Positions 1-64,000 of a stretch of DNA of 64,000 nt are shown here, one piece after another. The position numbers and the translations under genes are program-made. The notes beneath the pieces are model-generated. The model searched no databases. It was given only the letters and a program-made list of their open reading frames with translations, and had not been told where the DNA came from. The DNA lies in assembly GCA_963775465.1 (NCBI GenBank), contig CAVZIW010000012.1, positions 1 through 64,000 on the forward strand, read 5' to 3'. How positions within the stretch are numbered: position 1 is the stretch's first letter; each line of letters starts with the position of its first letter. Origin of the DNA: Candidatus Bathyarchaeota archaeon (lineage in GTDB: Archaea > Thermoproteota > Bathyarchaeia > Bathyarchaeales > Bathycorpusculaceae).

Positions 1-284
1 AAAAGGCTTATCGCAGCTATTTTCTGCGCATTATTCTCTGCCTGCATATACGTAAGTGCTGCCTTACGATACAACTGTAGGTGACAACTAACAATTGTGA
101 GAAGTGCATTTTTAACTTCCAAAACAAGAGGCTGCCACACTGGTTTAGTAGCGAAATCATGATAGATTGTACTCTTAGCACACCCATATTTCACACTTAA
201 TCTTTCAACTATTTCTTTACGAAAATACCCGTATCCTTCGTCCTTTAGTAATTCTAAGCGTCTTTCAAGGGTTTGCTGCTGCAT
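1..284 (-). CDS. HTH protein, possibly terminase small subunit-like (runs off window start)
   Basis: Manual translation from ATG at 284: MQQQTLERRLELLKDEGYGYFRKEIVERLSVKYGCAKSTIYHDF... HTH-like and open to position 1. Lies downstream of the ParB/ABC/GNAT cassette, where packaging genes often follow in tailed viruses. Confidence 0.4.
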   Translation of the reverse strand, partial: MQQQTLERRLELLKDEGYGYFRKEIVERLSVKYGCAKSTIYHDFATKPVWQPLVLEVKNALLTIVSCHLQLYRKAALTYMQAENNAQKIAAISL

Positions 285-322
285 TTGTGGTCACTTTTTC
301 TAAGGTTTTTGTAATTTTAGCT

Positions 323-838
323 CTACAAGATAAGTTTTGATGGGTTTAGTTGTGGTTGTTTACGAGTTTGAGGTTTGTACTTGAAGCTGAAAGTTAAGCG
401 GTTTTGGCTGCTACTGTTAATTAGGTTTTTTTCTCGTCGAAACCTGTTATTCTTGTTTACGCTATGTCCTGCTCTCTTCAGGATCCAGCAGGGGCTGTTG
501 CGTAAATGTATCAGCTGAGGATTACTGGAAACTATGAAAAAGTCCAGGCGAGTTTTTTCATAAAAGTATTGGGCTGCCCAAGTCAAGAGCCTTGTTCCAA
601 TGCCAACGCCCTGGTAATCTGGAAGAACCACAAGGCGGCTAACCCGCCAATACTTGTATTTGTACTGTGAACGCCCAATCGAGATGAATGCTACGGGTTT
701 GCTGTTGTAGAGCGCCACGTAGTGTTTGTTTGATGTTAGGATGTTTGTGTTTAGATAATGATATTGCCTAAAGAGGCACCAAAGACTCCGAGTGCACTCA
801 TAGATTTCAAGCTCAATTGGGGGTCGTGAACTTTTTTT
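323..838 (-). CDS. GNAT acetyltransferase, C-terminal part of a probable ABC-ATPase/GNAT frameshift fusion
   Basis: Acetyl-CoA motif RLVVLPDYQGVGIG. The frame is open upstream of GTG 718 to the A9 run (KKSSRPPIELEIYEC..W..FRQYHYL) with no start codon. Confidence 0.75.
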   Translation of the reverse strand, partial: KKSSRPPIELEIYECTRSLWCLFRQYHYLNTNILTSNKHYVALYNSKPVAFISIGRSQYKYKYWRVSRLVVLPDYQGVGIGTRLLTWAAQYFYEKTRLDFFIVSSNPQLIHLRNSPCWILKRAGHSVNKNNRFRREKNLINSSSQNRLTFSFKYKPQTRKQPQLNPSKLIL

Positions 839-1467
839 TTATCACGAAGCTGAAACTTCATTGTGTCGGTGTAGAGTACCCAGTCTGGTTCAAGCCAATC
901 TTCAACATCATAGTGGCATGTGACAGCAACAAACTGCTTGTTTGAACGCTTAATTGATTTACTGATTGCAAAGGACGCTATTTTTGCTATTTCTCGGTCA
1001 ACTACACTTGTGAACTCATCGAAAACTATGAGCTCTTTTCCAGTTATTGGGTTAATGGGCATCTTGGTGCAGAGTGCACGTGCGATGTCTACCCGCATTT
1101 TTTCGCCTTGACTTAGACAATCATAGCTTTTGAGCCAATCTGGCGGAGACGCAAAGCCAACGTTGCAGAGGGCTGTTGTTATTTCGTCAACTGTGTTTTC
1201 TTTAGGAAAATCGGCTAGGAAGTTCTTGTGTGTATACTCGAAGCTTCTGATGTAGGCGTCTGGGAACTTTTCTTTCGCTATACTTGTTTTTCCTGTTCCG
1301 GAGCGCCCAACAATTAACCCGATCTTCCAGTCAAGGCCTTCAATGGGGATCTCTCCGGTAAACTGTTTCTGAAGCTTAATGTCTTCAAGGGTGAAAGACG
1401 CTTTGACCGCTGCGGTCCTGAAATTTTCTTCTGGAACCCAGGACTTTACAATGTCAAAACTCGGCAT
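751..1467 (-). CDS. Soluble ABC-type ATPase (GNAT-associated)
   Basis: Walker A GRSGTGKT, signature LSQGEKMR, Walker B IVFDEF, H-loop VTCH; no permease nearby. Confidence 0.85.
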   Translation of the reverse strand: MPSFDIVKSWVPEENFRTAAVKASFTLEDIKLQKQFTGEIPIEGLDWKIGLIVGRSGTGKTSIAKEKFPDAYIRSFEYTHKNFLADFPKENTVDEITTALCNVGFASPPDWLKSYDCLSQGEKMRVDIARALCTKMPINPITGKELIVFDEFTSVVDREIAKIASFAISKSIKRSNKQFVAVTCHYDVEDWLEPDWVLYTDTMKFQLRDKKKVHDPQLSLKSMSALGVFGASLGNIII

Positions 1468-1993
1468 TTGTACCCTTCTGAAACTAGTTTAGTGTAGATT
1501 GCTTCCTGGTTGATTTCGTCTTCACATTCAACGACTACTTCAAACTGTTTTTCGTAGCCAATTGATTCTTCCTCTTTGAGGTACCCATCAAGTTTATCAT
1601 CAGACAAATCAAGCAGATACTTAAGGTCCTCTTCTTGCCTAGCTCTATTATTGTTTCAAATTCTTCTGCATCAAGTTCGCGGTCATGAGTTCCTTTGAGC
1701 TTGTTTAGAACTTGACGGATTAAGTGTCTATCAACTTCTTCGATTGGAAGCCTGATGATGAGGACATTTGGCATCGCGAGCTCTTTGGCTATGATCCATC
1801 TTTGCTCGCCATCCGCTATGAGCAGGTCTTTGTTTGTGATGATTGGCACAATAAAGCCAAATTTCTGTATTGAAGCTTTGAGGCGGTCATACTGTTCCCG
1901 CGACATCTTATTGGGGTTCTTGCCATCCACTTTAAGCGCAGAAGTTGCCACAACTTCCGGTTCAGGAATTAAAATCTCTAAAGTCAAGGTCAT
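1446..1993 (-). CDS. ParB/Srx N-terminal domain protein (one indel near 1635)
   Basis: NPNKM...SIQKFGFIVPII...IADGEQRW motif. After a frameshift it continues ...EKQFEVVVECEDEINQEAIYTKLVSEGYKCRVLTL*, overlapping the ABC ATPase start. Confidence 0.75.
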
Positions 1994-2307
1994 GCAAACC
2001 TTGTCAGAAGATAAGTTGTCAAAGCTGTGATAACAACAGAAACTGCGATGGGTTTAATCAGGTCCAGCCAACTCGCAGAAACCTTATTTTTCGCTTCCAA
2101 ATCATCGAGTTTCTGAAGCATCCGATGAATCACACCATCATTAAGCCCGGTTCCGTCTTTGCCTAAAAGCGAAATCAAGGCCTTATCAACCTGTTTCATG
2201 CAGGCAGTGTTAATGTTAATTTGAGTGACATAGGGGCAAGAGGGGTTTTTGTAGGCCTCAGAACAATCAGCGACATCAGCTTCACTCATTGAAATCGCTC
2301 CAACCAA
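1990..2307 (-). CDS. Small protein with coiled coil and C-terminal TM helix (virus-like)
   Basis: ORF track; hydrophobic C-terminus IKPIAVSVVITALTTYLL; overlaps the ParB start. Confidence 0.55.
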   Translation of the reverse strand: MVGAISMSEADVADCSEAYKNPSCPYVTQININTACMKQVDKALISLLGKDGTGLNDGVIHRMLQKLDDLEAKNKVSASWLDLIKPIAVSVVITALTTYLLTRFA

Positions 2308-2828
2308 AACCTCACCGTAATCATGATTCAGAACTTGAGATTGAAAAACAACTTCAGAAACATCAGGGATACTCTTTCAGCCAAAACTTCAGAAACAATT
2401 TTCTCTGTTTCCACAGTATGCACCGTTTCCGCCAAAAGCTTATCATGAAAACTGATACTTTAGAAACAGATCATTCGCATCGCTTCCTATTGTAACGTTT
2501 TTGCCTTTTTTCTGCGCTACGAAGATTGCCCCATAAAATCCTCTCTATTTTTGTTAATGTGCCCTGATACGCCGCTCTTTTTCTGCCCTGGTGGCAAGTA
2601 TAAGGGAGTTGAAAACTGTGATGTTGATCCTTTAATTTGAACGGTTAAAAGCTTTACGATTAAAGTTATAAACATCAATCACAGAGACACCAGACCCTCA
2701 ATAACCCCCGGGTAATAAAACGCTCACAAAAAACTAAACATGAAAAAACTGCAGAAAAGATCAAGAAGCGAATATGTTGAGCTGCATTTTGAGACCCTTT
2801 TCTTTGCTAAAGAATTAGAAAACTAAAC

Positions 2829-5800
2829 TTACTTATAGGTCCATTTACCGTTTAGTTCCTTGGGGGGGGGCAAACGTACTATGAAAGTGGTTCCTTTGCC
2901 TTCTTCACTCTCAAAGTGTACTGTTCCGCCTAAGTGCTTCAGTCATGCGTTTAATTACTGCTAAACCAAAGCCTTGACCTTTAGCTTTAGTTGTAAACAT
3001 TGGAGTAAACAGTTTTTCTTTAATCTTTTCAGGAATACCAACTCCAGTATCCTTGACAGTTATGACGATGTCCTTTGCTTCTTTGTAAGCGTGTATGATT
3101 AGTTTACCGCCTTTTGGCATGGCTTGAACAGCATTATTAACCAAATTTACCATAATACGGTTTATGAAAGTGGAGTCAGCTACAACTTTCCAGCAGCAGT
3201 TTCACTTTAATGCTTACTTTAACGTTTTCTGGCAAACCGTTCTTTTTCAACAACTCGTCGATTATGAGTTTTAAGTCGACTTCTTCGGCATTCGGGTTAA
3301 GCGGTCTGGAAAAATCTTGCAGGTCCGCAACAATCTTGTTAATGTAATCAACGTTCTTTTCAACTTCTGACAAGCTATCTAATGCACTTTTTTTCTCTTC
3401 GCTCTCAGGTGTCGAAGCCAATTCTGTTTTAGCAAATAAACATCGCTAGCTATAGCCTGCAAAGGATTGCGAATATCATGCCCAACCATACCTGCAGTCG
3501 CGCCAATAGCAGCTAAACGCTCAGAATCTTTAAGTTGTTTGGTGCGTTCTTCAACAAGATTCTCCAAGTTCTTGGAGTATTCATCAAGTGCCTTTTCAGC
3601 CTTTTTTCGTTTAGTAATATCTGTGAAAGATAAGAATGCTCCGTCAATTTTTTTGTCTTCAGTTAAATACGGTCGAACCCGCATTTCATAGCAACGGCCT
3701 TCCAAACCCTCAACTTCTCGACTAACAGGAGTTAACTTGTCGATTACATCAGTTATTGTCTTTTCCAAGTCTTCGATATGAACTCCTGGAGTAACATTGG
3801 CGATGGAGCCCCCAACATCGGATGGCGAAATTCTCAAAAGTTCTTGAGCTGCATGCAGTAAAACGCCTTATCTTCAGGCCACTGTCAACGATAACCACTG
3901 CGATGTCAATGTTCGTTTGCAGATTAGCCAAGTCATCATTCAGGCGACCAAGAGCCTGATTGCGGTTCTTAAGCTCCTCATTTAAAGTCTGCAATTCCTC
4001 GTTGCCAGACTGCAACTCTTCTTTTGCGGTTTCCAATTCTTCATTTGTGCTCTGCAACTCTTCATTGCTCGACTGAACCTCTTCCATAGACGACCGCAAC
4101 TCTTCATTGGTTGCCTCCTGCCCCTCAACAAGAGTCTGCAAAGACTGCTTAGTTGCCTCCAAATCCTCCCTTAAGCTCACGAATTTGACGATCCTTAAGA
4201 CTCTCTATTTCGCCAGGCGAAACTGGAGATTCAACTTCTTGAACTGAATGCATATCATTTGAACCTGTCTTCAGTAAACAACACAAAGTAGAAAGGTTCG
4301 TCATACTGCGGTGTTTCTAATGGCCTTATCTCTATGTTAACTGTTTTTGGTTGGCCTTTTTGTTTGAAACGAACCGTTTCTTTGAAGGCTTTCTTTTCTT
4401 TTTTTGCTCTATAAAGAGCAGTTTGAACTTGTGACCTCAACTCTTTTCGGATAATCTTTGTTACGTTAAAACTCGCCGCTCCTGATTCAGGCGAAAGATA
4501 TGGAGAAACATCTCCACGAAAAACCAGTATATCCAAGTTATTATTACCAACAAAGTCGCTGGACCATACTCTGTCGTTATTAGATGATCAACTTTCTCGC
4601 CCTAAAACAGTCAGTAGATCTGCTTTTTCAAGCGGTTTAACGGTGTTCTTTGAAGACTGTCGGAACAAAGTTTTCATTTAACAAAATTTGTGGCTGTGCT
4701 TGCTTCTTTCTGTAAATTAGACCTTTTGTGGTAATTGGTTCGAAGAGGTATTGGAATTTGCCAATACTTTCAGATTCACCCAGAACTAGAAAACCATTGG
4801 GCTTTAATCCATAATGGAATATCGGAAATACTCTTTCATGAAGAAGAGGGTCAAAATAGATGAGTACGTTTCGGCACATAATAAGGTCTAAGTTGGAGAA
4901 AGGCGGATCGTTTGTTATGTCTTGCTTTGCGAATATGCACATGTCTCGGATGAGTTTTGTTATTTGGTAATTTCCGTTTTGCCTATTGAAAAATCGTTTT
5001 AGTCTGTTTTCGGAAACGTTGTCTTCTATAGTTTTTGGATATATTCCTTGGCGAGCTTTCTCAATATTCTTTTCATTTGCATCAGTACCAAAAATTTGGA
5101 TCCGTATCTCAGGTATGATTTTTTCTTCTAGGAATTCTTGGATTGCAATGGCAAAAGAATAGACTTCTTCGCCTGTTGAACACCCTGGAACCCAAACACG
5201 AATGGACTCATTGGGTGACCTGTTTTTGATAAGTTCAGGAAAGACTTTTTCCTTCAGAGCCTCAAAGGTTTTTGGTTCTCTAAAGAAACTTGTGACGCCG
5301 ATGAGCAGGTCATCAAACAATGCTTGTAGGCTCGTTTGGGTGTGTTCGCAAATACTCGACGTATGCTTTCATGTTTTTGGTTTTGTTGATGACCATGCGG
5401 CGTGTGATGCGTCGGTTTATAGTTGTTTCTTTGTAGTGGGTGAAATCAACGCCGAAAGAAGTTTTGAGCACATGATGATTTTTCTCAAGTCAGATTCGGT
5501 TTTTTCTGTTTCTGATATTTTTGTTTTGGAAGGAAGTGATTTGAGGGTGTTTGGCGATTCTGACCAGTTCTTTTGCTATCATTTCTGGGGAAAGAACAAA
5601 ATCGGGGGTTTCGGCTGCTATGGCGTTTTTGGGCATGTCAGGATATTGCGCTGTGTCTGGGTCTTGTGCGAAGGTTATTCCGCCTTCAGCCTTGATTGCT
5701 TTTAGTCCTTCGGTTCCGTCATTGCCTGTTCCTGACATGACGATTCCGATTGCTTGGGTTTTTCGCTCTGAAGCTATGGAAATCATGAAGTCGTTGATGG

Positions 5801-6158
5801 GTTTAAGAGCTGAACCTTTGGGAACAAGCTTAAGGCAACCGTTCTTTAACGTCATAGTTGTTCCTGGAGCGATGACGTAAACGTTGTTTTTTTCAACTTT
5901 CATGCCATCTTTTACTTGTTGAACTTTCATTTTGGTTGATCTTGAAAGGATTTCTGGCAGCATGCTTTCTTGTCCAGTAGCTAAATGCTGGATAACAACA
6001 AATGACATACCCGTATCAAGGGCAAGTTTCTAGAAGTTTTCGTGATTGGGTCTAATCCGCCTGCAGAAGCGCCAATCCCAACAATTGGAAACTCCGAATT
6101 TTCGATCTTGAGTTTAGAAGAGTTTTGCAGATTTCAAACCGTTTTTCTTTGTAGCCAT
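2829..6158 (-). pseudogene. CheB-CheR-PAS-histidine kinase fusion broken by many frameshifts
   Basis: Consecutive fragments: CheB (GASAGG, QH, GTGNDG), CheR (VWVPGCSTGEE, CRNVLIYF), ELQSTNEELET coil, PAS, HisKA (GHDIRNPL), HATPase (NLVNNAVQAM, DTGVGI, FTTKAKGQGFGL). Could be an intact gene with sequencing indels. Confidence 0.85.
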
Positions 6159-6425
6159 TTGCAGACCCCCAACAATTATACTGACAATTCTTAGTCAAAT
6201 TCGTATTAAAGCCTATCTAAGACTTAACAATATTTAATTGATGACAGCCGACAGACCTTTGGGAAAGACTAACAGAACCGAACATTAACACAAAGTTGTG
6301 CGATTTATTTTAAGCTTAAGCACCAAATCCTTTGGCAACAACCAAGTGATCCCGCCTCAAAAACCGATTGTGGAATTTCCGGTCAACCTATCTTTGCAGG
6401 CAAGCATTCAATTAGTCTGTTCAAA

Positions 6426-6605
6426 TTATTCCCATTTTCCGCTACTTTGCTTAAACTGCATCTGAACCACACGGCAATCCTCACACCAAATCCTGCGCAT
6501 CTTCGAGACAGGACTATCATGGGTGTCTTTGGTGTAGTGCCGAGTTTCTTTCTTGCAGACAGGACACACTAACCATCCTGCAAAGTGCGCGTCAGCTTGA
6601 TTCAT
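6426..6605 (-). CDS. 59-aa zinc-finger protein
   Basis: Not in ORF track. MNQADAHFAGWLVCPVCKKETRH...IWCEDCRVVQMQFKQSSGKWE*; two CxxC motifs; ATGA overlap with the upstream stop. Confidence 0.65.
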   Translation of the reverse strand: MNQADAHFAGWLVCPVCKKETRHYTKDTHDSPVSKMRRIWCEDCRVVQMQFKQSSGKWE

Positions 6606-7615
6606 CTAACATAATCTCCAAGTTTCTTCTGGCCTTCAACAACCTCAACTGAGTCTGGTTCCTCCAAATCCGCTACTCTGCCCAGCATCATATCGGTTAA
6701 ACGCTCATTGGCAGCAGCCAAACGCTCAAACTGACCATACAAAGCATCCAGCTTAGCCTCCAAATTCGCCAACACCACAGGAAACTCTACAGCCGAAACC
6801 GCCAACCGTTTACCCGAATCATAGGCAACAGGAAAACCTGCAGCGCGAGCAGCCAAACGCTTATCACTATACTCCAAATGAGGCCTACCCGACAGCGGAT
6901 CCTTCTTGTCATGCGTGGGACTGTGATCTAAAGCGCCTACACCTTCAACCTCAACGGTCCCAGCTGAAATCCACTCATGACACTCAGGACGATAAATACG
7001 CCATCTCGGATTATGCAACGGTACTCCGTTCTCAGAGAGTTGCATGCCAAACTTCTGCTCCAAAACAACCCTGGTACGCTCAACAATCCGAGCAGCCTCC
7101 ATCTCCAACTCATCAACATTAAACCCCTTAACCTGCCCAGGATGAATAACAACTGTAGGCTCCAAACCCAAATTCAACTCCACCCGAACCACCCCAATCA
7201 AAACTCCAAGCTTTCGCCAATTCCGCGGCTCCCCCAATTTTTCCCAATCCACACGGCAACGCTCCCGACGCAAAACCACAAACTTCAAAGCATGATCCTC
7301 AAACACCACAGGCAAACGCAACTCACCGTCACTTCCAGTGAGAAGCTTTGAACCATAAGGCGTCAACTCATAGTATTTCACTATGCCATCCTGTTTTAGC
7401 CGCAGGGCGCCCGCTTGGATGAAGCGATCTTTCCAATAAGACACGTTACTTTTCACGCAATTTGCGATTTTGACTGCTTCACTAGCTACGCCATCAGCAC
7501 CTAAAACAGCAAGAATCTTCTGTGCCTTCTCCGGTAAAGGCTCTAAGAGTTCAAAACTCTTATTGAACCTTTGAACCGCTCCCTTTGAACTGGGTTCAAT
7601 GACACGATTCTTCAA
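6602..7615 (-). CDS. Winged-HTH protein with uncharacterised C-terminal domain, candidate replication initiator
   Basis: N-terminal wHTH (KSNVSYWKDRF...YYELTPYG), then HALKF, NW and DHSP motifs and a terminal coiled coil. Function is inferred from context. Confidence 0.5.
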   Translation of the reverse strand: MKNRVIEPSSKGAVQRFNKSFELLEPLPEKAQKILAVLGADGVASEAVKIANCVKSNVSYWKDRFIQAGALRLKQDGIVKYYELTPYGSKLLTGSDGELRLPVVFEDHALKFVVLRRERCRVDWEKLGEPRNWRKLGVLIGVVRVELNLGLEPTVVIHPGQVKGFNVDELEMEAARIVERTRVVLEQKFGMQLSENGVPLHNPRWRIYRPECHEWISAGTVEVEGVGALDHSPTHDKKDPLSGRPHLEYSDKRLAARAAGFPVAYDSGKRLAVSAVEFPVVLANLEAKLDALYGQFERLAAANERLTDMMLGRVADLEEPDSVEVVEGQKKLGDYVR

Positions 7616-7778
7616 CCAAAAAAATCATCCTACTACTGTGCCGCGGGTTTTCTACCTGGAAAAGCGCACGTTTTGTTATTTCTTCAAGTTCATGAAAATT
7701 GGCGCCAAAGTTGAGGGCTAAGCCAGCAAGAAACATTTGCATGTAGACGGTTGCAAGCTCAATTTCTCTTTGCTTCAT
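7596..7778 (-). CDS. Small hypothetical protein
   Basis: 60-aa ORF overlapping both neighbours in an operon-like way. Confidence 0.45.
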   Translation of the reverse strand: MKQREIELATVYMQMFLAGLALNFGANFHELEEITKRALFQVENPRHSSRMIFLVEESCH

Positions 7779-8263
7779 CGAGTAACCTCCGGTTCTTGGT
7801 CGATAATTATGGATGGTTTGGGCAGGGCATGCAAATGCTGAAGTTGATTAAGCATGGGAATAAGGTCCTTCACAGTTCGGGAATCGTCACCAGTGGCGAT
7901 GTAGGGCAAGAAAGCAACGGTTTTGGAGCTCTGAAGCAGATAGGCAGCTTCTAAGTGGGATTTGATGAACCAGAACATGACGCGCATGCTGATGTCCCAG
8001 TTTATGGATTCTGCTTTGGAGCGGGTTTTGCGATCCCATATCGCTGGCGCCTCAACCTTCGCTGAAAACTGCCTGGGCACCTCGTCGATCTTTTCAGCGA
8101 TTTTGAATTGGACAAAGACTTCGTTGTTGTCTGGATCCCAACGCCAGTAGGTGTCTTTGACTCCCCATTTAGCGAATAAACCATCAATCTCGCTTCTTGT
8201 GTAAAGTGCTTTCAGCTTGGTGGTTTTGTATGGTAAGTTAGGGTCATCACTATAAATTTTCAA
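7775..8263 (-). CDS. Hypothetical protein resembling conserved prophage proteins
   Basis: TRSEIDGLFAKWG...RVMFWFIKSHLEAA...FLPY pattern recalled from prophage hypotheticals; first gene of the element's operon. Confidence 0.55.
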   Translation of the reverse strand: MKIYSDDPNLPYKTTKLKALYTRSEIDGLFAKWGVKDTYWRWDPDNNEVFVQFKIAEKIDEVPRQFSAKVEAPAIWDRKTRSKAESINWDISMRVMFWFIKSHLEAAYLLQSSKTVAFLPYIATGDDSRTVKDLIPMLNQLQHLHALPKPSIIIDQEPEVTR

Positions 8264-8363
8264 AATTGTTCCTCCTTGAAGAGTTTAGAAAAATGTTACT
8301 AGAATGAAAAAAGGGAAGGAAGCTGCGAAGAAACCAATGGAGTGGCGATATCGCCCGCTGACT

Positions 8364-8391
8364 GTGGGTTCGAATCCCACCCCCTGCACCA
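8364..8391 (+). repeat. att site: 3' end of a tRNA (Leu-type), GTGGGTTCGAATCCCACCCCCTGCACCA
   Basis: Perfect T-arm, acceptor 3' strand and CCA. The required 5' half (GCAGGGG...) is absent upstream. Confidence 0.85.
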
Positions 8392-8679
8392 TATATAAAT
8401 AAACTCTAGGGGGTTTGTCCTGGCCCGACATAGGGAGTGCTTTTTGCCAAGTTTGCGTTTTCTAATATTTTTGCACCTTGAAATTCAGTAACATACTTAA
8501 AGCCAGCTTACCAGACTGCAAATTTCTTTTTCTCTTTTGGAACCTTTGAAATGTAGTTTGTTTCGCCTTGGAATTAGTGCTATGGGGAACAAAATGGCGA
8601 AGCCCGCAAAAAATTGCGGGCTCGGCAAGAGCAGAATATTTATTATCACAGAGCAGATGCCTATTAACGGAGAATTTTT

Positions 8680-9075
8680 ATGGATCATAAGAAAATAGCA
8701 ATTGACTTTTTAAGCCCCAGCCTAACGGGCAAATTCAGTGATGGTGTGAAGTATTTTTCGCCTGATTGCCAAACCCATAATCCTTACTTTTCCGGAAACA
8801 TTAAAACCCTGACTCAAGCGATGGACAAAGCAAACAAACAAGGAAAAGGCCAGTATCCGAACGCAGAGTTTACAATCAAACAAGCCATAGAGGAAGGAGA
8901 CACAGTTGCCGTGCACACCGAACTCTTAAATGACAAAACCAAGCCAGATCAAGGCGGCCTCAGGCAAGTGCATCTCTTCCGCTTCACTGGCAACAAGATA
9001 ATCGAGTACTGGGACATTACCCAACAGATAACGCCAGAGATGCCCAACGCGGCAGGTGCATTCTATTCAGGATAA
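8680..9075 (+). CDS. SnoaL-like / NTF2 family protein
   Basis: HNPYF, AIEEGDTVAVH, VHLFRFTGNKIIEYWD pattern. Confidence 0.85.
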   Translation: MDHKKIAIDFLSPSLTGKFSDGVKYFSPDCQTHNPYFSGNIKTLTQAMDKANKQGKGQYPNAEFTIKQAIEEGDTVAVHTELLNDKTKPDQGGLRQVHLFRFTGNKIIEYWDITQQITPEMPNAAGAFYSG

Positions 9076-9321
9076 ACAAAGGAAAAAACGTCGAGGTTTG
9101 ATTCTTCGACCGTTTGTGCAGTAAATGGAGCAAAGATCTTCCGCAAACGGAGGGGGTTATAGTAAAGAATGTTTGATTTTATTTTTTATAGTTTGTTGAA
9201 GAATAGTAAAATCGTCGAAGCCTTTCCTACTATACACCAGAAAACGGAAGATCTCGGTAGCTTTGCTGAATTATACGGTAACTATATACTTGATGCTACC
9301 ATTAAAAAAGGAGTGAAATAC

Positions 9322-9612
9322 ATGTCTGAAAAAGCTAGTGACGTTATTTTTGTTGGAAACAAACCCCCAATGAGCTATGTGCTCGCCATCATAACCGCAT
9401 TCTCTTCCGAAGGCCAAAAAGAAATCACCCTTAAAGCAAGAGGCCAAGCAATAACCACAGCAGTTGACTGTGCAGAAATCGCAAGAAACCGCTTCATCAA
9501 AGAACTTACTGTGAAGAACATAAAAATCGACACCGTCGAGATGCCGCCAAGAGAAGGCGAAAACAGGTCCCGAATGGTTTCCACGATGGAAATAACTCTC
9601 GCAAAGCCCTAA
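9322..9612 (+). CDS. albA: DNA/RNA-binding protein Alba (copy 1)
   Basis: IFVGNKPPMSYVLA, KARGQAITTAVD, VSTMEITL; GGAGTG ribosome-binding site before ATG 9322. Confidence 0.93.
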   Translation: MSEKASDVIFVGNKPPMSYVLAIITAFSSEGQKEITLKARGQAITTAVDCAEIARNRFIKELTVKNIKIDTVEMPPREGENRSRMVSTMEITLAKP

Positions 9613-9761
9613 AACACCCCCAATATTTTTGTTTTTGTTTCGTAAAGGCCTTTCACGAATTGAGATTTTGCCATAATTGTGAACAATCGTGTTACATGTA
9701 GATTTACCTTATACGCAAAGAAAAGAGGGAGCTTGCGAGTGACACCACGGCAACTTAAGGT

Positions 9762-9783
9762 GTTCGACTCCGAACCCCCTGCA
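9762..9783 (+). repeat. Degenerate copy of the tRNA-Leu 3' att fragment
   Basis: GTTCGACTCCGAACCCCCTGCA versus GTTCGAATCCCA-CCCCCTGCA. Confidence 0.65.
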
Positions 9784-10146
9784 TTTGAGTCGAACTCCAT
9801 CGATTAGTTTTGCCAGTGGTTTTTAAGCTGAAAAGTGAAGGCAGAAAAGACACTAACTTGAGATGCTGAAAGGTCACATAATCTGACAAAAAACTCAAAA
9901 AAGAACACTCTGCCCATCCTCATCCCACCCATCCTACATAACCTGCGAGAAAAAAGACCGATTTCCCCATCCCAACGCAAATAAAAAAACAGCCCAAACC
10001 AAAAAACCAAACCCTCCGACAACCCAAAGATGGGATGGGACAACTCTGCAAACACCCATCCCCACAAAGAAACAAAAAATGAAAAACCAACCAACAGTAA
10101 ACCCTTTCTCTGCCCAGAGCCTCTTTCGGGAAAGAAATCAGTATAA

Positions 10147-10190
10147 TTCGAATCCCAAACCCCTGCACAATATAAAAAAACTCTAGAGGC
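10147..10190 (+). repeat. Degenerate copy of the att fragment plus its downstream flank
   Basis: TTCGAATCCCAAACCCCTGCACAATATAAAAAAACTCTAGAGG versus TTCGAATCCCACCCCCTGCACCATATATAAATAAACTCTAGGGG starting at 8369. Confidence 0.8.
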
Positions 10191-10313
10191 CCAAATGGCG
10201 ATGTGGAAAGCGTGTTTCAGCAGTTTTCCCTTGCCTTCTCTCGGGCTTGAGGTCGAAATTCAAGGCAAAAATTAATATTCTGAAAAAAACAAATCCCCAA
10301 ATCAGGGTTAACA

Positions 10314-10802
10314 ATGAAGGGAATAATCATTTACGACACCTCCTACGGAAACACCCAGAAAATTGCTGAAGTACTTGCAGAAACGCTAAAAGAGGCAAGA
10401 ATTGAAACCGATGTTTTCCACATAAAAAAAGTCAAGAAATTAAGCGGAAAGGAATACAAATTTCTAGCTCTTGGCTCTCCAACAAAATACGGCACCATGA
10501 GCTTTGCAATGAAGTTCTTCTTAGGCAAAATAAAAAGTGAGGAATGGACAAACAAGCCCTTCATTGCTTTCGACACAGAAAACCCAGAGAACGTTGAGAA
10601 ATCTCGTGAAGAGAACAAAAACTGGAGCGCAGCAGAGAAGATCGCCGAGAAACTCGAGGAGAAGAAGATGAACCAACTGCTGCCCGTTTTGAAAGGCCTT
10701 GTGCAAGGTTGGAAAGGTCCACTTGTCGAAGGAGAGATAGAACGCACAAAAAACTACGCTAACGAAATGGCAACCAAATTGAAGGAAAACCTTATTCCCT
10801 GA
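10314..10802 (+). CDS. Flavodoxin domain protein
   Basis: IIYDTSYGNTQKIA, LGSPT and AFDT motifs. Confidence 0.88.
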   Translation: MKGIIIYDTSYGNTQKIAEVLAETLKEARIETDVFHIKKVKKLSGKEYKFLALGSPTKYGTMSFAMKFFLGKIKSEEWTNKPFIAFDTENPENVEKSREENKNWSAAEKIAEKLEEKKMNQLLPVLKGLVQGWKGPLVEGEIERTKNYANEMATKLKENLIP

Positions 10803-10837
10803 ATTGCTCGTGAAATAAAATAATTGAAGGAGTTTAA

Positions 10838-11389
10838 ATGAGAAGACTTTTGAAAATTATAATAATTGTTTTTGCTGTCATACTTGTCTTAATCGTTTCA
10901 GCCTTTGCCGCCTTAAGTTTAGACATATCAAGCTTCGGCGCAACTGGCAGTGAAACTCTAAATCCGGCAGGCAGCCCGATTGGGCGCGCATTGGTTGTTT
11001 ACGACCCCGGCTTCTCTGGCGCCGCAAAACAGGATGCGGCAAAGATTGCAGATAACCTTCAAGCAGAAGGCTACATAGTTGATTTAGCGGGAGTGCGAAG
11101 CGAGACGGCCGGCAACAAAACGGGCTATGCTGTGATTGTCGCTGGAGGTCCAGTGTATTTCGGACAAGTCAGCAGCTCGATTGGGGAATTCTTGAAGACG
11201 GTTCCGATAAATGTAAGATTAGGAGTGTTTGGGGCTACAGGTTCAAGTACGTTTTCAGAGAGCGATTTCACATCATTTGCGAATCAAGTTACCCATGCTA
11301 CTCTAAATGAAGGGGTCACCTTAAAATTGATATTAGATGGGAACGAGGCAAATGACTGCGCAGACTTAGTTTCAAAGATAGTGCAATAG
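10838..11389 (+). CDS. Membrane-anchored flavodoxin-fold protein
   Basis: N-terminal TM helix; ALVVYDPGFSG and VAGGPVYFG. Confidence 0.7.
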   Translation: MRRLLKIIIIVFAVILVLIVSAFAALSLDISSFGATGSETLNPAGSPIGRALVVYDPGFSGAAKQDAAKIADNLQAEGYIVDLAGVRSETAGNKTGYAVIVAGGPVYFGQVSSSIGEFLKTVPINVRLGVFGATGSSTFSESDFTSFANQVTHATLNEGVTLKLILDGNEANDCADLVSKIVQ

Positions 11390-11741
11390 AGATAGCACAA
11401 ATAATTAGTGTCCTAGGTCACAATTGCTAATTGCAAAGGAAAGTTCAAATTGGAATCAAAAAACGGTCAACGGTGAAGAAGAGGATCTTGATTTCTCATG
11501 GGAAAAAACTTGAAGCCTTTAGATGAATTGAAGAATATGCTTACTGATTAGTCTTTACACCTGTAGTTTTAGTGGGCAAGCAAGCGGGGCAGAAACGGCT
11601 AGTTTAAAATCAGCTACTTTTAGGAGATCGATTCTGTCTTCATTAATAGATTTACTCTTGGTTTTTACAAAGACTGTTCTACCAAAGGTACTGCTCAAAC
11701 TTTTTTAATATCAGAATAGCTTACCCTCATAGGCGAGTTTT

Positions 11742-12083
11742 TTGTTTTTTGGGCACAAAAATAAACCTCAAAGTGAACTCAAAGTTGACTTCGGCGATTT
11801 ACAAAACGAAAAAGAAAACCTAACAAGTTTTCTTCAACAACACCTCAAAGTTTCAGTTTCCCAAGTTGAAGAGAAGTTAAGAGTAGATTCAGAAAATGTG
11901 TCACTTCAGGAACTGCAGCATGCAGTAAACAAGTTTGTCTACCACCGAGACCTAAACAACACTCATTGGGTCTCTGTTGAAGGTGAAACTGTAAAAATTA
12001 ACAGATTTAAATTCGTCGAGAAAAAAGAGAAACCTGAAAAAGAGCCTCCTCACCAAACTGCTGCACAAAGCTGGGGACTATAA
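11742..12083 (+). CDS. Ribosomal protein eL22-like protein
   Basis: Size and pattern (L.SFL..HLKV...L.V....S...L...V.KF.Y...L....WV) resemble eL22 homologues; recognised from memory. Confidence 0.5.
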   Translation: MFFGHKNKPQSELKVDFGDLQNEKENLTSFLQQHLKVSVSQVEEKLRVDSENVSLQELQHAVNKFVYHRDLNNTHWVSVEGETVKINRFKFVEKKEKPEKEPPHQTAAQSWGL

Positions 12084-12165
12084 AAAACTGCGTCAGCTTC
12101 ACCAAAATTGATTAATTTAAGCACACCGATCAGGTGGCAATTTACAATTTTGAGCGCTTTAACTA

Positions 12166-12207
12166 GTGTTCCAAGTCTTGAAACGCTTGTTTCAAAGTGT
12201 CCCTTAA
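12166..12207 (+). promoter_or_regulatory. Operator/promoter box with TTGAAAC-N4-GTTTCAA palindrome (copy 1)
   Basis: 42-bp element repeated at 13928-13969; each copy lies just upstream of a secreted-protein gene. Confidence 0.75.
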
Positions 12208-12244
12208 TTGGAGGATTAAGAAATAATACTATCGGTGATATGAA

Positions 12245-13243
12245 ATGCTCAAAAAAAGCAAAGTCACAATAATAGCAATACTAGCAACAATCATATTGAC
12301 GACAACTCCTGCAATGCTCGTAGCGCAAGGACAGATTCAAACTGCCCCCTCACAACAAATGTTAACACTCGCTGAAAAAGCAGGCCAACAAACCCAAAAC
12401 CTAATCAACATGATAAACGCAGACCAAAACGCCCTCGCACAAATCCAAACCGCCGGTCTCACTTATGAGTTCAAAGAAAATGCAACGTTGTTCTTAACTG
12501 GCTTAGCATACTTAGAAACCGCAAAAACAGCACTGGCAAACTCTGAATACCAAGATTCCATAGATTCCATGGTGCAAGCTTTGAGCGTTTTCAGAGAAGT
12601 CTACAGCTCCATACATGCAATACTCCAAGCAGCCGATCTCGAAAAAGGAGACTTAATTGAAAATCAGGCGATTATGGAAGCCATAACACGTGATCTTCAA
12701 AGAATAGACAACCTCGAAGAAATACTACCTGATGGATCCCCACAAGAGATCTTGAAATTATTAGATGACACCAAAGAACTACTGAACCAAGCTAAAACGT
12801 TGCTGCTTGATGGCGATATAACAGCAGCTAGATCAGCTTTTCTGGAAGCTAAACAAGACATATCAGAAGTCTATCAATACCTGAAAGGACAAGCTGAAGA
12901 ATCTAACACTGGGAGACTAAACAACTACTGCCAAGGAATCCAAGAAAGAATCCAAGAAAGATTCAGATACGGTAAAAATCAAGGCGTTGACTTCACAGGT
13001 GTGCTGCAATCTTACGGTTACCAAACTGAAAGCCAATTTATGGAAGCCCTCCAAAACCGTATTCAAACCGCCCAAACTGAGCAAAACTTTAACCTTGCCC
13101 TGGAAGATTGCGAATCAATCAGCCAAATGGTCCAACAAATGGAGCAGTCGATGAATCATGAAATAAGCAGTTATCAAGCGCAAAAAGGACCTATCAACAG
13201 TGGCAGCTCAGGCAATAGTGGCGGCATCGGCGGCCATCCATAA
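12245..13243 (+). CDS. Secreted alpha-helical hypothetical protein
   Basis: Signal peptide, Q/E/A-rich helical body, Gly/Ser tail. Confidence 0.75.
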   Translation: MLKKSKVTIIAILATIILTTTPAMLVAQGQIQTAPSQQMLTLAEKAGQQTQNLINMINADQNALAQIQTAGLTYEFKENATLFLTGLAYLETAKTALANSEYQDSIDSMVQALSVFREVYSSIHAILQAADLEKGDLIENQAIMEAITRDLQRIDNLEEILPDGSPQEILKLLDDTKELLNQAKTLLLDGDITAARSAFLEAKQDISEVYQYLKGQAEESNTGRLNNYCQGIQERIQERFRYGKNQGVDFTGVLQSYGYQTESQFMEALQNRIQTAQTEQNFNLALEDCESISQMVQQMEQSMNHEISSYQAQKGPINSGSSGNSGGIGGHP

Positions 13244-13283
13244 GAAAAAAGCAAAGTCGTTTCCCAACCTCTCATTTTTGTTT

Positions 13284-13870
13284 CTCTATCTAAAGTTAAA
13301 CTTGATTTTCAAGATAATTCTCATTATATCCACAAGCCCCAACCTTTCAAGACGCTTAACCAGTTCCAAAGACACCTCCAATGCAATTTTTGGAGACCAC
13401 TCTCGCATTTCTACCTCGAAATCTTTTCCATCTTTTCAACCGAGAACTCGATTGCTAATATGTCTTCCTTCACTAAATCCATAAGGCTGCTCAACATCTT
13501 TGACGCTAAGTGTTCTTTTCCAAAAGCAACAAATATCTCATTGAGAATTTCTGCTGCGACTACGATTTTGCAACGATCAAATATTAGATTGGAATCGCCC
13601 AATCTCCTTTTTATTGAACCTCCAGTTACGATGAAACTATACAATCAAGTTTCCAATGCCAGGATAAAGAGGCAAGTACAATTCCTCACCAGTTATGAGT
13701 ATTCTGTTAATGCTTGGTTTAGGTATACGATTGTTGAGTTTATAGGAAATGAACCTTCTAGCCAGGGGTGGCTCACGATTAGGGTCCGTACAGTTTCTTA
13801 TTTGTTCGTAAACGCAATTAGGTCATATTCAACAGAGACTCAAGCATGGTCTCTGGCATGGCTGAGGAAC
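13284..13870 (-). pseudogene. Decayed membrane-associated wHTH regulator (boundaries approximate)
   Basis: Fragments DLVKEDILAIEF.VEK, EVEMRE and SLELVKRLERLGLVDI resemble the C-terminal wHTH of archaeal membrane-anchored regulators; interrupted by stops and shifts. Confidence 0.45.
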
Positions 13871-13927
13871 GTCAAGCTTACCCTGTACCTGTTGGCAGAA
13901 GTTAAATCGTTGAAGCATAAAGATAGG

Positions 13928-13969
13928 GTGTTTCAAGTTTTGGAACGCTTATTTCAAAGTATCCCTTAA
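13928..13969 (+). promoter_or_regulatory. Operator/promoter box (copy 2)
   Basis: GTGTTTCAAGTTTTGGAACGCTTATTTCAAAGTATCCCTTAA, 37/42 identical to copy 1 by eye. Confidence 0.75.
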
Positions 13970-14005
13970 GTCAGGGGAAAAGTATATCATATCTCGTGAT
14001 TTACG

Positions 14006-14794
14006 ATGATATCAAGAAAAATGAATGGAAAAAAACTCGGTGCCTTCGCAATGGCTTTGTTGATTGTTGCGTATATTGTACCTTTATACGTAGCTGCGGC
14101 TGGTTCTGGAGAACCTTCGAGTGATAGTAAATATCCAGATGTGCCTGGTGCCCCTGACAATGCAGTGCAATACAATAAAACCGACACTACACCAGTGGCT
14201 GAAATGGCGCAAGTTGCAGCTGGAGAATCAGCTCTATTCCAATATAGAAACATGACCATGATAATGAACTGTTCAAAGAACTGTGACGTAGTCTTCAACT
14301 CAGATCCAAAAGTAACACCCAAGATCCTGGGCTTATCCGTGGATCCAAATCAGACAATGACACTAACGATGAACATGTACGAATCACCACTTCTGGGCGA
14401 ACAAGTTATGGAACGATCTCTGAACTTCTACTTAGGCATAGAACCCAACGCTGAATTGCAATTGACGGCGCAGATAAGATTACACATAAACCAAACAGAA
14501 CTAAGTCAAGAGCTAAATAGAGAAGTTAACGCCTCACAACTAACCTGGATGTACTGGAACACGACACAGGCACAATGGGCACCTGTTGAGAGCTTCATGG
14601 ACCAAAACGGGTACATTGTGTGCAACACTAACCACTTCTCAACTTGGACTGTAGCAGAACTCGAAAGTACAACAGAACCTCAAACCGCCACAACTCAAAG
14701 TGGAATACCAGTCGACTACATCTACCTGAGTGCAGCTGCAATCGCCATAGTCGTGGTCGTAGTCGGAGTATTCGCGTACAAAAAGCGTAAATAG
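14006..14794 (+). CDS. Cell-surface protein with signal peptide and C-terminal TM anchor
   Basis: YWNTTQAQW...TNHFSTW motif, Thr-rich linker, TM helix followed by KKRK. Confidence 0.8.
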   Translation: MISRKMNGKKLGAFAMALLIVAYIVPLYVAAAGSGEPSSDSKYPDVPGAPDNAVQYNKTDTTPVAEMAQVAAGESALFQYRNMTMIMNCSKNCDVVFNSDPKVTPKILGLSVDPNQTMTLTMNMYESPLLGEQVMERSLNFYLGIEPNAELQLTAQIRLHINQTELSQELNREVNASQLTWMYWNTTQAQWAPVESFMDQNGYIVCNTNHFSTWTVAELESTTEPQTATTQSGIPVDYIYLSAAAIAIVVVVVGVFAYKKRK

Positions 14795-14965
14795 CCACAA
14801 ACCAGCAACTCTCCCTCAACCTTTCCTTTTTTGGTTATCGATTTACATTCACATCACGGTTAATCCAGCATTTTTCTACGTACAAAGAAAATGATTCCGG
14901 CATGTCAATGCAGTCAAACTGCGATAATACCAAACCTTAGATTACCCTCACGAGCAAGCTATTGA

Positions 14966-14990
14966 GGTTTGAAATCGACTCCTTGCACAA
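14966..14990 (+). repeat. Highly degenerate copy of the att fragment
   Basis: GGTTTGAAATCGACTCCTTGCACAA, 18/25 to GGTTCGAATCCCACCCCCTGCACCA. Confidence 0.45.
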
Positions 14991-15133
14991 AAAATAAAAT
15001 TGGCGTTGAAAAATTGCGGCCAAATATTTCTATTCAATAGTTTTTTAAAGTCACATAACAATAACTCTCCACCCAGCATAGGCATTAGTCTATGGTCGGG
15101 AGTTAACCACTTACCCATAAAGGAGAGAAAAAA

Positions 15134-16246
15134 ATGAAAAAACAAATGCTTACATCCATTATTATCGCATTTTTCCTTTTTTCAGTTGCATCTACATTCC
15201 AAATATCCCAATGCCAAACAGTGGCCCCGGGAACAACAGCAACTCCGACGCCAACAGAAGCAACAACCCAAGGAAGTACCCCTGACTTTTTACTCACAAT
15301 TGGAATCATAGCTGTGGTTGCAGTAGTTATCGGAGTCACCTCTGCAATCATAATTTTCAAGAGAAAAAAGGTTAATGAAAAAACCTTGAAAAGATTTTCA
15401 TCAAATCATTTCCAAGAATGGGTTATCAAAAAATTTAATGGCAAACCAAGCGAACCTTCAACTGGAATAAACGGTTTTACTGAAGGGGGACAACCACTTT
15501 TAATTATACAATCCGATAAGGTAAGCTTGGCCGAGGTTGAAAACTTCGTCAAAGTTTTAATAAAAGGAAAAGCCCAAAAGGGTACAGTTGTTGCTTTCGA
15601 TTTTGACAAAGACACCATAGAAGGAAGAGTAACAGCTATGGAAAATGGAATTGAGCTTCAACTGTTACGCATCAACGAACTATTAAACAAACGCTTCTCT
15701 GCTAGAATCAAAAACCTTGCTCTTTCAAAGGTTACTTTTGAAGCTCCTGTTACGTATACAACAAACGATCAAGCTGCAAAAACAGTAAGTTTTGAAAAAA
15801 TGCCTACTGACCTCCAAAAAGATGGGCTGAAAAAACCGCGAGTCTTCATTTCTAACAGTGATACCAAAGTTGCTGAACAAGTTAAAAGAATGTTAGATTT
15901 TCTTCATTATGACTATGTCATGGGTGATAAAGAAGAAAGCACTGTTCCTATTTCCAGTAGTAAATTTGGGTTAATGAAGAACTGTGATTGTGCAATAATT
16001 AATATCGCTGCTGCTGAACAAGAGAGAAGGTATAGCGGTCTTTATGACCTTAATTCTAATGTTATCTCAGAAATCAATGCGGCTTATCTGAAATACAATA
16101 CGCAAGTGATCTTGTTGGTTGAAAGAAAAGTGGAGCTTCCCTCTAATTTTAAGGGTCTAAAAAGAATAGAATATGACAATGATGATTTGTCTTTCAATGC
16201 AGCAATGGATCTGGATAAGGCTTTGGCGGATTTCAAAGAAATATAG
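15134..16246 (+). CDS. Single-pass membrane protein with degenerate Mrr-like REase domain and C-terminal TIR (CAP12/Pycsar-type) domain
   Basis: Signal peptide, T/P stalk, TM helix plus KRKK; FQEWV...GING...IIQS...VENF...KGTVVAFDF; RVFISNS...CDCAIINI...NSNVISEINAA...VILLVE...LPSNFKGLKRIEY. Confidence 0.75.
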   Translation: MKKQMLTSIIIAFFLFSVASTFQISQCQTVAPGTTATPTPTEATTQGSTPDFLLTIGIIAVVAVVIGVTSAIIIFKRKKVNEKTLKRFSSNHFQEWVIKKFNGKPSEPSTGINGFTEGGQPLLIIQSDKVSLAEVENFVKVLIKGKAQKGTVVAFDFDKDTIEGRVTAMENGIELQLLRINELLNKRFSARIKNLALSKVTFEAPVTYTTNDQAAKTVSFEKMPTDLQKDGLKKPRVFISNSDTKVAEQVKRMLDFLHYDYVMGDKEESTVPISSSKFGLMKNCDCAIINIAAAEQERRYSGLYDLNSNVISEINAAYLKYNTQVILLVERKVELPSNFKGLKRIEYDNDDLSFNAAMDLDKALADFKEI

Positions 16247-16317
16247 TTTATCTTGGATTCCTTCTTTAGCCAGAACGTATTAGCAAACTTTAGCTGGCTC
16301 CGAGAAGTGAAGGCTCG

Positions 16318-17628
16318 CTAAAGTCTACGTTTTCTAGAGTAGAACAAAAAACCAGCTCCAATTATTACTGCAATTACAGTAATGATAACTGAGGCTATGA
16401 GTGCAACAGGGAAAAACTCGTCATTTGGCAAAGGCGTAGACAATGAAATAGTAGGCGAAGCTGAAGGTAAAAGTGGGGAAGGTTGAGGAACTGTAATTGA
16501 GCCAAAAGCGTAAATGTTGTTGTCATTCGAGCCTATGTAGAGTACACCATTAGCGATTGAGGGAAAAGATTCCACAGAGCTTCCAGTTGTGTAGCTCCAT
16601 ATTTTGCTGCCCGTTGCAGCATCCAATGCATAGACATTATTATCGCACGAACCGACATATACTACATCGTCTGCTACTGTAGGACTTGAATCGATCTTAT
16701 CGCCAGTTTTATAGCTCCATACTTTATCGCCTGAAAGAGCATTAAAAGCGTAGATGTAGCCATCATCAGACCCTATGTACACCAAACTGTTGGCGACAGC
16801 TGGAGAAGACTCCACAGTTCCACTTGTTGCGTAACTCCATATATTATTGCCTGTTTTTGCGTCTAAAGCATATACCGAGTTACCCGACCCAAAATAGACA
16901 ACGTTGTTAACGACTGCAGAAGAAGAATATAGAGGACCAAGAGTTGTAAAGTTCCATATTTTTGTCCCGGTAGCAGCGTTGAGGGCATAGGCGGTGTCAT
17001 AAGAGTTTACATAAAGCACGTCGCCAACAAATGCTGGATTAGTGTAAACAAAATTACTAGTTTTAAAGCTCCAGATCATAGTGCCCGATGAGGCATCTAA
17101 TGCATACATATAGTGGTCATTTGACCCAACATAAACCACAGAATTAACGACAATAGGAGAAGAATACACCTCGCCACCAGTCGTAAAATTCCATCTTAAG
17201 CCACCATCTTCAGTGTTTAACGCGTATACGTTATGATCACGTGAACCAAAATAAACAACGCCATCACTGACCGATGCGGAAGACTTTATCGGACCAGTAA
17301 CAGGGTAACTCCAAATTTTGGAGCCAACTGCGGCATCCAATGCATAAAAATTGGAATCTTGAGAACCCACATAAACTACACCGCCCACTACTGCAGGAGA
17401 ACAATATTCAATGGAATTTTTGGTCGGGAAAACCCACAAAGATTGGTTAGTTAACGGCCCAGTTGATGCAGTATAACCAGTGTGAGCTAAATCATGATGG
17501 AAAGTGGGCGACCAATCCACAACTGATTCTTGGGCATACACTGTCAAAAATATTGAGCCCCAAAGGCATAGGAGAAAAGTTAGAATCAAAAAGTAGGTTA
17601 TTACTTTCTTGCTATGAATAGTGTTCAA
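16318..17628 (-). CDS. PQQ-like beta-propeller repeat surface protein
   Basis: Repeated SSP.V..G.VY.GS.D..VYAL.A.TG..IW units, signal peptide and C-terminal TM; probable TTG start at 17628. Confidence 0.88.
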   Translation of the reverse strand: MNTIHSKKVITYFLILTFLLCLWGSIFLTVYAQESVVDWSPTFHHDLAHTGYTASTGPLTNQSLWVFPTKNSIEYCSPAVVGGVVYVGSQDSNFYALDAAVGSKIWSYPVTGPIKSSASVSDGVVYFGSRDHNVYALNTEDGGLRWNFTTGGEVYSSPIVVNSVVYVGSNDHYMYALDASSGTMIWSFKTSNFVYTNPAFVGDVLYVNSYDTAYALNAATGTKIWNFTTLGPLYSSSAVVNNVVYFGSGNSVYALDAKTGNNIWSYATSGTVESSPAVANSLVYIGSDDGYIYAFNALSGDKVWSYKTGDKIDSSPTVADDVVYVGSCDNNVYALDAATGSKIWSYTTGSSVESFPSIANGVLYIGSNDNNIYAFGSITVPQPSPLLPSASPTISLSTPLPNDEFFPVALIASVIITVIAVIIGAGFLFYSRKRRL

Positions 17629-17662
17629 CCACCAAGATTGGTTCACATTAAATAAAAAGGGG

Positions 17663-18643
17663 TTAAGAGGTTGAATTAAAGAGTTCTGGGTAAAACGCTT
17701 CAGCTGCCACCGCAATCTGCTCCGCAATCCTTGGCCCTGCCTCAGCAAACAAATCCCCACTAACAACTATCACCCGATCATTCTCCACCGCACTAATCGA
17801 ACTCCAACCCGGCCTAGCCTTAACATCAGCCACACTCCCATAGAAAGGCGCCTCCCCAGTATTCGCCATCTCAGAAGGCAACATAATAACATCAGGATCA
17901 CTCTGCACCACTGTTTCAGAACTAACCGCAGGATACTGCTGAGTTTCACCGCCAAAAATGTTAACCCCACCAGCCTTAGAAATCACATCATTAATAAACG
18001 AGCCATTGCCAGCAGACATCAAAGGAGGAGTCCACACCTCATAGTAAACCTTAGGCTTAGGCAAATCAGCAGAAGCAATTTTTGCTTCTATAGCGTCAAT
18101 CTGACTAGATAAAGAATCCACCAACACAGCCGCATCCTGATCCACACCAGCAGCTTTACCCACCATAGAAATATCACCTAACACACCATCAACATCATTA
18201 GGGTTCAAAACCAAAACCTTGTAACCTAAATCCCGCAAAGTCACAACATCCGGATCATTAATAGGCGTAGCCAAAATCAAGTCTGGTTTTAACGAGGCGA
18301 TGGTTTCTTTGTTAGGTGTAGAGAAACCCCCGATACTGGTAATGTTTCCAGCTTCTATCCAAGCAGTAAAGTTGTAAGGATAATGGTCATAATCGGTTAT
18401 TCCCACAACTTTGTCATCTAAGCCTATGGCAAAGAGGATTTGGGTGTTGCTTGGGGCAAGAGAAATAATTCTTTGCGGAATCGAGGAAAAGGTTGTTGCA
18501 TAGCCCTCATCATCAACAACTGTAACGCTATTTTGATTATTTGATTGGCTTGAATTGTTATAGTTGAAGTAAATGAAAGTGGCAGAAACGATAGAAACTA
18601 TGATTATTATGGTGGCAATATATAGTATGTATTTTTTATTCAT
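17663..18643 (-). CDS. Cobalamin/iron ABC transporter substrate-binding protein (BtuF-like)
   Basis: PQRIISLAPSNTQILFAIG, E.I..LKPDLIL, KAGGVNIF, W..I.AV.N.RV, GPRI. Confidence 0.88.
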   Translation of the reverse strand: MNKKYILYIATIIIIVSIVSATFIYFNYNNSSQSNNQNSVTVVDDEGYATTFSSIPQRIISLAPSNTQILFAIGLDDKVVGITDYDHYPYNFTAWIEAGNITSIGGFSTPNKETIASLKPDLILATPINDPDVVTLRDLGYKVLVLNPNDVDGVLGDISMVGKAAGVDQDAAVLVDSLSSQIDAIEAKIASADLPKPKVYYEVWTPPLMSAGNGSFINDVISKAGGVNIFGGETQQYPAVSSETVVQSDPDVIMLPSEMANTGEAPFYGSVADVKARPGWSSISAVENDRVIVVSGDLFAEAGPRIAEQIAVAAEAFYPELFNSTS

Positions 18644-18666
18644 ATTCTTTTAACCCTTTTAGCATA

Positions 18667-18685
18667 TGGATGGATAATCCATCCA
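18667..18685. promoter_or_regulatory. Perfect palindrome TGGATGGAT-A-ATCCATCCA, putative operator
   Basis: Lies between a minus-strand TTAAATA box (18691-18697) and the BtuF-like ATG at 18643. Confidence 0.7.
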
Positions 18686-18869
18686 ACACATATTTAAGCT
18701 TTAACTAAAAACAAGCTATCTGGAGAATCAATGCTAAAAACAGAAGGATCTTAATACGAGATAATTTATAAGCAAAAAAAATATTCAGCAGCATTTATGT
18801 TTTGGGGATTTTTGAAAGTTTCCAGTCATTTTAGAAACAAATAGTCCATGTTGATTTTGTGCGAAAAAA

Positions 18870-19886
18870 TTATACAATGTTGATGAAAGTTCCAACTCGT
18901 TTTTTCAGTGCTTTGCCATAGGCGATTTTAGCTGTCATTGCATCTTGAACGGCTAATCCAGTGGAGTTGAAAACTGTAATCTCGTCTTCGGATGTTCTGC
19001 CAGACTTTAGTCCAGCAACTATCTGGCCGATTTCACACCATAAATCTTCTTTCAGTATTATGTTATCTCTCAATAGCAAAGGAACATTTGTTTCTCCTCT
19101 GTGAGATGCTTGCTCCCAATCATCGATTACAATTTTTGCCCTTTTCAGAATAAGAGGATCAAGTTCCTCTTTCCCAAAAGCATCGGCGCCAATGCAGTTG
19201 ATGTGCATTCCAGAAGAAACCATGTCTTCCATAACTAGAGATTTCCTTGAGGGAGTTGTAGTCACAACAATATCCGCTCCTTCCACTGTTTTTCTTACAT
19301 CTGCTTTAGGCACGAACTTGCAAAAATTTCCGTATTCTCGTTCAGCCTCAGCCACAAAATCCCTTTTTGTCTTCTCATGTCTACTCCAAACTCTTACCTC
19401 CTCAAGTCCTTTATAAACCTCAATTAGTGCCTTCAATTGAGTTCTTGCTTGAGCTCCTGCACCCACAAGTCCAACAACTTTGGAGTCTTTTTTCGCAAGA
19501 AATTTCGCAGCAATTGCACCTGCAGCACCCGTTCTCATATCAGTAATAGTTGTACCCCCCATTATAGCGAGGGGGAATCCTGATGAGGGATCTATTAAGA
19601 CTATAACTGCCATAACTGTTGGAAGTTTTTTCCTAGATGGGTTATCAGGGTGTACATTAACTATTTTTACGGCTGATATATCAAGATCCTCAAGGTAGCT
19701 AGGCAGGGTTCTAAGATCGCCTCTGTTCTTATTGTAATATAGGAAAACCTTCGGTGGCATTTGAACCCGACCTATTCCTTTCTGCTTGAACGCTATTTCA
19801 ACAGCATCAATTACTTCAGACATTGAAAGAAGATTCTTTACTTGATCATCTGTCAACAGAAGAGTTTCCAAGATTTTCCTCTCCAA
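18870..19886 (-). CDS. ala: Alanine dehydrogenase (ornithine cyclodeaminase/mu-crystallin family)
   Basis: MPPK, KIVNVHPDN, TDMRTGAAG, GAGAQA, IGAD..GKEEL, STGLAVQD. Confidence 0.85.
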   Translation of the reverse strand: MERKILETLLLTDDQVKNLLSMSEVIDAVEIAFKQKGIGRVQMPPKVFLYYNKNRGDLRTLPSYLEDLDISAVKIVNVHPDNPSRKKLPTVMAVIVLIDPSSGFPLAIMGGTTITDMRTGAAGAIAAKFLAKKDSKVVGLVGAGAQARTQLKALIEVYKGLEEVRVWSRHEKTKRDFVAEAEREYGNFCKFVPKADVRKTVEGADIVVTTTPSRKSLVMEDMVSSGMHINCIGADAFGKEELDPLILKRAKIVIDDWEQASHRGETNVPLLLRDNIILKEDLWCEIGQIVAGLKSGRTSEDEITVFNSTGLAVQDAMTAKIAYGKALKKRVGTFINIV

Positions 19887-20366
19887 AACTCATAATACTA
19901 TAGCCAAAAATACTAATATAGTTTAATGTTTTAAATTCTTTAAAAGCTGCCAAGAAAGCAAAAAGAATAATGACTAAACACGATTTTTAAAAAATAAACA
20001 ACCATTCTAAATCGTTCAGTTCCAATAAAAAGTGAAAAGAGCACCCACCGAAAAATAAAAGAGGATCCACAGATTTAATGCGAAATTTCAAAGGATACAG
20101 TTTCATCTCCCTAGCATCTTTTATTTTTAGCTAATCCAAAAGTTCAAAATCACCACATCCAGAAATGTCACAAGAATTTTATGCCATTTTATTACTTCTC
20201 CGAAGTGAAGACGAATAGCAAATAAGCTCTAAAAACGAGCACATAGAACCGGTCAAGGAATTTTATGAAATAACATTTCGGAGATTTACTTTTATTTACA
20301 CTGCTCTTTTGCGAATAATTACACACATATTTAATTAATAATAAGTTAATGGTATAACTGAGGATT

Positions 20367-21164
20367 ATGACAGATTTTTTTACAAGACCAGAGGGTACAT
20401 TGGCATATGAAGATAGTGATGGGTCAGGGGAAACAGTTATCATGTTACCTGGCATGGGTGCGCTTCGCAGTGAGTATCGTTACCTAGCACCTGCTCTAGC
20501 AAAAGAAGGCTATCGTACAATCGCAGCAGATTTGCGTGGACAAGGAGAATCAAGTGTTCCATGGGCTGAGTACGATGTTCCTTCCGTTGGAAAAGACATA
20601 TTGGCCATTATCGATCATTTAGCTGCTAGTCCAGCACACGTCATAGCAACATCTTTCTCGCCAGCGCCAGCAGTATGGGCCGCACTAGAACGCCCTAAGG
20701 CCATAAAGTCTTTGATTTTAATTAGTGCCTTCTTACGCAATGAAAAACTAAGCCTCACCAGAAAATTATCTATGGATATACTGTTGCATGGTCCATGGAA
20801 AATTTCAGCGTGGATTACCTACTACAAAACGCTTTATCCAACCCGAAAACCAAACGACTTTGATGAATATTTAGACAATTTGAAGGGGAATTTAGAAGAG
20901 AAAGGACGATTTGAAGCAGCAATGACGCTAGGGTCCTCGACCAAAGAATTGGTGGAGAAGCGTTTGAATCAGGTAAAAGTGCCCACACTAGTTATAGCAG
21001 GAACGAAAGATCCAGATTGGCCCGACCCTAAAGCTGAAGCAGAATTCATAGCTGACAAATTATCAGCTAAATTATTAATTGTGGAAAATGCTGGACACTA
21101 TCCTCAAACAGAGATGCCCGAGAAAGTTACTCCGGCTATTTTGGATTTTTTGAAAAGTATCTAA
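20367..21164 (+). CDS. Alpha/beta hydrolase
   Basis: DLRGQGES, nucleophile elbow ATSFS, PTLVIAGTKD, AGHYPQ. Confidence 0.88.
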   Translation: MTDFFTRPEGTLAYEDSDGSGETVIMLPGMGALRSEYRYLAPALAKEGYRTIAADLRGQGESSVPWAEYDVPSVGKDILAIIDHLAASPAHVIATSFSPAPAVWAALERPKAIKSLILISAFLRNEKLSLTRKLSMDILLHGPWKISAWITYYKTLYPTRKPNDFDEYLDNLKGNLEEKGRFEAAMTLGSSTKELVEKRLNQVKVPTLVIAGTKDPDWPDPKAEAEFIADKLSAKLLIVENAGHYPQTEMPEKVTPAILDFLKSI

Positions 21165-21255
21165 AGCCTCAGAGCACCAAGAAGAACAAGGCTAACTATC
21201 TAAAGTTACCCCCACTACCCTTCTAGAAAAAGGGAATGCGGGTCTCCAATGGATT

Positions 21256-21276
21256 GTTCGAGTCCTACACCCTGCA
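21256..21276 (+). repeat. Degenerate copy of the att fragment
   Basis: GTTCGAGTCCTACACCCTGCA, 18/21 to GTTCGAATCCCACCCCCTGCA. Confidence 0.6.
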
Positions 21277-21419
21277 TTCTATTTGGATAATACCGAATTT
21301 TCGGTAATTAAAATTACGTTATAAAATCTCTCTTTATTTGCATAAGATTACCAAATATTTTTTATCTTTAAAGTTGCAGAAGTGAGATCTTTAATAGTTC
21401 TTTTGCACTAAGAAAATAA

Positions 21420-22271
21420 ATGGTGCTATTTTGCATGGATAAGTTGCGCGCTGCAAAAATAGTAGTTTGCGTATTTTTTGTTTTCAGCCTTTTTTTAAGT
21501 CCCAATAGTTTTGGTCAAGCAGTAAATACAAGCATTACTGTATTGAGCTACACTAGCTACGTCAGTCCAAGTGGCCATTTTGTTGTACTTGGTGAAGTGC
21601 AAAATACATGTAGCCACAGCTTAGAGTCAGTATCTTTAGATGTTGTGGTTTCTGCTTCTGATGGGTCACAAATAACAGCTGAAACCACTGATGTTCTTGT
21701 AAAGAACTTCCTCCCACAGCAAATAGCGCCTTTCTACCTCGATTTTGGCAAAATCGATTTTGATATTGTTTCAAAAACTAGTGCGTTTAATATTAGCTTG
21801 TCTAATGCTCCTCCAACAAATTACGATCAGTATCCAGATCTTTCTTTAATCGTTGTCTTTAATGGCATATTAAACGATGTTTACACAGTTTCGGGATCAA
21901 TAACAAATATCGGTAATCAAACTGCAAACGACATAAAGATCGAGGCAACTTACTATAACAACGAAGGTGTTGTAGTTGGAGTGGGAATAGCAACATTAAA
22001 AGACGCTTTAGCTCCAAATTCTTCCGCAGACTTCAGTGTAAGCGAATTTGATGCATCACCTAAAATTGTGACTAAAATTTCGAACTATGCTCTTTTAGTT
22101 CAGACGTCTACCCAAGTCTTTTCGCTCCCACCCACCGCTTCACCATCGGGCAAAGCGCAATCTTCCGATTCCTCGCTGTTAAATTTAGGCATTATTAGCA
22201 TAGTTTCAATTTCTATTATTGCTGCATTGGCTCTAGTTCTCTTAAGAAAACGGAATCTAAACCACCAGTAA
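21420..22271 (+). CDS. FxLYD-type Ig-like domain membrane protein
   Basis: Two G.V.N.G...V.....Y...G repeats, signal peptide and C-terminal TM. Confidence 0.75.
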   Translation: MVLFCMDKLRAAKIVVCVFFVFSLFLSPNSFGQAVNTSITVLSYTSYVSPSGHFVVLGEVQNTCSHSLESVSLDVVVSASDGSQITAETTDVLVKNFLPQQIAPFYLDFGKIDFDIVSKTSAFNISLSNAPPTNYDQYPDLSLIVVFNGILNDVYTVSGSITNIGNQTANDIKIEATYYNNEGVVVGVGIATLKDALAPNSSADFSVSEFDASPKIVTKISNYALLVQTSTQVFSLPPTASPSGKAQSSDSSLLNLGIISIVSISIIAALALVLLRKRNLNHQ

Positions 22272-22511
22272 GATAACGTTCTTTCTTTACACATTGCCTT
22301 GCCTTAGTCGGCACCATAGTTTTGTAATTGGAGTTACAAACAACGAAATAGAAAAAGCACAGTTTTGGACCAGGCAATAACTGAAAGTATTGGTCAAGTC
22401 TTGCAGAATTGGTTATAAAACAAGAGGACACAGTTAAAAGTGGTCAAGAAAAAATAACAACACGTGTGTCTGTCGAGCTAACTATCATTTTTAGAATTGG
22501 CTAGTTCATCG

Positions 22512-22937
22512 CTAACTAAGGCACTTTGTGATTAGTACAGGGCAAGTTGCATTTTTCAATACCCCACTGCTGACACTTCCAAGAAAAAGCTTTGATAAAT
22601 TACTCTTGCCTGTTGCACCCATAACAATCAAATCAAAATGCTTATCATCAGCAGTTTTAACTATCTGTTGCACGGCATCTCCATCAAGCAGCAGAGTTTC
22701 AACTTCAAAACCGTAAGCTTTAGCTTGTTTTTTAGTTTTCACCAAAATGCTTGTTGCTTCATTCTTTAGTATCTCGGGCAAAGCTTCCTTAGAGTCCACG
22801 ATAAGCGTTGACCACCTTGGGTACACATGCATAACAGTGATTTTCCCTCCACTCATTTCTGCTACTTTACCGGCTTCTTTTAAAGCGGTATAACAATTCT
22901 CTGAACCATCAACTGGAACCAATATTTTTTCATACAA
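22512..22937 (-). CDS. Universal stress protein
   Basis: KILVPVDGS, DLIVMGATG, LGSVS..V...A.CPVLI. Confidence 0.92.
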   Translation of the reverse strand: MYEKILVPVDGSENCYTALKEAGKVAEMSGGKITVMHVYPRWSTLIVDSKEALPEILKNEATSILVKTKKQAKAYGFEVETLLLDGDAVQQIVKTADDKHFDLIVMGATGKSNLSKLFLGSVSSGVLKNATCPVLITKCLS

Positions 22938-23138
22938 AGCAATAACCCCTATTAAATTGGGATTCTGGCTATTTTAAATCTATCCAAATCTTAAAGAAAT
23001 CAGATGTTTTGACTTCAAATATCCACAATCTTTAGCTTAAACATTTCTTCTGAGTTTACTGATGATAGACCTTTTGTCTAACTAGATTACCGGAAATTAT
23101 CTTTCAAGATACGTTTTTTAATTTCTTCAGTTTCTAGA

Positions 23139-23342
23139 ATGGATAAGAGGTACCTTGGAATGGAGTTTAGGACAGCAGCGGTTGTTAGTTGTTGGATATC
23201 TATTGCCGTTATAGCTTCTGCATACATGATAATTTTTGGAAGCATTGTTGGAGATATTCTGTTTGGTGTATTCTTTCCAATTGGATTACTGGTTTTGGCT
23301 GGTTTAATAGTAACTCTTTACTTGGCATCAAGTAAGAGTTAG
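23139..23342 (+). CDS. Small two-TM membrane protein
   Basis: 67-aa hydrophobic ORF. Confidence 0.55.
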   Translation: MDKRYLGMEFRTAAVVSCWISIAVIASAYMIIFGSIVGDILFGVFFPIGLLVLAGLIVTLYLASSKS

Positions 23343-23969
23343 CAAGTAACCAAAGTGTTCTATAACTGATAATCCAAACTGTCTTTAACTGTTTGTTGTA
23401 CCTGCTATTCGAAGAAGCTATCGGATTAGAACTTATAGTAAAACCTGTAAAATAATAAAAAGGATTTTTTGTTTTTATGCCGTCCAATCCATGGCAATCT
23501 TTAGCTGAATATTGACTATCATGACGACAAAGTGGCTTTAATGGATCTTGTAGCTTTCAGTTATTTGAATGTATGTTTTGCTTCATTGTAGGCGTTCTGA
23601 AAGTCCATAACTCCAGTGTAGCAGCAGAGTGCGTAGAATAAAAGCTGCCTTAAAACATATTTTTTATCCATGTTTTCACACGGGCTTCTCATGACACGTG
23701 TCATATCTCATTTATATCTGTTATCCTGCAAAACACAATAAGCGTAAGTTGTAGCGGCCTCTTTTGACCAATTGCAAATCACCTCTTGAGCGAAAGAACA
23801 ATAATTATGCAGTTTTATTTATGACACAAAAGTGCAGGTTTTGATGAAATTCTGTGTATATATTTAGAGAGAATGAAAAATCCATTTCAACAGCTTGTTA
23901 TTTAGTAAAATCTAAAATTAGCCTTCTGCTCCAATACGTTTAAAAACAAAAAAAAGGGTGTTTTGTTTT

Positions 23970-26721
23970 TTATGGTCGTTTTCTGAGAACTACCAGTATT
24001 GTTATGGCAAAGCCTATGGCGATTGCTACGATTATGCCTGCAACTGCGGGAACAAAGTACATGTCAGCGGCTGATTGTGCTGGTGCTTGAGTTGGAGCTG
24101 TTGTTGGAGCTGCGGGGTCTACTGCGAAACTAGTTTCCGAGGTTGATGGCCAGTAAGATTCAGAGCCTGCGAAAGTTGCAACCACAGTGTATTTGCCTTC
24201 GATATCTGGTGTCCATTGATAGCTGAATGCGCCGCTAGCATCGCTTGTAGTTGTGCCGATATTACGATAGTTGCCATTAGAATCAATCACATCGATCGAA
24301 ACAGGAACACCCGTAGTGTTTGACGGCTTTCCTTTTTGCATATAGACGTATGCCATCCATTGAGTCTGAGAATCTTCAGAGACAGCTGCAACACCATTAG
24401 GGAAACGTGCTGCTTGCTCTTTCTGTTTTGTGCCAGCAGAAATGTCGGTGACTGTTCCGCTTATCACTAGTGATTTGCCCAGCTCTATTGCTGCTTTGGG
24501 TGCTTCCACGTTAAGCGCGGTTGGACCTTTGCCTATAGCGTAGATTTGTGCATCATAGTTGTTCCAGTAGATCAAAACGCCATCAGCAGTAGCAAAAGTC
24601 ATCGGATACGCCCATCCTGCTAGATCCCAGATAGTTTCGCCAGTAGTAACGTTAAGACAGTGCACACGTTCGCCTTTGTAGAGAGGTGTATCAGCAGAGT
24701 GCTCATGAGTTCCGACAAAGATCTTGCCATCGGCAAATAAGTCCTAGCATCTGAACGAAGTTAGGAATCTTCTCTCCGCCAGATGGATAGATCTGTCTCC
24801 AGAGTAGACTGCCATTAGCTAAGCTATAAGCAGAGACTGCTCCAGTGTAGCCTCCAGTGAAAAGGGTTCCGTAAGCCATCTTTGTCTGCGTTTGCGAAAT
24901 CAAGCTTGGCCAAGTAAAGTACCCGTATGCCTGGAAATCAGATTGGGCATCAGTTGTCGCAACCAATTCGCCGTTGCTCATATCCCAGATGTAGAATGTG
25001 CAGCTTGGAACCTTTAAGCCGACAAAACGTTGTTCAGCGCCTGTAGCTCGTTCGAATAGTATGTTTTGGTTAGTTGCTTCATCTTCGATGTCAATGTTCT
25101 TCATGTAGAGTAATTGGCCTTCATGTCCAGGTTGAATGCTGATTGCCCAAACAGTGACCTCATCAACATATGCGTATGAGGGTGCACCTGTACCAGTTGG
25201 CCAAGAACCGTTAGTGCCCCAAACATATTGGTTGTCATATACTGCTCTAATAGTTGGCGATGTCGCAAACATCTTTCCTATAGATACGTTCCAGTCATAT
25301 CGATTTGCAGTGCTTGCGTTTATCGGTGTCGATGGCGGGTTGCTGTTTGCACCAATCATTGGGATGACTTTGGACGAGTTCCATTGACCTAATGCATAGC
25401 CATTGTTAGTGTTGCCGCTTAAGACATAGCGCAAGTTTTCTCCTGCTGGACCTTGTACTTCAAAACCTGAAGGAACATCAGTTATGTGAAGGTATTCAAG
25501 TCCTCTCTCTGGCTGGTAGCCGATACCATAGTTGCTGCTGAATAGCCATCCAGGATTTTGAATTCCGTGTTCGTTGGGGTCATCTTGACTGTAGTAGTAG
25601 CCGAATGATGGTGTTGCTGCTGCTGATATTGTGAAAGTAAATGAACCAAAAGTGATTGTCGTTTCAGTGATGCTGGAGTTTTGCTCGTATAGTAGTTCTC
25701 CAGTCTTCAAATCTACGCAGTCAAATAAGCTGCTTGTGCCGCTAGTGTAGAGGTTTGGCGAGTAGTAGAGTCTTCCGTACATGATGATTTGTGTGTTGAA
25801 TCGTGGTTGATATTGAGATCCCGCGTTGAAAGCATTGCCAGTTCCAATTCGTCCATCATTGCTACCGCCTAAGATACCGTTGTCCTCAGTAGGTCTTGTC
25901 CAGAGAATGTGTGGACTGTTCGGTGCAGTACCGTCAGGTTGATATCTGTTTTCGGCGCCGCCATTATCCCTGTCATGAGCATTGCAAAGCCAGTTTGAAG
26001 CAACAGTGTACCATTGGTCGTTTTGTCCCTCAATCGGGCGAGTCCAATATTCAGTTGGAACAGGCTGAATGAGAGGCAGACCGTTAATGCTTACTGGTTC
26101 TTGCTGTACAGTAACCTGGAAAGTATAGTTGCTAGCTAAGAATGTAGTTCCATAGTAGTCATTGCTCCCTCCAAGATCAGAGTTCCACCTATAGTAGAGT
26201 TGGTGGAAGAACACTTCAATCGAGTAGTTTCCAGTTTGGTCAGGGGTATATGCAGTGTAAGTTGAGCCAGTAGAGTCAGAGACGAAAAGTCCATCTCCAA
26301 CACCTCCCTCGCCTCCACCAACATTGCCTTGAGTTTGACCAGCTGAAGGCAGTCGCTCTGTAGATCCGTCCGGTTTAGTTACTTCCAAATGGAACATGTA
26401 TCGGATATCGTTGCCTAGTAACGCATTAGGAGGTACTTGTGGATTCATCATGATGACGTTGAATGCTTGTCCAATACCAACAGGGTTAGGTGAAGCAATG
26501 CCAAAGCACCAGGTTGGAATCATGTCGTGGAATCTTGTCCAAAGTGTAAGCCTGTTTGCAGGAGCATTCGCAGTCATGTCGGGCCAATTCATGCCTTGAT
26601 CGATAGCAGTCTGAGTAGCATCATTGAATGCAGCTGTAGTTTGCAAAGAGCCAAGTGAAATAGCCATAGAAGTTATGAGAATCAACGCTATAGTTGTCGC
26701 TAAAAATTTATTTTTCAACAT
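23970..26721 (-). CDS. Large secreted PQQ-like beta-propeller protein (one frameshift near 24720)
   Basis: PTEYWTRPIEGQN, APNSPHILWT, YDAQIYAIGKGP and GVPVSIDVIDSNGN motifs, as in the expanded Bathyarchaeia family; two ORFs joined by one indel. Confidence 0.85.
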
Positions 26722-26986
26722 TTGTTTTTTTCTCCATAATTTATAACATATATTACATATGTACGGGCTGCATATTGTAATAGAAAAATTTATAAAGTGT
26801 TGTATAAAGTGGTGGTTACGACACGTTTGGCATCAACTCTTCAGAATGAGCTTATGAAATTTTAACTGACTTTTTAGGCATGCATTTCTAATTAAGAGTC
26901 AAAAGAATATATTGTTGAAAAAAGAAAAAGTTGCACAAGACTTAAGCCTTCTCACATATTTACACACATAAAATAGGCGGCTTTGA

Positions 26987-27226
26987 ATGGTTCACAGAAG
27001 AGTAAGAGGCGGACACTACAAGATAAAACATGTTGAGAAGCAATGCCCCGTTGAGTTAGGAGACGAGTTAGAAGTAAACATCATCGATGTCACTCCAAGT
27101 GGAGATGGAATGTCAAAAATCCGCGGCTACACAATCACGGTACCTAAAGCCAAACCAAGAGACTACGTGAAAATAAGGGTAACACAAGTCGGCGAGAAAG
27201 CTGCAGTTGGAGAAATAATAAAGTAA
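26987..27226 (+). CDS. Single TRAM domain protein (RNA chaperone)
   Basis: PVELGDELEV.I......GDG...I.GY.I.VP.AK..D.VKI.V. Confidence 0.88.
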   Translation: MVHRRVRGGHYKIKHVEKQCPVELGDELEVNIIDVTPSGDGMSKIRGYTITVPKAKPRDYVKIRVTQVGEKAAVGEIIK

Positions 27227-27375
27227 GTCATCCATCCGCCATCAACATTGTCTATATGTCCAAAATATGAAGGTTCGGTGTGCTCGGATTTATTTTTTAA
27301 AAGACAAGTCAGATGTTTTCCCGTTCTATTGAAAAATCTTTTAAACTCAAGCCATCACTAGAGCGTGGTAATATT

Positions 27376-27441
27376 ATGCCATCTCTAAAAAAGAAAAACG
27401 CTGCAAAAAAAGCAAAACATGAAGCGAAAACTGGCAAGTAA
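27376..27441 (+). CDS. 21-aa Lys/Ala-rich basic peptide
   Basis: MPSLKKKNAAKKAKHEAKTGK*, preceded by a TTTAAA box and GGTAAT, followed by a CGCTCTT..AAGAGCG hairpin. Confidence 0.5.
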   Translation: MPSLKKKNAAKKAKHEAKTGK

Positions 27442-27725
27442 ACTATATCCTTAACGCGCTCTTTTTTAAGAGCGGAAAAAAGAAGCATTAAGCCAGCAAT
27501 GCTATTTTCACTTTTTAGTCTTTTCTATCCTTAAAGGGACAAACCTTTTTGCGAAATCCAAAAAACCTCGCGACCGCAAGGAGAAACTATTGAAACCAAG
27601 TTAGATCCAAAATATTTGTTTACATTGTCAGAGTAATTTCTGCAAATGAGCTCTACCAATTTCTCTTGAAGCCTATGTTTTTAAGCAGTATCATGACACT
27701 GCCCACTATGCAAAGAAAGGCTGAT

Positions 27726-27806
27726 AGAACAACAAGAATTTCTTAGGTGTTGTTGTTCTAGCAGACAAAGAGATTTTCGGAAAAATAATTACACAACAAA
27801 ATCTTG
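27726..27806 (+). repeat. Dispersed ~80-bp repeat, inverted partner at about 43968-44046
   Basis: AGAACAACAAGAATTT.TTAGGTGTTG(TTG)TTCTAGCAGACAAA.AGATTTT...AATAAT.ACACAACAAA shared by both copies. Confidence 0.8.
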
Positions 27807-28065
27807 AATAAAAGCGTCATTTGACCATCTCATGAAAAAAGCAAAGCAAGACTATCCCTACAACCCAATAAAAAGCAGATGGAAAAAGATACTGCCACCA
27901 GCAAACATATCCCCAGAACCTAAAAAAATAAGCAATCGCTTGAAAAAACAAAAAGATGCTCAATTTTTCTCGGGATTGCACAGATTTTACCTCTATTCAC
28001 AAGATTACTTTTACCTTAAGTTTTGGGAAAAACACTAAATACTTGACTTAAGCAATCAATAGACC

Positions 28066-28755
28066 ATGCTTAAAAAACAGAGGGGAATATCCAACAAGGC
28101 CTATTTTGCAATAATTCTCTTAGTTGTGCTGATAGTGGCGTCTGCAGCAATAATCTATGCAACAACTCAAAGCACAGCACCCCTAAAAGTAGGCCTTAAT
28201 GTTGGTGACACCTTCACTTACAGTTTGAAAGGCAACTCAAACTTGGGACTTGGCGCAACACTACCAAACTACTTTAATCAATACAATGATACAGATTACT
28301 ACAAGATCATAGTAACAAACGTAAACAACTCTCAAGTTACAATAACTACCGAATGGAAATTCTTGAATGGAACAGCAATAAACGATCAACAAACCATAGA
28401 TTTAGCTACAGGCCAAAAAACTCAACCAGACGGCTTTTGGGCAATCTACGCATCTAATCTCAGGGTAAACGATTTTCTACGACCCGAAGGCTTTGACAAA
28501 GTTAAAGTCAACATGACAGATACTCAAACCTATGCCACCTCCATTCGAACACGCGACTTCTTCTCGATGGAAAACGAGTTCTACGACGTCAACGACCCAA
28601 CACGAAACACTCTACGCTACGACTATACAGGAGTCTACTTCGACCAAGCAACCGGCATGCTTGAAACATTGACTAACTACCAAGAATACAACAACCCAGA
28701 AATGGTACTAGTAATAACTTGGAAACTCGTTAGCTCATCAGTCTGGGACGTCTAA
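28066..28755 (+). CDS. Membrane-anchored hypothetical protein
   Basis: Class III-like signal (KQRGIS plus TM), VGLNVGDTFTY, YFDQATGML. Confidence 0.75.
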   Translation: MLKKQRGISNKAYFAIILLVVLIVASAAIIYATTQSTAPLKVGLNVGDTFTYSLKGNSNLGLGATLPNYFNQYNDTDYYKIIVTNVNNSQVTITTEWKFLNGTAINDQQTIDLATGQKTQPDGFWAIYASNLRVNDFLRPEGFDKVKVNMTDTQTYATSIRTRDFFSMENEFYDVNDPTRNTLRYDYTGVYFDQATGMLETLTNYQEYNNPEMVLVITWKLVSSSVWDV

Positions 28756-28818
28756 AAAACATTTTTAAACAATACAGCTAACTCCTCGTAAAATAAGAAA
28801 ATAAAAGAAGAAAAATCT

Positions 28819-30735
28819 TTACTTTTGTTTCGCCTTTATGGCAGCGAGCTTTCCACCCACTCTAACCATGCTTCTCTCCATTTCGCTGAGGTTTAAATTC
28901 ACTTTATACTCTGTACCCTTGGTCAGATTCTTTACAAGCAAGTGCTCCTTTAAATCATCAGTTGCCAAATCTAGCTCATCTCCCTGATCAACCCCAGAGT
29001 AGTCATCTTTGCTATCAAAAGTTAAAGGTAAAATACCAAAATTCACAAGGTTAGCCATATGTATTCTAGCAAAAGATTTGGCGATTATTGCTCTTATCCC
29101 CAAGTATTTTGGTGCTAAAGCCGCATGCTCCCGAGAAGACCCTTGACCATAATTTTCCCCCCCAACGATAAATCCGCCACCCTTCTCAAGAGCACGTCGA
29201 GCAAACGTCTTATCAACATGAACAAAGGTGAACTTGCTTATTTCAGGAATATTACTTCTCAGCGACATTATTTCTGAACCACCAGGCAAAATGTCATCGG
29301 TTGAAATATTATCACCTGTCTTAAGCAAAACTTCTCCAGTCAAGTTTTCCATGATTGGCTTAAATGATTGTAAGGGCTTAATGTTGGGACCCCTAACAAC
29401 CTTAACATCCGAAGATTTGGAACTAGGAAAAATAAACATGGCATCACTCAAAACAAAACGCTCCGGCAATAGAATATCAGGGTACTTGCCGAGCTTTCTA
29501 GGATCAGTAATCTTGCCAGTAATTGCTGCTGCAACAGCTGTTTCCGGACTAACCAGGTAGACTTTAGCATCTTGAGTCCCACTACGACCCTTAAAATTCC
29601 GGTTGAACGTTCGTAAAGATACACCCTCGCTTGTTGGAGCTTGTCCAATACCAATACAAGGACCACAAGCATTCTCCAAGATTCGAGCACCTGACTGGAT
29701 TAAGGCTTCAAGCTCACCAGCAACCGCAAGGTTCTGCATAGCTTGTCTTGAACCCGCTGAGACAGTTAAGTTAACGTTTTCATGAACTTTTTTACCCTTC
29801 AAAAGCGCAGAAACAATTTTCAGGTCACGCAAAGAAGAATTGGTGCAGCTTCCAATACAAACCTGATCAACAGGAAGCCCCTCCAAATCGCCTACAGATT
29901 TCACATTGTCAGGGCTATGGGGCAAAGCAATCAAAGGTTCAACTTCTGCAAGATCAATGTTAATAGTTTCCGCGTATTTCGCGCCCTCATCTGCTTTTAG
30001 CTCAGCCCATTGTTCACAACGCCCTTGCGCCAAAAGAAACGCCCTCGTAACTTCGTCAGAAGGAAAAATGGACGTAGTTGCACCCGTTTCAGTACCCATA
30101 TTAGTAATTGTTCCTCGTTCGGGAACACTAAGGGTTATAACACCCTCTCCAACATACTCAAGAATCTTATTTACCCCACCCTTAACGCTAAGCCGGTTCA
30201 AAACTTCAAGTATTATGTCCTTTGCGGAAACAAAAGGGGAAAGCCTGCCTGTTAGGTTAATTTCTGATATCGTTGGCATTTGAAGATAGAAAGGCTCTCC
30301 CGCCATTGCAGCAGCAACATCTAAACCTCCAGCACCTATTGCAATCTCACCCATTCCGCCAGCAGTCGGAGTATGACTGTCACTGCCTAGAAGCGTTACA
30401 TCTGGTTTGGCAAATCGTTCAAGGTACAATTGGTGACAAATACCATTACCTGGCCGAGAAAAAACAACTCCATACTTTGCAGCTACTCCCTGAAGATAAC
30501 GGTGATCATCAGCGTTGCGGAAGTCATTTTGCAGCATGTTATGATCAACAAAACTAAGGCTAAGATCAGTTCTTACTCTTGGCACACCCATTGCTTCAAA
30601 CTCAAGGTAAGCCAAAGTACCTGTAGAATCCTGAGTAAGGGTATGATCTATCTTTAGAGCAATTTCTTGACCGGAAACCATCTCTCCATCAACTAAATGC
30701 TTGGCAATGACTTTTTCCGCAATTGTCTGTCTCAA
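28819..30735 (-). CDS. Aconitate hydratase
   Basis: QDSTGT, DHN, GICHQ, DSHT, IGSCTN, CGPCIG, NRNF.GR, GSSREHA; probable TTG start at 30735. Confidence 0.92.
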   Translation of the reverse strand: MRQTIAEKVIAKHLVDGEMVSGQEIALKIDHTLTQDSTGTLAYLEFEAMGVPRVRTDLSLSFVDHNMLQNDFRNADDHRYLQGVAAKYGVVFSRPGNGICHQLYLERFAKPDVTLLGSDSHTPTAGGMGEIAIGAGGLDVAAAMAGEPFYLQMPTISEINLTGRLSPFVSAKDIILEVLNRLSVKGGVNKILEYVGEGVITLSVPERGTITNMGTETGATTSIFPSDEVTRAFLLAQGRCEQWAELKADEGAKYAETINIDLAEVEPLIALPHSPDNVKSVGDLEGLPVDQVCIGSCTNSSLRDLKIVSALLKGKKVHENVNLTVSAGSRQAMQNLAVAGELEALIQSGARILENACGPCIGIGQAPTSEGVSLRTFNRNFKGRSGTQDAKVYLVSPETAVAAAITGKITDPRKLGKYPDILLPERFVLSDAMFIFPSSKSSDVKVVRGPNIKPLQSFKPIMENLTGEVLLKTGDNISTDDILPGGSEIMSLRSNIPEISKFTFVHVDKTFARRALEKGGGFIVGGENYGQGSSREHAALAPKYLGIRAIIAKSFARIHMANLVNFGILPLTFDSKDDYSGVDQGDELDLATDDLKEHLLVKNLTKGTEYKVNLNLSEMERSMVRVGGKLAAIKAKQK

Positions 30736-30867
30736 CCTTATCCCTCTATACAGTTTTTGTATACGCCAAATTGGAAGCAGAGAAATTTTAATGTTCGCAT
30801 CAAACTTTTCCAATTAAACATTTTTCAGCGAAAAAATGAAATAGGCAAGCGCCCACAATAAAGCAAG

Positions 30868-31644
30868 ATGACAATGATGTCGTTTAAGCTGAAAATGCAG
30901 GAAGCAGCAAAAAGCAAGAATTCACGAATAATTTTAGCATTAGATTTGCCTTTTGCACCCATCGAGAACCGTGACATGATTCTGGTAAAAGCACAAAAAA
31001 TCCTCGAAGCTGTTCATCCCTACATCTGTGCAGTAAAGATCAATCATCACCTAACACTTCCATTAGGCACCTTTGATGGCGTCAGCCAATTGGTAGAACA
31101 AATTCGGGGTCAAGGAATGCTGACGATTATGGATGCCAAAGTAAACGACATAGGCAACACCAACCAAGTAATTGCAGAATACTATTTTGCCGCAGGTTTT
31201 GACGCTATCATCGCAAATCCATTTGTAGGCTGGGAAGAAGGCTTAAAGCCACTCTTTGATGTATCCAAACGACTTAACCGTGGCGTAATCTTACTCACTT
31301 ACATGAGCCACAAAGGTGCAAACGAAGGATACGGACAAACAATAATCGATCCTGAAACTGGCGAAAAAACTCCACAGTACGTAACATTTGCCAAAAAAGC
31401 CCTAAAATGGGGCGCCGACGGCGTTGTAGTTGGAGCAACTGTTCCCCAGAAAATCGCTGAAGTTAAACAAATTCTCGGCAACGAAGCAGCAATTTACTCG
31501 CCAGGCGTTGGAACACAAGGCGGCGGAGCAGAAATAGCGATTAAAGCCGGCGCAGCTTACCTAATCGTCGGTAGAGAAATAGCCTCAGCAGTCGATCCAG
31601 CACAAGCCGCACAGGAATTGTGCGATTCAACAAAAGGAATATAG
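30868..31644 (+). CDS. pyrF: Orotidine 5'-phosphate decarboxylase
   Basis: ILALD, DAKVNDIGNT, SPGVGTQGG, IVGR. Confidence 0.93.
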   Translation: MTMMSFKLKMQEAAKSKNSRIILALDLPFAPIENRDMILVKAQKILEAVHPYICAVKINHHLTLPLGTFDGVSQLVEQIRGQGMLTIMDAKVNDIGNTNQVIAEYYFAAGFDAIIANPFVGWEEGLKPLFDVSKRLNRGVILLTYMSHKGANEGYGQTIIDPETGEKTPQYVTFAKKALKWGADGVVVGATVPQKIAEVKQILGNEAAIYSPGVGTQGGGAEIAIKAGAAYLIVGREIASAVDPAQAAQELCDSTKGI

Positions 31645-31648
31645 CAGT

Positions 31649-31804
31649 TTATCTGCCGCGTTTATTTTCCCAAAGCTCCTTCTTGAGCAGGTCACGAACA
31701 GAGGAGCGGATTACGCTGCTTCTGCTTGGATACATATTTGCTCGAACTAATTCATCTAAACCTTCCAGATAAGCTTCTGGCAAAAGCACAGTTACCAATT
31801 TCAT
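31649..31804 (-). CDS. Ribbon-helix-helix regulator (CopG; CdrS/aCcr1-like)
   Basis: Not in ORF track. MKLVTVLLPEAYLEGLDELVRANMYPSRSSVIRSSVRDLLKKELWENKRGR*. Confidence 0.85.
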   Translation of the reverse strand: MKLVTVLLPEAYLEGLDELVRANMYPSRSSVIRSSVRDLLKKELWENKRGR

Positions 31805-31827
31805 TTCTCTTCTTCTCTCCCTAAACT

Positions 31828-31845
31828 ATGTTAGCGATATAACAT
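31828..31845. promoter_or_regulatory. Inverted repeat ATGTTA-N6-TAACAT upstream of the RHH gene
   Basis: Lies between a minus-strand TTATATTT box and the start codon. Confidence 0.5.
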
Positions 31846-31881
31846 GTGGCAAATATAAGAGTTAGCCCCTAACCTAACCAA

Positions 31882-32724
31882 TCAAAGACTTCTAAGCTGA
31901 TTTAAGGTTCCAAGGTATGTACCATCTAAAAGATAAAGTTCAGAATTATCCACATCCACCGCTTCCGAACGAACAACAGGACCAATCAAAGCTTCCGAAC
32001 CCAATTTTTTTCTAGAACCACTCTCATTTATGGATCTACCACCCAAAAAGTCGTTAAAGCTAGGCATAACATAAACCTCAGATACTCTTAACCTGACATC
32101 ATATTTATTCCGCAGAATTTCGGAAACTGATCCCTCGATTTTTACTCCTTGTTTTTGCAGCAAAATCCTCGCAAGCGCCTCAGAATTACAATTTGCCCTC
32201 ATCCAAACTTGACGAGTAATTTTAAAACCGGCTGGGTCACGAAAAAAAACAACAGGATGCAAATGACCCATAACTAAAGTTTTGCATCCTAAAAGCACCG
32301 GAGAAGGCCACTTGTGCCCATGAAACACACCCACATCACCGATAACTTCCCCAGAGGCTGGCAGCACCTTAACAGACTCAGGCAACAACGGTTCAAGATT
32401 CGCATCATGATTACCCCGAACAACAGATACATCGCTAACACAGCTTTGAATTTTCTTGAAGAAATCAGGGATATCCTGCCACTCACCCAACTTACTTGAA
32501 ACCACCGTGTATTTTACGTCTCCCAAAATAACGAGTCTATCAGGCGCGTATTCGATTACGACTTTGAGGAGTTTGTTTAGAATTTTGTCGGTTTGGCTAG
32601 GTACATGGATTCCCCTTTCTTGAAGGGCCAATTCCCAACCTATGTGTGGGTCAGCAATTAAAAGGGTTTTAGTCTTTTCGTTTTTTACCATAGCCGCTGG
32701 GTTGGGCAAAAGCAAGCTTAACAT
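31882..32724 (-). CDS. Metallophosphoesterase
   Basis: ADPHIG, LGDVK, RGNHD, FHGH, MGHLHP, MPSFN. Confidence 0.9.
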   Translation of the reverse strand: MLSLLLPNPAAMVKNEKTKTLLIADPHIGWELALQERGIHVPSQTDKILNKLLKVVIEYAPDRLVILGDVKYTVVSSKLGEWQDIPDFFKKIQSCVSDVSVVRGNHDANLEPLLPESVKVLPASGEVIGDVGVFHGHKWPSPVLLGCKTLVMGHLHPVVFFRDPAGFKITRQVWMRANCNSEALARILLQKQGVKIEGSVSEILRNKYDVRLRVSEVYVMPSFNDFLGGRSINESGSRKKLGSEALIGPVVRSEAVDVDNSELYLLDGTYLGTLNQLRSL

Positions 32725-33545
32725 TACTTAACCAAACTGAGGATTTTTTTATGAATCTCCATGTTAGCTGAGGCAACAAAGCTGAGGGTTTGCTTGGGAT
32801 CTAACTTTACGTTTATTGGCCTGTTACATGAATCAGTTACAATTCCCCCAGCTTCTTTCACAATCAAAAAGCCCGCTGCAACGTCGGTTGTTCGAATTTT
32901 CTGTCGCAAATCTACGAAGGCATCTGTTAAGCCGGCCGCTACAAAACAAACCTCAGGTGCATTAGCGCCAAAATGCCTTGTGTGCTTAATGTTTTCAAAC
33001 AGCGCTGCAACAACAGGCAAATCAACTTTGGTTTTGTAAGAATTAAAATCTACACCTATCACCGCTTCATCCAAAGTTGATATTTTGGAAGTTGCGATTC
33101 GTTTGCCGTTGCTGTAAGCACCTTTGCCTAGAAACGCTGTATAAGCGATGTCGTGGTAGATGTCAACCACCATGCCTGCATGAACATCGGATAGTTCTGG
33201 TTTGTTGGAAACTGCTATTGAGGAAGCATAAAAGGGCAGCCCATGCATCAGGTTGGTTGTACCGTCAATGGGATCAACAGTGACAAAGCACTCATTAGGG
33301 TGGGCACCTATTTTTTTAATGCCTGACTCCTCACTAACCAGCGTAAACGATAATCCATATCCTTCCAGCGTGTCAACAATAGCTTTTTCCGCTGCCAAAT
33401 CCACGGGTTTCATTGAATCCCCACCTGCTCCCGTTCCCAAGTTCGGCAAAGGCTCATGAAGCCTTTTGAGGCATGGTTCGATAGCAATCGGGATATTAAC
33501 TTTAAGTTCTGCAAAGATTGATGGCCAATCAATTTCTGACATCAT
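32724..33545 (-). CDS. Inositol monophosphatase / FBPase family protein
   Basis: SEESG, VDPIDGTTN, DVAAG..IV.EAGG. Confidence 0.9.
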   Translation of the reverse strand: MMSEIDWPSIFAELKVNIPIAIEPCLKRLHEPLPNLGTGAGGDSMKPVDLAAEKAIVDTLEGYGLSFTLVSEESGIKKIGAHPNECFVTVDPIDGTTNLMHGLPFYASSIAVSNKPELSDVHAGMVVDIYHDIAYTAFLGKGAYSNGKRIATSKISTLDEAVIGVDFNSYKTKVDLPVVAALFENIKHTRHFGANAPEVCFVAAGLTDAFVDLRQKIRTTDVAAGFLIVKEAGGIVTDSCNRPINVKLDPKQTLSFVASANMEIHKKILSLVK

Positions 33546-33751
33546 TTGTTAACCTTCAATTCCTATATCTGCGGTCAAGTTGATAAATGCAATACCATCA
33601 ATACGCCGTCAATTAAGATCATAAGTTAACATCACCACTAAAATAACCAATTTCTAAGGTTGTTTATCTAAAATCTGTCAAGATGAAAAGCAGAAAACCA
33701 TGAAAACTCTTAAATCATACAATTCCCAACTCAGAAAGCAAGGTCTGGGTT

Positions 33752-34756
33752 ATGTCATCGAACACAAAGCTTGAAATTCAAAGCTATGACGATAACGAAA
33801 AGATGTTTTACGTAAAATCGCCTTCTGGCAACGTGGTGAAGGTTGAAGACACCTTCGCTGAAATGTTTGCACTTTGGGCAGGCAGAGTTCTAATCACAGC
33901 TCAAAACGAAAAATGGGCACAAATCGCTGCAAGCTTAACCACAGGGTTCGCAACAAGCGTAATTGCAGCCTCCGCAGAAGCATCCATAGAGCGAGCAGTC
34001 CCAGCAGATCAAACACCAGACAAACGCCCAGGAGTTCTTATCCAAATCTACAACAGAGATCGATTTGAACTTAAACATCAACTCATGGAACGCATCGGTC
34101 AATGTACCTTAACCTGCCCGACAACAGCAGCCTTCAACGGATTACTCGGTAAACGCACCTTAAACGTCGGCAGCAGCCTCCGCTACTTCGGCGACGGCTT
34201 CCAAAAGAAAGCCATGGTTGGTGGAAGAAAATGCTGGAAAATTCCAGTCATGGAAGGCAACTTTATCGTAGAAGATGGATTTGGAGCAATGGAGGGAGTT
34301 GCAGGCGGTAACTTTATGATTTTTGCATCAACCCAAGAAGCTGGTCTTAAAGCAGCAGAAGCTGCGGCTGACGCGATTCGCGCGAATGCTCCTGACGTAA
34401 TTATGATTTTCCCAGGCGGAATTTGCCGCGCAGGAAGCAAAGCAGGCTCCCTCAAATACAAGCTAAAAGCGTCAACTAATCATCCATATTGTCCAACATT
34501 GCGCACTATAGTGCCAGATACAGTAGTTCCAGAAGGCGTACAGTGCGTATATGAAATTGTCATAAACGGTCTGTCCTTGGATGCAGTTAAGAAAGGAATA
34601 AAGGAAGGCGTAACCGCAGCAATCGATGTTCCAGGTGTAGTAAAAATTTCGTCAGGCAACTACGGCGGCAAATTAGGACCTTTTAAGGCGTATCTCCGTG
34701 ATTCAATTGGTGCACCTGCACCTGAAATAGAAACAACGCCGCCTGCCAAGGCATAA
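33752..34756 (+). CDS. ftr: Formylmethanofuran:tetrahydromethanopterin formyltransferase
   Basis: EDTFAEMF, TGFATSVI, TPDKRPG, RIGQCTLTCPTTA, FGDGFQ, EIVING, GNYGGKLG. Confidence 0.92.
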   Translation: MSSNTKLEIQSYDDNEKMFYVKSPSGNVVKVEDTFAEMFALWAGRVLITAQNEKWAQIAASLTTGFATSVIAASAEASIERAVPADQTPDKRPGVLIQIYNRDRFELKHQLMERIGQCTLTCPTTAAFNGLLGKRTLNVGSSLRYFGDGFQKKAMVGGRKCWKIPVMEGNFIVEDGFGAMEGVAGGNFMIFASTQEAGLKAAEAAADAIRANAPDVIMIFPGGICRAGSKAGSLKYKLKASTNHPYCPTLRTIVPDTVVPEGVQCVYEIVINGLSLDAVKKGIKEGVTAAIDVPGVVKISSGNYGGKLGPFKAYLRDSIGAPAPEIETTPPAKA

Positions 34757-34839
34757 GCTTAAGCTCCCGTTTTTCAGTCGGAACTTTTATTTGACCGTTA
34801 TTAACGTAAGTTATCCAATTAATCCATATTAAGTGAATA

Positions 34840-36111
34840 TTGTTGAGTTCGACAAAGAAAACCTCTCTTGAACTATTCAGACTACGAAAAATACTAAACG
34901 CCCTAGCCAGCAAAGAGGGCAGTCACACCGAACTCATCACAATCTACGTACCCCCAGACAAACAAATCAGCGACGCATTAAACCTACTGCGTAACGAGTA
35001 CGGAACCGCCAGCAACATCAAATCCAACGTTACCCGCAAAAACGTACTTGACGCCATTACAAAAGCGCAGCAAAAACTCAAACTCTTCAAAGACCCAGGC
35101 GAAAAAGGCATCGTTATCTTTACTGGCGCCCTGCCACAGGAAGGCGGTGGACCTGGAACTGAACGCATGGAATCATATGTTATTGTTCCTCCTGAACCCA
35201 TTAGAATTTTCCTTTACCGTTGTGACAGCCGGTTTCACACAGAACACCTTCAGGAGATGCTTCGGGAAAAAGAAACCTACGGTATCTTACTCGTGGATGC
35301 TTCGAACGCTACAATTGCCACTTTACAAGGAAAGCGTTTGCAGATTGTCCGCGAAATGCATTCAGGTGTTGCAGGCAAAACTAGGGCGGGAGGTCAATCC
35401 GCAAGACGTTATGAACGGTTGCGGGACATGCAACTAAACGAGTACTTTACACGTGTAGGACAACATGCTAATGAGACTTTTCTAGGCATAGACACCCTCA
35501 AAGGTCTAATAATCGGAGGACCTGGACCTACCAAATATGATTTTGAGAAAGGCGAGTATCTTAATTATCAATTAAAGAACAAAATCATAGACACCCTTGA
35601 CACAGCGTATGTCGAGGAACAAGGCGTCAAAGAAGTCGTAGATAAAGCACCTGAAATCATGAAGAAAGTCCGCTATATCGAAGAAAAAGCCATTATGCAA
35701 AAATTTCTCTACGAGGTCGGACACGACACTGGCTTGATAACTTACGGCGAAACCGAAGTTCGAAGGTTATTACAGTCAGGCGCAGTTCGAACTCTTTTAA
35801 TGTCTGAGGAAGTAGATTTGGTTCGTGTCACCGTCAAGTGTAGTGCTTGCAATTATGAAGAACAGCACACAGTTAAAGTGAAAGATTTGGAGAATTTTGA
35901 AAAAGGCTTAATTGGAAAGCCTTGCTCTTCTTGTCAAGCGCCTTCCATGACGATAATTGACAAAAAAGATGCCGTGGACGACTTAGCTGATTTGGCTGAA
36001 ATTTCAAATACAGACGTGGAGATAATTTCAGGAGAAACTGAAGAAGGGCAAATGTTGAAAAACGCTTTCGGCGGTATTGCTGCGATTTTACGCTTCAAAA
36101 TCCAAGGATAA
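34840..36111 (+). CDS. prf1: Peptide chain release factor aRF1
   Basis: TASNIKS, YRCDSRF, GGQSARR, AFGGIAAILRF. Confidence 0.96.
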   Translation: MLSSTKKTSLELFRLRKILNALASKEGSHTELITIYVPPDKQISDALNLLRNEYGTASNIKSNVTRKNVLDAITKAQQKLKLFKDPGEKGIVIFTGALPQEGGGPGTERMESYVIVPPEPIRIFLYRCDSRFHTEHLQEMLREKETYGILLVDASNATIATLQGKRLQIVREMHSGVAGKTRAGGQSARRYERLRDMQLNEYFTRVGQHANETFLGIDTLKGLIIGGPGPTKYDFEKGEYLNYQLKNKIIDTLDTAYVEEQGVKEVVDKAPEIMKKVRYIEEKAIMQKFLYEVGHDTGLITYGETEVRRLLQSGAVRTLLMSEEVDLVRVTVKCSACNYEEQHTVKVKDLENFEKGLIGKPCSSCQAPSMTIIDKKDAVDDLADLAEISNTDVEIISGETEEGQMLKNAFGGIAAILRFKIQG

Positions 36112-36375
36112 TTTTTTTTGCTTAATTATCTTTTAAGGCACTTTGGCCTTGATGAAAACAGTTGACTTCAATGTTAATCTTCTACCTAAATTAAAATATT
36201 GACCTTAATTATTTCAGAGAAAAATCTGTTCCGAAAAGACTCGATAGCCTAAGGGGGTAAGGTGAGGGATTAGCCCTCTTTCTTTTGTTACTAGGCAAAT
36301 ACCATTTTTTTCCTTATAAGGGATATTTCTATTTTTGACATATCAAAGAATGAAAGAGTATTGATTAAAAGAAGA

Positions 36376-36675
36376 TCAACTAATTTTGTCAACGTTATAG
36401 ACTGAGCTTCGAAGTGCGTCTTCAATAGTCTCTTTTTTTGCGTCTTTCAATAGCAGAACTTTCTGTTTAGAAGTGAGTCCTGAAACGATTCCCACTCTAG
36501 AACCCAATAGTTTTGTTAACTCCTTTGCGATTTCTTTATTTACCCTACCCTTGATGGGCTCTTCTGTGGAGTAGACAATGATTTCGTTGTCGCTAAATTC
36601 TATTTTGAATTTGGAAGAGTTGGGTTTAACAAAAATCTTCAGTATCGTACCTTCGCTAGTTTGTGTGATGCTCAT
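36376..36675 (-). CDS. DUF167 (YggU-like) protein
   Basis: VKPNS, P..GRVN.E, IVSGLTSKQK; ATGA overlap with the topoisomerase stop. Confidence 0.85.
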   Translation of the reverse strand: MSITQTSEGTILKIFVKPNSSKFKIEFSDNEIIVYSTEEPIKGRVNKEIAKELTKLLGSRVGIVSGLTSKQKVLLLKDAKKETIEDALRSSVYNVDKIS

Positions 36676-38348
36676 GGAGTAATGCACTCGCACTCAGAAG
36701 GCACTTTAGTTTTTCCCTGTAGTGCCCAACTGAATTTGTTTCTCAGTGTTTGAGGGTAAAATTTTTCGATATCAAATTTGACTTTCCTTCCCCATTTGAC
36801 GTATGCTGTGGGGTCAATGTAGGATTTGAGAGATGTACCAAGGTTGTATTCGCCTGTTAACTTTGTTAGTTGTAAGTCAAGTTTTGCTTTTTCGATGCGG
36901 GTTTCCAGTGATTCGGTTTTTTTGCCTGCCGCTTTTTTTATTTTTAAAGTAGCCTGCAGGTTTTTAATTTTTTGTTCTTTGTCTGCAACACGTTTTTCAA
37001 ATGTAGGGGGTATCTTGCGTTTGTGATTAGCAACTTCGGCTACTTTAAAATTGGCCATTTTTGCAGCAAATTTCTTTTTATAATCGGGGTCGTTTTTGGT
37101 AACGCCGCTTTTTTGGAGTTCTTCTTTAACGGTTTTGGTACAGCGCCAAGTTCTGAAGACTTTTGCGGTTAGTTTAGGCATTTTTTCGGATAAGAATCGG
37201 CTGACTTTTTTGCTGTCAATTCCTTGGAAGAGGTATTCTTTGCTGGTATCTTTCATGAATTCTTGGATGTTTTTTATTACTGTTGGAGGAGCTTTGTATT
37301 CTTTGATCCAACGCACGCTATCTTTGCCCAGAAAGTCAAAATGAAGGGTGTCACCTTTAATCATTATATGTTCGCTTCGCAGTGTAATTGCACCTACTGT
37401 GTCTGCTTCGTCAGGATCTTTTTCGTCTCCAACCCTCATATTGGGAACCAAAATAAGCCAAGAAACCGTAGCAACTTTACGTTTTTCAATATCTTTTGAT
37501 ATGAGGTTTTTTAGTATGTATGATTCGATTTGTTTGATTTGTCTGCCTAATGTCTCTGCTTTTTTGAATTTTTCTTTCTCACGATTCTGTTTAAGGAATG
37601 CAGTGTCGCTGAACCAAACATACTTGGTTTTTTTAGTAAGTTTGTCTTCCCATTTTGCGACGTACATCTTGTCTGGTTCCCAAACGATTCCTTTCCAGTT
37701 TCCGTGGGGACGTGGGACCAAAAGGTTTCCTTTTTTGTCTTTGGGTAAGTTCAAAATAATGTCTTGTTCATTTGGACCTTGCTTCCATTTACCTCGTTGT
37801 GGGTGATCGCCACGTCCAGCAAAAAGACACGAAGGTTCCGCTGTCCAGTTAGCGATCTCTAATTTTTGTCCGTCAACTTCGGCATAGCCGTATTTTTCTT
37901 TGAGTTTCAATCGTTTGAGTTTGCGTTCTTCAGATTGTTTCTTTTTTTCTTCCTTGCTTAAGGCTTCTTTCTTGATTTTTTCGTCTATTATGAATTTTTT
38001 AATTTGACTAAAATCAATCGCAACATCTTGCTGACCTCCACTGTATTGTGCAGCAGAAAGGTTGTCGATGCTTGAGAGATATTTTGGAATAAATTCATCC
38101 AAGATCTTTGCCGATGGGTTTTCTTTTTGGAGTTGTTGAAGGAATTCGTTCATGAAGTTTTTTGTAAAAACATTGTCTGGAGGCGGTATAGTAGCTGATA
38201 ATACTCTGCGGCTCCATGCAACCGCCATAGGTTCAGATTTATCTGTTAGTTTGATCGGTTGACCTTGAATTTTTATTTGAAAGCCCTTAAAATCGTAATG
38301 TGGAACGTATATGCCGTTGTGTTTAAGATTCTTCATAACATGTTTCAT
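36672..38348 (-). CDS. Type IB DNA topoisomerase (eukaryote-like, single chain)
   Basis: LKHNG, EP..LF.GRG.HP.RG, MRVGDEKD, FLGKDS, AKVFRT, ANH, LGTSLKSYIDP; catalytic R-K-R-H-Y present. Confidence 0.95.
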   Translation of the reverse strand: MKHVMKNLKHNGIYVPHYDFKGFQIKIQGQPIKLTDKSEPMAVAWSRRVLSATIPPPDNVFTKNFMNEFLQQLQKENPSAKILDEFIPKYLSSIDNLSAAQYSGGQQDVAIDFSQIKKFIIDEKIKKEALSKEEKKKQSEERKLKRLKLKEKYGYAEVDGQKLEIANWTAEPSCLFAGRGDHPQRGKWKQGPNEQDIILNLPKDKKGNLLVPRPHGNWKGIVWEPDKMYVAKWEDKLTKKTKYVWFSDTAFLKQNREKEKFKKAETLGRQIKQIESYILKNLISKDIEKRKVATVSWLILVPNMRVGDEKDPDEADTVGAITLRSEHIMIKGDTLHFDFLGKDSVRWIKEYKAPPTVIKNIQEFMKDTSKEYLFQGIDSKKVSRFLSEKMPKLTAKVFRTWRCTKTVKEELQKSGVTKNDPDYKKKFAAKMANFKVAEVANHKRKIPPTFEKRVADKEQKIKNLQATLKIKKAAGKKTESLETRIEKAKLDLQLTKLTGEYNLGTSLKSYIDPTAYVKWGRKVKFDIEKFYPQTLRNKFSWALQGKTKVPSECECITP

Positions 38349-38491
38349 GAATTTGACACCTTTATCGGCAAAGTTTTCTGTCTTGCAACCTATTAGCTAA
38401 TGGATGCTTTTTGTATCTTTCGTTTCAAAAGAATAAAAATTCAGTAATTAATTTTGACACTTAGGAATTAAATTTGAAAATCATTAGATAT

Positions 38492-38899
38492 TTAGGGAAA
38501 AAGAGGTTTCTGCCGCCTTGCTGCCCTGTCGCTTTGCAGTTTTTTATATACTTGTTCAACGTTCTTGCGTTCTACATAGCCTTTGTGAGGACGAAAACCG
38601 CCCGAGAAACCGCCCGGAATATGCATTAATTCGTGAATTAAGGTTCTCTCTCTATCTTCAGGCGACATCCTGTCGAAGATTTCTGAAATGACCTCAATGG
38701 TGTACGATGGTGGAAGGTTCAGAACGCCTTGCCAAATCTTGCCCAACCCATGAATACGAGCTATGGTGCGGCGTGCTTTGCTGCCTTTGCTTCGTACACA
38801 AAAAACAAACTGTGGTACAACATGATAGAATTCGCATTCTTGAGCTAACTGGTCAACTTGTCGTTTTATTTCTGGAGCATCGAAGTATTTTATTGGCAT
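38492..38899 (-). CDS. Putative metallopeptidase
   Basis: ARIHGL, Y.IEVISE.F, IHELMHIP. Confidence 0.8.
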   Translation of the reverse strand: MPIKYFDAPEIKRQVDQLAQECEFYHVVPQFVFCVRSKGSKARRTIARIHGLGKIWQGVLNLPPSYTIEVISEIFDRMSPEDRERTLIHELMHIPGGFSGGFRPHKGYVERKNVEQVYKKLQSDRAARRQKPLFP

Positions 38900-38974
38900 A
38901 TAATCCACCGTTGTTGACTTTGACTGTTCAATGTGTGGTTTGGGTTTAAAAGTTAGACGTTTTTCTCGTTTGTT

Positions 38975-40034
38975 TTAGCCGATGCAATTTTTGAGGTAAG
39001 GGATTTTTTTGAGTGGATATATGATGGCAACAGACAGCCCAAAGACTATCGCTGCAGTGTAGGGGGCATCAACAATTAGGTTGCCTGTGGAAGGCAATGT
39101 AAAACCGAAAAGCCCCATTTGTAGACTTTCCAGGAAGATAATGTGAACTACATAAATTGGGAGAGTGTTTTGCCCAATCCATCGTATGACTCGATTGACT
39201 CTTTTTCCTTGGCGTTCAACTCTTGATTGAGGAATGCTGATTAGGAGCATAAACAAGGCTCCAGAAGCTATTATCATGTTAAAGCTAAGGTAGCCGTGGA
39301 AGTAACCTGTGTATTGTTCACCAACCGTTGCTGTTACAATCCACGCACCTAAAATAGCTACTAATAATCCAAATCCTGCGGCTAGATAAACTATAGCAGG
39401 GCGCATTTTGGTGTTCAATAGATAGATTCCTAAGAGAAAGTACCCTACCCAGTCTGTGAAAACAAACATTAAAGGGTTAAAGTTAAAGTCGGTAAAGGTG
39501 TGGATAAAGGGAGTCACTACAGTACCGACAAACCAAAGGGCAAGCAGTAAAGTAAATTTCTTGCGATCAATATGTTTTATTAGCACGCGCAGAACCGGTG
39601 TAATCAAGTATAATCCTATTAACATGTAGAGAAACCATAAAATCGGATATGAACCAGACAATAGACCTTGTTCAACGTTAAAAATTGTGAAAGGATTTGC
39701 GTGGACGGCAAATGTCCAAACAAAGAAGATTATTGTCCAAAATATCAGCGGTAAACCAACGCGGACAAATCGTTTTTTAAAAAAAACACTCATGGATTCG
39801 TCGGCTTTAACGGGGTCTAGTAGTAGGGCTCCGCTTAATATGACAAACAGAGGAACACCGAGGTATCCTATAGCGCCGTAAATATCGGCGGTGACCCAGT
39901 TCACCATAACCATGGGGGTTATTGCTCCTGGAATCTGGTAAGGGAATTTTGAGGCGTGGACAAGGACAACCATAACTATGGCGATTGTGCGGTAGGTCTA
40001 CTGGATAGCTAGCGGTGGCTGATGTAGGTTGCAA
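38975..40034 (-). CDS. Acyltransferase-3 family membrane protein (indel near 39990)
   Basis: VDL.RTIAI.MVV..H, VPLFVILSGALLL, LWFLYMLIGLYL. Confidence 0.85.
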
Positions 40035-40107
40035 GTGTCCCTTTTCTTCCCCTTACAGCCGATTCGTATCAAAAGTTGTTAATAAAAATAGTGAGAACAA
40101 ATCTGCT

Positions 40108-42717
40108 TTATTTTCGTAGAATTTTTTTAATCTCAATCCAAAACATTGCGGTAAACGTCGTTAAGAAAATCAGTACCCAACTTTGTATATTCAAGCTGGT
40201 AATCTGCAAGGAGGTTTGAGCAAGAGGAAGGAGCGTGCACAAAACCAAGGCTGTTACGGCCAATAGCGCCCAGATTATCATGACTTTGTTGGATAGCAAA
40301 CTTTGCTTTAGTAATGGCTCAAGATCAGATCGTAAGTTCAACGCAAGAAATACATGTCCAAGCATCCATGTTGCAAAAGCCACCGTCCTTGCATAAGTAA
40401 TGTTCTGGCTAGTGTACCACGCAAACAAGTAAGTTATTGTTACAGCTGCAAATAGGCTTAAGGCACCTAAGAAAATGGTTTTTAGCATAGTGCTATTAAA
40501 GAACTTCTCTTTTAAGCTCGCTGGCGGCTTTTTCATTGAACCTGATTCTAGGGGTTCAGCGACAAATGTTGCTGATGCAGCTAAATCCATGAAGAGTTCG
40601 AGCACTATTATTTGGATGGGTGCAAATGGCAGGGGGATACCTAAAACAATGGGAATAATAAAGATAGAGACTAACGCGGCTTTGCAAGATAAGTAGTAGC
40701 GGATGCCTTTTCGGAGGTTGGAGAAAAGTTTACGTCCCTCAGCTACCGCATTTTCTATGGTGGCAAAGTTGTCGTTTGTTAGTATCATGTTTGAAGCTTC
40801 TTTTGCGACGTCAGTTCCCCTGATGCCCATGGCTATTCCTATGTGTGCGTTTTTTAGAGCTGGAGCATCATTTATGCCGTCGCCTGTAACTGCCACAACT
40901 TCGCCTTTCTCTTTAAGCAGTCTAACCAATCGCAGTTTATCCTCAGGAGTGGCACGGGCAAAAACAAAGGTTTGGTCCAGGGTTTCTTTTAGTTGTGAAT
41001 CACTTAAGGCTTCAATTTCGCTGCCTGTCAAAACTTTGCTGGAGTCAATACCGACTTTATGGGCAATAGCTCTTGCCGTTTGGGGGTAATCCCCAGTTAT
41101 CATAATGACTCTTATTCCTGCTTCATGACAGATTCTAATAGCATCTTTGACTCCTTCTCGTGGAGGATCAACAAAACCCACAATACCCACAAAAACAAGG
41201 TCAATCTCAAGGTCATCTTTGGCTGTTTCTTCTGCCATACGGCGGTACCCAAAAGCGAGTAAGCGTTCACCGTTTTTAGCCATCTGATCAATAGTGTTGA
41301 GAATTCTTTTTCTTGTTTCTTCTGTGAGGGCTGTTTCCTCGCCTAAGAGTAAAATGCGACTTGATTTTTCCAAGATTTTTTCTGGCGCACCACTCGACAG
41401 AAGCACCAATGAATTGCTATATTTGTAAATGTAGGAAGCTATTTTGCGTTTAGCGTCAAAACTCAGTTCGTCTTCAAGAACCCAGCCTTTTGCGATGTCA
41501 GAGAGGCCTTTTCCATCCATAAATAACCGTTCCGATATCGCTTGCGACATCGGATTCGCTATTTCTGATTTATTTGCAACGTCTCGAATAGCGTCGCTTG
41601 CTAAAAACGCTGTTTTTAGTGCTGCTTTTTGGTTTTCTCCAAGTTGACTCGAAGAGCTTACTTTGTCATCGAAGTAGAGTTGTTCAAAGAGCATCTTGTT
41701 TTCTGTTATGGTGCCTGTTTTGTCGGTTGCTATGACTGTTACATTTCCCAGGGTTTCTGCTGCACGCAACTGCTTTACTATTGCGCCTTTACGTGACAAT
41801 GCGTAGCTGCCAACGCCTAAAACCATTGTTACAATTATGGGGAGCTCTTCTGGAATAACTACAAACGCTAGTGACAAACCGTACAAAACTGCTTCAGCTG
41901 GATTGGGTTGAACTCCTCTGACATAGCTTAAGATTGGGATAAGAACGCTGAAGAAAAGGGCAACCCAAACTAGGGATTTTGATAGTTGTTTCATCGCCAA
42001 CTGCATCGCAGTTTTGGGCTCTTTTGTTGCGTTTGTGATTCCTGAAATCCTGCCGAGCTCCGTGTTGATGCCTGTTGAAGTAACGATGGCTTTGGCTCTG
42101 CCCTTTGTGATTATGGTCCCAGTGAAAAGCATGTTGATTTGATAATTTACTCTAGTTTCGTTTGGCAACACTGTTAAAGCATCTTTTGCAGTGGGGAACG
42201 ACTCCCCTGTAAATGAAGACTCATCAACTTCTAAACCATAGGTTTCTAAAAGTTTTGCATCTGCTGGGATACGTTGCCCAACTTTTAGAAGCAAAATATC
42301 GCCTGGAACCAATAGAGCCGTTTGGACTTCTTCCAGTTGACCTGCTCTAAGTACAGAAGCTGTTGGTGGTGCCAGTTGCTTTAATGCGGAGACTGAACGT
42401 TTAGCTCGGTACTCATTCCAGACTTCAGCTAAAACGAGAAGGATTATGATTACGATTATCGTTAATGCATCTGTTAAGCTGCCCAAGATGCTGTATAAGA
42501 CACCCACAGAGATAAGCAACAGGATCATGGGTTCAGTGATTTCTTCTCTCAAAATGCCCAAAAAGCGTATTTCTCTTTCGTGGACAAGACTGTTTTTTCC
42601 ATATTTAGTTAAACGCGTTGCTGCCTCTTGGTTTGATAGACCTTTTTCAGGGTTGACGCCAAATTGCTGGGTCAGTTCCTGATTGGTTTTGGAATGCCAC
42701 TGGCTCAACGGCAGCAC
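40108..42717 (-). CDS. Cation-transporting P-type ATPase (type II)
   Basis: TGES, IPEELP, DKTGT, MITGD, TGDGINDAPALK. Confidence 0.93.
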   Translation of the reverse strand: MLPLSQWHSKTNQELTQQFGVNPEKGLSNQEAATRLTKYGKNSLVHEREIRFLGILREEITEPMILLLISVGVLYSILGSLTDALTIIVIIILLVLAEVWNEYRAKRSVSALKQLAPPTASVLRAGQLEEVQTALLVPGDILLLKVGQRIPADAKLLETYGLEVDESSFTGESFPTAKDALTVLPNETRVNYQINMLFTGTIITKGRAKAIVTSTGINTELGRISGITNATKEPKTAMQLAMKQLSKSLVWVALFFSVLIPILSYVRGVQPNPAEAVLYGLSLAFVVIPEELPIIVTMVLGVGSYALSRKGAIVKQLRAAETLGNVTVIATDKTGTITENKMLFEQLYFDDKVSSSSQLGENQKAALKTAFLASDAIRDVANKSEIANPMSQAISERLFMDGKGLSDIAKGWVLEDELSFDAKRKIASYIYKYSNSLVLLSSGAPEKILEKSSRILLLGEETALTEETRKRILNTIDQMAKNGERLLAFGYRRMAEETAKDDLEIDLVFVGIVGFVDPPREGVKDAIRICHEAGIRVIMITGDYPQTARAIAHKVGIDSSKVLTGSEIEALSDSQLKETLDQTFVFARATPEDKLRLVRLLKEKGEVVAVTGDGINDAPALKNAHIGIAMGIRGTDVAKEASNMILTNDNFATIENAVAEGRKLFSNLRKGIRYYLSCKAALVSIFIIPIVLGIPLPFAPIQIIVLELFMDLAASATFVAEPLESGSMKKPPASLKEKFFNSTMLKTIFLGALSLFAAVTITYLFAWYTSQNITYARTVAFATWMLGHVFLALNLRSDLEPLLKQSLLSNKVMIIWALLAVTALVLCTLLPLAQTSLQITSLNIQSWVLIFLTTFTAMFWIEIKKILRK

Positions 42718-42957
42718 CTAAACAGATTTGCCAAACAGACTTTGGCCTAAAAAGATTTGCGTATTCATCAGCTAAATAAGTGCTCTATATTTTTTGTTTT
42801 TGGCTCGTTACATCAAATAATAAGAATAATGCAAAAGGATAGTTACAACTTGGTTTATTTGAACATCGAACTCTCTTATTGGAAACCTATTTGTGTTTAT
42901 TATGCAAAACTTTATAACAGCGCCGAACGTTTTGGATTCTAAAAAGGTAGAATCAAG

Positions 42958-43878
42958 ATGAAATTCGGCACATACATGTTTGAAGCAAAGAAAGTTCCAG
43001 GCTTCGACTATGACCTTTTCCGAGTTAAACCAGAAGTAGGCAGACGAATGCCACCTAAGGCAGATATGCACAGCAACATTGCAATCTTCGGAGACAACGT
43101 TACCGCACGTATCCACCCAGACTGGATCAGTCAATCAGACCTTGGTCCAGCGTGGAGAACCAACGACAACTATAATGTCCGCTGGGAAGTCCTATGCGCA
43201 ACTCAACCTATTCATCGAGCAGAACAACTCGACTACATCGAAGACGTAGCACGCAAAAGCCAAGGCATATGGTTAAACAGCATTCACTTCGCAGAACACG
43301 GCCACTGCACATGCCCACGATGCAAAGAACTCCACGCAAAAAGTGGCTTAAGCTGGTACGAATGGAGACGCAAAGAAATAACTGACTATATGGCACAGGT
43401 AAGCGACCGCGTACGCAACAAAGCAAAGAAGAAATTCGTTATCGGCGTGCTTCCAGACCCAGTAACAAACTATGAACGTTTCGGCGTTAACTTTGACGAC
43501 CTCGGACCACTTACCGACGAATTCCTCGTTGTTATGTTCAGCAAAAACTATGCAACACCCTGGTATTGGGAAATGCTCGTACGCAACTTTAAGAAACTCT
43601 TCAAAGACGTCAAGCTAAACTGCGCATTGTACGTAATAGGGCCCGGCGATGATCCAAAAGAAACTCCAACTCCAAGCGAACTCTTAACAGTCTCAGTTCG
43701 TATGGCACGCGCAGGCGCAGACGGTATCTTGTACTTAACGGATAAAGCAGCACAAATGCAGGAATTCCAGAAAGCAGCAATCGCACAGAAAGATACTCGG
43801 GAACGCTTAGTGAGCTACGGCGGCAAAGCTGGTCAAGAAGTTCTTGACTTAGTTACAAGCTGGGAAAAACTCTTCTAA
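42958..43878 (+). CDS. Hypothetical protein, probable TIM-barrel/glycoside-hydrolase-like fold with CxCxxC
   Basis: HPDWI, HF...GHCTCPRC, W.EWR...IT pattern. Confidence 0.6.
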   Translation: MKFGTYMFEAKKVPGFDYDLFRVKPEVGRRMPPKADMHSNIAIFGDNVTARIHPDWISQSDLGPAWRTNDNYNVRWEVLCATQPIHRAEQLDYIEDVARKSQGIWLNSIHFAEHGHCTCPRCKELHAKSGLSWYEWRRKEITDYMAQVSDRVRNKAKKKFVIGVLPDPVTNYERFGVNFDDLGPLTDEFLVVMFSKNYATPWYWEMLVRNFKKLFKDVKLNCALYVIGPGDDPKETPTPSELLTVSVRMARAGADGILYLTDKAAQMQEFQKAAIAQKDTRERLVSYGGKAGQEVLDLVTSWEKLF

Positions 43879-43967
43879 AAATCTATAAAACCGTTGCAGG
43901 CAGAAACAACCTAAAAGTGGCATAAAAAACCACCAGGCTGCCTTTTTTATTAAATCCTTAGGGTCTC

Positions 43968-44046
43968 GCAAAATTTGTTGTGTCATTATTCTCAAAAAAA
44001 TCTGTTTGTCTGCTAGAACAACACCTAAAAAATTCTTGTTGTTCTT
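43968..44046 (-). repeat. Second copy of the ~80-bp dispersed repeat
   Basis: Reverse complement matches 27726-27806. Confidence 0.8.
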
Positions 44047-44346
44047 CCAACCCTTCAATCCACAGAGATGCAGCTTTGGAGCCTGAAATTGCATAATTGT
44101 TCCCGGAGATTTTTCTCTTCTACAAGATAATGTGACTTCTTCATTTCTGGGGCTGATTAAAAGACTATGTGGTAGTCGTTTTCTAATCGTTAAATTCTGA
44201 TTGCTCTTAGACGTCTATGTCTTGGATTTTCCGTCTTTTAGTTTCTGTAGAAGCGATTGTTTTGTTTCCGAAAACCTGACAACTTCCCTGCTTTCATACA
44301 AGAACATTATAAAGCAGTTAAATTATGCATTCCTCTAAAATCCTGT

Positions 44347-44778
44347 TTAATGGATATATCCCAAGTTTTTGTTTTGTGATTCGTTAATTTCCTTTAGTGA
44401 TTCGTATTGTGCTTCAATTAAGATTTTAAGTGCATCTATGTTCTTTTTTATGTCTTCAACTTCTCCGCTCTTTGCTAGTGCACCAGAAGTGGTTATTTGT
44501 TCGTTGATTTTGTCCACTGAGACTTCGAGAACTCTGACTTTAAAAGCAAAAATTTGAAGCGAATATAGTATGCTTAGTTGAGAATTTAGTCGCTCTAACC
44601 TTTCTAAATCGATTGTTTTTCGTATAAAGGCCTTAATTTTTTGTTCTTCATTGGCATCAGCTGAATGTTGAAGCTGTTCAAAAATTGTTGCGTGTCTTTT
44701 TGATGCCTCTTTTGTTTCATCAACAACTTTTTGAATTCGCTTTGCAGTTTTTTCTAACAATTCTAAGACTTCGTCCAA
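44347..44778 (-). CDS. Coiled-coil hypothetical protein
   Basis: 143-aa helical ORF (YSLQIFAFKV, ends GYIH). Confidence 0.7.
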   Translation of the reverse strand: MDEVLELLEKTAKRIQKVVDETKEASKRHATIFEQLQHSADANEEQKIKAFIRKTIDLERLERLNSQLSILYSLQIFAFKVRVLEVSVDKINEQITTSGALAKSGEVEDIKKNIDALKILIEAQYESLKEINESQNKNLGYIH

Positions 44779-44926
44779 TCCACGTTTCCCTCAAATTTTT
44801 GTTATCGATTATCGCATCAAACTGTAACACCCAATATATATAACTTGATGACAGCAAAATGCTAAGGTTTTTGATGAAGGTTCTTTTTTTCTAAATATAT
44901 TTTAAAAACCATAAATGCTCATCGTT

Positions 44927-45457
44927 TTAGATTGCCGATTTTACGTAATCAACGAGTTGCTTTATGTTCTCTTTTCTAGCAAAATCCATCGGTTTTGAAT
45001 AAGCGGCTAGCATCCCTATTTCATCGGAGGTTTTTTTCTTTTTTAAACTTAGCCTGACTCTGAAAAGCGCCATTATAACTTTATTTGAAAAGTCAAGTTT
45101 GTCGAAATCGAATCCTCCTCTTAGATAAAACAGCTTCAAGTTGCCCTGTTCATCAGATGAGAAATTGTTGTTCATTATTTCACTGACAAGACTTTCTCTT
45201 GGCGGTGAAGCCCCAACAGCAAAAACTACAATCTTTTTATCTGCTAATTTCGGTAGGTTTTCTTTGACGAGTTTTATTCCGTTTATTCCGACAGCATGCA
45301 AACTTCCACCAAAAATAATAGTTGAATAATCTGAAAGCTTTTGGGCACCGAATTCTTTGGCATCATAGATGTCAGCATTGCATTCTTCAGCAATCCACTC
45401 TGCGTATTTTTTTGTAAAGCCAGATATTGACCTGTAAATCACAACAGCTTGCAGCAA
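44927..45457 (-). CDS. Flavodoxin domain protein (HemG-like)
   Basis: VIYRSISGFTKKYAEWIAEE, FGGSLHA, FYLRGGFD. Confidence 0.85.
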   Translation of the reverse strand: MLQAVVIYRSISGFTKKYAEWIAEECNADIYDAKEFGAQKLSDYSTIIFGGSLHAVGINGIKLVKENLPKLADKKIVVFAVGASPPRESLVSEIMNNNFSSDEQGNLKLFYLRGGFDFDKLDFSNKVIMALFRVRLSLKKKKTSDEIGMLAAYSKPMDFARKENIKQLVDYVKSAI

Positions 45458-45659
45458 GAGATCATCGTGCCTAGGTGTCTTTGTTTAGATAAAAGCTTTA
45501 GCAAATCTACCAACAGAAAGCTCTTACATTTTGGTTTTTGAACCGACAACCTGATGCAGCCAAAAGTTCCTCGAAAACCATAATCATAGGAAGTACAGCG
45601 GCAGCAAAAAATTAAAGCGTTAGCCAACAATTCTGTCCAATAGCAGAGGATGATTATCT

Positions 45660-46502
45660 TTGGCGGTCTTGGTGACTAAAGCGGATTGCTCTAAACAACT
45701 TTTTGATGAAGAAAAAATAGTTCGAACTTGCTTGAGAATGGGGGCTAGTCGTGAAGATGCAGTTCAAATTGCGCAGCAAGTAGAAAAAAAAATTTACGAT
45801 GGTATAACAACAAGAAAAATCCTTCAGATGATTTATTCTTTAATGCGTAAGCAAAAGCCTGCAATCAAACATCTCTTTGACCTCAAGCATGGCATAAGCT
45901 TAATGGTGCCCAAGCCCGAATTCGAAGCTTTTGTTAGAATCCTCTTAGTTCATAGCGGCTTTAAAGTTGAGCCCAACACGATTCTTAGGGGTTTATGTGG
46001 GGAGCATGAAGCAGATGCGATAGCTACCAAAGATGGGTTGACTCATTTTGTAGAAGTAAAACATCACAGCAGCTACCATGCTTTGACTGGACTTGACGAG
46101 AGTCGAATCGCTAGAGCAATCTTAGAAGACGTAACAGAAGGCTATTCGAATGGTCTTACCAGAATCAAAATCGATCGAGCGATGATAGTGACTAACACTA
46201 GATATTCCAAGCATGCTATAAATTATGGTCGTTGTCGCGATATTCTTCAGGTGGGATGGGCTTCTCCTGAATTTTTAGGGTTAAGAGAAATGGTTGAGAA
46301 ACACAGGTTGTATCCTTTGAGCTGTTTGAAAGGGATAAGTGCAAAAGTAAGGCTACGTTTGGTTGAAGCTGGTATCGTTGTCATTAAACAGTTGCTAGAA
46401 CAAGACTTGCGATACCTCGAGAGAAAAACTGAGTTACCTCGAGAAGCTGTTTTGTCAATAATGGAAAAAGCTAGGCATACCACTGATACTTTGTGGTTTT
46501 AG
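45660..46502 (+). CDS. ATP-cone plus Mrr-type restriction endonuclease domain protein
   Basis: VTKAD...FDEEKI ATP cone; FE..V, EADAIA, FVEVK, IVTNTRYS; YPLSCL and HhH-like tail. Confidence 0.8.
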   Translation: MAVLVTKADCSKQLFDEEKIVRTCLRMGASREDAVQIAQQVEKKIYDGITTRKILQMIYSLMRKQKPAIKHLFDLKHGISLMVPKPEFEAFVRILLVHSGFKVEPNTILRGLCGEHEADAIATKDGLTHFVEVKHHSSYHALTGLDESRIARAILEDVTEGYSNGLTRIKIDRAMIVTNTRYSKHAINYGRCRDILQVGWASPEFLGLREMVEKHRLYPLSCLKGISAKVRLRLVEAGIVVIKQLLEQDLRYLERKTELPREAVLSIMEKARHTTDTLWF

Positions 46503-46615
46503 CTTTGTAGAATGAATTAGTAAAACTCAGCTTACTAACCCTGTGTAAGGCTTAGTAGAAGCTTGTTGACTCACTATTTCCTTCGGATAATCAGTGAAGA
46601 AACGTGTTTAGCTTG

Positions 46616-47567
46616 TTATAATATGGAAGAAATCAAGTATGCCACTAGCAGTATATTGAATAAGAATAGTGCAGCAATGTTCAAGTTTGCAAAAGTAGTT
46701 AATTGTTTTTTCTTTCCAAATTTTATGGCCCCAAAGAAAATCGTCGCCAAAGTCACCATTGAGAGACCAAAAACCACTCCGAGATCCAAAAGTCCGAATT
46801 CTCCGAATAAGCAATAATATGAAAATAACGCAACTGAGACCAGTGTCGAAAGGATTAGGATTATTCTGAGAATTTGTTGAGGACCACTCCGAACAGACAG
46901 AGTATTCTTACCAATTCTCGCATCCGATGTAGAGTCTGGAACGTGTAGACTTAAACTAAGAATGAATCCGTACATCATGAAGGGGATTGAGAGGTAAAGA
47001 AATGCAGCGTCAAATTGATTTCTTATTGATAGGTAACCCACTCCAGGTATTACAAAACCTGTAACCCAGGCAACCGCAAGTTCTCCTATTCCTCTGGAGA
47101 TTAAACGCACTGGTGGCGCTGAATAGATCCAACCAATCAAGTTGGCAAAAAACATTATTATGAACAATTCAATAGGCGCGTCTAAGAAGAACACACTTAC
47201 CGCAGCAATCACATTGGAAAAAACAAGCAACAGATATGGAAATGTTTCGGGATAACAAGCGCAAACTTGGGTTTCCCACAAGGATCTTGCTGCCTCCGAA
47301 GAATTTTCTCTTCTCAGATTGCTCATCTATTTCAACATCGAAATAATCGTTACTAAAATGAGTGGACAAGTCTCCAAAAAAAACGGTTGCATATCCAAAG
47401 GCAACAATTTCAAACCTAAAAATTCCGCCTTCAATAATTGCAAGAAGAGCCCCAATTGAGAAAGCCAAAGCTCCTCCAATAATTATGTGGAGACGAATCA
47501 CTCTGAGAACTTTGAGGGCGTTGAAAGTTGGGATTTTCATTTCTTCTCGAAGCTCGTTTGTCGACAT
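46616..47567 (-). CDS. MenA/UbiA family prenyltransferase (one frameshift)
   Basis: NDYFD...D, GGS, YSAPPVRL..RG.GE, D...D...GKNTL.VR split across two ORFs. Confidence 0.8.
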
Positions 47568-47622
47568 TCCATATGGCTTATTTATTAAACTAAATATTAT
47601 AAGAGTCCAACGGTGGCGAAAA

Positions 47623-48529
47623 ATGAAAAGCCTAAACGCGTTCATCGATCTCACTCGGCTACACTTCTTTTTTGTATGGCCCACCCTTTTCTGCGCTGGG
47701 CTTTTCTTTGCTTACAACTTCTACGAAGGTTTTTCCTTATCAACAATATTTCGTGTTGCACTCATCGGGTTTTTAGGCTTTGAAGCTGGACTAGTCTTGA
47801 ATGATATTGTAGATGCAAGAGTGGATAAGAAAGAAGTGGAAAATGATAAGCTAACGAAGTACTGGAGACTTTTTGGAAGAAGACCGATTTCAGAAGGATT
47901 AATCTCAACGCAAAAAGCCACGATTCTTTTCGGTATTCTAGTTACGTTGACGTCCATTATCATTTTTACGCTTTCATTTCCTCATTCAATTTATGTATTC
48001 ATTATAATGGTAACCTGCTATTGCCTTGAAGTCTTCTATCAACTGAAGAAACGGGCTGAAAGATTCCCTATCGCTCAAATCATCGGCAGAATTGATTTTG
48101 CGCTATTTCTCGTGGCAGGTTACCTTTGTGTGGGTTTTCCCGACATTAACGTCTTGGTTCTGTTCCTTTTCTTTTATCCTCTGGCACTGGCACATTTAGG
48201 AGTCAACGATTTAGTCGATGTTAAAAACGACAAAGCCAAAGAAATGAACACCATACCTACTCATATACAGCATGAAAGCAACAGCTTTTTGGATTGCCGC
48301 TTTTACGATAGTACATGGTATAATGGCAATAGTAATGCTGACATTGCTTAGTAATTTGGCAATAATTGGCTTTATTGCAAGTATTCTACTACTTACGGTG
48401 GGAAACGCTGTTATTATAAAACAGAAAACAGCAATATCCGGAATGAAAGCCCTTCCATTTTTCCATGTTGCTATGCTCATTTACGCGATTACAATAATAG
48501 CCAGCTATTTAGTTGCAGCCACATCATAG
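47623..48529 (+). CDS. UbiA family prenyltransferase (frameshift near 48260)
   Basis: NDIVDARVD, RPISEG, NDLVDVKND; multiple TM helices. Confidence 0.82.
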
Positions 48530-48664
48530 CAACTCCAAAAAACAACTTTCATTATGTGCTAACTAGAGCGATGGGTAAAAATGAAATCTCGATTTAATGT
48601 TCGCTTTTACTTGAGACTAATTGCAAATCTGGACTCAGAATTTACAAATTAACCTCGATTCGAA

Positions 48665-50002
48665 TTAAGATCCCTCACATATGGTGTCTATATTCTCTAA
48701 AATAGGGATTTCAACCCCGTTGACATCAAATACAGTTACTCTTGGAATGGGCACTACAAAGCGCCCGCCCCATTCGCCAATATATGAGGTTTGATTGATT
48801 ATTTCTTCTTTTATGTTCCAAGGAAGGATTAGCACATAGTCAGGTTTGGTTTCTTTGATTCTATCTGGAAGCAGGATTGGTATGTGAGTTCCTGGAAGAA
48901 ATTTTCCTTGTTTGTATGGGTTTTTGTCAACAGTGTACTCCAGAAGGTCTGCGCTTACGCCGCAAGAATTGAGAAGGGTGTTACCTTTTCCAGGTGCACC
49001 GTATCCAACAATTGTTTTTTTGTTTCTTTTGAGAGTTAATAAGAAATCTTTGAGGCTTTTCTCTATTTCTTTTACTTTTTCTGAAAATGATACATAGGTT
49101 TCTAAGTTGGCGAGACCAGCTAATTTTTCTTTGCTTCGTAATTCAGCTACATTAATTGTCACTGTTTTGGAGGGGTCTTTGTCGTCGATGTGTCGGGCGT
49201 AAATTCTTAGTGAACCTCCATGGGTGGATAGGGTTTCAACATCGTAGATTTTTAGTCCATGGCGTGCAAATATTTTTTCGACTGTGAATAATGAGAAGTA
49301 TGAGAAATGTTCGTGGTATATGGTGTCAAATTGGTTTTCTTCTATCAAGCGTAGTAGATGGGGAAATTCCATGGTGATTACGCCCGATGGTTTAAGTAGG
49401 GTCTTCATGCCGTCTACGAATCCGTTGAGATCTGGCACTTGAGCTAAAACGTTGTTGCCTATTATTAGGTCTGCTTGTTTGTTTTCTTTTACCAGTTCAA
49501 GAGAAGTTTCCAAATTGAAGAATTTTACGAGTGTTGGTATCCCTTTTTCTTTTGCAACTTTGGCTACGTTTGCTGCTGGTTCTACGCCTAGAACTGGAAT
49601 TCCTTTTTGTTTGATATATTGAAGAAGGTATCCGTCGTTGCTTGCTATTTCAACCACTTGGCTTTTTTGGTCTAATCCAAGTTTTTTTACAATCATTTCT
49701 GCGTATTTTTTGGCATGATCTAACCATGTTTTTGAGTATGAAGAGAAATACGCGTATTCTGTAAAGATTTTTTTGGGCGCTACAAATTCTTCCAGTTGAA
49801 CTAGAAAACACTTATTGCAAACGTATACATGTAGGGGGTAGACTGATTCTTTTTGGTTTTTTTGTTCTGGTCCAATGAAGCTTTCGCAGGGTGGTTGGGA
49901 GCCTAAATCTACTAATGTAAACTGTAATGGTTCTCCGCAGAATCTGCAATGTGAATAAGACGATTTTTGGATTACTTGAGGCTGCAATAAAGTCGGATAC
50001 AT
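48665..50002 (-). CDS. NDP-sugar C-methyltransferase family SAM-dependent methyltransferase
   Basis: CRFC..C..C Zn site, EIASNDG, FDTIYHEH, HGGSLR, YGAPGKG, LPWN. Confidence 0.9.
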   Translation of the reverse strand: MYPTLLQPQVIQKSSYSHCRFCGEPLQFTLVDLGSQPPCESFIGPEQKNQKESVYPLHVYVCNKCFLVQLEEFVAPKKIFTEYAYFSSYSKTWLDHAKKYAEMIVKKLGLDQKSQVVEIASNDGYLLQYIKQKGIPVLGVEPAANVAKVAKEKGIPTLVKFFNLETSLELVKENKQADLIIGNNVLAQVPDLNGFVDGMKTLLKPSGVITMEFPHLLRLIEENQFDTIYHEHFSYFSLFTVEKIFARHGLKIYDVETLSTHGGSLRIYARHIDDKDPSKTVTINVAELRSKEKLAGLANLETYVSFSEKVKEIEKSLKDFLLTLKRNKKTIVGYGAPGKGNTLLNSCGVSADLLEYTVDKNPYKQGKFLPGTHIPILLPDRIKETKPDYVLILPWNIKEEIINQTSYIGEWGGRFVVPIPRVTVFDVNGVEIPILENIDTICEGS

Positions 50003-50292
50003 TCTAATTCACAATCCAATCGTACGACATACTACTATTCACGCGATATATAGGGAAAATTCCTTTCTTGCAATATTGCTGAATCGAAAATATGATTTTA
50101 AAGAATTATTAGGATCGACAAAAAATTAATTGGTCAATAAACGAAAAATCAACATATGAATAAAAAGAAATGTTTTTGTTTTGAACTAGAAGCTGGAGCT
50201 CTTCCAGCGAGCATTTTTTTGAAGTTTAGTACGGTTACAGAAATCAATAAGGAATCATAGAGTTCAAATCAAAACTTGCCTGATAAAAAAGA

Positions 50293-50373
50293 GTGGACCT
50301 AAGGGATTTGAAACCATTTGGGGGCAAGCCAATATTTCTCGAACCTCAAATTGGTTCAAGTCCTCTGAGTTCA
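50293..50373. repeat. Inverted pair of degenerate tRNA 3'-end copies
   Basis: GTGGACCTAAGGGATTTGAAACCATTTGGGG and the reverse complement of 50343-50373 (GTGAACTCAGAGGACTTGAACCAATTTGAGG) both resemble GTGGACCGGGGGGGATTTGAACC at the tRNA-Ala end. Confidence 0.6.
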
Positions 50374-50541
50374 CCCCAAATTTGAGCAATGGATCTCATT
50401 TTTGGAGTCAGAAAAACATGCTATATGCAGCAAGCCTGCATACTGTTGAGGTGTAGCTACTTTTTGGTGTTGCGATAAATGTTACCATTACATTATTAAG
50501 TTAAATGAAATATTTATATTGATTGTAATGGTAAAAAGACT

Positions 50542-51393
50542 GTGCGAATAATCAAACGCAGAAAAGGAAAAACAGAGTATTTCTATCTGCAACACTCCTA
50601 CAGAAAAGAGGGTAAAGTCACAACAAAAGAACTCTACCTGGGCAAAAAGATACCTGACAACATTGAAGAAATCAAATCCAAACTCATGCATGAACCCCAA
50701 AAAGCCCTGTCTGATAAACTAGAAAAAATAAGAAACAATTTTCAGAAAGAATGGAAAAAAGTACCCGAGTCAGCCAAGCAGAAAGACTTGCAAGAGATAT
50801 CCATAGCCTTCACTTATAACACCAATGCTATTGAGGGCTCCACTATAACACTTGAAGAAGCGAGGTTAATACTGGAAGACAAAGTTGCCCCCAATAAACC
50901 ACTTACAGAAATACGGGAAACTGAATCACATGCAACCCTATTTATGCAAATGCTGAAAACAAATGAAAAATTCTCAGAGAAACTTCTGTTGAAATGGCAT
51001 GAGGAAATCTTTAAAGAAACAAAACCTGACATCGCAGGGAAATTTAGAAAATACCCAGTTAGAGTGGGACCATATATAGCACCTGATTGGCAAAACATCG
51101 AAATTCTAATAAAACAACTATTAGCATTCGTTAACAAGTCAAACCTTAATTCTGTAGAACTGGCAGCTAGAGCGCACTACATGTTCGAGAAGATTCATCC
51201 CTTGGGCGATGGAAATGGCAGAATCGGCAGGCTCTTAATGAACTTCATCCTGTGGAACAACGGTTATCCAATGCTTATAATAGAGTACAATAGACGAAAA
51301 TCCTACTACAAAGCTCTGCAGCGACCCGAAGAAGGCTTCGTTAATTACTTTGTCAGAAGATATCTGTCAGTGCATAAACAACTGCTAAAATAA
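50542..51393 (+). CDS. Fic family protein (class II)
   Basis: HPLGDGNGRIGR active-site motif; TNAIEG inhibitory motif. Confidence 0.92.
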   Translation: MRIIKRRKGKTEYFYLQHSYRKEGKVTTKELYLGKKIPDNIEEIKSKLMHEPQKALSDKLEKIRNNFQKEWKKVPESAKQKDLQEISIAFTYNTNAIEGSTITLEEARLILEDKVAPNKPLTEIRETESHATLFMQMLKTNEKFSEKLLLKWHEEIFKETKPDIAGKFRKYPVRVGPYIAPDWQNIEILIKQLLAFVNKSNLNSVELAARAHYMFEKIHPLGDGNGRIGRLLMNFILWNNGYPMLIIEYNRRKSYYKALQRPEEGFVNYFVRRYLSVHKQLLK

Positions 51394-51510
51394 GAAAATA
51401 TTGACTGGGGTAATCACCTCGTTTGCGACTTTATCGGTATAAAATTTTTTAGAAAGCTAAAATAAGCCTGGTCTAAAAAGAACCGGGGTTTATCGGAAAT
51501 CATGTTGAAG

Positions 51511-51584
51511 TGGACCGGGGGGGATTTGAACCCCCGACCTCTTGAGTGCAAGTCAAGCGTTCATACCAGCTGAACTACCGGCCC
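51511..51584 (-). tRNA. tRNA-Ala (TGC)
   Basis: GGGCCGGTAGTTCAGCTGGTATGAACGCTTGACTTGCACTCAAGAGGTCGGGGGTTCAAATCCCCCCCGGTCCA folds as a cloverleaf with G3-U70; CCA not encoded. Confidence 0.95.
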
Positions 51585-51717
51585 GCCACTTTCCCAAACA
51601 TTAACCGATCAACGATATTTAGGTTTTGCATACAAAAACCTCAGTGGACATAAAATCCAGTTAAAATGTTATATTAAACAAATTAAATTAACAATTGGAC
51701 AGTAAGGTTGAGCTGTA

Positions 51718-52203
51718 ATGGAGTACAAAATTGTAAAGATTGTCCCGCCAAAGGATTGCAACACAATATTGGGCATGGCCCATTTCATAAAAACCCCTGA
51801 AGACCTCTACGAAGCTTTGGTAAACTCCGTGCCCAACATCAACTTTGGCATTGGTTTTTGCGAAGGCTCAGGACCCTGTCTTGTCCGCTATGAAGGAAAC
51901 GATGAGGCACTTCGAAGGTCTGCAGCAGAAAAAGCTCTTGAAATCGGTTGTGGTCACAGTTTCTTAATATACATAAAAAATGCTTACCCACTCAATGTAC
52001 TTGATAAAGTTAAGGCGGTACCTGAAGTCTGCACAATTTACGCAGCAAGTGCTAATCCATTGGAGGTTTTAATCGTTGAAACCGCAGGGGGACGGGGCAT
52101 AGTTAGCGTTGTAGATGGTCTTAAAAGTAAGGGTATTGAAACCCAACAGGACATTGAAGAACGCCATACTTTTCTGCGGAAAATAGGCTACAAATTAGGT
52201 TAA
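51718..52203 (+). CDS. Adenosine-specific kinase family (DUF355) protein
   Basis: [40 protein letters not shown]. Confidence 0.85.
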
Positions 52204-53177
52204 GCCGTGTAACCTTCCCAGGCTAAAAGTGTTTGAAACAGCCCATCGTCAATGTTGCCGCCAGTTAATACGAGTACAACTGTTTTTTCTGCAACCATCT
52301 CTCTATTCTGAATCAGCAACGCTGCTGTTGTGGCAGCTGATCCTTCCACTTTGAGTTGCTCGTTTACCCACAGCATAACCACAGCGTGACGGATGGTTTC
52401 TTCTCTAACCAGAAAAACTTGGTCGACATATTGTTGCACGATTGGGAAAGTTATCGATTCTTTCTCTATGCTACCGGATAATCCTTCGGCAACTGTTCTT
52501 GGTTCATGTCTGTGGGGTATCACGATTGTTCCTGCTCTCAATGATTCAAACATTATCGGAGTCGCTGTGGATTGAACGCCAAAAACTTTGATGTTAGGCT
52601 TCAAACTCTTTGAGGCTATAGCGATGCCAGAAATTAATCCTCCTCCACCAACAGGAACTACAACTACATCTACTTCTGGAAGTTCTTTTAGGATTTCTAG
52701 TCCGATTGTTCCGTGCCCAGCAATTATTTGCTCGTCGTTGTAAGGTGAAATGTAGAGATGCCCTTCAGTTCTTGCCAACTCTTTGGCTTTGGTTTCAGCT
52801 TCAGTGTACGTTTCTCCATAGAGAAGTAGTTCTGCACCGTATTGTTCAATACCTTCAATTTTGACTTTAGGCGTTGGTTTTGGCACAACAATTTTTGCTT
52901 TAAAGCCGAGTTTTTGTGCTCCGAGTGCAACTGCTTGCCCATGGTTACCAGCCGAGGCGGTTATAACGCCCATATTTTTTTGTTCCTCAGACAAGTGCAA
53001 TAGCTTGTTGATTACACCCCGCATTTTAAACGAGTTTGTATATTGCTCATTTTCTAATTTAAGGTAGACTTTAGCGCTGCAGAGGTTACTTAGAAACTTG
53101 GATTCATTTAGCGGTGTGGATTTTATATATTGAGCGATTTGTTTTTGGGCAGTTAGGATGTCTTGCAAGTTGATCAT
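52200..53177 (-). CDS. Threonine/serine dehydratase (PLP)
   Basis: [37 protein letters not shown]. Confidence 0.92.
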
Positions 53178-53320
53178 GAATTCACATCTTTTACAATATA
53201 GGTTGAGCGTGAATAGATTATTTTTTCTTTGCCCTTTACGTGTATGAAAAATAGGGTCGCCAAAGAAGCGTTTTGATTCTTGATGCTGGCAGAGTTGGGA
53301 AAATTTGTTTCAGTCAGCTT

Positions 53321-54013
53321 TTATCTTTGGTTTGGTTTGTAGGGTTGGCTATACATTTCTTTTAGTTTTATGTGTTCTTTTGCTTGCTGTTTCCAGCCTC
53401 TATTGCCCGTCCAAGTATACAAAAATTTAGGGAACCCAAGCTTAGATATTAACCCAGTAGCTTCTTGGGGAATTGGCTTTCCGTTTGCCAAAGCATCAGC
53501 TGCCATATCCAAGGCTTTAGTTTGATTGCGAACCATGCCTTTGAGATCCGATAGAGGTCTGCCGGCTATCATTCCACCGCCCCCCATGGCTAAGCCTCCA
53601 CCCCATGTGTAACCAACTTGGCTAGCGAATATCTCACATACCTTTAGTGCGATACTGTTGTGAACTGCTTCTGTAAAACCGCTATTAGCAATTGCTACAA
53701 AGAATTTCTTGCTTTTTTCTGCTTTGTTTGCTTCATGTTCAGATATCAACTCCAATGTCTTGATAACCTGTGAGTGCAAGCTGTCAACGTACAGTGGAAA
53801 AGCAAGAATTATCAAGTCCGATTCGTCGATTAGTCTAAACAATTCCGTTCTGTTTTTATCAGAACTTTGGATTTGGCTAAGGTACACTTTTTTGGAGGGT
53901 ATGCCTTTTTGGTCTAGCTGGTCAGTTAGGTAGGTTCCCAGAGAGTTTGAACTGCTATTTGGACCTTTTGGACTTCCAACCAATAGAACTGAACTTTTTG
54001 GCTTCTGCATCAT
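53321..54013 (-). CDS. Flavodoxin-like NAD(P)H-dependent oxidoreductase
   Basis: GSPK...S.S, AFPLYVDSL, NSGF.E. Confidence 0.8.
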   Translation of the reverse strand: MMQKPKSSVLLVGSPKGPNSSSNSLGTYLTDQLDQKGIPSKKVYLSQIQSSDKNRTELFRLIDESDLIILAFPLYVDSLHSQVIKTLELISEHEANKAEKSKKFFVAIANSGFTEAVHNSIALKVCEIFASQVGYTWGGGLAMGGGGMIAGRPLSDLKGMVRNQTKALDMAADALANGKPIPQEATGLISKLGFPKFLYTWTGNRGWKQQAKEHIKLKEMYSQPYKPNQR

Positions 54014-54585
54014 TGAATCCCTGCCTTGGTTAAACTCTCTAAGAGTTTATACCTTAATTGACTTAGGCTGGTAATTTGAGATTTATTAATGCTTGCTTCA
54101 GGTTTTGTAGGCAAGTTTATTCCCTTTCTGCTAACCAGCGTTTTGAATGTTTCTTCACTTTCTTTGTCTTCACTAGGAAGACTCCCAATTGCTATCAACG
54201 TGGGATAATTGGCATACCTTGGTGCGTGATGAATCTCGCCGTGCACTTTCTTGAAGAAAGGCAATAGAACCGGACAGGGGAACCTATCGAGTGCTTTTTT
54301 GAGTTCTGATGAATACATACCGAATGTTATCGGAGTTAGTAAAAATACGACATCGCTATGCATCACTTGTTTTGGCAAGTCATGTCCAGCATCTTTGATT
54401 ACACAGTTGCCAGGAGTCTTCAGCCAGCAGCCGAAACAACCAAGACATCCTGCGATCTTTTCTTCTCGCAGAATTCGAGAGCTTATTTCAAAATTTTTGG
54501 CTCGTAGGTAATCAAGCAAATCTTTTATGAGACTCTCAGGGAAATCTTCTTTTTTTGTTGAACCATCCAATATTAACGCTTTCAT
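54010..54585 (-). CDS. Iron-sulfur flavoprotein / flavodoxin family
   Basis: CLGCFGCWLKTPG.CVIKD, TPITFG.YSS.LK; start MKALILDGS at 54585. Confidence 0.85.
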   Translation of the reverse strand: MKALILDGSTKKEDFPESLIKDLLDYLRAKNFEISSRILREEKIAGCLGCFGCWLKTPGNCVIKDAGHDLPKQVMHSDVVFLLTPITFGMYSSELKKALDRFPCPVLLPFFKKVHGEIHHAPRYANYPTLIAIGSLPSEDKESEETFKTLVSRKGINLPTKPEASINKSQITSLSQLRYKLLESLTKAGIQ

Positions 54586-54596
54586 ATAACTCACCC

Positions 54597-55331
54597 TTAT
54601 GCGGACTTTTTGCCAAAGGAATATTTGATTACACCCTTTGGGCAACTGTCCACGCATGCTCCACAGAGTATGCATTCGGAGTTCTCCATCGATTCTTGTC
54701 GAACCATAGCATTCACATCCAAACTCATCGAGCAGTTCCTATTGCAAGTCTTGCAGTTTATGCATTTTTCTTGGTCTGCTTGAAGTTGCAGTGACGGCCA
54801 ATTTGCTGCGTTGCGTATTTTCCTTCCAACTATCATGAAAGGCGCCATCCAGCAGACTGTATGACATGCTGCTCGTTTACCAGCTGCAAGCGCAAAGACG
54901 AAGAAAGCAGCCAAGATAACCACGAACATAATAGCTGACTGGAAATCTGAAATCGATATGCCGTAGTAAGTTTGATAGAGTGGATCCACAGCTTTTAATC
55001 CACCTGCTTGAATGAACATTAATGCAATTATCGAGAGCCATGGAACCCAGATGAAGTATTTCACTAAGTTACGTTTTTTTCCGTTGTAGCTTCTGCCGTT
55101 TACTTTGGAACAAAATTCTTGTACTGCCCCAGCTGGACAAACCCATCCGCACCAGGCGCGCCCGACAAACAGCGATGTTAAGAACAAACCTGCAAAGGCA
55201 AGGACATCTCCAGCTATTATCCCTTCAGCTGCACCCATAATGACGAGATACGGAGAGAAGTAATAGTATACCAGCGGGAACAATGCCGCCATGACAATTG
55301 CTACAGCGAGCCTTTTCTTTTGTCTGCTCAT
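54597..55331 (-). CDS. Membrane 4Fe-4S binding protein (NapH/MauN-like)
   Basis: GRAWCGWVCP, two CxxCxxCxxxC-type motifs, TM helices. Confidence 0.88.
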   Translation of the reverse strand: MSRQKKRLAVAIVMAALFPLVYYYFSPYLVIMGAAEGIIAGDVLAFAGLFLTSLFVGRAWCGWVCPAGAVQEFCSKVNGRSYNGKKRNLVKYFIWVPWLSIIALMFIQAGGLKAVDPLYQTYYGISISDFQSAIMFVVILAAFFVFALAAGKRAACHTVCWMAPFMIVGRKIRNAANWPSLQLQADQEKCINCKTCNRNCSMSLDVNAMVRQESMENSECILCGACVDSCPKGVIKYSFGKKSA

Positions 55332-55594
55332 TGTTTCCCACTTCCCTGCTTTTTGTCGCTTTTTAAGTCGAGAATTTTCTTAAGTTCATGTTTAGTTATA
55401 TCCATCCGCAGAGTGCCATTGACACCGTCTATTTGAAGCATAATGTCTTCTACCATTGAAACGTCTTTGAGCTTCCCCAAGTATCCTTCAAAGAAGAAGT
55501 GCTCATTTTCATTCTCTGAAAGAGACATCCTTTTCACAGTCTTTTCTGATTTCATCTCAACAGAAAACGAATGTTCTTCAGCTCGTCTTGCCAA
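55328..55594 (-). CDS. Conserved hypothetical protein
   Basis: EHSFSVEMKS...FEG.LG...L.I.G.NG.LR.D; first gene of the operon. Confidence 0.65.
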   Translation of the reverse strand: MARRAEEHSFSVEMKSEKTVKRMSLSENENEHFFFEGYLGKLKDVSMVEDIMLQIDGVNGTLRMDITKHELKKILDLKSDKKQGSGKQ

Positions 55595-55654
55595 TTTTCT
55601 CGCCTCGGATACTACATTCTCAGAAACGATGATAAAGTAACCTCAACAAAAACA

Positions 55655-55691
55655 ATGAAATATCAGAAACGGATATGAAATTTCATAAACG
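55655..55691. promoter_or_regulatory. Tandem operator: ATGAAATATCAGAAACG / ATGAAATTTCATAAACG
   Basis: Perfect 14-bp palindrome TATGAAATTTCATA at 55674-55687, with a degenerate copy 20 bp upstream, between divergent genes. Confidence 0.65.
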
Positions 55692-55705
55692 TATAACGTT
55701 AGGGG

Positions 55706-56513
55706 GTGGAGCTGTTGGATAGCCTTAACAGTTTATTATGTGAATTTTCAAGTTCCGATAGACTCGATATTTTATACCTTGTAAAAAAGACGCCAATGAA
55801 GCTCTCACACATTTCCGGTAAATTAGATTTTACCGTTCAAGAAGCTTCAAGAAACGTAGGCAGATTAACTGAAGCAGGACTTATAAGAAAAGATGTCGGT
55901 GGCGCTTTCTACTTAACGCCTTTTGGAGAAGAAGTATTAAACCTTCTTAAGGGCTTTAATTTTCTCTCCGATAACAAAGATTATTTTTTATGTGACTGAG
56001 CTTCTGGTCATGCCCGAGCAGTTTAGAGCAAGCCTAGGCATTTTTGAACATTTTAGCTACGTTAGCGATGTTATGATTGCTTTCCACAACGTTGAGAAGA
56101 TGATAGCGAATGCAGAGAAGTTTGTTTGGATAATGACAAACCAAATACTTGCCAGCACTCTTCCTTACCTCTTGCAAGAGTTGGAAAGAGGCGGCGAGTT
56201 CCAACTCTTAATGCCAAAAGATTATCGAATGACAGAGGAATTATTTCAATCCACTCGCCATCCCACTTTTGATAAAGCTGTTCGAAACAGAAAACTAGAA
56301 ATTAAGTTCATTGAAAAAGTCGATTTCTTTTTGTGTTTGTCAGAGAAAGAAGTCGGAGCGCTTGGTTTTCCAAGCTTGGACGGCAAACCCGACTATAACG
56401 GAGGCTTTAGAGCTGAAAATGAGGTAGCCGTCAACTGGGCTATCAGGCTTTTTAGCTATTATTGGGAAAAGAGTACAAGCGAGGTTCCTAATCAGATGAT
56501 AGATACCCGCTAA
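55706..56513 (+). CDS. ArsR-type wHTH plus DUF1724-like transcriptional regulator (split near 55990)
   Basis: SSSDRL.IL...QEASRN..RL...GLI..Y.LT.FG, then ..SEKE..L.F...DG..DY...WA..LF.YYW. Confidence 0.78.
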
Positions 56514-56597
56514 CGATCAGCGCTGGCGTTTGATAAGCGTAAACTATTTTAGTTTACTTAGAATCAACCCTTAAAACAGCGATAGGTTGATGTTTTT

Positions 56598-57449
56598 ATG
56601 GCTTTAGAAAGAAACAGAGCACAATTAGAGGCTTACCGAAAACAAGCCGCCGAAGAACAAGAAAAATTTAAAGAAAGAATGAGCAAAATTAAACATAAAA
56701 TCGCTATTATTAGTGGCAAGGGAGGTGTTGGAAAAAGCACCATAACCGTAAACCTAGCCACTGCTTTTGCTCTTAAGGGAAGTCGCGTAGGTATTTTAGA
56801 TGCGGATATACATGGTCCCAGCGTTCCTAGGCTTTTGGGGTTGGAAGGAAGTCAGGTTCAGACAACCGCCATGGGCGCTTTGCCTGTTGATGGACCCTTG
56901 AAAATGAAGGTTATGTCAATTGATTTTTTCATGGCTGAACAGATGCCCACTATTTGGCGTGGACCACTTAAGATGAGGGCTATCCGTCAACTGTTAGGTG
57001 AAATTGTCTGGGGTGATCTTGATTTTCTTTTTATCGATTTGCCGCCTGGAACAGGAGACGAACCTTTAAGCATAGCTCAGTTATTGCCTGACTTGGATGG
57101 TGTAGTGATCGTCACGATGCCTTCGGACTTATCTAGTTCGATCGTGAAGAAAGCAGTAACTTTTGCTCAAAGACTAAAGTTGCCTATTATCGGCGTTGTT
57201 GAAAACATGAGTGGATTTGTCTGCCCGCACTGTAATAAGAAAATTGAGATTTTTAGTTCAGGCGGAGGGAAGAAGATGGCACAGGAAGAAGGTGTGCCTT
57301 TCTTAGGAAGCATCCCAATTGATCCTAAAGTAAGCGCTGATTCCGACAAAGGTGCGCCTTTTATTATTTCCCACAAAGACTCTTCAGCAGCAAAAGCTTT
57401 CATGGAAATTGTCTCTAAAATTGTTGTTTATCTAGAAGGTAAACAATAA
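56598..57449 (+). CDS. Mrp/NBP35 Fe-S cluster carrier ATPase
   Basis: SGKGGVGKST, DADIHGPS, WRGP, DLPPGTGDE, ENMS...CPHC. Confidence 0.93.
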   Translation: MALERNRAQLEAYRKQAAEEQEKFKERMSKIKHKIAIISGKGGVGKSTITVNLATAFALKGSRVGILDADIHGPSVPRLLGLEGSQVQTTAMGALPVDGPLKMKVMSIDFFMAEQMPTIWRGPLKMRAIRQLLGEIVWGDLDFLFIDLPPGTGDEPLSIAQLLPDLDGVVIVTMPSDLSSSIVKKAVTFAQRLKLPIIGVVENMSGFVCPHCNKKIEIFSSGGGKKMAQEEGVPFLGSIPIDPKVSADSDKGAPFIISHKDSSAAKAFMEIVSKIVVYLEGKQ

Positions 57450-57510
57450 TTTTTTGTGGTAAAAAGGATGGAGAGCTAAAACTCCCAGTTTATTTTTGTC
57501 CAGCTACGGT

Positions 57511-57801
57511 TTATGCTTTGGATAGAGTAATTTCTATCGTGGAAACCATTCGGGACCTGTTTTCGCCTTCTCTTGGTGGCATCTCGGCAGTTCCGATTGC
57601 GATTTTCTCTACTTTGAGTTCTTTGATGAAGCGGCTTCTTGTGATTTCTGCTACGTCAACTGCTGTGGTGATTGCTTGGCCTCTTGCTTTTAAGGTGATT
57701 TCTTTTTGGGCGCCGGAAGAGAATGCGGTTATGATGGCGAGCACATAGCTCATTGGGGGTTTGTTTCCAACAAAAATAACGTCACTAGCTTTTTCAGACA
57801 T
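57511..57801 (-). CDS. albA: DNA/RNA-binding protein Alba (copy 2)
   Basis: Near-identical to 9322-9612. Confidence 0.93.
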   Translation of the reverse strand: MSEKASDVIFVGNKPPMSYVLAIITAFSSGAQKEITLKARGQAITTAVDVAEITRSRFIKELKVEKIAIGTAEMPPREGENRSRMVSTIEITLSKA

Positions 57802-58096
57802 GTATTTCACTCCTTTTTTCAGTTTTTTGGGTTTTGGTGCTATCCTATTAGGAAAAACTCCCTAATAAACCAAATTAAGCCCTTCGGGATCGGATTTTAT
57901 AGTATTTCAATTTAGCTTTAAAAAACGGTGAGTTTTAAACCTAAATCCACAGGTTGGATAACCATTTCAGTTATCTACCCTTAGTCAATTCATTGGCATT
58001 AAATTGCTTTTTAATCACTTGCTTTAGAATTTGTTTGGTCGTTTTCTAATTCTTTTGAAATAAGGAACAATATAGCTACAATTTTTGCTCAGATAT

Positions 58097-58130
58097 TATT
58101 CCGAAATAGGAATATTCCAAAATTGGAAAT
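58097..58130. promoter_or_regulatory. Overlapping inverted repeats TATTCC-N6-GGAATA and TATTCC-N6-GGAAAT
   Basis: 16-bp period, upstream of the gene at 58185. Confidence 0.5.
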
Positions 58131-58184
58131 ATCAAAGATATTCTTGAAAAAGTCTTGCAACATTGGAAAGGAGAAGGCGAAGAC

Positions 58185-58583
58185 ATGTCTATGTTTCTTA
58201 GATACATTGCAGAAGTGGTAAATAGACCAACTATCAGTTCAAAGTTGTGTGCATACTCTTTTGGCTTTCTTATTGTGGCACAGTTTTTGGATGGTTTAAC
58301 AACAAAGATTGGTTTAGGCTTAGGGCTTGCTGAAGTTGGAATTTATGCAATGCCTATCCTTGGAAGCTACGGTTATTGGGGCTTGATGCTTTGGAAGTTT
58401 GGTTCCTTAGCAATTCTTGGAGTTTTAGTTGCAGCAGTGTATTTTGCAGCAAAAAGGTATGCTCCTAAACATCTAACTTATGTTAGTTTAATATTGACGA
58501 TTGGCTGTTTGGTTGCAAGTATAGGTACAGCTCAGGTTGTTGCCTCCAATTTAGGCCAGATTGAGTTTGCCCTGAGCGCTTAA
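58185..58583 (+). CDS. DUF5658-like membrane protein
   Basis: LDGLTT.IGL..G..E, K in the TM segment, V..N near the end. Confidence 0.65.
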   Translation: MSMFLRYIAEVVNRPTISSKLCAYSFGFLIVAQFLDGLTTKIGLGLGLAEVGIYAMPILGSYGYWGLMLWKFGSLAILGVLVAAVYFAAKRYAPKHLTYVSLILTIGCLVASIGTAQVVASNLGQIEFALSA

Positions 58584-58742
58584 AGTTGAAACTATCTTTT
58601 GTTATTACTCAAAGAGCTACACCTCTGAAAATGCTTTCTAATTCTCTGATTTCAAGTCAAAATGTACAATAGCTAAACTTGTTAACTGAGATACAGTTTT
58701 ATACCTCAACCTTGAAGGAAGGTACAATCAGGAAGACAACAA

Positions 58743-59513
58743 ATGTCCGTATCGCCAAGCCTTAGAGAAGTTTTAGCTCGAAGAATCGCTGGAGAAATCA
58801 TTCTCTCTGGTAGACCGGGCTCAACTATGCGCAAGTGGCGTGAACTCTTTGCCGTCTCCCAGATGAACCTCTCTGAAGCAATGGGCTTGTCATCCTCAGT
58901 TGTAAGCGACTATGAAAGTGGCAGAAGAAAAAGTCCCGGAGCCAAATTCATAAGGCGCTTTGTGCTCTCGCTTCTTAACATTGATGAACAAAAGGGCAGT
59001 CGCTTTATCCGTGAATTCGCTAAACTTACCAGTTCACCAAGCATGGCTGTAGTGGATCTTCGCGAGTTTCCAATCCCAGTGCGAGTAGAATATCTCTGCA
59101 AAGCAATTGGCGGTGAAGTATTGGCTTGCAAAGAAAAATACGTTAAAGAAGTCAATGGTTACACAGTAATTGATAGCAGAAAAGCAGTGGAGACATATTC
59201 GGGTTCTGATTATGCTCAGCTTTTTGGCGCAACTACGGAGCGAGCATTAATTTTTACCAATGTTGAGGCAGGGTGCTTACCCATGATGATTGTGCGGGTC
59301 AGCAGTCTCAAACCTAAAATCATTGTTTTCCATAAAACCCAGCCGGATACCGAGGCGATAAGCATAGCTGAGTACGAGCAGATACCTCTTATATTCTCTT
59401 CTTCACCTTCCGTTGAGCAATTGGTGAAGTCACTGCGAAAACTCTACCGAATAGCGCTTCGCATTAAACTGGGAAGACGTGGTGTACGTCCACCGCCGAA
59501 AATAACCGCCTAA
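58743..59513 (+). CDS. Archaeal XRE-family HTH regulator (COG1709-like)
   Basis: RIAGEIILS..PG..MRKWRE.F, SVVSDYESGRRKSPG, ERALIFT.V. Confidence 0.88.
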   Translation: MSVSPSLREVLARRIAGEIILSGRPGSTMRKWRELFAVSQMNLSEAMGLSSSVVSDYESGRRKSPGAKFIRRFVLSLLNIDEQKGSRFIREFAKLTSSPSMAVVDLREFPIPVRVEYLCKAIGGEVLACKEKYVKEVNGYTVIDSRKAVETYSGSDYAQLFGATTERALIFTNVEAGCLPMMIVRVSSLKPKIIVFHKTQPDTEAISIAEYEQIPLIFSSSPSVEQLVKSLRKLYRIALRIKLGRRGVRPPPKITA

Positions 59514-59600
59514 CAAACGCAGACTTGAGCTGCTTCTACATAGAGTAGCTAAATTTTATGCAGATAAGGTTTTTAATACGTTTGTTAAGCTCAGATTGTT

Positions 59601-59663
59601 GGCTATGGCATTAGCCGTGGCATAAGCCAGAACCGCAGCCAAGAGCATGCTAATAATGCCTAT
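59601..59663 (+). ncRNA. Fluoride (crcB) riboswitch
   Basis: GGCTATGGCATTAGCC...AACCGC...GCTAATAATGCCTA: P1 GGCTA/TAGCC and pseudoknot GGCAT/ATGCC, about 20 nt before crcB. Confidence 0.8.
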
Positions 59664-59684
59664 CTAGAAACAGAAGGTAATAAA

Positions 59685-60074
59685 ATGAAGTGGATAGAGA
59701 TTGGTCTCTTGGCAGCTGGTGCGATAGTTGGAGCTTTTCTACGTTACAAACTCGTAGAGTCGCCAATTGCAGTCTACGGTTTGCCAGTTAATGTTTTAGC
59801 AGTCAACATCGTCGGAAGCTTTATTTTAGGCTTGTTTTCGGTGTTGTCTGTTGGTTTCAACTTTAATCCCCAATACACTTTGCTGATAGCAGTAGGGTTC
59901 TGCGGCTCGTTCACCACAATGTCGTCTTTCGCGTTAGAAACCAGCAACTTATTTGACAGTAACCGTTTTAGTCTGATAGCTCTCAATATACTAGCTAATG
60001 TCGGTTTATCTTTGGGAGCTATATTTGGCGGCAGACTAATTGGCGATGTAATCTTAGAGAGGCTAATACGTTGA
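59685..60074 (+). CDS. crcB: Fluoride efflux channel Fluc/CrcB
   Basis: GA..GA.LRY, VNIVGSF, GFCGSFTTMSSF. Confidence 0.95.
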   Translation: MKWIEIGLLAAGAIVGAFLRYKLVESPIAVYGLPVNVLAVNIVGSFILGLFSVLSVGFNFNPQYTLLIAVGFCGSFTTMSSFALETSNLFDSNRFSLIALNILANVGLSLGAIFGGRLIGDVILERLIR

Positions 60075-60382
60075 GACAAAAAATGTGGGACCTAACTATA
60101 CGAATAAAAAGGAACGATGAACTAGGAGGCAAACGCCTTCAGAACTTAATTATGGATTGTCTTATCAAAGCACATATTGAAGGTGCAACTGTTTGGACAG
60201 GAGTAAACGGGTTTGGCAAACGTGGAAAATCCACCATGCACATTGAAGGAGTAACGGTAAACATGCCTCTGATAATTGAAGTTGTTGATACACAGGAAAA
60301 GCTTGAACCACTGCTTCCAGATTTAAAGCAGATTATTGGTGACGATGGATTAGTAACCATTCAAGAAACTTACGTAATCTAA
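60071..60382 (+). CDS. DUF190 (PII-like) protein
   Basis: GATV..G..GFG, P.IIEVVD; the usual crcB neighbour. Confidence 0.88.
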   Translation: MRQKMWDLTIRIKRNDELGGKRLQNLIMDCLIKAHIEGATVWTGVNGFGKRGKSTMHIEGVTVNMPLIIEVVDTQEKLEPLLPDLKQIIGDDGLVTIQETYVI

Positions 60383-60439
60383 CGGCATAGAGAAAACATT
60401 TCTGAAAACAATAAACAAAATAAGCTTAGAAGTTGAAAC

Positions 60440-60805
60440 TTAGGACTGCAGAAGCATAATTGCTTTTGCCAGATCTCCGCCGCACTCTTCTAACGCTTCT
60501 TTTGCTTTTTGCAAGCTCTTGCCAGTCTGGTCAGAGACTAACTGCACATCTTCTTCAGAGAAGACTGGCTTTGCCGCTGCTCCTACTCCTTGTTGTGAGG
60601 GAGCTTGCTCTGAGACTTGTCCACCGATGACCTGATACATTTTTTGTCCCTGAACCTGCAAAATTGCCACCTCAGGTTCGTCGATAACTATGTCTTTTGT
60701 CGGTGTTCTGATGATAACTTGTTGGACATCTGAGACAGAGTCCATATTCATACCCATACGTTGCATCAAACGTTTCTGTTCGCGGGGATTCATGTGCCTA
60801 TGCAT
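60440..60805 (-). CDS. nac: Nascent polypeptide-associated complex protein
   Basis: NPR...R.MQRMG, YQVIG, EEDVQLV..QTG...A..AL....GDLA.AI. Confidence 0.92.
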   Translation of the reverse strand: MHRHMNPREQKRLMQRMGMNMDSVSDVQQVIIRTPTKDIVIDEPEVAILQVQGQKMYQVIGGQVSEQAPSQQGVGAAAKPVFSEEDVQLVSDQTGKSLQKAKEALEECGGDLAKAIMLLQS

Positions 60806-60849
60806 ACGTTATCACTTCAACAAAGTATTCACGTTGGAACTTGATATAT

Positions 60850-61317
60850 TTAACTTTCCTTACAGCCGTGTCTAACTTTAACAGCGACACCGATTTTGAA
60901 AGCCAACATTTCAGCACTTGAAAGCACTGCACGTCCAACGGCTAAAACTTTTCTGTCCTCGTCTACTGCAATTACTTCATCTTTGGCTCTCACTTCGGGG
61001 TCGACTTTAACGACGTGAACAGCAAAAACGTCTCCACCTGCTGCAATGTATTTTGAGACGGCGTTTTGAACCATAACAAAGCATTTTGCTTGAGGCGTAT
61101 TTTCAACCATGAATTTTGCGGCTTTGATACTCAGAGAAAGCACGCCGTCTGTGGGGCGCAAAGTTGCCAATCGTTGACCATCTAAGTTGATATAACGTAT
61201 TCTACCTGTTCTTGGAGATAGCTGGATTTCGATGCTTTCTGGAAACAGTTTGACTCCTACGCCTTTACCGAATTGGTAATCGGCTACGCTCCTGACTTTG
61301 CCTAATTGGTTTTCCAT
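60850..61317 (-). CDS. PUA-domain protein (archaeosine TGT C-terminal-like)
   Basis: ADYQFG, TGRIR, TLRP.DG, G.DVFA.HV, G.AVKVRHG. Confidence 0.85.
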   Translation of the reverse strand: MENQLGKVRSVADYQFGKGVGVKLFPESIEIQLSPRTGRIRYINLDGQRLATLRPTDGVLSLSIKAAKFMVENTPQAKCFVMVQNAVSKYIAAGGDVFAVHVVKVDPEVRAKDEVIAVDEDRKVLAVGRAVLSSAEMLAFKIGVAVKVRHGCKES

Positions 61318-61390
61318 ACAATCGCCACTGTTGTTTCGACAAGTATAAACATAACAAGATTATAAAGACAGTGAAAAGGGGACGTTTACT

Positions 61391-61924
61391 TTGAGATGTG
61401 AAGTTTGCGGACGTAAAATACATTCTGAACCAGTACGTGCCATAATTGAAGGGGCAAAACTAACGGTATGTATCGAATGCTCTAAGCATGGAAAAGTAAT
61501 CGCGCATGAAGAACCCAACTTACCTACTCCCAAAGCAACATCAAGAATTGTAGCGCCACGTCCAATGGTTCAGAAAAGACCCATAATTGCAAGAGTGGAA
61601 ATAAATCAAGAACTCGTTGACGGTTACCCCAATCTAATCAGAGCCACAAGAGAGAAACTCTCGCTTAGCCATGAAGATTTAGGAAAGAAAATAAACGAAA
61701 AAGCCTCAGTGCTCAAGCATATCGAGTCTAAAAAGATGGCTCCAAACAATTTGTTAGCGACAAAACTTGAGCATGCCCTGAAAATCAAGTTGCTTGTTCC
61801 TATCACACCTGAAAAGACGGGAGTGATTCCTAAGACTTCTAATCAAGAATTAACTTTGGGGGACCTCATCGAAATAGGGCAGAAAGACAAGGAGGAGGCA
61901 CCCACTAAACGAAAGCGATCATAG
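61391..61924 (+). CDS. Multiprotein bridging factor aMBF1
   Basis: CEVCG..C..C Zn ribbon, HTH, TLGD motif. Confidence 0.92.
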   Translation: MRCEVCGRKIHSEPVRAIIEGAKLTVCIECSKHGKVIAHEEPNLPTPKATSRIVAPRPMVQKRPIIARVEINQELVDGYPNLIRATREKLSLSHEDLGKKINEKASVLKHIESKKMAPNNLLATKLEHALKIKLLVPITPEKTGVIPKTSNQELTLGDLIEIGQKDKEEAPTKRKRS

Positions 61925-63180
61925 CACAACGTCGACTCAATCGTGAAGAATCAAGTTTACCGGAACTAAAGAGTTTAGCACAATCCGCTGGCTACATTGT
62001 TGTAGGCACTTTAGAGCAGACCAGACCGCCAGATTCACGTTATCAAATCGGAGCGGGAAAAGTTGAAGAGTTGTGTAAGCTAGTTGAAGAAACTGGTGCT
62101 GAAAAAGTAATTTTCGATAATAACTTACGCACATTGCAAATTTATAATTTAGCTAAAGCTACAAAGGTTGAAGTTATCGACCGTTTTCAACTTATTTTGG
62201 AGCTATTTAACAAACGTGCCACTACCACTGAGGCCCAATTGCAGATTCAACTAGCAACTTTACGCAACGAGCTTAAACATGCTCGAGAAAAAGTGCGCTT
62301 ATCCAAAGGCAGCGAGCAACCGGGATTTATGGGTTTAGGCGTCTACGAGGCGGATGTTTATAAAGATGCAATTAAGCTTCAAGTTCAAACCATAATAAAA
62401 AAACTTGCTGCAATCCGAAAGAAAAGAGTGCTCCAACGGGAAAGACGAACGGAATTGGGATTTTTAACGATTTCACTTGCAGGTTATACCAGCTCGGGAA
62501 AAAGCACACTCTTTAACGCATTAACAAAGGAAACGGCAAGGGTTGACAGACAACTTTTCACGACGCTCTCGACCCAGACAAGGATGATTGAGATTTCAAA
62601 CCGCAAGTTCCTAATAACTGACACTGTGGGTTTTATTGACCGATTGCCCCTTGGGTTGATTGACGCGTTCCGTTCCACTTTGGAAGAAACGATCTTTTCA
62701 GATTTGATAATAATTGTTGTTGATTTAAGTGAGCCTATTGAAACAATAGAAATGAAAAACAATGTGTGTTTAGAAACAATTGATCTTTTAGATGCTTCTA
62801 GCATTCCGACTATAACGGCATTAAATAAGATTGATTTAATAAAACCTGAAGAAAGAGACCAGAAGATAGAAGCGCTCAAGGACAAGGTTAAAAACCCAAT
62901 TCTGTTGTCGGCTAAATATGAAACCAATCTTGATGATCTAAGAAAACACGTTCTGCGAATTTTGGAAAATTATGTGCGAGCGAAGTTTTCTGTTCCATTA
63001 TCAGGTAACATAATGCCTTTCATTTCTTGGGTTCATCAAAAAACAGACATACATAAAGAAAACTACACTAACGACTCCGTTGAAATTCTATTTGAAGCTA
63101 CTCCTGCAGTTGCTGATCAAATAAGAAAAAAAGTGGAAGACCTCAATGGAAAATTCCAAACCAGTCCAAATCCGGAATAA
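61909..63180 (+). CDS. hflX: GTPase HflX (N-terminus extends to ACG at 61909)
   Basis: EL..LA.SAGY, IG.GKVEE, DR..LIL..F, GYTSSGKST, LFTTL, DTVGF, NKID. Confidence 0.9.
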   Translation, partial: TKAIIAQRRLNREESSLPELKSLAQSAGYIVVGTLEQTRPPDSRYQIGAGKVEELCKLVEETGAEKVIFDNNLRTLQIYNLAKATKVEVIDRFQLILELFNKRATTTEAQLQIQLATLRNELKHAREKVRLSKGSEQPGFMGLGVYEADVYKDAIKLQVQTIIKKLAAIRKKRVLQRERRTELGFLTISLAGYTSSGKSTLFNALTKETARVDRQLFTTLSTQTRMIEISNRKFLITDTVGFIDRLPLGLIDAFRSTLEETIFSDLIIIVVDLSEPIETIEMKNNVCLETIDLLDASSIPTITALNKIDLIKPEERDQKIEALKDKVKNPILLSAKYETNLDDLRKHVLRILENYVRAKFSVPLSGNIMPFISWVHQKTDIHKENYTNDSVEILFEATPAVADQIRKKVEDLNGKFQTSPNPE

Positions 63181-63736
63181 TCAGCCCGAAATCGTGATAT
63201 TGCGATGGGGCCACAGGCCACAAAGAGACGTTAGATTAACTACTCATGTTGCTTTAACAGCCAGAGCGCTTTGCGCATCAGGCTTTATCTTGGCAGATGT
63301 TGAAGATTCCCACATACGAGAAACTATTGCAAAGATTACGAGGGCGTGGGGAGGAGATTTTCATTTTGAGATGGGAACAGCTTGGAAAAAGGCTGTACAC
63401 GAATGGAAACGTAGTGGTGGCGTAGTGGTTCATTTGACTGCTTATGGTGAGAACATCCAAACAAGCGATGTCATGAGCAAAATTAAGTGCACAAAAAAAA
63501 ATGTGATGTTACTTGTAGGGAGTCAGAAAGTGCCTGGCGAATTCTACTCACAGGAAGTCTCTGACTTTAACGTGGCCGTGGGAAATCAGCCTCATTCAGA
63601 GTGTGCTGCAATGGCAGTTTTTTTGGACCGCTACTTTGAAGGAAAAGAACTTGGCAAACAATTTGACAAGGCAAAAATAGAGATTGCTCCTAAAGTTAGG
63701 GGTAAGGAAATTAAATCCAACGTAGATTCGCCTTAG
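63146..63736 (+). CDS. tRNA (cytidine(56)-2'-O)-methyltransferase aTrm56
   Basis: LR.GHR..RD.R.TTHV.L.ARA, VHLT.YG, VG.QKVP, NQPHSE. Confidence 0.93.
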   Translation: MENSKPVQIRNNQPEIVILRWGHRPQRDVRLTTHVALTARALCASGFILADVEDSHIRETIAKITRAWGGDFHFEMGTAWKKAVHEWKRSGGVVVHLTAYGENIQTSDVMSKIKCTKKNVMLLVGSQKVPGEFYSQEVSDFNVAVGNQPHSECAAMAVFLDRYFEGKELGKQFDKAKIEIAPKVRGKEIKSNVDSP

Positions 63737-63800
63737 AGGTGTAAGAAGAGTTTTATTACAGATAGATGCAATATTATGGTATTAAAAGGGACTTTAGAGC

Positions 63801-64000
63801 ATGTTATCTACTATTGATGATGCAACTTTAATGAAAGTAGCCACAGCTTTAGGTGAAGAAGATGCTGTTATACTTATCGAGCATTTAAAAAGTGTGGAAG
63901 AAATAACGGACGATGAAATTGCTAACAAAACAGGCATCCGACTCAATTCTGTACGCAAAATTCTCTATAAACTATACGACCATTCTCTTGTAAGCCTTAG
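63801..64000 (+). CDS. tfe: Transcription factor E alpha (runs off window end)
   Basis: MLSTIDD...[31 protein letters not shown]; follows trm56 as in other archaea. Confidence 0.88.

Follow-up and report, generated by a model that had tools for sequence, protein, structure and literature searches.

The tau and gamma products of Escherichia coli dnaX arise through a −1 ribosomal frameshift at A_AAA_AAG, which is accompanied by a hairpin, and dnaX of Thermus thermophilus is subject to transcriptional slippage on a run of nine A residues (A9). The tau/gamma recoding is treated in review PMC5009743. For archaea, the sole demonstrated −1 frameshift is that of Saccharolobus solfataricus fucA1 at A_AAA_AAT, according to the excerpt of a 2021 review (PMC8211752), and excerpts of PMC5009743 and PMC3711429 describe inferred frameshifts in the tail chaperones of haloarchaeal tailed viruses and an A_AAA_AAR signal in Mg-chelatase genes. 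In phages, acylation of a DNA base has been predicted for a 'GNAT coupled with an ABC ATPase' module (Viruses 2021, PMC7824862, section 3.4.7); the passage mentions neither frameshifting nor archaeal viruses. The JGI label of the phrog_11143 module is 'ABC-type ATPase with predicted acetyltransferase domain'. Literature searches gave no paper describing a frameshift in an ABC ATPase/GNAT gene, and none on COG2401. The module is not treated in the excerpts of PMC5512222, PMC12704722, PMC12839542 and PMC13229309, and the main text of the Bathyarchaeia virus paper PMC10848311 contains 0 occurrences of acetyltransferase, ABC, frameshift or ParB.

The window, a stretch of 64,000 nucleotides from the start of contig CAVZIW010000012.1 of a Candidatus Bathyarchaeota archaeon (assembly GCA_963775465.1), contains a gene of this kind in which the ATPase and the GNAT domain lie in different reading frames that meet at an A9 run. 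Judged from its position and conservation, this run is probably a programmed recoding signal, be it ribosomal or transcriptional. As in dnaX, one gene would give two N-terminally identical products through an A-run slip at a domain joint. Both the heptamer-plus-hairpin and the long-run solution are found among its relatives, as is an in-frame sister clade with a full-length default product and a −1 stop directly behind an A10 run. Unlike in dnaX, the predicted default product is the short one and slippage would give the long one, as in G/GT of phage lambda; the gene family is a different one and the host is archaeal. With fucA1 the gene shares an archaeal host, an A-rich heptamer, the −1 direction and the joining of two ORFs into one functional protein, which is predicted in the window. 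However, fucA1 has been proved by experiment and is a cellular gene known from a single species, whereas the window carries a putative virus gene whose signal is conserved in about 100 environmental loci.

The phage module and the window gene have in common the match to phrog_11143 and a ParB-like gene directly upstream, and Tenacibaculum phage pT24, named in the excerpt of PMC7824862, is among the tblastn matches; the different frames of the two domains set the window apart. With the tRNA(Met) cytidine acetyltransferase TmcA (PDB entry 2zpa) there is an analogy of architecture, not of membership: TmcA also combines a P-loop ATPase with a GNAT domain that acetylates a nucleic-acid base, but its ATPase is helicase-like and not of the ABC type. 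Foldseek with the model of P0003, an in-frame relative of the window gene, ranks TmcA second with a poor overall fit (TM 0.27 / 0.17), and phmmer with P0003 against the PDB sequences gives no match at E 0.01.

Anatomy and genomic setting of the split gene

The features of the locus are collected in Table 1. Read on the minus strand, the joint is ...CAG CTT CGT GAT AAA AAA AAA GTT CAC GAC.... The 0 frame enters it as ...LRDKKK and ends 26 codons past the A9 run with ...LGNIII and a TAA. The −1 frame has a TAA of its own, which shares bases with the 5' end of the run and so confines a shift into the GNAT frame to the run itself. Beyond this stop the −1 frame reads KKSSRPPIELEIYECTRSLWCLFRQYHYLN... 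and remains stop-free for 171 codons down to position 323, and its continuation across the joint would be SSRPPIELEIYECTR. The GNAT frame has no ATG at all, and its first NTG is a GTG 37 codons past the run. The anatomy is thus as described in the sequence-only reading, which had placed an A9 with an in-frame A-AAA-AAA at T832–840, with a short tail after it in the ABC frame, a TAA just before it in the −1 frame and then an open GNAT frame with no start for about 40 codons.

Table 1. Features of the locus, in positions of the window
Feature	Positions	Strand	Basis or remark
0-frame ORF, 238 aa: ABC-type ATPase of about 211 aa plus 26-codon tail; predicted default product	751..1467	minus	ABC_tran; phrog_11143
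A9 run (T9 on the plus strand) holding A_AAA_AAA in 0-frame phase; proposed slip site	832..840	minus	Sequence; same run in L122, L123, L124, L126, L131
−1-frame stop (TAA) that extends into the 5' end of the A9 run	839..841	minus	Sequence
−1 frame of 171 codons plus stop (323–325), coding for a linker and the GNAT acetyltransferase domain; entry only by a −1 shift	323..838	minus	Acetyltransf_1; phrog_11143
26 dual-coded codons, shared by the 0-frame tail and the N-terminal GNAT region	754..831	minus	−1 frame better conserved
0-frame stop TAA, located where the GNAT frame encodes the conserved YHYL(N)	751..753	minus	Same place in nearly all split relatives
GTG, first possible start in the GNAT frame	716..718	minus	A start here would remove about 40 domain residues
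ParB-like partner gene, disrupted by the loss of one base in this copy only (GG at about 1638–1639; GGG in relatives)	1449..1993	minus	phrog matches
First 94 codons of a gene, truncated by the contig start, whose counterpart in relatives lies ahead of the large terminase	3..284	minus	54% identical to L037:4096–4614

The 0-frame ORF matches Pfam ABC_tran (E 5.8e-6, 27.4 bits against a cut-off of 25) and the −1 frame matches Acetyltransf_1 (E 1.2e-11), the latter from residue 26 onwards and hence upstream of the GTG (residue 41). P0003 matches phrog_11143 end to end (E 1e-91). On the same profile the 0-frame ORF of the window covers positions 11–205 (E 1.4e-53) and the −1 frame positions 198–350 (E 4.4e-32), with continuity to the ATPase only through the −1 shift. 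The Walker A (GRSGTGKT), signature (LSQGEKMR) and Walker B (VFDEFTSVVD) motifs show little or no variation across 28 relatives, and the predicted structure consists of an ABC nucleotide-binding fold and a GNAT fold. In the genome (2.4 Mb, 40.5% G+C) there are 55 A/T runs of at least nine residues. The A9 run by itself is not beyond chance, while its position at the domain joint together with its conservation exceeds it.

In relatives a ParB-like ORF of 178–208 aa lies directly upstream. Its broken counterpart in the window matches phrog_498 (E 5.5e-23) and phrog_620 (E 9.7e-18) and stays below the ParB_N cut-off (21.6 against 26.3 bits). Downstream, the large terminase TerL (phrog_2, E 1.2e-38) and a portal gene (phrog_9232) follow in L037, and TerL adjoins the locus in L008, which lies on a Bathyarchaeota chromosome; in the window the terminase side is off the contig start. 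No tRNA or att site was found in positions 1–12000. The host genome is archaeal, with an archaeal SSU rRNA (1474 bits) on contig C4, which also bears a paralogous copy of the gene, and an archaeal SRP RNA. These data support the assignment of the gene to the phage ABC ATPase plus GNAT family (phrog_11143) and its placement on a putative head-tailed virus or provirus of a Bathyarchaeia archaeon, the provirus context having been proposed from the sequence at the outset along with a warning about many indels. The latter is borne out at the contig end, where besides the ParB-like gene a histidine-kinase gene that lies beyond it is broken into at least three pieces, with its PAS domain split across frames. 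Given these frame breaks, the window copy may be decaying; the signal would still be real in the family.

The −1 arrangement among relatives

In 43 loci (five genomic and 38 on viral contigs) the GNAT domain lies at −1 behind a run of A7–A10 with an in-frame A_AAA_AAA. The run is A9 in 27 of them, A7 in 13, A10 in two and A8 in one, and the 26-codon 0-frame tail is present in nearly all. Three Bathyarchaeota genomes are among the loci with a −1 split over an A-run. Metagenome loci show the same arrangement in 67 of 80 cases (38 A7, 26 A9, three A8) and an in-frame one in two, and the pooled genomic, viral and metagenome loci amount to 92 distinct downstream sequences. The GNAT frame is open for 150–205 codons in the split loci, and no intact locus has it in +1. 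A tree built from the ATPase part places the window in a clade of 43 rows (SH-aLRT 99), of which 41 are at −1, one is in frame with A10 and one bears indels. The sister clade is in frame in 35 of 40 rows. Its viral fused loci keep a perfect A10/A11 in 37 of 37 cases despite varied flanks, and in 35 of 36 loci the A10 run is immediately followed by a −1 stop (TAG or TAA). All in-frame relatives found (L073, L133 and this sister clade) retain a slippery run.

The 26-codon overlap allows the two frames to be compared. Conservation is higher in the −1 frame (BLOSUM62 per site 3.70 against 1.97 for the 0 frame), and the least variable position is codon position 2 of the −1 frame. Among 36 distinct rows the −1 frame contains 0 stops, while the third frame has stops in 36 of 36. 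This supports the −1 frame as the one that is under protein-level selection in the overlap.

In cultured Lactobacillales phages the gene is divided at this joint too, and the slippery heptamers, correctly phased, are different ones: G_GTT_TTT in five Streptococcus/Lactococcus phages, A_AAG_GGC in Oenococcus and A_AAA_AAG in Enterococcus 9184. Such non-homopolymer heptamers in other lineages would point to the ribosome. In a search for a stimulatory structure after G_GTT_TTT in the Streptococcus/Lactococcus phages, just a weak long-range 5 bp stem was found (z −0.3 to −2.3). The statement in the sequence-only reading that phage ABC/GNAT pairs are often split at a lysine-coding A-run at this very point is matched by the viral, metagenome and phage loci. 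Its proposed switch between an ATPase and an ATPase–GNAT fusion draws support from about 110 loci, from the selection on the −1 frame and from a start codon that is not conserved in position.

Run length, RNA structure and the machine behind the probable slip

Standard decoding would produce the 238 aa ATPase. At the A9 run, decoding would now and then step back by one base; in the reading that we favour, and which we hold at about even chances, this is a −1 ribosomal frameshift in which both lysine tRNAs re-pair on A_AAA_AAA. Translation would then carry on in the GNAT frame and yield an ATPase–GNAT fusion of about 380 aa. The run would thereby set a constant proportion between the two proteins, as for tau and gamma of dnaX. 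The anatomy, its conservation and the selection on the −1 frame are shown by the sequences; that slippage occurs, at what level, and that the two forms act together is what we infer.

The same fusion would be obtained by ordinary translation if the archaeal RNA polymerase stuttered on A9 and added one A to some of the transcripts, in the manner of Thermus dnaX and IS elements. This is still programmed recoding; the product model is unchanged and only the machine differs. We consider such programmed transcriptional slippage a tentative possibility. In its favour, and counting against the ribosomal reading, A9 and A10 are lengths at which bacterial RNA polymerases stutter, according to the excerpt of PMC1088944, and in the excerpt of PMC3711429 poly-A length tracked efficiency in Mg-chelatase cassettes. 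The perfect A10/A11 runs of the sister clade, kept despite varied flanks, fit the same explanation.

A7/A8 relatives have a hairpin that begins 7 nt past the run, and for 45 distinct A7 rows the 50 nt downstream fold with a mean of −19.9 kcal/mol (mean z −2.7). In the window the 92 nt downstream fold with −14.4 kcal/mol (z 0.15), with no stimulatory structure 5–9 nt downstream, and none of the 42 distinct A9 rows has a downstream structure (mean −6.9 kcal/mol, z +0.3). For the z values of the relatives the shuffle controls were in one set an approximate dinucleotide swap, and mononucleotide for the pooled A7/A9 and phage sets. No consensus fold emerges over 39 distinct sequences of the clade. 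The hairpin is present in 50 of 55 rows with a short run (7–8) and in 0 of 53 with a long run, a link that traces back to about five transitions with only three independent pairs on supported branches, which puts significance out of reach. Compensatory changes are found in 0 of 14 pairs of the A7 hairpin. Loci with A9 or A10 (28 of the 43 and 26 of the 67 metagenome loci) are all without hairpin. Since the window and its A9 relatives lack the hairpin that the A7 relatives have, the slip in the window copy may be either ribosomal or transcriptional.

Several observations disagree with stuttering. The heptamers of the other lineages (G_GTT_TTT, A_AAG_GGC) are poor stutter sites, and GNAT is never found at +1 although stuttering also deletes bases. 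Three contigs from sequencing runs span the run, an A9 (DNA), an A9 (RNA library) and an A8; as contigs they leave depth and the missing A10 uninformative, and the RNA-library contig (X15, 735–916) may derive from DNA or have dropped minor variants. The runs searched were all present as contigs, each matching at most 0.39 of the sampled words. The literature searches brought up no account of archaeal RNA polymerases slipping in a programmed way, and the phrase 'programmed transcriptional slippage' occurs once in review PMC8211752.

Readings without recoding and the predicted enzyme

If the run were a hypermutable tract, replication slippage would switch GNAT on (A10) or off (A9, A8) at the DNA level. 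Run-length variants do occur among close relatives: A8 in L125 and in one X1 contig, A10 in L133 and L073, and the sequence that has A9 in L123 exists in frame as P0003 (375 aa, 93% identical). Some of these variants are on short contigs with a second homopolymer deletion (L127), which resembles sequencing noise. The states are also strongly unbalanced, with −1 prevailing in the window's clade and among the metagenome loci and the fused form in the sister clade. A GNAT frame that is 'off' would decay, yet it is open and conserved, and lineages without a repeat tract keep the same split. Phase variation is thus unlikely.

Two separate genes, with GNAT starting by itself at the GTG or by re-initiation past the ATPase stop and the open −1 stretch upstream left untranslated, would agree with the GenBank annotation of phage homologs and with the distance of 33 nt between the ATPase stop and the GTG. 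A start at the GTG would nevertheless remove a part of the domain that is matched by the Pfam and PHROG profiles and is common to the in-frame homologs (RPxI.L...C..LW..F..YHYL), a stretch that the −1 frame keeps conserved and free of stops. Across the split loci the position of the first NTG in the GNAT frame ranges from upstream of the run to 66 codons past it, and by eye no purine-rich ribosome-binding site precedes the GTG. This arrangement is very improbable.

An assembly error in this MAG alone (the true gene being an A10 in-frame fusion) or a dead copy, for which the degenerate other copies in the same genome and the frame breaks at the contig end (GGG to GG in the ParB-like gene, the fragmented histidine kinase) could be cited, has hardly any probability left: the −1 split is common to about 110 related loci and five of the seven closest independent contigs keep A9, L122 aligns with 0 gaps across 1239 nt, no contig compared at this strain level has the A10 that the sequence-only reading had named as the alternative, P0002 (96% identical) has the same 238 aa form in a cluster of 91 member sequences, and both frames are intact apart from the shift and 90–93% identical to the natural fusion P0003. 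The conserved split thus argues that it is neither an error nor a pseudogene.

ABC ATPases act as dimers. Together with its ParB-like neighbour, the enzyme is predicted to place an ATP-dependent acyl mark on a DNA base. More speculatively, the two-product switch may have been kept at one domain joint while its machinery was swapped: A7 with a hairpin, A9 on its own, an in-frame A10 followed at once by a −1 stop, or G_GUU_UUU. Sister lineages would then depend on ribosomal frameshifting (A7 with a hairpin) or on stuttering of RNA polymerase (A9), and the proportion of the two proteins could set the composition of a mixed ATPase dimer with a single acyl-transferase head for DNA-base modification. 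On this conjecture Bathyarchaeia viruses would hold the first widespread, naturally replicated archaeal −1 recoding signal. Archaeal recoding is barely documented, and in this one gene family a −1 signal comes in about 100 natural variants, carried by viruses of a major class of uncultured archaea. The contrast between its two designs, one pairing a short run with a hairpin and the other having a long run alone, would help to ask how archaeal ribosomes and RNA polymerases slip.

The claim can be tested in harmless cultured carriers such as Lactococcus phage P335 and Oenococcus phages. In all seven Lactobacillales phage records inspected the gene is split into an 'ABC transporter' and a 'hypothetical protein' or short GNAT, for example Orf24/Orf25 of P335 and a 'GNAT family N-acetyltransferase' in MismyG. 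As a consequence of this gene calling, the full-length enzyme of the predicted DNA-modification system is absent from those annotations.

The ATPase–GNAT joint in the window

The ABC ATPase and the GNAT acetyltransferase meet at a run of nine A's, the second in the −1 frame relative to the first. The features of the locus and of its neighbourhood are collected in the table. The sequence-only reading had described the two frames, the A9 run and the missing start codon, and this description is accurate according to ORF reading, Pfam matches and codon lines. Behind the run, the −1 frame translates as KKSSRPPIELEIYEC...FRQYHYLN...; it contains no ATG, and its first NTG is a GTG 37 codons past the run. 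A nine-A run by itself is not rare in the source genome, which contains 55 A/T runs of at least nine.

Features of the ABC/GNAT locus and the adjoining genes
Feature	Position	Strand	Remarks
GNAT in −1 frame	down to 323	minus	open 171 codons; Acetyltransf_1 E 1.2e-11 from residue 26 on
ABC-type ATPase ORF, 238 aa	751..1467	minus	Pfam ABC_tran 27.4 bits, cut-off 25
ATPase-frame stop TAA	751-753	minus	26 codons past A9 run; tail ...LGNIII
A9 run at domain joint	832-840	minus	ATPase frame reads ...CGT GAT AAA AAA AAA GTT...
−1-frame TAA	841-839	minus	overlaps start of A9 run
ParB-like partner gene, two frames	1449-1993	minus	1-base deletion at about 1638-1639, GG for GGG
105-aa ORF upstream of ParB-like gene	1990-2307	minus	no Pfam or PHROG match
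Sensor histidine-kinase gene adjoining the element, at least 3 frames	2911-4180	minus	PAS_10 1-32 and 33-106 in different ORFs

In the seven closest independent contigs (87–93% nucleotide identity) the run is A9 in five (L122, L123, L124, L126 and L131) and A8 in two (L125 and L127), while A10 is seen in none of the seven. L122 aligns with the window over 1239 nt with zero gaps. Of the contigs aligned with the window, A9 is present in one from DNA and one from an RNA library, and A8 in one that is 91% alike. The protein P0003 is a natural in-frame ATPase–GNAT fusion, which would require the L123 sequence to exist somewhere in an A10 form.

Conservation of the −1 joint and its in-frame counterpart

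A word-indexed protein search returned 7461 relatives of 130–417 aa. Among the best 120 of these 7461, 119 are 206–282 aa long and hold ATPase-type domains only, the majority being 226–238 aa and ending in ...KKK, about 25 residues and ...LG.ITI; the one exception is P0003 (375 aa, 93% identical). The sequence-only reading had suggested comparing homologous junctions at the nucleotide level, and this comparison places the joint at −1 over an A-run at 43 loci in the fetched DNA and at 67 of 80 metagenome loci. The −1 split is conserved and not private to the window.

The 43 loci, obtained by probing the fetched DNA by tblastn with P0003, comprise the window, one paralogue on contig C4 of the source genome, three Bathyarchaeota genomes and 38 IMG/VR contigs. 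Their runs are A9 (27 loci), A7 (13), A10 (2) and A8 (1), and all 43 contain A_AAA_AAA in 0-frame phase inside the run. Nearly all of them have a 0-frame tail of 26 codons, and the GNAT frame is open for 150–205 codons. The 80 metagenome loci come from a second survey, in which JGI metagenomes were scanned with the window's own protein. The 67 loci at −1 have A7 (38), A9 (26) or A8 (3). Six others have the run but end before the GNAT, one is cut before the joint, two have the GNAT in +1 (L125 with A8; L126 with an extra indel upstream) and two lack the run (the divergent L132, and L173 with A4, still at −1). The two in-frame loci are L133 (A10) and L127. IMG/VR and JGI contigs may share an origin, and the 110 split loci pooled give 92 distinct downstream sequences. 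L127, a metagenome contig that is 91% identical, has two 1-base homopolymer deletions (A9 to A8 and C5 to C4) and reads ...KKKFPTPIELEI...; its in-frame fusion represents a natural repair or, alternatively, sequencing noise in homopolymers.

A quick ML phylogeny (LG+G4, SH-aLRT support) was computed from the ATPase part of 95 rows; rows whose ATPase is broken or whose locus lacks a GNAT had been excluded. The window's clade (43 rows, support 99) contains 41 rows at −1 and, besides these, L073 (in-frame, A10) and L002, an indel-bearing copy from the window's own genome. Of the 40 rows in a neighbouring clade, 35 are in-frame and five at −1, and the frame state changes at least six times on the tree. 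The in-frame viral loci (n = 37, within L063–L110) have A10 at the joint in 35 cases and A11 in two, with variable flanks, and in 35 of the 36 tested a TAG or TAA in the −1 frame directly follows the run. These loci still carry the slip signal, in the same layout as dnaX, in which the long product would be the default and a slip would give a truncated ATPase. The run is missing only in the G+C-rich Planctomycetota fusions, EastWest and SL25. Across the family, both products appear to be retained while the default changes from one to the other.

P0003 also matches the phage family phrog_11143 (unknown function) from end to end (E 1e-91). A match occurs in 61 phage records, and the counts are taken from the 60 records listed. 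Eighteen of these 60 are in at least two pieces, all 18 from Lactobacillales phages (among the matches listed, Streptococcus 12, Oenococcus/Vinitor 3, Lactococcus P335 2 and Enterococcus 1), and the other 42 form one in-frame piece each and come from Gordonia, Arthrobacter, Porphyromonas, Burkholderia, Aeromonas, Leptospira, Tenacibaculum pT24 and others. All seven split records examined (L111, L112 and L114–L118) are at −1 at the same joint with heptamers in phase: G_GTT_TTT in five Streptococcus/Lactococcus phages (from codon lines, position checked), A_AAG_GGC in Oenococcus Vinitor-27 and A_AAA_AAG in Enterococcus 9184. In arteriviruses and cardioviruses, frameshifting at G_GUU_UUU is proven. 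In each of the seven, GenBank annotates one gene per half; the GNAT half is a short gene of its own, labelled 'hypothetical protein', 'unknown' or GNAT, or, in Enterococcus 9184, is merged into a 'DNA polymerase' CDS.

In the parts of the literature covered we found no description of a frameshift in the ABC ATPase–GNAT family and, at main-text level, none of the module in Bathyarchaeia viruses. The type of mechanism is textbook and the present case is a further example; new here are the archaeal-virus clade, the contrast of A7 plus hairpin with bare A9, the A10-plus-stop mirror form at these loci and the cultured Lactobacillales carriers.

Proposed routes into the GNAT frame

No consensus RNA structure was found over the window's clade, and the 92 nt downstream of the window's run fold no better than shuffles (z 0.15). 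In 45 distinct A7 rows the mean folding energy of the first 50 nt is −19.9 kcal/mol (mean z −2.7), and the structure is a hairpin in two parts, GCCGCCCG...CGGUGCGGC, beginning 7 nt past the run; for 42 distinct A9 rows the mean is −6.9 kcal/mol (z +0.3). A hairpin of −13 kcal/mol or better is present in 50 of 55 short-run rows versus none of 53 long-run rows. This corresponds to the classical contrast between a ribosomal frameshift site and a polymerase-stutter site, but the support is thin. Within the A7 hairpin 96% of cells pair and no compensatory change was found, and the run class changes only five times on the tree, which leaves three independent pairs on supported branches and no significance. 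The 1013-nt metagenome contig L173, with A4 through the in-frame loss of three A's, retains the hairpin sequence with its GNAT in −1; this copy has no usable slip site.

Programmed slippage of either kind is likely. On the ribosomal route, a −1 shift on the in-phase A_AAA_AAA would carry the ATPase into the GNAT frame, and for the window's copy we give this route an even chance. A purely transcriptional slippage is less likely for this copy. It is favoured by the run length of A9–A10 and by the fact that sites of precisely the window's type lack a stimulator. The ribosome is favoured by the −1 direction, which is constant, by the heptamer that A7 and A8 forms carry in phase, and by the non-homopolymer heptamers found in other lineages. 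Both routes yield the same protein.

The 26-codon overlap was compared between frames in 37 distinct rows of the window's clade. Conservation is higher in the −1 translation than in the 0-frame tail, with a mean BLOSUM62 per site of 3.70 versus 1.97 and an identity of 0.55 versus 0.49. Variability at −1-frame codon positions 1, 2 and 3 is 0.91, 0.61 and 0.99 bits, lowest at position 2 and highest at position 3. In 36 distinct rows the overlap is free of stops in both the 0 and the −1 frame, and each of the 36 has stops in the third frame. The conserved −1 peptide rPpi.l.v.rC..slWq.FRqYHY also occurs in in-frame homologues of Arthrobacter, Pseudoalteromonas and Planctomycetota. A GNAT started separately, as a gene of its own, is unlikely, since its earliest possible start is not fixed in position and wanders from before the run to 66 codons past it among the 43 −1 loci.

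Predicted function and the state of the element

In the AlphaFold model of P0003 (pLDDT 80.9), an ABC nucleotide-binding fold precedes a GNAT fold. Foldseek with this model retrieves transporter ATPases and small GNATs, and TmcA at low TM; a PDB sequence search with P0003 gave no match. 'A GNAT coupled with an ABC ATPase' is predicted in PMC7824862 to perform an uncharacterised acyl modification of a DNA base, and beyond this prediction no published functional statement on the module was found in the parts of the literature covered.

The source assembly (15 contigs, 2.4 Mb) contains an archaeal SSU rRNA (1474 bits) and, above the cut-off, an archaeal SRP RNA, and the nearest genomic copies of the gene lie in three Bathyarchaeota assemblies, one a 2.9-Mb chromosome. 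In relatives the gene order is ParB-like, ABC/GNAT, an ORF of 165–175 aa (54% identical to window 3..284), large terminase and portal, which points to a head-tailed virus or provirus. The window begins at the first base of its contig and the element is therefore cut. Four further copies are present in the genome (C4:4131-4805, C5:36896-37567, C1:48339-49007 and C6:9773-10445; L002–L006). The C4 copy, with A7, −1 and the hairpin, is the only intact one, and its contig also carries the 16S gene; the C5 copy has A9 and another indel near the joint and the C1 and C6 copies have several stops. The contigs probably broke at the repeated ABC/GNAT element.

The ABC and GNAT frames of the window's copy are intact. 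The deletion in the ParB-like gene is private to the window: none of eight close contigs shares it, and relatives have one ORF of 178–208 aa. The HATPase_c domain of the histidine kinase is truncated, in an 80-aa ORF. The frame breaks in these two genes mean that the element is decaying or that the consensus is poor at this end of the contig; the family-level conclusion is unaffected. Window 1-12000 holds no tRNA gene, and the element's right-hand border was not located. The region 2308-2910 lies between the 105-aa ORF and the histidine-kinase gene.
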